From a virus (lineage: Duplodnaviria > Heunggongvirae > Uroviricota > Caudoviricetes): 6,995 nucleotides of DNA. The notes beneath the pieces were generated by a model. The model was given only the letters and a program-made list of their open reading frames with translations, was not told where the DNA came from and ran no database searches. How positions within the stretch are numbered: the stretch's first letter is position 1; every line of letters begins with the position of its first letter. The position numbers and the translations under genes were made by a program. This document shows, piece after piece, positions 1 through 6,995 of the stretch. The DNA lies in the IMG/VR virus record IMGVR_UViG_2675903654_000024, positions 1 to 6,995 of that record; one strand, written 5' to 3'.

Positions 1-1032
1 GAAGGCTGGGCCATACTCCTCCGGCAGAAGCAGAAAAAGCTTATTATGCTTCCATCGGAAACGATGATCTGGCAGCCTGAGTTCACAGATAAAACACTCT
101 CCAGGAAACCCGGGGCGGTTCAGATCGCAAGACAGGAACGGCTTGGGACGTCTGCCAATCAAAGCCTGCTTACATCCTTGCGTAACCTACGTGAAGAATT
201 AGCAAACCCTGCAACTGATTTGGATGTTACGTTTGATCTCTTGCGTCAGCACAGAACAGCATTTAGATCTAATGTTCAGGGAGATGCTATGGTCTTCCCC
301 AACCAGGCAAAAGCAGCTACCAATATGGTAGAGAATGCAATGTCAAAAGACCTTCGTAACGCAGTTGCTAAAAACCTCGGTGCATCAGACGCAGCAAAAT
401 ACCTTAAAGCAAATTCCGATTATGCAAACGTTTATAATAAGGTGCTTAATAAAAACATTGCTAACAAGCTCAATAAGGCAAGTAGTGAAGCCAGCCCTGA
501 ACTTATAAGTACCGTTGTATTAAGCAGAAAACCATCTGACGTGAAACGAATCTGGAGCGCACTGGATGATAAGGGGAAAGATGCTATGCGTGCAGCTTAC
601 GTCAGCAAAATAGCGGAAAAGGCCGGGGACTCTCCAGCCAAGTTCATCACTGAAGTTAATAAGCTGAAATCTCAGTCAGGCGGTGAAATTTACAACACTA
701 TTTTTTCTGGAAAGCACATGAAAGAGCTTGATGCTCTTCATGAAGTTCTACAGCAAACAGCAAGGTCAGACACCGCAAATGTAGTAACTCAGACGGGGCA
801 ATTGCAAGCCAACAGGATAAGGACGATTGGCGCAACTGCGACCCTTGGTGTATCACTGGGACTTGAGGCTGGTTTCGGTGCAATCATGCGCTTGTATGAG
901 TCCAAAGCAGCAAGGAATGCTCTCTTACGTCTGGCAAACACCAAAGCAGGAACGCCAGCCTATGAAAGAGCGTTAAGTAACGCTGCAAATGCCGTCAGGC
1001 CGCTGTTTGCTACTGAGGCAACACGGCAGTAA
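1..1032 (+). CDS. Virion ejection / DNA-transfer protein (P22 gp16-like), 3' portion; gene starts upstream of the window
   Basis: The reading frame of the listed 46..1032 ORF is open from base 1 (gaa ggc tgg ... no stop before the Met at 46), and there is no Shine-Dalgarno before the ATG at 46, so the gene most likely continues upstream. The protein is Ala/Lys/Asn/Ser-rich and low in complexity, typical of internal ejection proteins. Its position immediately upstream of the immI module matches the P22 order 16 - (sieA) - mnt - arc - ant - 9. Product assignment is by synteny and composition, not by recognised sequence identity. Confidence 0.5.
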
Positions 1033-1056
1033 CGTATGGGAAATTGGATTCAATCG

Positions 1057-1446
1057 CTAACATTTTCTTTTTACTTTTCCAACAAAAGCTTTGGTTGAAT
1101 CCATATTTCCATAACCGGAAATGGTTTTTGACATTAAAACTGTTCCAGTAGGATGTATTACCCATGAGTCGATAACGCGTTGAGTTTCGCCATTCGCGCC
1201 GATTCCTATGATGGAGTTTTTAGACAATTCTTTGTAAGCCATGCCGCCCGCATCTGTCCCAGAATATGTGATGCTGGCATCTTCACCGCTTGTCTTAATG
1301 ATGAATGTTCCACTAAAACCATCTTCTTCCGGATGGAAATTATTTCGCTCTGAATAGCTTATTCCGCGCATATCTCCAACGACCCAGCACTCTGCTGTAG
1401 CCCCAAAAGATATGAATAAGAACATAGCAGCAAGAAATTGCTTCAC
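1057..1446 (-). CDS. Sec-signal-peptide secreted/periplasmic protein of unknown function (prophage cargo gene)
   Basis: GTG start (plus-strand cac at 1444..1446) preceded on the coding strand by a strong AAGGAGG Shine-Dalgarno (plus-strand cctcctt at 1452..1458, 5-nt spacer). N-terminus MKQFLAAMFLFISFGATA/EC has a basic n-region, hydrophobic core and A-T-A cleavage motif. There is no lipobox (Cys is not at +1). The mature ~111 aa has two Cys, one near each end. Confidence 0.7.
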   Translation of the reverse strand: MKQFLAAMFLFISFGATAECWVVGDMRGISYSERNNFHPEEDGFSGTFIIKTSGEDASITYSGTDAGGMAYKELSKNSIIGIGANGETQRVIDSWVIHPTGTVLMSKTISGYGNMDSTKAFVGKVKRKC

Positions 1447-1814
1447 ACCAACCTCCTTAGTTTTGAGCAGGATACCAGATGATACTTTATTGGTGGAGTG
1501 GTGTGTGAAAACGTGTCAACGACAAACCATCCACAACTTGGACGAATGATTTAGCAAAAAGTGCTATTTTTGGTGTTTGGTGTCATAGAAACGTGAATAG
1601 CTTACTTTTCAACATTGCATGAAACTTGCAGGAAATGTGACATTACCTTATAGGTAACTTCGGCGAAAATGCAGTAAATGTGAAACGTAATGGTTTAAAC
1701 ATGTCGCTAAAGTGGTTGTAAGTTAGCCTCCGAAGGATTGCTGATAGCTTTGTTATAGTATTAAATGACATTTGACATAGTTGGATACTTAGCTGCGGCT
1801 ATCAAGATGGAGGT

Positions 1815-2264
1815 ATGTTTATGCTCACTTGTTTTGATGTCGCCGACTACTTCTTGGCGCATTGCGATGAAGAAAGTGGCGACATTATCTCTAACCTAAA
1901 AATTCAGAAGTTGACGTATTATGCCCAAGGGTTTTCTCTGGTTCTTCTGGGTAAGCCGCTATTTAATGAGAAAATTGAAGCCTGGATGCATGGGCCAGTA
2001 GTTCCTGAATTGTATCGTAAATATAGGGACTGTGGTAACGGCGCTTTACCTGCGCCAGAAAACTTTGACGCTAAAAAATTCAGTGAAGATGAAATTGAAT
2101 TGCTGGATGAGGTGTATAAAGTTTATGGTCAGTTTTCTGCCTGGAAACTGCGCAATATGACTCACGAAGAGCAGCCATGGAAAGATGCTTACATTGAGGG
2201 TGCGGTTAGCCAAGAAATCACACTTGATTCTATGAAAGGTTTTTTCAAAACGTTAATTAACTGA
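1815..2264 (+). CDS. Panacea/DUF4065-domain protein (PanA/SocA-type antitoxin-like)
   Basis: Residues ~27-67 (NLKIQKLTYYAQGFSLVLLGKPLFNEKIEAWMHGPVVPELY) match the signature I recall for DUF4065/Panacea 'phage-associated protein' family members (KLQKLLYYAQ ... GKPLF ... EAWxxGPVxPxxY). Size (147-149 aa) fits the family. GGAGG at 1809..1813 is 1 nt from the ATG at 1815 and 7 nt from the in-frame ATG at 1821, so 1821 is the more likely true start. TTGACA hexamer at 1772..1777 upstream. Confidence 0.7.
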   Translation: MFMLTCFDVADYFLAHCDEESGDIISNLKIQKLTYYAQGFSLVLLGKPLFNEKIEAWMHGPVVPELYRKYRDCGNGALPAPENFDAKKFSEDEIELLDEVYKVYGQFSAWKLRNMTHEEQPWKDAYIEGAVSQEITLDSMKGFFKTLIN

Positions 2265-2269
2265 CGTGT

Positions 2270-2692
2270 ATGTCTAGAGTTAAGGGAAGAATAAAACAGA
2301 GGGATAAAGAGAGCTCTGCTACTGTTGGCCTCTCTATCCATCACGAATCTCATGATGTAGACAAAAGTCCGCCTGTATTTTCTCTTAGATACCTACAAAA
2401 GGGGTATTGCCTAGATTGCTGCCAAAAGCATGAAAAGGCAGCATTTGCAGATAGGCTGTTCAGGTTAAGTCAGATGTCATGGGATGAGATACGAAAATCT
2501 GATAAACACGGGCTTGGGACGGAAAAAATTGCCAGAAACGCGATAAAGGCTCCGATTCCTAAGCATGTTACTCAAGATGTGGATTTCATTGCGTTCAGAT
2601 TTTGCTCTAAGGCACCTATGGTTGGTTATAAGATAGGAGCCACTTTTTATGTCTTATGGCTCGACAGGGAGTTCAAGCTATACAAGCACTAA
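2270..2692 (+). CDS. Hypothetical basic protein; candidate toxin/effector partner co-transcribed with the Panacea-domain gene
   Basis: ATG at 2270 lies 5 nt after the upstream stop (tga 2262..2264) with no independent Shine-Dalgarno, suggesting translational coupling. 140 aa, Lys/Arg/His-rich, no hydrophobic segment, a CLDCC cysteine cluster, and a C-terminus (GYKIGATFYVLWLDREFKLYKH) loosely reminiscent of RelE/ParE-type toxin C-termini; that resemblance is weak and unverified. Followed immediately by a strong intrinsic terminator. Confidence 0.6.
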   Translation: MSRVKGRIKQRDKESSATVGLSIHHESHDVDKSPPVFSLRYLQKGYCLDCCQKHEKAAFADRLFRLSQMSWDEIRKSDKHGLGTEKIARNAIKAPIPKHVTQDVDFIAFRFCSKAPMVGYKIGATFYVLWLDREFKLYKH

Positions 2693-2693
2693 T

Positions 2694-2719
2694 AAAACCC
2701 ACCGTCAGGTGGGTTTTTT
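2694..2719. terminator. Bidirectional rho-independent terminator between the convergent Panacea operon and the zinc-ribbon gene
   Basis: Perfect 10-bp stem AAAACCCACC (2694..2703) / GGTGGGTTTT (2708..2717), 4-nt loop GTCA, T-run 2714..2719 on the plus strand and an A-run on the left flank (U-run for the minus-strand transcript). Lies 1 nt after the stop of 2270..2692 and 17 nt after the stop of the minus-strand gene 2736..2939. Confidence 0.75.
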
Positions 2720-2735
2720 GTTGGAGATAAAATGG

Positions 2736-2939
2736 TTAACCAAATCGATCCTTAAAGCGTCTATCGCTGTTGCGTCTCTCCATTTTACTGTTGCAGTACG
2801 GACAAAGATGCTGTTTCTTTCCATCGATAGTCCATGTGAAGTACTTTTTCTTAAATCCAGCACCACAGATATCGCAACTTCTTGGTTTAAACATGCTGGC
2901 TATGAAGACAAGAACAACAAATCCTATGATCCATTCCAT
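2736..2939 (-). CDS. Small membrane-anchored zinc-ribbon protein (N-terminal transmembrane helix plus CxxC-N20-CxxC)
   Basis: 67 aa. N-terminal hydrophobic segment MEWIIGFVVLVFIASMF, then CDIC ... CPYC with about 20 residues between the Cys pairs (zinc-ribbon pattern), and a basic C-terminal tail. Weak AGGT ribosome-binding site upstream on the minus strand. The two overlapping plus-strand ORFs lack these protein-like features. Confidence 0.6.
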   Translation of the reverse strand: MEWIIGFVVLVFIASMFKPRSCDICGAGFKKKYFTWTIDGKKQHLCPYCNSKMERRNSDRRFKDRFG

Positions 2940-3080
2940 ATCATGTACCTGTTTTAACTTTATTTTTTGTTTTTTAGGGATTAATCAGAAACTTTATCTT
3001 GCGATTAAGCAAAGCTACTAGCTAACAAAAGAGTGCGTATACAATCAATCGTTTCACATCAACCTCAACAAGGAGAAATC

Positions 3081-3266
3081 ATGACCATAGAAGAACGCCT
3101 GAACAACATTGAGTTGAACCAAACCCTGCTTGACCAGCGACTTTCAGATCTTGAGCTTAAAGATCTTGATGCGCAAATATCAGAAGCAGAAGCCAAGCTC
3201 TCCAGCCTAAACCACCGCAAGAAGCAAATCCGCAACAGAATTACTCAGGGACGCGGAAGCTGTTGA
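3081..3266 (+). CDS. Small coiled-coil protein, hypothetical
   Basis: ATG at 3081 is preceded by AAGGAG (3070..3075) at 5-nt spacing. The listed ORF start at 3033 is a GTG without a good ribosome-binding site, so I take 3081 as the start (61 aa). Sequence is Glu/Leu/Lys/Asn-rich (IEERLNNIELNQTLLDQRLSDLELKDLDAQISEAEAKL), consistent with a coiled coil. Its 3' end overlaps the convergent gene 3241..3450 by 26 bp. Confidence 0.5.
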   Translation: MTIEERLNNIELNQTLLDQRLSDLELKDLDAQISEAEAKLSSLNHRKKQIRNRITQGRGSC

Positions 3267-3450
3267 GGTGGGATGCTAGGTCTCTATCGTTAAAATCAAG
3301 GCTGCTAATCATTTCATTGTAAATGGCGTTTTTATCTTCCATTGGCAGTCTTGAGTAAACCAGACACAGAGCATATTTCAGGGAGTTTAGCTCTTTCTCT
3401 AGCTCTTCCTTGCTTGACGTTTTTGACTTAATAAACTGTTTTTTATTCAT
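3241..3450 (-). CDS. Hypothetical 69-aa protein translationally coupled to the end of mnt
   Basis: Its start codon overlaps the mnt stop in an ATGA arrangement (plus-strand tcat at 3447..3450), the classic sign of co-transcription and translational coupling with the upstream Mnt-like gene. No recognisable domain. Confidence 0.55.
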   Translation of the reverse strand: MNKKQFIKSKTSSKEELEKELNSLKYALCLVYSRLPMEDKNAIYNEMISSLDFNDRDLASHLNSFRVPE

Positions 3451-3695
3451 TTTGCATCCTTACCATACATGGTTTTCAGTGTTTCAAGCAGCGCCTCTTT
3501 GAATTTGTCAGCTTCTTGCTGAGCAAATGACTCAACTGACTTTGGCGACCTATCTTCATCAATCGCGGCTTGCAAAATCATGACGATCTCGGAGTTAACA
3601 GAGCGACCATTTTTTGATGCTCTGACAGCAAGAGCCTCGCGCAAAGATTCAGGGATTCTTACCGTAGTTGGAGAAATTGACACACCCTTTGCCAT
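3447..3695 (-). CDS. mnt: Mnt-like ribbon-helix-helix repressor (immI maintenance-of-lysogeny repressor)
   Basis: 82 aa. The N-terminal segment VRIPESLREALAVRASKNGRSVNSEIVMILQAAI aligns with the P22 Mnt motif as I recall it (FRMPMEVREKLKFRAEANGRSMNSELLQIVQDAL). Divergent from an Arc-like gene, as in P22 immI. AGGTG Shine-Dalgarno upstream on the minus strand. Confidence 0.85.
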   Translation of the reverse strand: MAKGVSISPTTVRIPESLREALAVRASKNGRSVNSEIVMILQAAIDEDRSPKSVESFAQQEADKFKEALLETLKTMYGKDAK

Positions 3696-3809
3696 AGCAC
3701 ACCTTTGGTATTCAATTTGATATCAAAGTGTATGCAAAAGAAATTTGACTAGATATACTCACTTTGCTATCTTTTGTATTCGAAAAGAGTCGCTTGTGCG
3801 GAGGGTAAC
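3696..3809. promoter_or_regulatory. Divergent immI control region (candidate Pant, Pmnt and Arc/Mnt operators)
   Basis: 114-bp gap between divergent mnt and arc. Plus strand: TTGACT (3745..3750), 17 bp, TATCTT (3768..3773) as candidate Pant, about 35 nt upstream of arc. Inverted repeat AGATA (3751..3755) / TATCT (3768..3772) sits inside that spacer, where the Arc operator lies in P22. Perfect 12-bp palindrome TTTGATATCAAA at 3716..3727, 21 bp upstream of the mnt start. Operator assignments are by analogy to P22 only. Confidence 0.55.
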
Positions 3810-3962
3810 ATGGAGAAAGAAATAAGTAAGATTTTGGTAAGGATGCCGCAGTCGTTAAAGGACGCTATCGGTAGCAGGGCAAAGGAAGAATGCCGGTCGT
3901 TTAACTCGGAAGTGATTAAGCGGTTGATAGACAGCCTGAAGAGAGAGGGGATAACGGTGTGA
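3810..3962 (+). CDS. arc: Arc-like ribbon-helix-helix repressor
   Basis: The listed ORF starts at 3774, but the in-frame ATG at 3810 is preceded by GGAGGG (3800..3805), giving 50 aa. The sequence KILVRMPQSLKDAIGSRAKEECRSFNSEVIKRLIDSLKREG aligns with P22 Arc as I recall it (FNLRWPREVLDLVRKVAEENGRSVNSEIYQRVMESFKKEG). Divergent from mnt, upstream of ant. Confidence 0.85.
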   Translation: MEKEISKILVRMPQSLKDAIGSRAKEECRSFNSEVIKRLIDSLKREGITV

Positions 3963-4114
3963 TTCGCTTGGATGCAGTAGTCAAAGAGATTGCGATTACC
4001 ATTTTAAGACCAAATTTTGTTCATGGCGAATCATTTGGCACGAACGAAAAATTGAGAAGAGAAAGAGTATTCAGTGGCAAGCGCACATTTTCAGAAGTGA
4101 TGCTTGATGCGGCA

Positions 4115-4194
4115 AAGAAATCAAAACAGTGAAGCCCCAACTGCGGTAACAGTCAGGGCTTCGGTTGTCGGTAAATTCGTGGAGAAAAACCAAC
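4115..4194 (-). ncRNA. Candidate sar-like antisense RNA covering the ant ribosome-binding site (approximate ends)
   Basis: Minus-strand extended -10 (TGcTATACT; plus-strand AGTATA at 4201..4206 with gca at 4207..4209) would start transcription near 4193, running leftward across the ant Shine-Dalgarno (GGAGA 4181..4185). The hairpin at 4131..4162 forms a fully paired 13-bp stem (two G-U pairs, loop UUACCG) only in the minus-strand RNA, followed by U-rich ACUGUUUUGAUUUCUUU; the plus-strand version has two C-A mismatches. P22 has a ~69-nt sar RNA with this role. Ends are inferred, not measured. Confidence 0.4.
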
Positions 4195-5097
4195 ATGAAT
4201 AGTATAGCAATTTTAGAAGCAGTGAACACCTCTTACGTACCATTCAACGGTCAGCAAATTATCACCGCCATGGCTGCCGGAGTTGCATATGTTGCGATGA
4301 AGCCAATCGTTGAAAACCTTGGAATGAGCTGGTCAACGCAGCAAACAAAACTCATGAAGCAGATTAGCAAATTCAACTGTGTTCATATGAACATGGTTGC
4401 CGCTGATGGGAAGCTTCGTAAGCTACTCTGCCTTCCTTTGAAGAAGTTAAATGGATGGCTGTTCAGCATCAACCCCGAGAAAGTTCGAGCTGACATCCGC
4501 GATAAACTGATTCAGTACCAGGAAGAATGCTTTACTGTACTGCATGACTACTGGACAAAGGGAAAGGCAGAAAATGCACGTAAGAAAACATCTGTTGATG
4601 ACAGGACTCCGCTTCGTGATGCTGTAAATATGCTAGTCAGCAAAAAGCATCTAATGTACCCAGAAGCTTATGCAATGATTCATCAGCGTTTCAATGTGGA
4701 AAGTATTGAAGAGCTTGATGCATCTCAGATACCGCAAGCCGTAGAGTACATCCACAGGGTAGTGCTTGAAGGTGAGTTCATCGGCAAACAAGAGAAGAAG
4801 CCCAACGGGCTTTCCGCAAAAGAAACAGACATCCTTGTATGGCTGTGGGATTATGCCAACCGCTCACAGGCATTATTCCGCGAACTGTATCCGGCGCTGA
4901 AACAAATTCAATCGAACTATTCCGGCAGATGTCATGACTGCGGTTATGAGTTCTCCCGTATTATCGATATAGCGAGAGACGTTTTAATCAATCACACACT
5001 AGATGTTGATATTAATGAGCCAGACGGACCAACGAATCGTTCCGCATGGATGAGACTTAAGAATAAAGAATTACCTCCTTCAGTACATAACTACTGA
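4195..5097 (+). CDS. ant: Antirepressor Ant (P22 Ant-like)
   Basis: The listed ORF begins at a TTG (4165), but the in-frame ATG at 4195 follows GGAGA (4181..4185) and gives exactly 300 aa, the length of P22 Ant. It is directly downstream of arc and upstream of the tailspike gene, as in P22 immI. Identity is by synteny and length; my recall of the P22 Ant sequence itself is partial. Confidence 0.8.
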
Positions 5098-5115
5098 CAG
5101 ATAACCAACGCAACG

Positions 5116-5140
5116 ACCCAGCTTCGGCTGGGTTTTTTTT
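5116..5140 (+). terminator. Rho-independent terminator downstream of ant
   Basis: Stem ACCCAGC (5116..5122) / GCTGGGT (5127..5133) with a TTCG tetraloop, followed by an 8-T run (5133..5140), 19 nt after the ant stop codon. Confidence 0.8.
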
Positions 5141-5198
5141 ATGCCCAAAATTCACCGTAGCCATGCTGCGGCGATTCCTTGCATCTGGAGCAAATTAA

Positions 5199-6995
5199 AT
5201 GACAGACATTACAGCCAATGTGATCGTATCGATGCCTTCGCAACTCTTCACTATGGCGCGTTCTTTTAAAGCGGTTGCCAATGGCAAAATTTATATTGGT
5301 AAAATTGACACTGACCCTGTAAATCCTGAAAACCAGATTCAGGTTTATGTGGAGAACGAAGATGGTTCTCACGTCCCTGTTTCGCAACCAATCACCATTA
5401 ACGCTGCTGGTTATCCGGTATATAACGGACAGATTGCCAAGTTCGTAACTGTACAGAATCACTCCATGGCTGTTTATGATGCATATGGTGCACAACAATT
5501 CTATTATCCTGATCTACTTAAATATTCTCCAGACCAGTTAAGGGCTGAGCTTTCTGGCCCTGATGGCGCATCTCTGGTTGGTTATGGAGGCACAACCGTA
5601 AAGATTGAGCTGGAGATCTTGAAAGCTACACATGATTCATTAATTGATAAAACAGGATTTAACGCTATTGGCCGCTTTCTCAATCTTTCAGAGCTTCGCT
5701 CCTGTGTTCCAGAGGAGGCAGGGCAGATTGTATACGTAGCATCAGCAGCTAGCACTACACATGCTGAAAACCACCTTGGTGGCGGCTTTTTCGAGTCTGT
5801 TGATAACATTCAGGCGTGGGCTGATGATGGTGGAATTGTAATCAAGCCAGAAACTGGAACGATGGTATGGAGACGAATTAATTTTACCACTTACGACATG
5901 CAATTTTGGGGGGTGAAACCTGACGGAGTCACAGATAACGCAACAGCTATAACTCTTGCAACTAACTTTGCCCGCTCAAACAAATGCATTCTAGAGGCTC
6001 CTGCTGGAAACATAAATACATCAAAAACAATCCCAATTTATGACAATATGGGAATTAGAGGACAGGGAAAGGCTGAAGCGACAGTTTTTTATAAAACAAC
6101 AAATGACAAAATAGATCTCACAAAAAATGGAGAAGTAATTCTTCAGGTGGATGCATTATGTGCTTTTATACCAAAGCAATGGGATCTAACAGATAACTCA
6201 ATGAGTTCATTTTGTGTTAACGGTAGAGTTGAAAACTGCATGTTTAGAAGGCTTGGCTTAACACAAGAAAATGTAGATTCTTATAGAAATTATTACGGAC
6301 TGTTTTTAGGAAAATCAGCAGCACCAGTTATCAGACAGTCAATTTTTGAATGTGCTTATATCGGATGCTTCTCTTATGTGCCGTTCTCTGGCGTAATGGA
6401 AATGGTCGGTTTCCCACAATATCCAGGGAAAGGATATGCTGGAGTTTTATTTGAAGATTTTAGGGATGGTCAAATAAAAGTAATAGGCACTTCTATGGAT
6501 ATGCGCCTTGTTCAGGTTAACGGTTACCAGTTGTCATTTAGAATGTCAGGAATGCAATATACCACCATGACCAATTGTACTGCTGAAAACTGCACGCCAA
6601 TGGATGGGGAGTCAATTTGCTATGCATTTGATTTTGTAAATCCGTATTGCATTGTCATGAATACTTGTGCAACAGAATTTGTTAAGGGTGGGCAACTTCG
6701 TGTTAGCGTTCAGGGAAACCCATCATTCAGACCATCTATTATTGTCAATGGCTTTCTGCCAATTGATCAACAAAGCCCGGTAGTGCAAACACCTATAATA
6801 GATATTGATAATGGTGGCGTAGTTGAAATGAGTGTCATATTAAATGGTGGAGATTGGGCTATAAATCCATCTGCTACAAATTTAGCCGTACCAAGAGCAA
6901 GCGGAAATGGGTTGAAAGCAAGGTTAATAGGTGTAAACGGGTCGCCTGTTTCGATCTGGAGCGTGTCTCCTGGCGCAGATGTGAAGGAGTTCTAA
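5199..6995 (+). CDS. Tailspike protein: P22 gp9-like N-terminal head-binding domain fused to a divergent receptor-binding domain
   Basis: GGAG at 5187..5190, 8 nt before the ATG. The first ~113 aa ([34 protein letters not shown] ... DGSHV ... INAAG ... VYNGQ ... VTVQ.HSMA.YDA ... LKYSPDQ) closely match the P22 gp9 head-binding domain as I recall it. The remaining ~485 aa has no similarity I recognise to the P22 receptor-binding domain; it is Asn/Gly/Cys-rich with recurring VNG/LNG/IDNGG motifs suggesting a beta-helix or beta-rich fold. Complete ORF ending at taa 6993..6995. Confidence 0.9.

Follow-up and report, generated by a model that had tools for sequence, protein, structure and literature searches.

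The left half of the ant moron in a P22-like prophage: a probable concatenation of exchanged cassettes with a Panacea-type gene pair

The interval between genes 16 and 9 of P22-like phages was named the 'ant moron', and 'ten types in sixteen genomes' were described (Villafane et al., 2008, BMC Microbiol 8:227; PMC2629481). In P22, sieA lies directly after gene 16, and according to the literature it is present in only 22 of 66 P22-like phages; the sieA paper (Hofer, 1995) is cited among recognised immunity hotspots in a 2024 paper. The locus described here resembles the ant moron in that mnt-arc-sar-ant is accompanied by extra genes of unknown function, length and content vary, and the morphogenetic genes are syntenic (PMC2629481). 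It differs in its gene set, which is missing from the 16 genomes of that study, and in the denser sampling used here (76 loci, 44 layouts), which resolves two slots and their junction sequences. The hotspot has been in the literature since 2008, so what the region adds is a new combination of genes and not a new kind of element.

Two other described systems are close to this locus. The defence hotspots of P2 and P4 prophages and satellites (Rousset et al., 2022) also consist of a turnover slot flanked by conserved core genes, and the content of the present locus likewise includes toxin-antitoxin (TA)-like and exclusion genes. The phage family and the position are different, however, the cargo here is mostly small envelope proteins and TA-like pairs, and the tested cargo has no PADLOC match except a weak one between orf140 and a domain of NsnC. 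The second system is PanAT (Kurata et al., 2022, PNAS; PMC8832971), in which homologues from phage Emek of two genes of the locus (PanA 70% and orf140 58% identical) appear in Dataset S1 as a predicted pair of cluster T1. This cluster, labelled 'mRNase' by HHpred, seems to be one of the major clusters of predicted Panacea partners, with 395 'pT1' mentions in the dataset. Its two tested representatives, from an E. coli prophage and from phage Emek, were 'not toxic' in E. coli, which is why T1 stands outside the nine validated PanAT pairs (PMC8832971).

The window, that is, the whole stretch of 6,995 nucleotides that was analysed, carries at 1057-3450 six small ORFs in the orientations -,+,+,-,+,-, in an interval flanked by homologues of P22 gene 16 and gene 9. 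On the left, the C-terminal 344 codons of a gp16-like DNA-transfer (ejection) protein occupy 1..1032 on the plus strand (PHROG 770, 'DNA transfer protein', E 3.4e-126); the gene is open at the window edge, and 1-1032 contains no in-frame stop. On the right, the immI module (3447..5097) comprises mnt (3447-3695, minus strand) and arc (3774-3962, plus), both matching Pfam Arc, orf57 (3959-4132, plus), the sar RNA (4128-4194, minus; Rfam, 87.1 bits) and ant (about 4195-5097, plus; Pfam P22_AR_N and P22_AR_C), and is followed by the tailspike head-binding domain (5199-5540), 71-96% identical to relatives. These matches support the flanks given in the preliminary description, namely the gp16-like gene and mnt/immI, and the six small genes reported there are all real and conserved, each with independent homology support. 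The same description had them replacing sieA as a set; this holds for orf129, which occupies the sieA slot, but the remaining five genes belong to a second slot, in which P22 carries almost nothing.

The variability of the locus was evaluated in 76 loci with gp16 ends more than 93% identical and shared tailspike heads, and sharing was mapped per base in 82 relatives. Among the 76 loci, the gene 16-gene 9 interval ranges from 76 to 4,922 bp and contains 57 ORF clusters in 44 ORF layouts; at least two loci (L003 and L004) are empty sites, with just 76-91 bp from the gp16 stop to the tailspike start. Per base, sharing goes from about 80 loci outside to 0-6 within the interval: positions 101-1050 are common to 79-82 of the 82 relatives and the tailspike head-binding domain to 56-73, while positions 1501-2700 are common to only 1-4, 2701-3050 to none and 3301-3450 to two, the fall from 43 loci to 4 taking place near position 1500. 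The earlier proposal of a cargo hotspot, whose flanks stay constant and whose content changes, is thus well founded. The right-hand limit placed at 3450 is not, since variability is equally high across the mnt/arc alleles to about 4120, and the allele of the window is common to just 2-6 (briefly 12) relatives. Among phage records and complete E. coli genome records, none reaches a coverage of 80% of the window.

Breakpoints recur at 1033/1058, 1438-1499, 2719, 3070, 3449/3450 and 4122-4130. The one at 2719 is found in PA45B, L039, Emek and phiv205-1, and the one at 3070/3071 in GPEC1176, Emek and L044. GPEC1176 has the order orf129, P63C, orf61-orf69-mnt and the same tailspike as the window, and therefore P63C substitutes for PanA-orf140-orf67; PA45B has PanA-orf140, a ClpP-like gene and the same mnt allele as the window, and in ETEC4085 the orf129 cassette is at another place. 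We consider it probable, at about 0.8, that we are dealing with the left half of the ant moron in a P22-like (Lederbergvirus) prophage, that the interval is composed of at least four exchanged cassettes, and that these include orf129 in the sieA slot and PanA-orf140 as a TA-type pair. The gap between genes 16 and 9 would be the sole place in the late operon that tolerates inserted genes, and what accumulated there would be a concatenation of independently exchanged pieces and not a single island: orf129 (1034 to about 1500), PanA-orf140 with its terminator (about 1500-2719), orf67 (2720-3069) and orf61 with orf69 (3070-3449). The joints between these cassettes coincide with gene boundaries (start codons, stop codons, the terminator), and short conserved joint sequences would probably allow recombination between related prophages.

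One cassette in the second slot is the PanA-orf140 pair. PanA (1815..2264, plus strand, 149 aa) is an antitoxin-like protein with a Panacea domain (DUF4065); it matches Pfam PF13274 SocA_Panacea above the gathering score (E 2.2e-24, 87 bits against a cut-off of 25.7), matches NCBIfam SocA_antitoxin below the cut-off of that model, and is labelled 'Panacea domain-containing protein' in E. coli genomes. After a gap of 5 nt follows orf140 (2270..2692, plus strand), and the two agree with cluster T1 in this arrangement of a Panacea-domain protein and, a few nucleotides on, a conserved partner gene. The pairing is maintained in unrelated chromosomal contexts (Aerosakkonema, Providencia), and orf140 itself has 260 homologues from different phyla, in whose alignment 18 columns are invariant. 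It belongs to no Pfam family and its profile has no PDB sequence match at E<=10; the profile matches are limited to the C-terminal domain of NsnC (1.8e-7, 29 bits) and to NCBIfam MAG6450, the latter below cut-off. NsnC is a Menshen defence protein, and the orf140-like domain is located at its end.

The AF2 model of orf140 is confident. Its first 26 residues are predicted to be disordered and are followed by the alpha/beta fold of the RelE/ParE superfamily (two helices on an antiparallel sheet). The conserved residues R79, H80, R89, R110, Y120, Y138 and H140 would be compatible with an RNase site. Basic and aromatic residues of this kind serve RelE-family RNases. The predicted fold distinguishes orf140 from the validated RNase-type PanTs, which are MazF-like. 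Unlike RelE, HigB, YoeB and YafQ, orf140 has no sequence-profile match in Pfam or the PDB; it also differs from RelE/ParE toxins in an extra N-terminal disordered segment, in its length, which is greater by about 50 residues, and in its partner, which is PanA and not RelB, HigA or YefM. The pair would be a two-gene TA-type module in which orf140, folded (in the model) like ribosome-dependent mRNA endonucleases, is held inactive by PanA; its role would most likely be trigger-dependent growth arrest or abortive infection.

The notion that orf140 is a classical toxin is countered by the Emek homologue (58% identical), which was 'not toxic'. It must be considered, however, that the construct in that experiment followed the annotation, a 161-aa ORF with 62 nt in common with PanA, and carried a 21-aa extension that is probably artefactual. 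Among the alternatives, the one that survives best is that the two proteins, PanA and orf140, form a benign module, for example a regulator or a factor of counter-defence, whose RelE-like domain inhibits no growth. Two over-expressed T1 representatives that proved 'not toxic' in E. coli, and the lack of a Pfam toxin-family match for orf140, speak in its favour; nevertheless, the tight bicistronic pairing kept across phyla and in unrelated neighbourhoods, the predicted RelE/ParE fold, the resemblance of the seven conserved residues to those of RelE-family RNases, the occurrence of the same domain at the end of NsnC and the doubtful extension of the Emek construct make it unlikely, if still worth taking seriously.

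The first slot is occupied by orf129 (1057..1446, minus strand), a predicted secreted 8-stranded beta-barrel protein assigned to PHROG 2651 (E 9.5e-60), with 22 homologue clusters. It is the commonest occupant of this slot (55 of 76 loci), so it is not rare cargo; in a tblastn search of 50,697 phage records (E<=1e-5) only Emek and ST-35 matched. The protein has a Sec-type signal peptide and two invariant cysteines, Cys20 and Cys129, both kept in homologues down to 47% identity, and its confident AF2 model shows a generic small barrel without any clue specific to a function. The gene sits where SieA-type genes sit, directly after gene 16 on the opposite strand. It shares with P22 sieA (Hofer, 1995; Leavitt et al., 2024, PMC10883804) the strand, the distance to the gene 16 stop (about 24 nt; 22 nt in P22) and the same GTG, Shine-Dalgarno sequence and leader, and its product, like SieA, is predicted to be targeted to the envelope. 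The two proteins are nevertheless different: P22 SieA is a multi-pass inner-membrane protein, whereas orf129 is predicted to have a signal peptide that is cleaved off and a beta-barrel of soluble appearance, with a pair of terminal cysteines. No hydrophobic segment of orf129 reaches a KD17 value of 1.6, the motif FxRYPxEAxxFNK of SieA types A-C is absent from its sequence, and homology to SieA was rejected (BLASTP against P22 SieA, E 1.1). A likeness to Sf6 gene 38, given in the note of the Emek record, is unsupported by tblastn at E<=1e-5.

What is common to the occupants of the first slot is the sequence in front of them. The leader AAAACTAAGGAGGTTGGTGTG (1444..1464, minus strand), 21 nt including the Shine-Dalgarno sequence and the GTG start, forms the right-hand junction of the slot-1 cassette and is identical before orf129, P22 sieA and at least three other ORF types, the coding sequences parting ways immediately after its GTG. 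It is present in at least 120 IMG/VR contigs, ahead of at least 13 unrelated ORF families, and 12 of 13 leader-linked families have an N-terminal TM segment or a signal peptide. Between orf129 and PanA, the divergent intergenic region 1465..1814 (about 38% GC; 38.6% for 1447-1814) presumably holds the promoters of both genes; the promoter scan called no promoter-like site in it and it has no Rfam match. In 1057-3450 as a whole, five promoter sites were found against 6.9 expected from shuffles, so no promoter is claimed, and no RNA family was detected with Rfam at a permissive threshold, a match of sroH on the terminator being discarded as a chance fragment.

On this basis the lysogen would produce orf129 and export it to the periplasm; there the protein would most likely act on the envelope, for instance against the delivery of incoming phage DNA. 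A broader proposal, tentative and, taken jointly, rather unlikely, is that the sieA slot is a 'plug-in' position for at least 13 envelope proteins, that orf129 is an exclusion factor and that PanA-orf140 is a trigger-dependent abortive-infection module. According to it, a single fixed leader, Shine-Dalgarno sequence and GTG would drive the expression in the lysogen of at least 13 unrelated small envelope proteins, which could be analogous but non-homologous blockers of DNA delivery or could confer other protections at the envelope; orf129 would be a new periplasmic superinfection-exclusion factor, and PanA-orf140 would be non-toxic when over-expressed because a phage trigger is needed. As for known defence systems, PADLOC v2 found no complete one among the six proteins and returned only the 29-bit match of orf140 to the C-terminal part of NsnC and, for orf61, noise from the coiled coil; a scan of ten cargo proteins of relatives was negative. 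The mention of defence genes in the preliminary description was therefore too generous, and because no known system is matched beyond the weak NsnC-domain match, a defence role is something that we infer. The cargo of relatives at this locus comprises SieA, a Rap1a T6SS immunity protein, PIN and a partner, YafO and a partner, a ClpP-like protein and a lipoprotein.

Between the convergent genes orf140 and orf67 lies a bidirectional intrinsic terminator (2694..2717), whose hairpin has an energy of -15.8 kcal/mol (z -4.0) on one strand and of -15.4 kcal/mol (z -3.85) on the other and is followed by a U-run on either strand. Together with the mixed gene orientations, this terminator is an indirect hint that the genes may be expressed apart from the late operon. 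The small membrane-anchored zinc-ribbon protein orf67 (2736..2939, minus strand; 249 representative clusters at E<=1e-3) carries a TM helix at its N-terminus and a CxxC...CPxC pattern, with C22, C25, C46, P47, C49 and S58 invariant. It was found in none of the 82 relatives first sampled and in 34 of 5,426 E. coli genomes, mostly without annotation. A divergent intergenic region of 31.9% GC (2940..3080) separates it from the coiled-coil protein orf61 (3081..3266, plus strand, alternative start 3033), which belongs to PHROG 7586 (E 7.2e-44) and is present in 6 of 82 relatives; the PHROG aligns from residue 17 of the 77-aa ORF, and the start is likely the ATG at 3081 behind AAGGAG. The last gene, orf69 (3241..3450, minus strand; PHROG 16466, E 4.6e-51), has 46 clusters, for which E. 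coli and Salmonella are the only named organisms; its start codon and the stop codon of mnt overlap in the sequence ATGA, and its 3' end shares 26 nt with orf61. It was considered as a homologue of P22 orf59a, which was rejected for lack of similarity.

Another idea is that orf69, orf61 and perhaps orf67 belong to the immI antirepressor circuit as accessories and are not cargo in their own right. The ATGA overlap couples the translation of orf69 to that of mnt, so that orf69 would be co-expressed in the lysogen, P22 orf59a holds an analogous position, and the block from orf67 through ant has moved as one unit into a lambda-like prophage. The idea is nonetheless improbable: orf69 and orf59a are unrelated, there is a breakpoint exactly at 3449/3450, and orf69 assorts independently of the mnt allele, given that a ClpP-like gene replaces it next to the same allele (99%) in PA45B, L032 and L060, that in L044 it accompanies an mnt allele just 56% identical to that of the window, and that in Emek another gene lies between orf69 and mnt.

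The region was first described as clearly more AT-rich than the flanking ant and ejection genes. The GC content of 1057-3450 is 40.4%, against 46.3-46.4% in the gp16 part (p 0.001), 43.8% in immI (p 0.03) and 41% in the tailspike (not significant), and this is the lowest value among the 2.4-kb stretches of the window, all of which are within 40.3-44.0%. What lowers the GC is the composition of codon positions 1 and 2, together with that of the AT-rich DNA between the genes (37.1% GC). At the third position, the coding sequences of the six genes have a GC3 of 0.42, compared with 0.427 in the gp16 C-terminal part (p 0.89) and 0.456 in immI (p 0.25), and the tailspike is lower still (0.33). Hence the lower GC is confirmed, but the gap is just 3-6 points, and the codon-usage check suggested at the outset shows no difference in GC3 (0.42 against 0.43 and 0.46); because GC3 equals that of gp16 and immI, the AT-richness is no codon-usage signal.

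That the region is a foreign low-GC genomic island, gained in one piece from an AT-rich donor, is accordingly very improbable. Its low GC within the window would fit such an origin, as would a GC3 below the 0.52-0.56 of the head genes of a close relative (pooled p 0.008; synonymous codons, chi-square p 0.002); against it, the whole region from gene 16 to gene 9 has about 42% GC in all relatives, regardless of content, GC3 does not depart from the adjacent genes, and other P22-like prophages carry the pieces apart from one another, every gene block being set off from the next by breakpoints. In addition, a repeat search found no direct or inverted repeats bounding 1057-3450, and no integrase, repeats or tRNA flank the interval in the window. 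Finally, the small ORFs can hardly be non-functional debris or chance ORFs in a decaying gene 16-mnt spacer, for although PGAP leaves orf140 and orf67 unannotated in most E. coli genomes inspected, several of the proteins have no Pfam family and some ant morons contain degraded genes (Villafane et al., 2008; PMC2629481), PA45B carries an intact and identical orf140, 18 residues of which are invariant across phyla, the TM helix and the four cysteines persist in homologues of orf67, as both cysteines do in those of orf129, and orf129 and orf140 both have confident models.

The hotspot is textbook knowledge for P22 specialists, and therefore the main value of the cassette structure described here is practical. 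The RefSeq annotations of E. coli that were inspected mostly lack orf140 and orf67, so genome-wide surveys of TA or defence genes that rely on them will under-count both. The locus is a compact and easily PCR-able catalogue of presumed prophage-expressed cargo and a natural context in which to study T1, non-toxic in tests so far, and the dozen uncharacterised envelope proteins at the SieA position are candidates for superinfection-exclusion or envelope-protection functions.

The window covers the right-hand end of a late operon, that of a P22-like (Lederbergvirus) prophage. It opens within a gp16-like DNA-transfer gene, cut by the left edge and ending at 1032 (PHROG 770, E 3.4e-126), and, beyond the interval 1057-3450, continues with mnt (3447-3695, minus strand), arc (3774-3962, plus strand), the sar antisense RNA (4128-4194, minus strand; Rfam, 87 bits), ant and a tailspike gene with a conserved head-binding domain. 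P22 has the identical gene order, with sieA adjoining gene 16 on the opposite strand. Between arc and ant lies a 57-codon ORF (3959-4132; PHROG 17642), common to phiv205-1, the relative L060 and E. coli PA45B, whose 3' end overlaps sar, encoded on the opposite strand from 4128; P22 carries there the sar region only.

The six ORFs listed in the preliminary description (orf129, PanA, orf140, orf67, orf61 and orf69; orientations -,+,+,-,+,-) are present, and conservation identifies all of them as real genes. The product of orf129 matches PHROG 2651, and throughout its 22 homologue clusters a Sec-type signal peptide is retained, as are two invariant cysteines, Cys20, adjoining the predicted cleavage site, and Cys129, at the C-terminus. 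PanA matches Pfam SocA_Panacea (2.2e-24). The protein encoded by orf140 (2270-2692) has 260 homologues, in enterobacteria, cyanobacteria and one archaeon, with 18 invariant columns. This gene is intact in PA45B (identical 140 aa; L088, 4271-4693), and its region is 98.5% identical in UMNK88 (L086, about 3327-3749, as inferred from the window alignment); the RefSeq/PGAP annotations of both have no gene call at this position, just the Panacea gene. For orf67 (2736-2939, minus strand), 249 representative clusters have in common a transmembrane helix, a CxxC...CPxC pattern and an invariant serine. It is carried, in most cases unannotated, by 34 E. coli genomes, and in UMNK88 the “hypothetical protein” at L086 3706-4014 is a 102-codon ORF on the opposite strand (window 2649-2957, plus strand), probably a mis-call given the conserved cysteine pattern of the orf67 homologues. 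Finally, orf61 matches PHROG 7586 and likely starts at 3081, preceded by AAGGAG, and orf69, whose ATG overlaps the mnt stop, matches PHROG 16466 and belongs to a family restricted to E. coli and Salmonella.

The idea that this interval is a cargo hotspot, with conserved flanks and changing content, was borne out by comparison with 80 IMG/VR loci (gp16 C-terminus >93% identical to that of the window) together with phage and E. coli records. Positions 101-1050 are common to 79-82 of 82 loci and the tailspike head-binding domain to 56-73, and between them sharing falls to 43-58 loci for orf129 and its leader (1051-1500), 1-4 for PanA-orf140 (1501-2700), none of the 82 for orf67 (2701-3050), six for 3051-3300, two for 3301-3450 and 2-6, briefly 12, for the mnt and arc alleles. 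Between the gp16 stop codon and the tailspike start lie between 76 and 4,922 bp; at the lower extreme, in a Citrobacter contig and a metagenome bin, the site is effectively empty. Greedy ORF calling in 76 loci yielded 57 protein clusters in 44 layouts, so the gene set is not conserved, and 80% coverage of the window was reached by no phage record and by no complete E. coli genome. At the edges, positions 1-100, inside gp16, are common to 3/82 relatives and those from 101 to at least 79, which places a mosaic breakpoint inside the ejection gene. The receptor-binding part of the tailspike (5541-6995) is common to just one of the 82, and matches Stx phage TL-2011b (95%, from 5644) and the chicken E. 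coli GPEC1176.

The interval is a chain of cassettes rather than a single island. Alignments to ten relatives gave recurrent breakpoints at 1033/1058, 1438-1499, 2719, 3070, 3449/3450, 4122-4130 and ~5540, and three genomes make the exchanges directly visible. GPEC1176, with the same tailspike as the window, has the order orf129, P63C-domain gene, orf61-orf69-mnt, the P63C gene taking the place of PanA-orf140-orf67; in PA45B, orf129 and PanA-orf140 are followed by a ClpP-like gene and then by the window's mnt allele; and in ETEC4085 the orf129 cassette sits after orf61 instead of after gp16. The 2719 breakpoint falls just beyond a bidirectional terminator (2694-2717; -15.8 and -15.4 kcal/mol on the respective strands), and orf69 and mnt assort independently in spite of their ATGA coupling. 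Any promoters belonging to 1057-3450 itself would be expected around 1465-1560 (minus strand), 1700-1814 (plus strand) and 2940-3080 (both strands).

With regard to base composition, the island had been described as clearly more AT-rich than its flanks, which overstates a mild, region-wide effect. Its GC content is 40.4%, against 46.3-46.4% in the gp16 part (p 0.001) and 43.8% in immI (p 0.03), and does not differ significantly from that of the tailspike (41%); it is the lowest-GC 2.4-kb stretch in the window, where all such stretches fall within 40.3-44.0%. The GC3 of the island genes (0.42) matches that of the gp16 C-terminal part (0.427, p 0.89) and immI (0.456, p 0.25), which traces the deficit to the amino-acid make-up of the proteins and to AT-rich DNA between the genes (37.1% GC overall, 31.9% between orf67 and orf61). 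The lowest GC3 in the window is that of the whole tailspike gene (0.33), and head genes of one close relative have 0.52-0.56. Across 76 relatives, the interval from gene 16 to gene 9 averages 42% GC, whatever its gene content, versus 47.5% in the 3 kb upstream. There is no sign of one foreign donor.

The proposal that the island replaces sieA holds for orf129 and not for the other five genes. In the relatives, whatever gene comes first after gp16 invariably lies on the minus strand: 55 loci have orf129 in this slot, 12 have a SieA homologue, five a 62-aa membrane protein and two another membrane protein, and in two loci the slot is vacant. All of these genes, as well as P22 sieA, have the same GTG start preceded by an identical AAGGAGGTTGGTGTG and a leader of ~20 nt, and their coding sequences part ways directly after the GTG. 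The 21-nt leader/SD/GTG junction AAAACTAAGGAGGTTGGTGTG (window 1444-1464, minus strand; also in L095-L174 and others) occurs in at least 120 contigs of IMG/VR, and the ORFs that start from the shared GTG form 13 unrelated families (161 loci), all of them flanked by a gp16 homologue on one side and the tailspike on the other wherever the fetched locus included flanks, with several gp16 alleles among these loci. The N-terminus is a Sec signal peptide or a transmembrane segment in 12 of the 13. We infer that the orf129 product is a soluble barrel in the periplasm, closed by a disulfide between Cys20 and Cys129, and, from the slot the gene occupies, that it has a prophage-expressed envelope function, possibly in exclusion. 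Escape from SieA maps to the C-terminal alleles of gp16 and gp20. A literature search that lacked most subscription journals turned up no account of this junction or of the bias of the slot toward envelope proteins, and no priority is claimed.

Among other cargo at the locus, the relatives carry SieA, a P63C protein, a ClpP-like protein, a lipoprotein, extra antirepressors, an HNH protein and an IS element. Twelve (L008, L016-L020, L025, L027, L028, L031, L061 and L064) encode a secreted 111-aa protein with a Pfam Rap1a match (E 9.7e-15; about 9883-10218 in L008), which would be a prophage-borne T6SS effector immunity gene. Toxin-antitoxin-like pairs also occur in the same slot: in L060 (9805-10860) a partner lies upstream of a YafO-family toxin, and in L033 (9787-11045) one of 239 aa lies upstream of a PIN-domain protein. 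PADLOC returned no match among ten cargo proteins tested from relatives. The envelope proteins and toxin-antitoxin-like pairs would fit the label of host-benefit or defence cargo.

In the window itself, PanA and orf140 are separated by 5 nt, and the two genes also stand by themselves in unrelated chromosomal settings, in one cyanobacterium and in Providencia. The orf140 product matches the C-terminus of NsnC (1.8e-7, PADLOC). Its homologue and that of PanA in phage Emek (58% and 70% identical, respectively) are listed as a predicted PanAT pair, partner cluster T1, with the HHpred label “mRNase” (Kurata et al., 2022, PMC8832971, Dataset S1), and the representatives from Emek and E. coli MOD1 are reported as “not toxic” in the supplement of the same paper. 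The Emek construct (L001, 3317-3802) corresponds to an annotated 161-aa ORF that overlaps PanA by 62 nt and probably includes a spurious N-terminal extension; homologue alignment suggests a real partner of ~140 aa, and thus the negative result may reflect an N-terminally extended protein. PanA-orf140 looks like a type II toxin-antitoxin module with an RNase-fold effector, for which toxicity has so far been negative in relatives, and a trigger-dependent role (abortive infection) is the reading we prefer, with moderate confidence.

The hotspot is real and already published. Under the name “ant moron”, the interval was described as variable in length and gene sets, with “ten types in sixteen genomes”, absent from Sf6 and APSE and in “rapid flux” (Villafane et al., 2008, PMC2629481), an account repeated in the phage L genome paper. 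Moreover, sieA is present in just 22 of 66 P22-like phages (Leavitt et al., 2024, PMC10883804), and a 2024 defence paper includes Hofer (1995), on sieA, in its citations for recognised immunity hotspots. The window is a new mosaic of this known locus. Taken together, the original observation holds in part (genuine genes, mild AT-richness), and the hotspot interpretation is partly supported: the hotspot stands, the replacement of sieA is confined to orf129, and the cargo may serve in defence. The parts worth experiment are the pattern in the slot after gp16 and the T1 pair.

Follow-up and report, generated by a model that had tools for sequence, protein, structure and literature searches.

The DNA analysed here, a window of 6,995 nucleotides, comes from a P22-like prophage of the Lederbergvirus type, at the right end of its late region (Table 1). 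It runs from the end of a gene 16-type gene, through a small leftward gene of the Hex family, a rightward Panacea module and a few small ORFs, to the immI region and the tailspike gene. The nearest phage record is that of Salmonella phage Emek, where the leftward ORF is gp14, described as "orf129, similar to Sf6 gene 38". None of the phage records or complete Escherichia coli genomes covered at least 80% of the window.

Table 1. Positions of genes and sequence features in the window
Feature	Position	Strand	Remarks
Gene 16-type ejection (DNA transfer) protein gene, 3' part	46..1032	+	Convergent with the Hex-family gene
Hex-family gene, 129-aa precursor	1057..1446	-	GTG at 1446-1444, stop at 1059-1057
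Mature domain	1060..1392	-	Predicted 8-9-stranded up-and-down beta-barrel, pLDDT 88.8
Sec-type signal peptide MKQFLAAMFLFISFGATA, codons 1-18	1393..1446	-	Predicted signal peptidase I cut before E19
Conserved 34-bp block (GTG, Shine-Dalgarno, 20-nt leader)	1444..1477	-	Joint of the cassette slot
Shine-Dalgarno AAGGAGG	1452..1458	-	5 nt upstream of the GTG
Weak candidate promoters TTCACA-19-TATCAT and TTTTCA-16-TAAAGT	1469..1511	-	PWM; same place relative to the block as the putative PsieA of P22
Rest of the non-coding gap	1478..1814	.	Goes with the Panacea module; almost unchanged across five prophages
Neighbouring Panacea module (toxin-antitoxin)	1815..2692	+	Outside the unit of the Hex-family gene
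Panacea/SocA-like antitoxin gene	1815 (or 1821)..2264	+	PF13274, E 2.2e-24
Gene for the 140-aa Panacea partner protein	2270..2692	+	
mnt-like gene (immI region)	3447..3695	-	
arc (immI region)	3774..3962	+	
sar RNA (immI region)	4128..4194	-	
ant (immI region)	4165..5097	+	
Tailspike gene	from 5199	+	

The original prediction, made from the letters alone, had given the leftward gene a GTG start behind a strong Shine-Dalgarno, and both elements were borne out. The start is backed in two ways: relatives with an ATG start align to the same codon, and sieA of P22 is headed by the same leader, Shine-Dalgarno and GTG. RefSeq begins the gene at the ATG of codon 8, losing the n-region, which is unlikely because it would leave an uncharged signal peptide of 11 residues. 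The ORF is a real gene under purifying selection. It belongs to a conserved family and is conserved as a coding sequence in its relatives, the mature part having a dN/dS of 0.09-0.20 when compared with copies diverged at a dS of about 0.14. The gene occurs in 147 of 5426 complete E. coli genomes (~2.7%), in every case in the chromosome; the copy of ST-35 has a frameshift at its C terminus.

In P22-like terms, the gene occupies the sieA slot of P22, between gene 16 and the immI region/gene 9. It converges with the gene 16-type gene over a gap of 24 bp, and gene 16 and sieA of P22 are likewise convergent. The 34-bp block at the joint of the slot recurs, unchanged or almost unchanged, in 91 phage records. 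In P22 an identical copy forms the beginning of sieA, directly next to the promoter annotated as putative PsieA, and the block also heads hkcB in HK620 and gene 14 in epsilon34. Leftward from the block, the loci that we collected encode five unrelated proteins, each with an N-terminal hydrophobic segment: SieA, HkcB/gp14 (a membrane anchor followed by a coiled coil), a protein of 75 aa that has two hydrophobic segments, a membrane protein of 62 aa, and the Hex-type protein. A tblastn search with P22 SieA revealed no sieA homologue in the window or in any locus with a Hex-type gene. The protein itself is not a SieA of types A to C, having no sequence similarity to these and lacking the FxRYPxEAxxFNK motif. 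Nor is it a SieA-like multi-pass inner-membrane protein, since it has only one hydrophobic segment, at its N terminus.

Homology, export signal and predicted fold

The protein falls in PHROG 2651, a family of "unknown function" that includes Hex of phage 434, and the sequence comparisons make a solid case for a full-length, distant homologue of 434 Hex and Sf6 gp38, with 27% identity. Searches of phage genomes by tblastn aligned 100% of the query, at 26-27% identity, in 434, lambda imm434, Sf6 (gene 38), HK446 and HK633; in the last two, the matching ORF adjoins cI. BLASTP of the protein against 434 Hex gave an E value of 3e-11, the alignment of the family profile with Hex by hhalign reached a probability of 99.5% (E 2.9e-22, 128 columns), and both proteins matched phrog_2651, with E values of 9.5e-60 for the 129-aa protein and 1.4e-58 for Hex. 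The similarity to Sf6 gene 38 is already stated in the Emek record. Hence, the protein adds a member to a family that is known but has scarcely been characterised, and its target specificity may differ from that of Hex given that the two share only 27% identity. A word-indexed profile search of large protein collections placed 44 clusters in the family, and an exhaustive HMM search expanded this to 125 clusters at 50% identity (E <= 1e-3), nearly all with proteins of 120-140 aa. A third large protein search with a wide alignment brought few new members, three distant ones of which were used for the study of genomic contexts. The counts of signal peptides and cysteines given below refer to a set of 131 distinct members, and the Pfam scan to a set of 106.

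The clean Sec signal peptide that had been predicted was recovered by rule-based criteria. The peptide, MKQFLAAMFLFISFGATA, has a lysine at position 2, the hydrophobic core FLAAMFLFISF and A-T-A at positions -3 to -1, and is followed by ECW. The same pattern is kept in the family: 115 of the 131 members obey the (-3,-1) rule at the corresponding position of the alignment, the n-region is net positive in 121, and the signal peptide has a median length of 19 residues. The cysteine one residue past the predicted cut is invariant (131/131), and the next residue is W, Y or F in 124 members. We considered a lipoprotein cut by signal peptidase II, and set it aside because the sequence T-A-E-C, with a Glu before the Cys, is not a lipobox; only 12 of the 131 members have lipobox-compatible sequences. 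There is no membrane segment after the signal peptide, and the sole hydrophobic segment of the protein is the cleavable one at the N terminus.

The second cysteine of the pair, Cys129, lies just past the last predicted strand and is conserved in 129 of the 131 members. Cys20 is at the start of the first predicted strand and is conserved in all of them, and the mature part contains two or four cysteines in 129. The protein thus carries the whole family signature of a signal peptide, x-C-[WYF] and a C-terminal G-x-C. Paired cysteines are the pattern expected of a disulfide-bonded extracytoplasmic protein, which suggests a bond between C20 and C129. Because the signal peptide and the N- and C-terminal cysteine pair are conserved in 131 relatives, we place the Hex family outside the cytoplasm. 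The protein is thus very probably an exported prophage protein of the Hex family.

The predicted mature protein has 111 aa (~12 kDa, pI ~6.1), and AlphaFold models it confidently as a small up-and-down beta-barrel. The modelled barrel is a soluble one and not an outer-membrane one: the mature part has a GRAVY of -0.35 and 25 charged residues out of 111, the last strand is rich in lysine, and neither F nor W is the last residue in any family member, as an aromatic C-terminal beta-signal would require. Integral outer-membrane barrels (OmpX/Ail/Lom, NspA, OmpW) are excluded, since most strands are charged on both faces. Structural matches were restricted to generic small soluble barrels of 8-10 strands, including calycin-like ones (FABP/CRABP, lipocalins, avidins), the barrels of neisserial NHBA, HpuA and fHbp, that of Cap15, and the PliC/MliC-type PhiA. 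Hence, the predicted fold is generic and gives no functional clue. No model in Pfam, NCBIfam or PADLOC matched the protein, and the scan of 106 family members against Pfam found nothing relevant and no MliC/PliC match. Membership in the MliC/PliC lysozyme inhibitors was rejected, there being neither a Pfam MliC match nor a specific structural one. Searches of the PDB by sequence, with the single protein and with the profile, returned only noise, and a NanoLuc/FABP-like match was discarded as weak (E ~1).

The relatives of the gene have varied neighbours, and all 10 contexts sampled are prophages. Close relatives (86% identity) lie in an operon of mnt, rap1a and the gene, with a gap of 15 nt, and thus adjoin a Rap1a/Tai T6SS immunity gene. 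A relative at 52% identity overlaps the stop codon of mnt by 4 nt. This parallels phage 434, where the start of hex is annotated as overlapping the end of cI and the locus coordinates give an overlap of 4 nt; in Sf6, gene 38 occupies identical locus coordinates and neighbours the operators of the repressor. Relatives at 50% and 37% identity are on the opposite strand between cI and N, and those at 31% and 25% are on the opposite strand between a gene 16-type gene and the tailspike gene. Of two further relatives, one lies by a tailspike gene with an integrase remnant and the other by large ejection-like genes. Positions of this kind are classical ones for prophage-expressed genes.

The upstream region

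The gap of 368 bp that had been described between the gene and a divergent Panacea gene is exact (1447-1814), and the Pfam match confirms Panacea; it would measure 374 bp if Panacea begins at its second ATG, at 1821, a possible start since Emek has a GTG at the first position. What had been built on this gap fared less well. It had been described as AT-rich, and is so only mildly, with 38.6% GC against 42.4% in the window, which ranks at the 12.6th percentile among 368-bp windows; the GC content of other gaps in the window is lower, 28-31%. Silencing of the H-NS type through AT-richness was rejected because this composition is not unusual. We also rejected a regulatory RNA or structured leader, the gap having folding z-scores of -0.5 and -1.0 and no Rfam match. 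No consensus sigma-70 promoter was found in the gap, where 2.6 were expected, and the best score of the position weight matrix on the minus strand equals the mean of shuffled sequences, with nothing above background. The weak candidates in Table 1 are to be read accordingly.

Most of the gap does not belong with the gene studied here. E212, EC.P3 and phiv205-1 have the region matching 1437-1900 of the window together with Panacea, next to a different leftward gene. ST-35 and prophage L009 have the gene, and diverge from the window 31 bp upstream of the GTG, where a divergent hkcC-type gene begins, as in HK620. Gene, gap and Panacea are joined in only 25 of the 147 gene-bearing complete E. coli genomes, and in most of the gene-bearing E. 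coli prophages the similarity ends 18-53 bp upstream of the GTG. The upstream region is thus part of the Panacea module and not of the Hex-family gene. Being mildly AT-rich, without promoter or RNA signal, and part of another module, it lends no support to the special regulation, or silencing by a nucleoid protein, that its length had suggested. The gap is almost invariant in five prophages, one of which has a Panacea gene that is only ~86% identical; this near-invariance may reflect both divergent promoters, or a recombination joint. In the window, the rightward Panacea operon separates the Hex-family gene from Pmnt.

Proposed function and alternatives

Previous work on two systems frames the interpretation. 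Hex was required for the exclusion of P22 by a lambda imm434 lysogen of Salmonella, the origin of the term "heterologous exclusion" (Shkilnyj et al. 2013, PMC3564112). SieA is expressed by the prophage and blocks the gp16/gp20 conduit (Leavitt et al. 2024, PMC10883804), and the mutations that escape it map to the ejection proteins gp16 and gp20 (PMC10883804). The homology to the former and the slot of the latter suggest that the gene encodes a prophage-expressed periplasmic superinfection-exclusion factor, a reading that we regard as having about an even chance of being right. The original prediction of exported prophage cargo of the lysogenic-conversion type therefore stands as regards exported cargo, and exclusion is the best supported of the functions that it listed.

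The mechanism could be as follows. Transcription of the gene would take place in the lysogen and run opposite to the late operon. In this prophage it would start at a weak promoter directly preceding the 34-bp block, and relatives would use PsieA or be read last in the mnt operon. Once Sec had exported the precursor, signal peptidase I would cleave it behind A18, and DsbA would link C20 with C129, so that a disulfide holds the first strand of the barrel to the last. The periplasmic protein would then prevent superinfecting P22-like phages from delivering their DNA. It would most plausibly do so by binding to the conduit of ejection proteins (gp7, gp20, gp16), to the needle, or to an envelope factor that they need. 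Such a protein would be equivalent to SieA in function, but acting from the periplasmic side.

A different periplasmic role, benefiting the host, is unlikely in our estimation and yet deserves consideration: the protein could inhibit lysozyme or a T6SS or colicin effector, or be a barrel for a small ligand. A small periplasmic beta-barrel, as predicted, would suit such a conversion factor, and so would the neighbouring T6SS immunity gene in close relatives. Yet none of the 106 members scanned matches MliC/PliC or any other Pfam family, PADLOC is also without a match, phage exclusion is the sole genetic phenotype known in the family, and the 10 contexts sampled are all prophage slots tied to ejection-protein, tailspike or immunity regions.

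The counterpoint to exclusion comes from published biochemistry, which places the role of Hex in the cytoplasm (PMC3564112). There, Hex or a fragment of it would hinder the RecA-stimulated autocleavage of a C2/cI-type repressor and thereby lower spontaneous induction. The study found that hex is cotranscribed with cI from PRM, that hex- lysogens spontaneously release 30-fold more phage in a recA-dependent way, that a purified 6-kDa fragment, sHex, inhibits RecA-stimulated cleavage of the 434 and P22 repressors in vitro, and that sHex in trans partly complements the defect, 7-fold (PMC3564112). These data, and the frequent presence of family members in operons with repressor genes, speak for repressor protection. 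We nonetheless find it quite improbable for the protein studied here, because the family-wide signal peptide and paired cysteines put the native protein outside the cytoplasm. Linkage to repressors is equally explained by co-expression in the lysogen, the partner in the mnt-linked relatives is mnt, which lacks a RecA-cleavable Peptidase_S24 domain, and many members are in the sieA slot, far from any repressor.

The nature of sHex also matters for this question. According to the same study, full-length Hex is toxic when overexpressed, the purification of sHex went through GuHCl, and the N terminus of the fragment is "Glu43" of a reading frame of 158 aa; a signal peptide is not mentioned by the authors (PMC3564112). 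This frame has 24 extra N-terminal residues, and its Glu43 directly follows the A-N-S of ...TTSANS and is itself the first residue of ECW. Hence, the N terminus of sHex coincides with the predicted signal-peptidase site, and the fragment, residues 19-79 ending at Asn79 of the 134-aa protein, is about half of the predicted barrel. This, together with the denaturing step, is a further argument against taking sHex as a guide to repressor protection by the native protein. The predicted export signal of the family conflicts with the published cytoplasmic mechanism of Hex, and with the native family outside the cytoplasm, exclusion at the envelope appears to fit better than direct action on the repressor or on RecA. 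None of the papers searched notes that an export signal runs through the family, that Hex is connected with the sieA slot, or that sHex starts exactly at a signal-peptidase site. Hex is probably mis-assigned in the literature. One may extend this to a bolder proposal, which we offer tentatively and would not yet bet on: the whole Hex family, including 434 Hex, would consist of periplasmic, disulfide-clamped barrels that stop P22-like phages from delivering their DNA, acting from the periplasmic side, and have repeatedly replaced the inner-membrane protein SieA in its slot, and the published protection of the repressor from RecA would be an indirect effect or an artefact of the half-barrel.

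We think it very improbable that this copy is unexpressed cargo, its reading frame still whole but deprived of a working promoter once Panacea had been inserted between it and the mnt operon: the missing consensus promoters, the background-level matrix score and the frameshifted copy of ST-35 would agree with this, but the ORF is intact with a strong Shine-Dalgarno, Emek and 25 E. coli genomes retain the gene joined to the gap and Panacea, every Panacea-carrying phage examined has a leftward envelope gene at the same GTG behind nearly invariant DNA (from which we argue that the upstream DNA drives leftward expression), and sieA of P22 works with low-level transcription from a weak "putative" promoter in the equivalent place (PMC10883804).

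Exclusion by a protein acting in the periplasm, if confirmed, would have several consequences. It would add a soluble periplasmic class of injection blockers, and the published mechanism of Hex would need re-reading. The old genetics, in which a 434 prophage excludes P22 by means of hex, would be linked to a testable place, the periplasm, where the ejection proteins of P22 build the DNA conduit. Among 66 sequenced P22-like phages, sieA is present in only 22 (PMC10883804), and the content of the slot in the others is mostly unannotated; a secreted Hex-type protein is one answer to what it holds. The 34-bp block of leader, Shine-Dalgarno and start shows how unrelated envelope cargo genes swap into one expression slot. 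As a moron the gene is ordinary; its interest lies in the testable mechanism of exclusion in the periplasm to which it points.

Comparison with Hex, SieA and other exclusion proteins

The protein resembles 434 Hex, annotated as "repressor protection protein", in size (129 versus 134 aa), in a signal peptide that ends in a small-x-small site followed by E-C-W, and in its C-terminal VGxVxGxC. Both genes also have a prophage slot typical of accessory genes expressed in the lysogen, a likeness of position, expression of the gene described here being predicted. They differ in what surrounds them: hex overlaps the end of cI, whereas the gene described here is in the sieA slot of the late region, convergent with gene 16 and outside any repressor operon. 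The known exclusion and induction phenotypes are those of 434 Hex (PMC3564112).

With P22 SieA, the gene shares the slot, the orientation and the 34-bp block of leader, Shine-Dalgarno and GTG, and both products are directed to the envelope. We propose that the two share a target process too, namely the delivery of DNA by way of the gp7/gp20/gp16 conduit. The proteins themselves are very different, SieA being a multi-pass inner-membrane protein and the Hex-type protein a predicted soluble periplasmic barrel released by cleavage. Small exclusion proteins that bear signal peptides and act outside the cytoplasm are found in other phages, among them Llp of T5, Cor of phi80 and N15, Sp and Imm of T4, and Ltp of the Streptococcus phage TP-J34. 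To our knowledge, none of these has a detectable relationship of sequence or of specific fold with the Hex-type protein. Llp, Cor and Ltp are lipoproteins, whereas the Hex-type protein is without a lipobox.

The 34-bp block as a cassette slot

In P22-like phages, five unrelated envelope-directed cargo genes are preceded by one and the same 34-bp block, comprising the leader, the Shine-Dalgarno sequence and the GTG start (comparison loci L001-L004, L007-L010, L020 and L021). The cargo behind it is SieA, HkcB/gp14, a 75-aa protein with two hydrophobic segments, a 62-aa membrane protein or the Hex-type protein, and the block was found in 91 phage records. It acts as a cassette slot that carries a fixed translation-initiation region.

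The start of the Hex-type gene is annotated differently in RefSeq/PGAP, which places it at the ATG of codon 8 in E. coli prophages and gives a protein of 122 aa (e.g., WP_063610642.1). With this choice the signal peptide loses its charged n-region, and the strong Shine-Dalgarno sequence ahead of the GTG is disregarded. The copy in Salmonella phage ST-35 is frameshifted near its 3' end (...GKVKENVSD) and has lost the conserved C-terminal cysteine; it could be either a decaying gene or the result of a sequencing error.

Positions of the features discussed, in the window and in comparison loci
Feature	Sequence	Position	Strand	Match
19-nt inverted repeat (arms)	window	1035-1053 / 1095-1113
Predicted signal peptide, Hex-type gene	window	1393-1446	-
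34-bp block	window	1444-1477
Non-coding gap	window	1478-1814
140-aa Panacea partner	window	2270-2692	+	PHROG 8366
Terminator-like hairpin	window	2694-2716
67-aa ORF	window	2736-2939	-	zinc ribbon (weak)
69-aa ORF	window	3241-3450
sar antisense RNA, immI region	window	4128-4194	-	Rfam RF00262, 87 bits, E 5.8e-18
Hex-type gene, frameshifted	L002 (ST-35)	3051-3446	-
hkcC-type gene	L002 (ST-35)	3477-3842	+	PHROG 1365
hkcC-type gene	L009	7421-7786	+	PHROG 1365
Hex-type gene, ATG start	L009 (E. coli prophage)	7001-7369
Hex-type gene, ATG start	L010 (E. coli prophage)	4000-4368
Rap1a/Tai-family gene	L011	4405-4740
Rap1a/Tai-family gene	L012-L015	4650-4985
ClpP-like gene	L020	3801-4337
ClpP-like gene	L021	3809-4345
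hex	L005 (phage 434, OL657227)	2429-2905

Neighboring genes and the Panacea module

The surroundings of the Hex-type gene vary among relatives. In ST-35 and HK620-like prophages, an hkcC-type gene with an HExxH-like motif (HECAH) diverges from the 34-bp block, its start lying only 30 bp from the Hex-type GTG, so that the promoter of each gene must fall inside the other. In close relatives, a gene of the Rap1a/Tai family (type VI secretion immunity) lies between mnt and the Hex-type gene, the three forming one leftward operon; its product would be a second periplasmic protein co-expressed with the repressor. Some Panacea-carrying prophages have a ClpP-like protease subunit gene next after mnt in the leftward operon, where the window has the 69-aa ORF.

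The non-coding gap is nearly unchanged across five prophages, and in one of these the Panacea coding sequence is just ~86% identical. Nothing we found accounts for this conservation, be it an ORF, an RNA family, a signal of folding or a strong promoter. The Panacea gene probably starts at its second ATG (1821), 7 nt past GGAGG (window 1815-1823); the first-ATG position reads GTG in Emek and in one E. coli prophage. The 140-aa partner gave a match to PADLOC NsnC, in the C-terminal part of that model (E 1.8e-7), and a weak one to NCBIfam MAG6450; it is likely the toxin of a PanA-type toxin-antitoxin pair. This putative pair forms an insertion that separates the sieA slot from the mnt operon.

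Elsewhere in the window, the sar match confirms a complete P22-type mnt-arc-sar-ant module. In the 67-aa ORF, CxxC...CxxC comes after a hydrophobic stretch at the N-terminus, and the product may be a zinc-ribbon protein anchored in the membrane. The inverted repeat (84% complementary, arms 41 nt apart) covers the gap between gene 16 and the Hex-type gene together with the latter's last codons; the repeat could represent a bidirectional 3' structure, but it is not followed by a T-run.

The sHex fragment of phage 434

Full-length Hex is toxic when overexpressed, and its stable fragment, sHex, begins at Glu43 in the 158-aa frame; a signal peptide is nowhere mentioned for Hex in that study (Shkilnyj et al. 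2013, PMC3564112). Glu43 is the first residue past the predicted signal-peptidase site of 434 Hex, between ANS and ECW, and sHex ends at Asn79 of the 134-aa Hex, about half-way along the predicted barrel.

Follow-up and report, generated by a model that had tools for sequence, protein, structure and literature searches.

The 6,995-nt window (the whole stretch of DNA that was analyzed) carries a two-gene operon in which a Panacea gene, panA, is followed directly by a gene encoding a small basic protein with a predicted RelE fold. We established the domain identities of this pair, the fold, the homology, the strict pairing of the two genes, and the anatomy of the operon, and we proposed that the pair is probably a PanAT-type module, in which PanA would hold a RelE-fold RNase inactive and release of the latter, by loss of PanA or by a cue, would serve the prophage. 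Earlier publications already cover the PanAT kind of system, the toxin cluster T1, and, in a sister phage, the orthologous pair at this locus.

Operon structure and prophage locus

The features of the operon and of its control region are as follows.

1447 to 1814, no strand assigned: intergenic control region between a divergent 129-aa ORF (minus strand) and panA, 368 nt
1751 to 1759: candidate extended -10 element TGtTATAGT, inferred by direct reading of the sequence
1772 to 1777: TTGACA, in the control region 5' of panA
1809 to 1813, plus strand: Shine-Dalgarno sequence GGAGG for panA, found by direct reading
1815 to 2264, plus strand: panA, 149 aa (147 aa if the start is at 1821), a stand-alone Panacea domain, pI 4.8
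2265 to 2269, plus strand: spacer between panA and the partner gene, 5 nt (CGTGT), without a Shine-Dalgarno sequence
2270 to 2692, plus strand: partner gene (PanT, cluster T1 type), 140 aa, pI 9.6, predicted latent RNase
2694 to 2719, plus strand: intrinsic terminator, with an A-tract, a 6-bp GC-rich stem (CCCACC/GGUGGG), a GUCA loop, and a U6 run

Both ORFs lie exactly where the original prediction had placed them, at 1815..2264 and 2270..2692 on the plus strand, and what it had said of their layout was borne out as well: a 5-nt gap, a partner gene without a ribosome-binding site of its own, a partner protein of 140 aa that is basic and non-membrane (pI 9.6; hydrophilic, with a GRAVY of -0.53), and a strong terminator closing the gene pair. 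The panA stop codon (TGA, 2262-2264) is followed by the spacer CGTGT and then by the partner start codon (ATG 2270), and no GGAG-like Shine-Dalgarno sequence was present in the 25 nt before this ATG (TCAAAACGTTAATTAACTGACGTGT); translation of the partner gene is likely coupled to that of panA. For panA itself, the distance from GGAGG is 1 nt to ATG 1815 and 7 nt to ATG 1821, which makes 1821 the better-spaced start; the other allele (see below) has GTG at the position of ATG 1815, and the RefSeq start in Escherichia coli Res13 is ATG 1821. The terminator begins two nucleotides past the partner stop codon (TAA), and its fold of -18.6 kcal/mol (z = -4.1) was equaled or bettered by none of 200 shuffled sequences. 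A simple terminator scan gave no match at 2694-2719, but the record of phage Emek labels the identical sequence a rho-independent terminator; the terminator is possibly bidirectional. Upstream of panA, a sigma-70 consensus scan of the plus strand gave no promoter match, and no operator-like inverted repeat was found in that region.

The surroundings of the operon correspond to the immI region of P22-type phages, with genes for an Arc-domain repressor resembling Mnt, for Arc, for Ant (P22_AR_N/C), and for a tailspike whose head-binding domain is that of P22; these genes, together with the sar antisense RNA found in the window (87 bits), confirmed the P22-like prophage context that had been proposed. 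On the upstream side lies the 3' part of a DNA-transfer gene, according to the annotation of the matching Emek and E. coli UMNK88 regions, and the closest matches among sequence records come from Lederbergvirus phages and from E. coli prophages inserted beside tRNA-Arg. Because the gene order of P22 is 16, sieA (minus strand), ORF59 (minus strand), mnt, arc, ant, and 9, the operon occupies the accessory slot between gene 16 and mnt. The original assignment to the sieA locus therefore holds for the gene 16-mnt slot but not for the exact position of sieA, which is filled, directly after gene 16, by the 129-aa ORF on the minus strand. This ORF is unrelated to SieA (E = 1.1). The operon is not a SieA homologue either: blastn found only 34 nt in common with the P22 locus, and sieA, which also lies between gene 16 and mnt, is on the opposite strand. 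The operon is co-oriented with the flanking DNA-transfer and tailspike genes.

The Panacea protein and its partner

The Pfam profile PF13274 (SocA_Panacea) matched residues 30-123 of the panA product with E = 2.2e-24 and 87 bits (cut-off 25.7), and profile positions 1-113 of 113 were covered. This was the search by which the recognition of gene 1 as a Panacea/DUF4065 gene was to be checked, and the motif on which that recognition had relied, NLKIQKLTYYAQGFSLVLLGKPLFNEKIEAWMHGPVVPELY, is present in ORF 1; the assignment stands. The product also matched phrog_1281 (E = 1.5e-59), and its RefSeq entry (WP_001331791.1) is named "Panacea domain-containing protein." Since no second domain was found, we regard it as a stand-alone Panacea protein, predicted to act as an antitoxin or a sensor; a Pfam domain search found no DNA-binding domain in it, and it gave no match to the PADLOC defense models. 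SocAB of Caulobacter is a type VI toxin-antitoxin (TA) system, and SocA is the founding Panacea protein. The Panacea domain is common to SocA and PanA, but PanA is not a SocA orthologue (NCBIfam NF047745, 61.8 bits vs. an equivalog cut-off of 190), and the second protein of the operon has a RelE fold and is not SocB.

In the predicted structure of the partner, residues 1-30 are disordered and basic, and residues 31-140 form a RelE/BECR-fold domain, a confident fold composed of a beta-strand, two helices, an antiparallel sheet, and a C-terminal tail with Tyr and His. By this characteristic alpha/beta fold, the partner is assigned to the RelE/ParE superfamily (BECR fold). RelE, HigB, YoeB, and YafQ are ribosome-dependent type II toxins. 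The partner resembles them in its small size, its basic charge, its fold, and the position of its gene, which is the second of a bicistronic operon and follows that of an acidic protein; however, the partner has no detectable sequence similarity to these toxins, it has an additional disordered basic N-terminal segment of ~30 aa, and its predicted antitoxin is a Panacea protein without a DNA-binding domain, in place of RelB, HigA, YefM, or DinJ. By sequence, it is not a member of the curated RelE, ParE, HigB, YoeB, or YafQ family; hhalign comparisons with YoeB and YafQ of E. coli gave probabilities of at most 1%, and single-sequence and profile searches of PDB chains found nothing meaningful. 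Of the two approaches that had been suggested for the partner, Pfam searching gave no match (nor did it for any of 65 family members), and structure prediction found the RelE fold. The statement that the partner matches no family has to be withdrawn in view of this RelE-superfamily fold, of homology to the PB-BECR1 domain of NsnC (see below), and of a phrog_8366 match that spans the whole protein.

Homologues of the partner (260 proteins of 132-145 aa with 45-74% identity) occur in Enterobacterales, cyanobacteria, and an archaeal MAG, and a search with the partner profile returned 1,472 clusters at 50% identity. The family alignment has 15 invariant columns; conservation reaches at least 90% at H80, R79, R89, D103, R133, and H140, residues H80, E85, R89, R110, D132, R133, Y138, and H140 are conserved across the family, and the conservation pattern recurred in an independent set of 75 genome-derived partner sequences. 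The NCBIfam family MAG6450 (NF046006), itself named only "conserved hypothetical protein," matched the partner over profile positions 7-101 of 103 with 25.1 bits (E = 1.9e-5). This score is below the family cut-off of 40, so the partner is not a member, and MAG6450 is probably a distant relative; the sub-threshold match hints at relatives among the Mollicutes, in line with the occurrence of Spiroplasma proteins in cluster T1.

We then addressed how strictly the two genes are paired. A genome-wide scan for the partner kept 80 loci, of which 3 were interrupted by contig ends and 77 could be assessed. A PanA homologue (E <= 1.3e-31) was located immediately 5' of the partner gene, on the same strand, in all 77 assessable loci, mostly with a gap of -20 to +3 nt, which bears out the proposal that the two genes are made as one unit and shows that this unit is conserved. 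In three distant genomes, a Panacea gene of 144-149 aa lay directly 5' of the partner gene in unrelated neighborhoods. Across the family loci, no conserved third gene recurred, apart from synteny within one group of 14 loci. The loci were found in cyanobacteria, Pseudomonas, Acidobacteria, and others, frequently without phage context; many family members neighbor housekeeping genes, not defense islands, and the gene pair is also present in temperate phages of Pseudomonas. With its 5-nt gap, pairing in 77 of 77 loci, and no third gene, the operon has the gene organization by which PanATs are recognized (Kurata et al. 2022). Across the 77 pairs, the variable segments were residues 121-140 of PanA and residues 1-30 of the partner, and we infer that these segments are candidates for the interface that sets specificity.

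Relation to PanAT cluster T1 and to Menshen

PanAT systems were defined by Kurata et al. (2022; PNAS 119:e2102212119, PMC8832971), who listed the pair YP_006560565.1/YP_006560566.1 of Salmonella phage vB_SemP_Emek in toxin cluster T1, with "mRNase" as the predicted mode of action. In the accessible part of their table, T1 is the first cluster (at least 217 rows) and includes Spiroplasma members; WP_001331791 had no match in the accessible part of their supplementary files. Neither the NetFlax supplements (Ernits 2023) nor the P22 SieA paper mentions the gene pair. The panA product is 70% identical to YP_006560565.1, and the partner is 57% identical to YP_006560566.1 (E = 9e-49); thus, the operon is a second allele of a published and experimentally examined pair. 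By this homology, and with a PanA gene upstream, the partner belongs to PanT cluster T1, and the RelE-fold result agrees with the "mRNase" predicted for the Emek pair. The suggestion that the partner is a candidate new toxin was accordingly overtaken, as its family had already been published as PanAT cluster T1 (PMC8832971).

The Emek pair has the same gene order, the same locus between the DNA-transfer gene and mnt, the same terminator, and a nearly identical upstream region, but it is a distinct allele in which both coding sequences are swapped (49-70% nucleotide identity) between flanks of 90-100% identity. In particular, the upstream region 1447-1814 shares 96-100% of its nucleotides with the alleles of Emek and of E. 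coli Res13. Nucleotide identity to the Emek allele is 96-100% over 1447-1846, which includes the first ~30 nt of panA, 60-70% inside panA, 49-62% over 2247-2646 (most of the partner gene), and 90% in the final ~70 nt and the terminator. This mosaic indicates that the operon is an allelic cassette that would have been exchanged between conserved flanks.

The toxicity of two T1 members has been examined: expression from pBAD33 in E. coli was scored "not toxic" for YP_006560566.1 of Emek as well as for WP_077635758.1 of E. coli MOD1 (PMC8832971). Thus, the toxin role of the T1 family stays predicted. That study saw no toxicity in E. coli for 8 of 25 PanTs examined, a result that, according to its authors, leaves room for toxicity in the native host. 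The Emek protein tested corresponds to RefSeq "orf161," which has 161 aa and a TTG start inside panA, whereas the homologous ATG, 4 nt past the panA stop codon, gives 139 aa; the N-terminus of the tested protein was thus probably extended by ~22 spurious aa. RefSeq uses the short (139-aa) start in an E. coli copy with 99% identity. The original prediction had named harmlessness of the partner alone as an outcome that would tell against it, and this outcome is now in print for two T1 relatives, with the qualification that the Emek construct was probably mis-started.

Menshen is an anti-phage system reportedly described by Millman in 2022. The PADLOC model of its NsnC protein matched the partner with E = 1.8e-7 over model positions 185-280 of 284, and this C-terminal part of the model was matched by 64 of 65 partner-family members (best E = 1.4e-11). 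[quoted passage not shown] On this match, the partner is a homologue of the PB-BECR1 domain. The operon is not a three-gene Menshen NsnABC system. NsnC has an inPIN N-terminal domain, but the partner has none, being only 140 aa long with a match that begins at NsnC position 185; neither NsnA (ParB-DUF262) nor NsnB (ABC ATPase) was found in the window or conserved beside family members. The Menshen effector domain here stands alone and is paired with Panacea. Panacea/DUF4065 is not mentioned in the Menshen paper (PMC12065111), and a link between T1 and the Menshen effector domain was absent from the literature as far as it could be searched.

Proposed mechanism and alternative explanations

We proposed the following scheme for the PanAT-type module. 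The gene pair would be an accessory cassette ("moron") in the gene 16-mnt slot of a P22-like prophage, and both proteins would be made from one transcript, the partner via translational coupling. PanA would bind the partner directly and keep it inactive, by analogy with five other PanAT pairs, whose complexes have been demonstrated in pull-downs; published work on other PanATs also indicates that a stand-alone Panacea domain is able to neutralize a toxin directly. Upon loss of PanA, or upon a cue that PanA receives, the partner would cleave RNA and arrest translation, with both the RNase activity and the trigger being presumptive. The outcome may be that a superinfecting phage is aborted or excluded, or that loss of the prophage is penalized (addiction). 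The pairing in 77 of 77 loci, the varied neighborhoods without a conserved third gene, the acidic/basic nature of the two proteins, the 5-nt spacer lacking a Shine-Dalgarno sequence, the terminator of their own, and the listing of the Emek orthologue in cluster T1 argue for this module. Against it stand the two T1 members that were "not toxic," one of them being the orthologue found at the same locus in Emek, as well as the absence of a PADLOC match for PanA, the many housekeeping neighborhoods, and the absence of a promoter match.

The main rival is that the two proteins form a dedicated unit that is not a TA system, in which the RelE-fold protein is intrinsically harmless, either as a regulator that binds ribosomes or RNA or as an RNase whose narrow target is non-essential or specific to phages, and PanA is its partner, chaperone, or activator and not its inhibitor. 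This would fit the two T1 members that were not toxic on over-expression, and obligate pairing is also what a heterodimeric functional unit would display; in addition, Ernits et al. favor a sensory role for Panacea, and the Menshen authors allow for phage rather than host RNA targets. However, the N-terminus of the Emek construct was probably wrong, and non-toxicity in E. coli was seen for 8 of 25 PanTs, for which toxicity in the native host is still possible according to the authors. Moreover, type II TA systems typically have this fold, an acidic/basic protein pair, this gene order, and a scattered, mobile distribution. We judged this rival unlikely, though still to be taken seriously.

ParE also has the RelE fold, and the partner might accordingly be a ParE-like poison of DNA gyrase and not an RNase, which we considered improbable. 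It is highly improbable that the operon serves counter-defense, with a phage-borne PanA acting as a decoy antitoxin against PanT-type defense toxins of the host: PanA is phage-borne here and co-oriented with the DNA-transfer and tailspike genes, so that read-through of the structural transcript is conceivable, but the pair was found in 77 of 77 chromosomal loci, often without phage context, and PanA is always accompanied by its own partner.

The annotation of the partner gene is uneven. Among the complete E. coli genomes examined, 34 have a copy with at least 99% identity, and RefSeq annotates it in none of them; in E. coli UMNK88, the partner ORF is intact and identical, and RefSeq annotates an overlapping 102-aa ORF in its place, which is probably spurious. 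Annotated copies of the gene exist in phages EC.P3, E212, and Emek and, for the other allele, in E. coli. Since RefSeq skips the partner in 34 of 34 E. coli genomes, surveys of annotated proteins will under-count the module. The gap in these genomes might be read as a sign that the partner ORF is not a real gene, a notion of negligible probability that is ruled out by conservation, given the intact ORF in UMNK88, the annotation in the three phages, 45-74% identity from E. coli to cyanobacteria and archaeal MAGs, 15 invariant residues, and a confident fold.

Returning to the PanAT-type module, a further possibility, which we put forward tentatively, is that T1 pairs are trigger-dependent sensor-effector immunity modules and not classical TA systems. 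Panacea might then silence a Menshen-type PB-BECR1 RNase until a phage cue arrives, P22-like prophages might swap alleles in the sieA slot for superinfection exclusion, and the C-terminal tail of PanA and the N-terminal tail of the partner might set specificity. Full silencing until a phage cue would explain why over-expression of a T1 "toxin" was harmless. Three points are worth passing on: the link to the Menshen effector domain, the probably mis-started construct, and the under-annotation of the partner gene in RefSeq. Of the two negative toxicity results in print, the one for Emek probably rests on a mis-started protein and merits a repeat, and the homology of T1 to the Menshen effector domain turns the family into a concrete, testable hypothesis, that of a latent RNase needing a trigger.

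Allelic replacement at the PanAT locus and its neighbouring ORFs

The window was compared with the Salmonella phage Emek, which carries the other allele of the PanAT pair at the same prophage locus. The flanks (1447-1846 and 2647-2719) showed 90-100% identity between the two alleles, whereas the segment between them, 1847-2646, which covers most of the two coding sequences, showed just 49-70% identity, and the boundaries were sharp. This identity profile indicated that the pair is an allelic cassette replaced at a fixed prophage site. Two ORFs lie beside it:

1057-1446, minus strand: 129-aa ORF, in exactly the place that sieA takes in P22
2736-2939, minus strand: 67-aa ORF, convergent on the same terminator as the PanAT pair

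The 129-aa protein has a hydrophobic N-terminus (MKQFLAAMFLFISFGATAEC) resembling a signal or lipoprotein peptide, hits phrog_2651 (unknown function), and is annotated in Emek as similar to Sf6 gene 38; comparison with SieA revealed no similarity. This ORF may represent another kind of moron at the sieA position, with a surface or exclusion role. The 67-aa protein combines a hydrophobic N-terminal segment with a CxxC...CxxC zinc-ribbon-like motif, and it gave a weak match to Zn_ribbon_8 and no PHROG match. Because the segment 2720-3069 is not present in Emek, the 67-aa ORF is an additional inserted moron.

The pair in other prophages and phages

The same PanA and partner pair was observed in seven temperate phages of Pseudomonas aeruginosa, among them vB_Pae_CF60a (L090, 1369-3420), where the partner shows 40% identity and the pair immediately follows a putative transposase gene. 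Directly downstream of the pair in the E. coli Res13 prophage, which bears the other allele, lies a minus-strand gene (L089, 3628-4164) with the annotation ClpP-like protease subunit; this position is curious because SocA, the founding Panacea protein, is a ClpXP adaptor.

The immI region and the tailspike gene

4128-4194, minus strand: P22 sar antisense RNA (RF00262; score 87 bits, gathering score 43)

This RNA lies opposite the ant start, the arrangement expected of an immI region. The distal segment of the tailspike gene (5644-6995) matched Escherichia phage TL-2011b (95%) and not the phages matched by the remainder of the window. Together with a drop in GC to 0.35 around 6001-6400, this difference indicated that the receptor-binding domain of the tailspike is mosaic.

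Gene starts and annotation of the pair

The start of panA is ambiguous between ATG 1815 and ATG 1821, which lie 1 nt and 7 nt, respectively, from a GGAGG at 1809-1813. In the other allele, position 1815 is GTG, and the RefSeq start is the equivalent of 1821 (147 aa).

Emek record (L003), 3317-3802: orf161 (YP_006560566.1), the partner gene, annotated from a TTG within panA

A conserved ATG at 3383 of the same record gives a 139-aa protein, in agreement with the RefSeq call for E. coli WP_024232777.1 (proteins 99% identical). The Emek partner construct was scored "not toxic" (Kurata et al., PMC8832971); given the two starts, the tested construct therefore probably carried ~22 spurious N-terminal residues.

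In the window, the partner ORF (2270-2692, equivalent to 6569-6991 of L001, a second record carrying it) is intact, and it was left un-annotated by RefSeq/PGAP in 34 of 34 carriers, defined as complete E. coli genomes with a copy at least 99% identical. In UMNK88, a 102-aa ORF, probably spurious, is annotated instead (window equivalent 2649-2957), spanning the 3' end of the partner gene and the terminator. The PanAT module will be overlooked in surveys that rely on annotated proteins.

What the first reader, a model, noticed from the sequence alone, without database searches (positions are those of the whole stretch)
2736..2939. Membrane-anchored zinc-ribbon mini-protein convergent with the Panacea operon
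A 67-aa protein with a single N-terminal transmembrane helix and a CxxC-N20-CxxC zinc ribbon is an unusual small architecture. It shares the bidirectional terminator with the Panacea pair and lies in the cargo island. Small membrane proteins at this kind of locus are sometimes superinfection-exclusion or regulatory factors, but I cannot assign a family.
Basis: partly seen in the sequence, partly recalled or inferred. Interest (0 to 1): 0.5.

Follow-up and report, generated by a model that had tools for sequence, protein, structure and literature searches.

The report
Membrane-anchored zinc-finger protein behind mnt
This is a real but almost never annotated 67-residue prophage gene for an inner-membrane-anchored zinc-finger protein; it travels with the phage maintenance repressor mnt rather than with the neighbouring Panacea toxin-antitoxin pair, and its function is untested, though phage exclusion or defence is the best guess.

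Summary
The ORF at 2736-2939 (-) is a genuine gene. It is intact in 58 of 58 unique full-length homologs from more than 15 genera. Median dN/dS is 0.08, and the rival plus-strand ORFs are not conserved.

The protein has an N-terminal membrane helix and a strongly basic cytoplasmic C4 zinc finger. AlphaFold2 (pLDDT 88.5) models the finger as treble-clef-like rather than a classical zinc ribbon. No Pfam, PHROG, NCBIfam, PADLOC or PDB family captures it.

The link to the Panacea pair is only positional. In 71 distinct contexts, a Panacea gene is nearby in 7. A Mnt-type repressor gene lies 45 nt or less upstream on the same strand in 29, and further upstream in 13. Another 26 copies are solitary chromosomal genes. 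Among complete E. coli genomes, 32 carry the gene, 34 carry this Panacea pair and only 8 carry both.

The gene is therefore swappable cargo of the mnt operon inside the known "ant moron" of P22-like phages, so it is probably expressed in lysogens.

My best guess, untested, is a stand-alone exclusion or defence factor acting at the inner face of the membrane. It is a moderately interesting new small-protein family with no demonstrated mechanism.

The parts
2736..2939 (-). Coding sequence of the 67-aa membrane-anchored zinc-finger mini-protein (ATG at 2939-2937, TAA at 2738-2736)
   Evidence: ORF list and sequence. Intact in 58 of 58 unique homologs, with median dN/dS 0.083.
2889..2936 (-). Codons 2-17: the N-terminal transmembrane anchor (EWIIGFVVLVFIASMF)
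   Evidence: Mean hydropathy is 2.66 and AlphaFold2 models helix 2-16. The sequence varies but is always hydrophobic across 85 relatives. In P0091, P0092, P0118 and P0127 the same segment follows a signal peptide and a periplasmic domain, so it spans the membrane with the finger on the cytoplasmic side.
2742..2876 (-). Codons 22-66: the cytoplasmic C4 zinc finger (CxxC knuckle, beta-hairpin 34-45, CPxC capping helix 47-66), with the conserved FKxRFG tail at its C-terminal end
2947..2950 (-). Weak Shine-Dalgarno element (AGGT), 8 nt upstream of the ATG
   Evidence: Read from the sequence. Most homologs have GGAG or AGGAG at the same distance.
2694..2722 (.). Hairpin AAAACCCACC-GTCA-GGTGGGTTTT plus a T-run. 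It is a bidirectional terminator-like element between the two convergent stop codons, and a mosaic junction.
   Evidence: Folds on both strands, -18.6 and -15.4 kcal/mol. Near-identical hairpins follow the mini-gene in loci that lack Panacea (L023, L036, L065). The same hairpin follows the Panacea pair where the mini-gene is absent.
3447..3695 (-). mnt, the ribbon-helix-helix maintenance repressor and first gene of the leftward operon
   Evidence: Pfam Arc domain 9.6e-11. It is 36% identical to P22 Mnt over the full length.
3241..3450 (-). orf69 (phrog_16466), the second gene of the leftward operon. Its start overlaps the mnt stop codon.
   Evidence: PGAP annotates it as a hypothetical protein.
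3081..3266 (+). Gene for a 61-aa coiled-coil protein (phrog_7586). It lies antisense between orf69 and the mini-gene and is found only in the E. coli arrangement.
   Evidence: PHROG 7.2e-44. Annotated by PGAP. Present in all E. coli-type loci and absent from the other classes.
3696..3773 (.). Divergent mnt/arc control region. It holds a P_ant-like promoter at 3745-3773 on the plus strand, and P_mnt is expected on the minus strand.
   Evidence: Promoter scan. Alignment with the annotated P22 P_ant/P_mnt region.
3774..5097 (+). Rightward immI genes: arc (3774-3962), sar antisense RNA (4128-4194, minus strand) and ant (4165-5097)
   Evidence: Pfam Arc 9.6e-12 and P22_AR_N/C 3e-45 and 7e-25. Rfam sar RNA 87 bits.
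1815..2692 (+). The Panacea (SocA-like) antitoxin gene and its 140-aa partner. This is a neighbouring but independent module.
   Evidence: Pfam SocA_Panacea 2.2e-24 and phrog_8366 1.3e-75. It assorts independently of the mini-gene.

Best explanation
The ORF encodes a genuine small bitopic inner-membrane protein. A 15-17-residue N-terminal helix anchors it, with the N-terminus outside. The rest is a compact, very basic C4 zinc finger (mean net charge about +10) of treble-clef type. It ends in a long helix and a conserved FKxRFG tail, and it sits directly on the cytoplasmic face of the membrane.

The gene is not part of the Panacea toxin-antitoxin module. It is exchangeable cargo in the slot behind the maintenance-repressor gene mnt, within the immI / 'ant moron' region of temperate phages. 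There it is co-transcribed leftward from P_mnt and ends at the hairpin at 2694-2722, so it should be made in the lysogen.

It also persists as a solitary chromosomal gene under purifying selection, so it needs no phage-encoded partner.

The most likely role (inferred, not shown) is that of a stand-alone lysogenic-conversion factor that protects the lysogen against incoming phage. On this view the membrane-tethered basic finger binds an anionic ligand at the membrane surface, such as entering nucleic acid, an ejection or entry component, or acidic lipid. It occupies the same part of the phage genome as P22 SieA, and its architecture is a miniature of the membrane-anchored nucleic-acid-binding proteins AbiP and PdpSau.

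Shown: it is a real gene; the architecture; the cytoplasmic orientation; the linkage to mnt; independence from Panacea; the existence of solitary copies.

Inferred: expression in the lysogen; zinc binding; the ligand; the anti-phage role.
For: Real gene:
- The frame is open in 58 of 58 unique homologs. Median dN/dS is 0.083. Synonymous sites are saturated against distant homologs while dN is 0.13-0.40. Entropy at codon position 3 far exceeds positions 1 and 2.
- Most homologs have a GGAG-type ribosome-binding site.

Architecture and topology:
- AlphaFold2 gives pLDDT 88.5.
- Relatives with a signal peptide, a periplasmic domain, then the TM helix and the finger fix the finger in the cytoplasm.

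Linkage to mnt:
- In 29 of 68 assessable distinct contexts, a Mnt-type RHH gene ends 45 nt or less upstream on the same strand, sometimes with a 1-nt overlap. In 13 more it lies further upstream on the same strand.
- The window's Mnt is a full-length ortholog of P22 Mnt.
- P22's annotated unit is P_mnt, then mnt, then orf59a, then a terminator. PA45B has a ClpP-like gene in the same slot, which supports the idea of a cargo slot.

Why lysogen expression is expected:
- The epsilon34 genome paper treats the P22 mnt homologue as a maintenance repressor expected to be expressed from the prophage (PMC2629481).
- SieA in the same region is a prophage-expressed inner-membrane exclusion protein (PMC10883804).

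No partner is needed:
- 26 copies are solitary and sit among housekeeping or accessory genes.
- Distant members also have no conserved neighbour.

Hints at a nucleic-acid ligand or a defence role:
- One relative has a HIRAN domain fused after the finger.
- Some solitary copies lie next to SymE, HigB-like, AriA-like or Leo genes.
- AbiP and PdpSau provide a precedent for the architecture (PMC10127798).
Against: - No functional data exist for any member of the family.
- PADLOC has no model that matches the protein.
- Enrichment of defence genes near solitary copies is weak and has no background control. Most neighbours are housekeeping genes.
- In the window the gene lies 302 nt downstream of orf69, with an antisense gene in between. 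No consensus sigma-70 promoter was found on its strand. Co-transcription with mnt is therefore an extrapolation from the tightly coupled arrangements in other phages.
- The gene occurs in phages of different morphotypes and on chromosomes, so a SieA-like interaction specific to P22 ejection proteins is unlikely.
Confidence: 0.4

Rival explanations
1. It is a small-protein modulator of a host machine. Like MgrB, AcrZ, MgtS or lambda CIII, the membrane-tethered finger would bind and tune a ubiquitous host membrane or membrane-associated protein, such as a protease, translocon, kinase or transporter. This would alter lysogen physiology rather than block phages.
For: The gene works without any conserved gene partner. 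Solitary copies sit among housekeeping genes. The cytoplasmic domain is highly conserved, including its aromatic residues and the C-terminal FKxRFG motif, which suggests a specific protein interface. The same module is fused to many different periplasmic domains, as if it were a generic docking or signalling unit.
Against: No candidate target has been identified. The TM helix, which is the usual interaction surface of such regulators, is poorly conserved. Placement in a prophage immunity operon is more typical of exclusion or defence cargo.
Confidence: 0.2
2. It is an accessory component of the immI switch. The protein would tether or sequester Ant, Arc or Mnt at the membrane, or otherwise tune the antirepressor circuit, which would explain why it sits right behind mnt.
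Against: 26 solitary copies under purifying selection have no mnt, arc or ant nearby. The adjacent antirepressors belong to different families (P22 Ant, Rha, KilA), and the Mnt C-terminal regions differ, yet the mini-protein stays 65-70% identical. Other phages fill the same slot with unrelated genes: orf59a in P22 and a ClpP-like gene in PA45B.
Confidence: 0.1
3. It is a membrane-damaging toxin. This could be a type I-like small hydrophobic toxin, or the toxin of a type II pair in which the RHH protein Mnt acts as antitoxin.
For: It is a small protein with a single N-terminal TM helix. An RHH gene immediately upstream with overlapping stop and start codons resembles a type II toxin-antitoxin operon. 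Several solitary copies lie beside SymE or HigB-like toxin genes.
Against: The 26 solitary copies have no RHH partner. Rfam finds no antisense RNA over the gene; the only antisense RNA found is sar, over arc-ant. Conservation is concentrated in the soluble zinc finger and not in the TM helix. The upstream RHH genes are true Mnt analogues, lying divergent to arc/ant.
Confidence: 0.07
4. It is a third component or regulator of the Panacea toxin-antitoxin module. This is the association implied by the finding's title.
For: In the window and some E. coli prophages, the gene is convergent with the pair and shares the hairpin at 2694-2722.
Against: A Panacea gene lies within 3.5 kb in only 7 of 71 distinct contexts. 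In complete E. coli genomes the counts are 32 carriers against 34, with only 8 shared. Phages E212 and EC.P3 and prophage PA45B keep the pair without the gene. The hairpin also accompanies the gene in loci with no Panacea.
Confidence: 0.03
5. It is not a gene, and the overlapping plus-strand ORF is the real one. That ORF is at 2649-2957 (102 aa), and PGAP annotated its equivalent in UMNK88.
For: PGAP annotated the plus-strand ORF in UMNK88 and annotated nothing in 30 of 32 genomes.
Against: The plus-strand frame is interrupted in 37 of 58 homologs, and the other plus-strand ORF (2770-3021) in 57 of 58. The minus-strand frame is open in all 58, with dN/dS 0.08. Minus-strand protein homologs at 47-96% identity exist in about 100 clusters.
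Confidence: 0.02

Closest known systems
P22 SieA (superinfection exclusion A)
   Same: It is encoded in the same genomic region, the 'ant moron' between genes 16 and 9, on the same strand as mnt. [quoted passage not shown]
   Different: SieA is about 162 aa with three or four TM helices and no zinc site. It has its own promoter, is restricted to P22-like prophages and targets P22-type ejection proteins. The mini-protein has one TM helix and a zinc finger and shows no sequence similarity to SieA. It occurs in several phage types and on chromosomes.
Membrane-anchored nucleic-acid-binding abortive-infection proteins AbiP (Lactococcus) and PdpSau (S. aureus prophages)
   Same: Each has an N-terminal single TM anchor followed by a positively charged cytoplasmic domain. 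Each is a single-gene system that confers phage resistance, and PdpSau is prophage-borne (PMC10127798).
   Different: They are about 280 aa (PdpSau is 278) and have an OB-fold-like domain rather than a 45-residue zinc finger. There is no homology. Nucleic-acid binding by the mini-protein is untested.
Treble-clef zinc fingers (for example Pfam PF23550 zf_Tbcl_Rhp7, HNH-type beta-beta-alpha fingers, TFIIH p44, L24e, CsfB/Gin)
   Different: All matches are weak, with Z no higher than 4.4, and most are below Pfam thresholds. The window protein itself matches none of them. The HNH catalytic residues are not conserved: H44 is kept in only 60 of 85 members. None of these relatives is membrane-anchored.
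P22 orf59a and the other genes found directly behind mnt
   Same: They occupy the same slot: downstream of mnt, before the terminator, within the mnt transcription unit.
   Different: The sequences are unrelated. orf59a is a soluble, glycine- and lysine-rich 59-aa protein of unknown function. PA45B carries a ClpP-like protease gene in this slot.

Membership tests
Classical zinc ribbon (Pfam Zn_ribbon_8, DZR_2 and similar) | Four zinc ligands arranged as CxxC...CxxC | tested here: met
   C22, C25, C46 and C49. Three are invariant and C25 is kept in 84 of 85 relatives.
Classical zinc ribbon (Pfam Zn_ribbon_8, DZR_2 and similar) | Both knuckles come from beta-hairpins of a three-stranded sheet, and the protein scores above the family threshold | tested here: not met
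   The best Pfam score is 16.9 bits against a 34.4-bit cut-off. In the AlphaFold2 model the second CPxC caps helix 47-66.
Treble-clef zinc finger fold group | An N-terminal zinc knuckle, a beta-hairpin, and the last two ligands in the first turn of a C-terminal helix | tested here: met
   [not shown]
HNH / beta-beta-alpha-Me nuclease | An invariant catalytic His at the end of strand 1 and conserved metal-binding Asn or His residues | tested here: not met
   Position 39 varies (E, D, G or N). H44 is kept in only 60 of 85 members. HNH_5 scores 13.3 bits against a 27.5-bit cut-off.
SieA superinfection-exclusion family | About 160 aa, three or four TM helices, and the cytoplasmic motif FxRYPxEAxxFNK | tested here: not met
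   The protein has 67 aa and one TM helix, and the motif is absent from its sequence.
SieA superinfection-exclusion family | Located between the gene 16 and gene 9 homologs of a P22-like prophage, and expressed from the prophage | tested here: inconclusive
   The location criterion is met in the window. Expression was not tested. Many family members lie outside P22-like prophages.
Panacea (PanA-PanT) toxin-antitoxin module, as an extra component | Consistent co-occurrence with the Panacea pair | tested here: not met
   Panacea is nearby in 7 of 71 contexts. Among E. coli genomes, 8 carry both, against 32 and 34 carriers of each. The pair occurs without the gene in E212, EC.P3 and PA45B.
mnt (immI) operon cargo | Same strand as, and immediately downstream of, a Mnt-type RHH repressor gene that is divergent from arc/ant | tested here: met
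   29 contexts have a gap of 45 nt or less, and 13 more have mnt further upstream on the same strand. The window order is mnt, orf69, then the mini-gene.
mnt (immI) operon cargo | Co-transcription from P_mnt in the lysogen | not testable with these tools
   This is inferred from P22's annotated unit P_mnt, mnt, orf59a, terminator and from the operon-type spacing in relatives. In the window there is a 302-nt gap containing an antisense gene, and no consensus promoter was found.
Type II toxin with an RHH antitoxin | Obligate pairing with the upstream antitoxin gene | tested here: not met
   26 solitary copies have no RHH gene within 3.5 kb upstream.
Type I toxin | A cis-encoded antisense RNA that controls a small hydrophobic toxin | tested here: inconclusive
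   No Rfam family overlaps the gene; the only match is sroH, which merely matches the terminator hairpin at 18 bits. A novel antisense RNA cannot be excluded. Toxicity was not tested.
Known anti-phage defence systems (PADLOC-DB v2) | A match to a model of a defence protein | tested here: not met
   The protein matches no family at E no higher than 0.1.

The most novel reading that the evidence does not exclude
The 67-aa protein would be the minimal, free-standing form of a widespread and undescribed cytoplasmic module: a membrane-proximal treble-clef zinc finger. About 360 clusters at 50% identity carry it, many fused to periplasmic sensor-like domains and one to a HIRAN DNA-end-binding domain. 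In temperate phages this module would have been recruited as a single-gene defence expressed in the lysogen. It would capture entering phage nucleic acid, or an entry component, at the inner face of the membrane. That would make it a new and exceptionally small class of superinfection-exclusion or abortive-infection protein, carried in the mnt operon.
Probability: 0.2. Interest if true: 0.65.

Novelty: new variant of a known kind. Interest (0 to 1): 0.42.

Why it matters
Annotation pipelines systematically miss small membrane proteins. Here PGAP annotates nothing in 30 of 32 complete E. coli genomes, and in at least one (UMNK88) it annotates the wrong strand.

This work does three things:
- It corrects that annotation.
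- It defines a conserved family of about 100 clusters at 90% identity in Enterobacterales and their temperate phages, and a wider superfamily of membrane proteins that carry the same module.
- It identifies the position behind mnt as a swappable cargo slot that is probably expressed in lysogens.

If the protein excludes phages, it would be one of the smallest single-gene defences known and would be easy to test. If it instead tunes a host machine, it would be a new prophage-borne small-protein regulator. Either way, it separates the gene from the Panacea toxin-antitoxin pair, which matters for anyone dissecting that module.

Tried and rejected
- **HNH nuclease.** The 'LCPxCNxxK' stretch resembles the HNH motif, but the catalytic positions are not conserved.
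- **P22 orf59a as a homolog.** It is unrelated to both the mini-protein and orf69.
- **Conserved partner gene.** I found none in the solitary Enterobacterales copies or in distant members.
- **Defence-island enrichment around solitary copies.** There were a few hits (two AriA-like hits, one LeoABC set, SymE, HigB-like), but most neighbours are housekeeping genes and I had no background control, so the result is inconclusive. The mad3 and mad8 hits are probably generic ABC-ATPase matches.
- **A promoter of its own.** The consensus scan found none on the minus strand between 2940 and 3240. The same scan also missed the obvious hairpin terminator, so its negative results carry little weight.
- **A misreading I corrected.** In one search I first took ORFs 'ending at 0' to be upstream genes. 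They are the mini-gene's own frame extended upstream.
- **Literature.** Searches found no description of this protein.

Full report
**1.

The minus-strand ORF at 2736-2939 starts with ATG and ends with TAA. It encodes the 67 aa MEWIIGFVVLVFIASMFKPRSCDICGAGFKKKYFTWTIDGKKQHLCPYCNSKMERRNSDRRFKDRFG. It has a hydrophobic N-terminus (W3-F17, mean Kyte-Doolittle hydropathy 2.66) and the spacing C22-x2-C25-x20-C46-x2-C49.

It is convergent with the Panacea gene (1815-2264; Pfam SocA_Panacea 2.2e-24) and that gene's 140-aa partner (2270-2692; phrog_8366 1.3e-75). Between the two stop codons lies the hairpin AAAACCCACC-GTCA-GGTGGGTTTT at 2694-2717. It folds stably on both strands, at -18.6 kcal/mol (z -4.3) and -15.4 kcal/mol (z -3.0).

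**2. It is a real protein-coding gene on the minus strand**

Homologs at 47-96% amino-acid identity form about 100 clusters at 90% identity. I fetched 77 further loci from genomes and viral contigs, in addition to the annotated records.

- The frame is intact at 64-73 aa in 77 sequences, 58 of them unique at the nucleotide level, from more than 15 genera of Enterobacterales and one Methylotenera MAG (metagenome-assembled genome). Only L025, L033 and L081 are decayed. L034 is a false positive, a ligase zinc finger.
- Nei-Gojobori dN/dS has a median of 0.083 over 152 unsaturated pairs. Against distant homologs, synonymous sites are saturated while dN is 0.13-0.40. Summed entropies at codon positions 1, 2 and 3 are 43.7, 26.1 and 88.4.
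- The rival plus-strand ORFs fail. The 2649-2957 frame is open in 21 of 58 unique sequences, and this is the ORF that PGAP annotated in UMNK88. The 2770-3021 frame is open in 1 of 58. The sense frame is open in 58 of 58.
- Most homologs carry a GGAG-type Shine-Dalgarno sequence. The window's own is weaker, AGGT with an 8-nt spacer.
- PGAP annotates nothing over the gene in 30 of 32 complete E. coli genomes that carry it.

**3. What the protein looks like**

AlphaFold2 on an 85-sequence alignment gives mean pLDDT 88.5. The model has helix 2-16, the CxxC knuckle at 22-25, a beta-hairpin at 34-38 and 41-45, and CPxC capping a 20-residue helix at 47-66. This is treble-clef geometry rather than a two-knuckle zinc ribbon.

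The protein is not an HNH nuclease, because H44 is kept in only 60 of 85 members and position 39 varies.

C22, C46, P47 and C49 are invariant. C25, K30, W36, G40, F62 and others are nearly so. The TM segment varies but is always hydrophobic. The mean net charge of residues 17-67 is +10, with a range of +6 to +14.

Topology follows from relatives that have a signal peptide, a periplasmic domain of about 110-200 aa, and then the same TM helix and finger (P0091, P0092, P0118, P0127). It also follows from the positive-inside rule. The finger is therefore cytoplasmic and is tethered only about four residues from the membrane.

No Pfam, PHROG, NCBIfam, PADLOC, PDB-sequence or BFVD match rises above generic zinc-finger noise.

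**4. Where it belongs in the genome**

The window is the region between the gene 16 homolog (46-1032) and the tailspike gene (from 5199) of a P22-like prophage. The literature calls this the 'ant moron' and describes it as being in rapid genetic flux (PMC2629481). It holds a complete immI region:

| Element | Coordinates | Evidence |
|---|---|---|
| mnt | 3447-3695 (-) | 36% identical to P22 Mnt over full length |
| arc | 3774-3962 (+) | Pfam Arc 9.6e-12 |
| sar RNA | 4128-4194 (-) | Rfam 87 bits |
| ant | 4165-5097 (+) | Pfam P22_AR_N/C |

The mini-gene is on the mnt strand.

Across 71 distinct contexts:

| Context | Count |
|---|---|
| Mnt-type RHH gene ending 45 nt or less upstream, same strand, usually divergent from arc/ant | 29 |
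| mnt further upstream on the same strand, with one or two small genes or remnants between | 13 |
| Solitary, no RHH gene within 3.5 kb upstream | 26 |
| Too little upstream DNA to assess | 3 |

The first class includes Klebsiella, Edwardsiella, Yersinia and Lonsdalea phages and prophages, and in some of them the stop and start codons overlap by one base. The second class is mainly the E. coli arrangement mnt, orf69, antisense phrog_7586 gene, mini-gene, which is the window's own arrangement. In L001 the whole immI-plus-mini module sits inside a lambdoid prophage between the tail genes L and K.

In P22 the annotated unit is P_mnt, mnt, orf59a, terminator, and sieA follows under its own promoter. 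orf59a is unrelated to the mini-protein. PA45B has the same Panacea pair, hairpin and immI, but a ClpP-like protease gene sits directly behind mnt instead. So the position behind mnt is a swappable cargo slot, and the mini-gene is one of its occupants.

**5. Relation to the Panacea pair**

The relation is positional only.

- A Panacea homolog lies within 3.5 kb in 7 of the 71 contexts.
- Among 5,426 complete E. coli genomes, 32 carry the mini-gene and 34 carry this Panacea pair. By comparing the two lists, only 8 carry both: UMNK88, UMNF18, K_EC180, ETEC4067, ETEC4070, ETEC4071, ETEC4085 and ET245.
- Phages E212 and EC.P3 match the pair perfectly up to about 2719 and then diverge.
- Nearly the same hairpin follows the mini-gene in loci that have no Panacea gene (L023, L036, L065).

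The hairpin is therefore a shared module boundary and a likely recombination junction. It is not evidence of joint function.

**6. Solitary copies and the wider superfamily**

The solitary copies lie between unrelated housekeeping genes: ABC transporters, dxs, MFS transporters, an aldehyde dehydrogenase and an aminotransferase. In Enterobacter, Lelliottia, Buttiauxella and Scandinavium they lie just past tRNA-Sec, next to variable accessory genes such as SymE, Gp49/HigB-like, an AAA_15 AriA-like ATPase, Hcp and one LeoABC set. This hints at hot-spot cargo, but it is not a demonstrable defence-island enrichment.

An exhaustive profile search finds 360 clusters at 50% identity. Many are larger membrane proteins with the TM-finger module at either end:
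- signal peptide, LprI-like or Sel1 domain, TM, finger;
- TM, finger, TM, periplasmic domain;
- in one case, TM, finger, HIRAN, TM.

Distant stand-alone members have no conserved neighbour. The module therefore works alone or with a ubiquitous cellular component.

**7. Most likely mechanism**

Shown: it is a real gene; it has an N-out, C-in anchor and a basic cytoplasmic C4 finger; it is cargo of the mnt operon; it is independent of Panacea; it persists alone under purifying selection.

Inferred: it is transcribed from P_mnt and so made in the lysogen. In the window this is an extrapolation, because 302 nt and an antisense gene separate it from orf69 and no consensus promoter was detected.

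Best guess, at a confidence of about 0.4: it is a stand-alone lysogenic-conversion factor that protects against incoming phage at the inner face of the membrane. It occupies the same part of the phage genome as SieA (PMC10883804). Its architecture is a miniature of the membrane-anchored, positively charged nucleic-acid-binding proteins AbiP and PdpSau (PMC10127798). The ligand is unknown and could be nucleic acid, an entry protein or acidic lipid.

Rivals, with estimated probabilities:
- a small-protein modulator of a host machine (0.2);
- an accessory part of the immI switch (0.1), disfavoured by the solitary copies and by the diversity of the adjacent antirepressor families;
- a toxin (0.07), disfavoured by the solitary copies, by the conservation pattern and by the absence of any known antisense RNA;
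- a component of the Panacea module (0.03);
- not a gene (0.02).

**8. Novelty and score**

The kind of thing is known: a small membrane protein carried as cargo in a region of the prophage whose genes are expressed in lysogens. The family and its architecture have not been described. I found no curated family and nothing in the literature.

I rate it a new variant of a known kind, with interest 0.42. It is a solid annotation correction and a cleanly testable candidate, but no mechanism has been demonstrated.

Noticed in passing
window 2270-2692 (+): The 140-aa partner of the Panacea antitoxin matches phrog_8366 at 1.3e-75. It also has weak hits to PADLOC NsnC (1.8e-7) and to NCBIfam MAG6450 (1.9e-5, below the cut-off). 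The ORF is intact but not annotated by PGAP in PA45B. In 33 of the 34 E. coli genomes that carry the pair, only the Panacea gene is listed under the match.
   Followed up: partly
window 4128-4194 (-): A sar antisense RNA (Rfam RF00262, 87 bits, E 5.8e-18) overlaps the start of ant. The immI circuit in this window is therefore complete: mnt, arc, sar and ant.
   Followed up: yes
window 3241-3266: orf69 (3241-3450, minus strand, phrog_16466) and the 61-aa coiled-coil gene (3081-3266, plus strand, phrog_7586) overlap convergently by 26 nt. The plus-strand gene lies antisense within the presumed mnt-to-mini-gene transcript, which could cause transcriptional interference.
   Followed up: no
L089 4431-4967 (E. 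coli PA45B): A ClpP-like protease subunit gene sits directly behind mnt, with overlapping stop and start codons, in the slot that the mini-gene module occupies in the window. A prophage-borne ClpP paralog in an immunity operon is itself unusual.
   Followed up: no
[not shown]
   Followed up: partly
window 2694-2722; L089 4380-4406: The hairpin is the mosaic junction. Phages E212 and EC.P3 and prophage PA45B are identical to the window up to about 2719 and diverge immediately afterwards. Similar hairpins flank the mini-gene in unrelated loci. It may be a recombination hot spot between morons.
   Followed up: partly
P0157, P0118, P0127, P0186, P0201, P0242 (superfamily members): The TM-finger module occurs fused to a HIRAN domain, to LprI-like and Sel1 periplasmic domains, and to C-terminal periplasmic domains beyond a second TM helix. 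P0242 (1,065 aa) shows 12 matching stretches and may be an unrelated repetitive zinc-finger protein.
   Followed up: partly
window 1057-1446 (-): A 129-aa phrog_2651 protein with a signal-peptide-like N-terminus (MKQFLAAMFLFISFGATA) lies immediately after the gene 16 homolog. It is another uncharacterised cargo gene of the ant moron, and it is probably secreted.
   Followed up: no
L004 5950-6258 (E. coli UMNK88, WP_158414285.1): RefSeq annotates the antisense 102-aa ORF over the mini-gene. The comparative data indicate that this is a wrong-strand call.
   Followed up: yes

Follow-up and report, generated by a model that had tools for sequence, protein, structure and literature searches.

The sar antisense RNA and a probable small gene between arc and ant in the immI region of a P22-like virus

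The DNA analysed here (hereafter the window) is a stretch of 6,995 nucleotides from a virus of the Caudoviricetes, corresponding to positions 1 to 6,995 of the IMG/VR record IMGVR_UViG_2675903654_000024; unless a locus of another sequence is named, coordinates refer to this window. The whole stretch is the immI or 'ant moron' region of a P22-like podovirus (Lederbergvirus), from either a phage or a prophage. In P22-like phages, passages of the study that describes the 'ant moron' (Villafane, Casjens and co-workers 2008, PMC2629481) situate it with the tail-needle/injection genes on one side and the tailspike gene on the other, as a section with high gene flux that contains immI and variable genes of unknown function; the window likewise holds immI amid variable genes. 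Within immI, we read the order of features as mnt, Pant, arc, a small extra gene, a canonical sar and ant, and we consider this order almost certain.

The leftmost of these features is an mnt-type repressor gene (3447..3695, minus strand) encoding an 82-aa ribbon-helix-helix protein (Pfam Arc 41.8 bits, FitA-like_RHH 34.4 bits), which is transcribed divergently from arc and occupies the position of mnt in P22 and epsilon34. A promoter scan of the divergent mnt-arc control region reported a Pant-like promoter on the plus strand (3745..3773; TTGACT-17-TATCTT with TG), and its position, compared with the Pant/Pmnt region of X01916 and EU570103, suggests that it is the equivalent of Pant. The arc gene (3810..3962, plus strand) encodes a 50-aa Arc-family repressor with the C-terminus ...REGITV (Pfam Arc 45.8 bits); this product is divergent from P22 Arc and is named 'Arc protein' in phiv205-1. 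Further right, the antirepressor gene ant (4195..5097, plus strand) encodes 300 aa matching both P22_AR_N (153.6 bits) and P22_AR_C (87.4 bits) in Pfam, and is preceded by a Shine-Dalgarno sequence, GGAG (4181..4184), whose counterpart in the alignment with X01916 carries the ribosome binding site annotation. A tailspike gene with a P22 head-binding domain (Pfam 215.8 bits) lies at 5199..6995 on the plus strand.

Between the end of arc (3962) and the start codon of ant (ATG, 4195) lies a gap, 3963..4194, of 232 bp, the length given in the initial annotation, compared to 68 bp in P22 (record X01916, arc end 531 and ant start 600). The initial annotation had rightly observed that the gap is longer than in P22, but had read it as an expanded intergenic region. 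Instead, arc and sar are separated by 165 additional bp, which form a 57-codon open reading frame (ORF57; 3959..4132, plus strand) and not an expanded regulatory RNA; the gap is long because ORF57 sits in it. ORF57 begins with a GTG that shares bases with the arc stop (GTGA) and has GAGGGG some 5 nt ahead of it; at the other end, the TGA stop codon (4130..4132) extends over the first two bases of the sar terminator hairpin. Other phages with this mnt and arc are similar to the window as far as 3962, and similarity to P22 and epsilon34 breaks at 4130; from about 4130 rightwards, DNA alignment shows near-identity of the window to both P22 and epsilon34, which is the outcome of the comparison with the P22 sar locus that the initial annotation had proposed.

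The whole window was scanned against Rfam covariance models. On the minus strand, 4194..4128 matches the sar family RF00262 with 87.1 bits (E 5.8e-18; gathering score 43) over model positions 1-68 of 68. The same model gives 97.8 bits for P22 sar and 95.6 bits for epsilon34 sar, at the homologous places. Another family, ctRNA_pGA1, overlaps sar with 27.5 bits against 45 and was dismissed, as it shares only the hairpin-plus-U shape. We place the sar RNA at 4124..4194 on the minus strand, with a predicted +1 at G4194, adjoining the ant ATG at 4195, and a 3' end in the U run 4126..4123. This span predicts a transcript of 69-72 nt, shorter than the 75-80 nt first suggested and usual for sar.

Folding of the minus-strand 75-mer starting at 4194, a check likewise suggested at the outset, yields the two hairpins of sar at -31.1 kcal/mol (z -5.8), with 0 of 200 shuffles folding as well and a centroid fold that agrees with the minimum free energy (MFE) fold. 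Stem-loop I (4167..4194), defined by the RF00262 match and the MFE fold, has a 6-bp stem pairing 4194..4189 with 4172..4167 and carries CUCC in its loop opposite the ant GGAG, so that the expected complementarity to the ant Shine-Dalgarno is found. Stem-loop II (4131..4162), the G+C-rich hairpin of a predicted intrinsic terminator, had been located correctly on the minus strand, but its count of 13 bp with two G-U pairs needs correction: it contains 14 pairs, of which seven are G-C and three are G-U, closed by the four-nucleotide loop UACC. The U-rich tract that had been seen behind it is there as the tail ACUGUUUUGA, in the feature list given as ACUGUUUU. Terminator-like sites in 3400..4500 are not enriched over shuffles (one found, 0.9 expected), and the significance of sar therefore rests on the covariance-model match and the comparative tests.

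The minus-strand extended -10 that had been pointed out at 4201..4209 is confirmed as TGCTATACT, the reverse complement of these positions. It is homologous to the stretch that EU570103 annotates as Psar, lies inside ant codons 3-5, 6 nt from G4194, and is identical in the window, P22 and epsilon34. Among all ant 5' types, the Psar -10 reads TGCTATACT, TGCTACACT or TGCTAAACT and stands at a constant distance from the ant ATG. The accompanying -35, GTGTTC at 4229..4224, is weak, and activity would therefore rest on the extended -10, presumably through its TG extension. A second promoter-like site on the minus strand, 4029..4001, was dismissed with 9 of 12 matches and a total count of such sites at chance level.

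Comparison with known systems places the element firmly in its family. Over sar and the ant 5' end, epsilon34 (EU570103) is 98.9% identical to the window, and its sar misc_RNA and Psar features align base for base with 4128..4194 and about 4200..4229; the record describes that promoter as "located by similarity with P22 Psar". P22 sar differs from the window by three substitutions ahead of the 3' tail, and the earlier remark that the sequence here differs from P22 sar thus does not hold. One of these substitutions, U to C in stem I, turns a P22 G-U pair into a G-C pair, while the terminator hairpin is identical in both. The tails are CACUGUUUU in the window and CAACUUUA in P22, the U run being longer in the window. 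The RNA shares with P22 sar and epsilon34 its locus (antisense, just upstream of the ant ATG), its length class and its two-hairpin architecture, with an anti-Shine-Dalgarno loop on the 5' side and the terminator and U residues on the 3' side. It is antisense to the ant leader between the upstream stop and the ant start of immI, and at the sequence level an antisense Psar lies inside the ant 5' end. The upstream gene is ORF57 and not arc: the 3' side of sar adjoins the ORF57 stop codon in the window, as it adjoins the arc stop in P22 and epsilon34. Judged by sequence and predicted fold, the minus-strand element from 4194 to about 4124 is sar itself and not an analogue, which upholds and sharpens the initial proposal of a sar-like antisense RNA. 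The sar element is already known and already curated.

Covariation was assessed on an alignment of 11 different sar sequences, whose loci represent four ant leaders and include a Klebsiella aerogenes prophage. Across these aligned sequences, 13 of the 14 pairs of stem II never vary. In stem I, three of six pairs show compensatory changes on both sides, with 95.5% of cells paired across the four ant 5' types. The covariation score exceeds all 500 shuffles and all slid controls.

In Salmonella phage P22, Psar gives rise to a sar RNA of about 68-69 nt, which base-pairs with the leader of ant and prevents translation of Ant. This repression was reportedly established by experiment, by Liao et al. 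in 1987, Wu et al. in 1987, and Schaefer and McClure in 1997. Passages of PMC2629481 and PMC13397905 also cite literature for the repression of Ant translation by P22 sar. We infer a corresponding course of events for the window sequence. RNA polymerase would start at Psar, transcribe leftwards from G4194 and stop at the hairpin 4162..4131 and its U run; the product, about 70 nt long, would match the ant leader in complementarity without a mismatch. The CUCC of loop I would then pair with the ant GGAG, occluding the ribosome binding site and repressing Ant synthesis. Because its G-U pairs turn into C-A on the plus strand, the terminator would be one-directional, acting on the minus strand only, and transcripts from Pant would read through into ant.

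The position of stem-loop II between two plus-strand genes invites another reading, in which this hairpin would attenuate or terminate plus-strand transcripts and limit read-through from arc and ORF57 into ant. A plus-strand hairpin can still form (-22.2 kcal/mol, z -2.6), but the three G-U pairs become C-A mismatches that open internal loops, in line with the strand asymmetry described in the initial annotation. Moreover, the hairpin is followed on the plus strand by GGTTGTCGGTAAATT, which is no T run, and a terminator scan of 3400..4500 reported no plus-strand terminator. In P22, as is generally known, ant is expressed from Pant through this same sequence. Altogether we regard a plus-strand attenuator as extremely improbable. 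Only slightly less improbable, and still very unlikely in our judgement, is that the element is a decayed, non-functional remnant in a defective prophage, a reading suggested by the frequent degradation of immI regions in P22-like prophages noted in passages of PMC2629481. Against decay, the three genes mnt, arc and ant keep their full length and match Pfam strongly, no pair of sar is broken, the lone stem I change relative to P22 converts a pair from G-U to G-C, and the -10 matches those of P22 and epsilon34 exactly. An intact-looking sar, this being a known regulator, matters mainly for correct annotation, for example of phiv205-1: in the stretch retrieved from that record, ORF57 appears under the name hypothetical protein and sar is absent from the features.

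The layout arc-ORF57-sar-ant is shared, at 96.7-96.9% DNA identity, by Escherichia phage phiv205-1 (MN340231) and prophages of E. coli APEC O1, S88 and ATCC 11775, and this architecture is therefore already present in annotated public genomes. ORF57 is CDS QGF19908.1 ('hypothetical protein') in phiv205-1 and is also called as a CDS by PGAP in the listed E. coli genomes. The arc-ORF57-sar-ant stretch is found at a coverage of at least 80% in 64 of 5426 complete E. coli genomes, APEC O1, S88 and ATCC 11775 among them. Wherever it was found, ORF57 stands in the order arc-ORF57-sar-ant, together with at least four different ant 5' ends. The product matches PHROG 17642, a family of unknown function, over its full length (residues 2-57 to profile positions 2-57 of 57, E 1.3e-43), and has no match in Pfam, NCBIfam or PDB. 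A word-indexed search of 5.8e9 proteins returned about 10 clusters of homologues, all at 78% identity or above and none more distant, and when 1.84e9 representatives were searched exhaustively with HMMER, the only additions were weak matches to proteins of 305-2283 aa, which are probably spurious. The one-genome-per-species contigs scanned hold no relative of ORF57, while E. coli and K. aerogenes prophages do carry it; the representative genomes are evidently ones that lack it. ORF57 is thus an orphan of no assigned function.

ORF57 is, in our judgement, probably a real gene. Its orphan status, without remote homologues, would also fit a spurious frame, the 165-bp insert (3963..4129) then being a non-coding leader or a structured RNA. 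Such a reading can also point to weak purifying selection (pN/pS 0.3-0.56, on at most 12 substitutions), to several frameshifted alleles, and to the low confidence of a single-sequence AlphaFold2 model (three helices, pLDDT 57). A structured RNA was nevertheless rejected, as the insert has no Rfam match and neither of its strands folds better than shuffled sequence (z -0.67 and +0.53). Several features of context speak for translation: no stop interrupts the frame in any of the 32 intact loci fetched, which represent five alleles, a 45-nt insertion in one allele is in-frame, and the start overlaps the arc stop behind its GAGGGG. The pN/pS values, though drawn from so few substitutions, count on this side as well. 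In addition, the same slot holds six other unrelated ORF families, nearly all with shared junctions, of which one is a bona fide Pfam zf-C4_ClpX domain. On this evidence a spurious frame seems unlikely. As a gene, ORF57 would be translationally coupled to arc and co-transcribed from Pant; its translation and function are proposed here from the arrangement of the sequence.

Several variants of the locus deserve mention. Among ORF57 alleles in the databases, several are truncated or frameshifted, the frameshifts lying near the 3' A runs (P0004, P0006, P0008-P0010). Forms of 77 aa read through the sar terminator, one of them from a complete E. coli chromosome. The 45-nt insertion is flanked by a GAGAAGAGAAAGAGT direct repeat (L007 1542..1760). 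In a Klebsiella aerogenes prophage (L005 3236..4114), arc-ORF57-sar precedes an antirepressor that has a KilA-N N-terminal domain and no P22_AR_N. The sar of this prophage has a stem-loop I rewritten to fit the different leader (Rfam 62.6 bits) and an unchanged terminator hairpin.

To survey the interval between arc and sar, IMG/VR was scanned for the conserved sar terminator, which is present in at least 120 stretches; 105 of the matches listed had enough flanking sequence to be analysed. Among these, Arc ends at the hairpin as in P22 in 57 of 105 loci, with a gap of 62-70 nt (98 nt in one sequence), and one small ORF lies between arc and sar in 43 of 105 (about 40%). Five further loci are unclear, and one has a different ribbon-helix-helix protein ending at the hairpin. 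The slot is empty in P22 and epsilon34, holds ORF57 in the window, and is occupied by unrelated small genes in other relatives.

Among the matches listed, the slot ORFs fall into at least seven unrelated families of 57-89 codons. The most frequent is a Cys-rich family of 67 aa (phrog_7150; 19 loci), followed by ORF57 itself (seven loci), a 73-aa family (phrog_11805, as in phage 611R6; five loci) and an 89-aa family with a hydrophobic N-terminal segment and a predicted coiled coil (phrog_27312; five loci). Two loci each carry an 80-aa family, a 74-aa zinc-ribbon family, and a 60-aa family with the bona fide ClpX C4 zinc finger (zf-C4_ClpX, Pfam 43 bits against a cut-off of 27; for example L077). 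The ClpX-type family may be a mimic of the zinc-binding domain of ClpX. In Pfam and PHROGs, no slot ORF matched a family whose function is known. Nearly all of these ORFs start with ATGA or GTGA over the arc stop, in the common left junction GAGGGGATAACGGT[A/G]TGA, and all stop at the TGA inside TGAAGCCCC, as illustrated by L036, L088, L066, L068, L077 and L003, in each of which the ORF ends at the sar hairpin. Because all stop at that TGA, their last codons (…K-S, K-Q, K-R) are encoded by the A run that is the U tract of sar.

With variable ORFs between two conserved junctions, the arc-sar interval behaves as a cassette slot. Passages of PMC2629481 found by term search describe variability of the whole region and no arc-sar slot with fixed junctions. 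Since the slot genes ride on Pant, it is reasonable to hypothesise that they act in anti-defence or host takeover: their expression would come as a brief burst right after infection, followed by Arc shut-off, and Mnt would silence them in lysogens. By analogy only, acr-aca operons also combine an early strong promoter, shut off by a small repressor of the same operon, with co-transcribed variable small ORFs, whereas in the Pant operon the repressor comes first. From this comparative analysis we tentatively suggest, while rating it as rather unlikely, that the interval is a dedicated exchange slot for small accessory genes and that the slot ORFs, including ORF57, are early-expressed accessory, anti-defence or host-modulating proteins. 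If this were true, ORF57 would be an uncharacterised anti-defence or host-modulating protein. The slot gives a short, defined list of candidate early-expressed accessory proteins, and the P22 system is genetically tractable.

Other parts of the window contain further features. On the plus strand, the product of 1815..2264 (149 aa) carries a SocA/Panacea antitoxin domain (Pfam 87 bits), and 5 nt after this gene 2270..2692 encodes a 140-aa protein with a weak MAG6450-family match only; within the ant moron, the two genes have the look of a toxin-antitoxin or defence module. A perfect G+C hairpin at 2694..2716 (minus strand) sits between an A run and a T run (AAACCCACCUGACGGUGGGUUUU); its match to Rfam sroH (18.4 bits against 80) is confined to the terminator end of that family. 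Its place between the convergent ORFs 2270..2692 (plus strand) and 2736..2939 (minus strand) makes it a probable intrinsic terminator acting in both directions. Three small ORFs separate the Panacea module from mnt, and all stay below the Pfam cut-off: one of 67 aa (2736..2939, minus strand), zinc-ribbon-like with CxxC...CxxC, one of 77 aa (3033..3266, plus strand), coiled-coil-like, and one of 69 aa (3241..3450, minus strand). The 129-aa ORF at 1057..1446 (minus strand), with no match in Pfam or NCBIfam, has a hydrophobic, signal-peptide-like N-terminus (MKQFLAAMFLFISFGATA) and may encode a secreted or periplasmic moron product. At the other end of the window, the tailspike (5199..6995) is mosaic, joining a P22-type head-binding N-terminus to another receptor-binding part. 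The latter differs from that of phiv205-1 and, in the phage collection, matches only Escherichia phage TL-2011b (E. coli O103:H25), at 95% DNA identity.

Follow-up and report, generated by a model that had tools for sequence, protein, structure and literature searches.

A P22-like prophage tailspike of Escherichia coli carrying a beta-helix receptor-binding module of the O103 subtype

Introduction

Receptor-binding proteins (RBPs) assigned to E. coli O103 have been grouped as an O103 RBP subtype, which comprised the proteins of phage vB_EcoP-Ro103C3lw, with its host range established at the phage level, of TL-2011b, and of a Lederbergvirus prophage in the O103 strain RHB38-C21 (CP057085.1) (PMC10408124). 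Phage vB_EcoP_PAS7, which forms plaques with halos, was added to the subtype, and two clusters of acidic residues were predicted in silico as its active site (PMC11522302). Moreover, an R2 tailocin with the grafted PAS7 receptor-binding domain (RBD) killed O103 strains (PMC11762384), and entry into O103 cells was reported by luciferase for CBA120 with the grafted Ro103C3lw RBD (PMC12737597). Thus, through these grafts, the O103 specificity of the RBD family is experimentally supported in relatives that are 42–51% identical to the protein described here, and the O103 specificity of the 93% identical TL-2011b spike is predicted. The combination of a P22-type anchor with a swapped beta-helix RBD, the O103 subtype itself, and its Lederbergvirus version had therefore already been published.

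In this study, a tailspike gene in a 6,995-nucleotide stretch of viral DNA, hereafter called the window, was analyzed. The encoded protein is likely the tailspike of a P22-like (Lederbergvirus-type) E. coli O103 prophage, with a beta-helix that binds the O103 O-antigen and cleaves it as an endoglycosidase. It is a well-resolved further example of tailspike module exchange and not a new kind of protein, and it provides the O103-specific receptor-binding module on a P22 anchor in a naturally occurring form. Modest additions made here concern the statistics on host serogroups, the exact location of the breakpoints, two alleles with different conversion partners, and a possible cassette of RBD and acyltransferase.

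Results and discussion

Location of the tailspike gene in a P22-like prophage

The window was identical to positions 3–6997 of CYFR01000079.1 (E. coli assembly GCA_001285905.1) and represented the right end of a P22-like prophage. The open reading frame (ORF) of the tailspike was complete with 598 aa, and its stop codon was the final codon of the window. As mnt, arc, and ant were located directly upstream, the spike gene occupied the canonical P22 position at the end of the virion gene block. In the contigs with the exact protein, homologues of gp7, gp20, and gp16 were located upstream, and a 99.1% identical copy belonged to a complete P22-like prophage that encoded the portal, P22 coat, gp4, gp10, needle, and ejection proteins. 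The same gene position, a homologous head-binding domain, and the plan of an anchor followed by a beta-helix enzyme are shared with the P22 gp9 endorhamnosidase, Sf6 gp14, and HK620. Table 1 summarizes the coordinates of the features.

Table 1. Positions of the features in the window and in related loci (L numbers are our locus handles)
Feature	Sequence	Position	Strand	Remark
gp16-type ejection protein, C-terminal part	window			upstream of the variable "moron" stretch
129-aa ORF	window	1057–1446	-	
SocA/Panacea antitoxin-domain ORF	window	1815–2264	+	PF13274
140-aa ORF	window	2270–2692	+	
immI-type region (P22)	window	3447–5097	mixed	upstream of the spike
Mnt/Arc-like repressor	window	3447–3695	-	
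Arc	window	3774–3962	+	Pfam Arc
Antirepressor Ant	window	4165–5097	+	Pfam P22_AR_N/C
Tailspike gene, complete	window	5199–6995	+	598 codons and stop; last gene in the window
Head-binding (particle-anchor) domain, P22/Sf6-type	window	5199–5537	+	codons 1–113; PF09008
Neck/linker (LVGYG region)	window	5538–5645	+	codons 114–149; specific to P22-type O103 spikes
Right-handed beta-helix body, receptor-binding and presumed O103 O-antigen glycosidase	window	5646–6875	+	codons 150–559
Span of candidate catalytic carboxylates	window	6075–6677	+	alignment to PAS7 predictions
D282	window	6042–6044	+	PAS7 D166; just outside the candidate span
E293	window	6075–6077	+	PAS7 E177
E384	window	6348–6350	+	PAS7 E268
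E463	window	6585–6587	+	PAS7 E347
N464	window			PAS7 E348; Asn also in TL-2011b
E493	window	6675–6677	+	PAS7 E377
D523	window	6765–6767	+	PAS7 D407; just outside the candidate span
C-terminal cap	window	6876–6992	+	codons 560–598; more diverged from TL-2011b
Acyltransferase gene	L024	7068–8177		window equivalent 7066–8175
Acyltransferase gene	L002	21868–22977		
Acyltransferase gene	L001	7520–8626		
Region in the O184 carrier GSH8M-2	L011	9001–12133		
Region in the O184 carrier GSH8M-2	L013	22805–26672		
Allele B spike, APEC20/16	L027	3465–5261		
gtr genes downstream of allele B	L027	5308–7750		

Head-binding domain and domain junction

The preliminary description of this DNA recognized residues 1 to ~113 as P22 gp9-like. 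This was confirmed, as the Pfam Head_binding model (PF09008) was matched from end to end (1–113 of 113, E 1.4e-64, bit score of 215.8 with a cutoff at 24), and the structures of Sf6 gp14 and P22 gp9 matched aa 1–118 (E 5e-62) and aa 1–117 (E 2e-47), respectively. The head-binding part was found in more than 1,000 E. coli genomes. By analogy with the trimeric head-binding domains of P22 and Sf6, the tailspike would form a homotrimer, and its N-terminal 113 residues would anchor this trimer to the tail.

Past aa ~118, the search against PDB sequences gave no significant match to P22, Sf6, or HK620; a second Sf6 stretch was returned with an i-Evalue of 4.9e+02, and RBD homology to P22 gp9, Sf6 gp14, or HK620 was thus not found. 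The DNA matches with other P22-like phages ended at nt 5509–5545 of the window. Because the protein homology and the DNA matches both ended there, the domain junction at nt ~5530–5550 was considered real. The departure from P22 that had been placed at nt ~5530 was accordingly correct, and so was the core of that reading, namely, a conserved head-binding domain joined to an exchanged RBD with a specificity unlike that of P22.

Family of the receptor-binding domain

A translated search of phage genomes returned TL-2011b with 93.4% aa identity over 99% of the query, followed by PAS7 (51%) and Ro103C3lw (42%), both with O103 hosts, and then by Aeromonas and Enterococcus phages. The homology to O103-assigned tailspike RBDs spanned residues ~117–598. 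PAS7 (Cepavirus) and Ro103C3lw (Kayfunavirus) share the RBD family, with 49–51% and 42% aa identity, respectively, over nearly the full RBD; however, their short N-terminal anchors differ, and both phages are lytic, without an acyltransferase partner. Their divergence is large enough that the fine specificity could differ, e.g., in the tolerance of O-antigen modifications.

In a large protein database, 230 homologues of the RBD were found, all labelled Pfam PF27114 (Phage_tail_beta). The same precomputed label was present on the exact protein and on the cluster representative P0001, which is 99% identical. A Pfam scan of the RBD gave no match above the threshold and a sub-threshold match to Pect-lyase_RHGA_epim, the scanned library being older than PF27114. 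The homologues occurred in Escherichia, Yersinia, Cronobacter, Cedecea, Proteus, and other genera and carried at least four unrelated N-terminal anchors, i.e., the P22-type PF09008, PF18668, the type of the 697-aa TL-2011b protein, and the short PAS7 type.

The preliminary description had called the RBD divergent and uncharacterized. With TL-2011b, PAS7, and Ro103C3lw as homologues of assigned specificity, this view was largely overturned, since both the family and the O103 specificity are assigned; it stands for the cleaved bond and the catalytic residues, which are in silico predictions made for PAS7.

Exchange point shared with an epsilon15-like prophage

TL-2011b (AEW24599.1/YP_007001999.1) is a Uetakevirus that resides as a prophage in the E. 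coli O103:H25 strain of the Norwegian outbreak. Its anchor is of the epsilon15/PhiV10 type with ~215 aa, in contrast to the 113-aa P22 head-binding domain of the window protein. The neck, which was modelled as helices with a pLDDT of 58–88, was 47% identical to TL-2011b in nucleotides and 42% in amino acids. From codon 150 to codon 559, the nucleotide identity was 96.8%, with 3 amino acid changes in 410 residues (99.3% aa identity), and in the C-terminal cap it was 75%, with 11 of 39 residues differing (72% identical). This sharp step in identity at codon ~150 placed the site of exchange with the epsilon15-like lineage at nt ~5645, ~100 nt past the last codon of the head-binding domain. As a recombination boundary, a neck of 47% nucleotide identity adjoining a block of 97–99% is unusually sharp.

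The module was gained by recombination, with its left breakpoint at codon ~150, and is common to the unrelated prophage TL-2011b. The occurrence of a near-identical beta-helix in two unrelated prophage types, together with this breakpoint, offers a natural splice point for engineering. For codons 150–559, dS was 0.135 and dN/dS was 0.04, which indicated long coexistence under strong purifying selection and not a fresh transfer.

Base composition, cysteines, and repeat motifs

A drop in GC content had been proposed for the RBD from two 60-nt samples counted by hand. Both counts were correct (0.483 and 0.317), but they were not representative. The GC content was 0.412 in nt 5199–5540 and also 0.412 in nt 5541–6995, and within the gene, the GC content was highest in the first 460 nt that follow the junction (0.461). 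A trough of ~0.35 was located at nt ~5920–6500; no other 400-nt stretch of the window was lower in GC, and the value was ~2.6 sd below the mean. A single change point fitted best at nt 6007, but its support was weak (log-likelihood ratio of 2.9). With equal means on both sides and a trough that began ~400 nt downstream, the proposed shift at the junction was rejected, as it disappeared in this analysis.

In its strict form, the earlier reading would describe the RBD as AT-rich, recently imported, of unknown origin, and of novel specificity. Codons 246–559 (GC 0.380) and the acyltransferase gene that follows the spike (0.295) were indeed lower in GC than the rest of the prophage segment (0.428), and the RBD had no sequence-level match to those of P22, Sf6, and HK620. 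However, with equal mean GC across the junction, a large known family with a published specificity (PMC10408124), and the long coexistence with the TL-2011b sequence described above, we regard a recent import of this kind as highly improbable.

Two further features had been pointed out in the C-terminal body. The protein contained 12 Cys, all located after aa 113 (2.5%), so the description as Cys-rich was right in number; just C347, C460, and C490 were conserved in at least 46 of the 51 homologues compared. Repeated VNG, LNG, and IDNGG motifs were present as VNG four times, LNG once, and DNGG once, and these are ordinary turn motifs of beta-helices.

Predicted fold and candidate active site

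The AlphaFold model of the monomer (pLDDT 91.2, pTM 0.85) predicted the right-handed parallel beta-helix that is typical of tailspike depolymerases. The best structural matches of the model were phage tailspike depolymerases, i.e., 24qi, 6eu4, CBA120 TSP2, and Klebsiella K2 depolymerases, with 11–20% identity. Three of these, gp86 of Acinetobacter phage Belisarius (24qi), AS12 gp42 (6eu4), and CBA120 TSP2 (5w6p), were 15–19% identical, and their substrates differ, being Acinetobacter capsules and O157. A PDB sequence search with the RBD gave weak partial matches to Klebsiella and Acinetobacter depolymerases (E 3e-5 to 1e-4) and no solved structure for the O103 family.

On alignment with PAS7, six of the seven acidic residues predicted for its active site were kept in the window protein (Table 1). 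The seventh, E348, is replaced by Asn (N464), which counts against the proposed cleavage. E293, E384, E463, and E493 were at least 90% conserved in the 51 homologues. The cleavage would proceed through conserved Glu and Asp residues, for which E293/E384 and E463/E493/D523 are the candidates.

Alternatively, the module might bind the O-antigen without hydrolysis or act on it by another chemistry, as a lyase or deacylase. However, the closest structural matches were tailspike depolymerases, halos were described for PAS7 (PMC11522302), and the four conserved Glu are buried. For a lyase, a uronic acid would be needed, and the O103 cluster as read had no dedicated uronic acid gene, although this is a reading of the genes and not a determination of the structure. 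Taken together, these points make a non-hydrolytic module unlikely. By analogy with the structurally similar tailspike depolymerases, we infer that the beta-helix module cleaves the O103 O-antigen as an endoglycosidase, which would let the virion reach the outer membrane.

Association with the host serogroup

The full-length gene was found in 6 of 5,426 complete E. coli genomes. The O103 wzx and wzy genes were present in four of these six carriers (four of five independent strains), against 32 of 5,426 genomes in the background (hypergeometric P = 1.5e-8). When four genomes with a partial gene (S56, APEC20/16, 33-6, and 58-3) were added, O103 accounted for 8 of 10 (hypergeometric 2.5e-17). The serogroup calls were based on the RefSeq annotation of wzx and wzy and on DNA identities of 99% or more with named O103:H2 strains, i.e., they are genetic and not serological. 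The host serogroup thus agreed with that of the O103 RBP subtype, and the module from residue ~150 onward would recognize the O103 O-antigen.

The two exceptions, GSH8M-2 and WP8-S18-CRE-02, were one strain of serogroup O184. In GSH8M-2, the prophage was an IS-riddled remnant near paoD, in which the spike gene was split by an IS3 element, and the remnant in WP8-S18-CRE-02 was identical. GSH8M-2 was the first host to be typed; an error in the O103 assignment on its account was ruled out, because this copy was disrupted and the other carriers were O103.

The O184 carrier was also considered as a sign that the RBD recognizes something other or broader than O103, e.g., an epitope with a dTDP-Fuc3N-type sugar common to O103 and O184, with a host range of several serogroups. 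The O103 and O184 clusters shared their first 4.9 kb at 92.6% identity (galF, rfbB, rfbA, 3,4-ketoisomerase, GNAT acyltransferase, and aminotransferase), and both O-antigens therefore probably contain a related 3-amino-3,6-dideoxyhexose. However, the clusters had unrelated wzx, wzy, and glycosyltransferase genes in their central part, the gene was carried by one independent strain out of 11 O184 genomes, and all intact copies examined were in O103 hosts. The carriage by the O184 strain fits either a shared sugar or a switch of the O-antigen after an old lysogeny, and the disrupted copy in a decayed prophage agrees with the latter. Recognition beyond O103 is thus rather improbable, and O103 is retained as the likely receptor of the window protein.

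Second allele and downstream conversion genes

A second P22-type spike, allele B (protein cluster P0067), was found in the O103 strains APEC20/16 and S56. It shares with the window protein (allele A) the head-binding domain, the neck, the first part of the helix, the length, and the O103 host. The identity was 96–100% in aa 1–245, with a neck of 100% aa identity in APEC20/16, and decreased to 61% in aa 246–559 and 28% in the C-terminal cap. The alleles parted at codon 246 (nt 5934), where the GC trough also started. The RBP of the Lederbergvirus prophage in RHB38-C21 (Pas et al. 2023) probably groups with allele B.

The alleles were followed by different genes. Allele B was followed by a glucosylation module of the gtrA/gtrB/gtrC type, and the acyltransferase was absent from that place. 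Beyond the window, 70 nt after the spike stop codon of allele A, a gene for a 369-aa Acyl_transf_3 (AT3-family) protein was located, which matched the PHROG O-acetyltransferase family (E 2e-79). Of the six contexts listed for the exact protein, five had an Acyl_transf_3 gene called downstream.

The same AT3 gene follows the spike of TL-2011b. The spacer and the acyltransferase gene were ~89% identical to TL-2011b in nucleotides, and the similarity stopped at the 3' end of the gene. As the similarity extends through the acyltransferase gene, the unit common to both prophage types consists of the beta-helix and the acyltransferase, and the shared block continues past the window through a putative O-antigen acyltransferase gene.

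In related systems, Sf6 Oac blocks the Sf6 endorhamnosidase, and the Oac homologue of PhiV10 converts O157 and prevents infection by PhiV10 (PMC9558356, PMC11854483). On this basis, we infer that the acyltransferase probably modifies the O103 O-antigen of the lysogen and blocks superinfection. More tentatively, and with less than even confidence, the beta-helix and the AT3 acyltransferase could represent one mobile cassette of ~2.5 kb for attack and self-protection, which extends from spike codon ~150 to the acyltransferase gene end and moves between unrelated temperate podoviruses of the P22-like and epsilon15-like types, each allele being tied to one O-antigen modification system (acetylation for allele A, glucosylation by gtrABC for allele B). 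If so, the divergence of the two alleles may serve to evade or exploit the serotype conversion of each other, which would amount to an arms race between phages on one O-antigen.

Other observations on the prophage segment

Upstream of the immI-type region, an ORF with a SocA/Panacea antitoxin domain (E 2e-24) was followed after 5 nt by the 140-aa ORF, for which a Pfam match was not obtained. The two could be a toxin–antitoxin pair of the Panacea type, carried as a moron that separates the gene of the ejection protein from the immI region. Nucleotides ~1440–2720 of the window were common to phages E212 and EC.P3 (98.4%) and Emek (90%). The 129-aa ORF on the minus strand, which was also called as a gene in public contigs, had an N-terminus resembling a signal peptide (MKQFLAAMFLFISFGATAEC...) and no Pfam match. 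It occupies the position of sieA in P22.

In a megablast search with the whole window, ~170 records were named as Stx-converting phages (Stx1, Stx1a, Stx2, Stx2a, and Stx2c). These were ruled out as matches to the RBD, as nt 5540–6995 were matched at the DNA level by TL-2011b only, and the segment matched by the Stx phage records also lay outside nt 1040–3040. The best match in this search was at least 99% in 74 records altogether.
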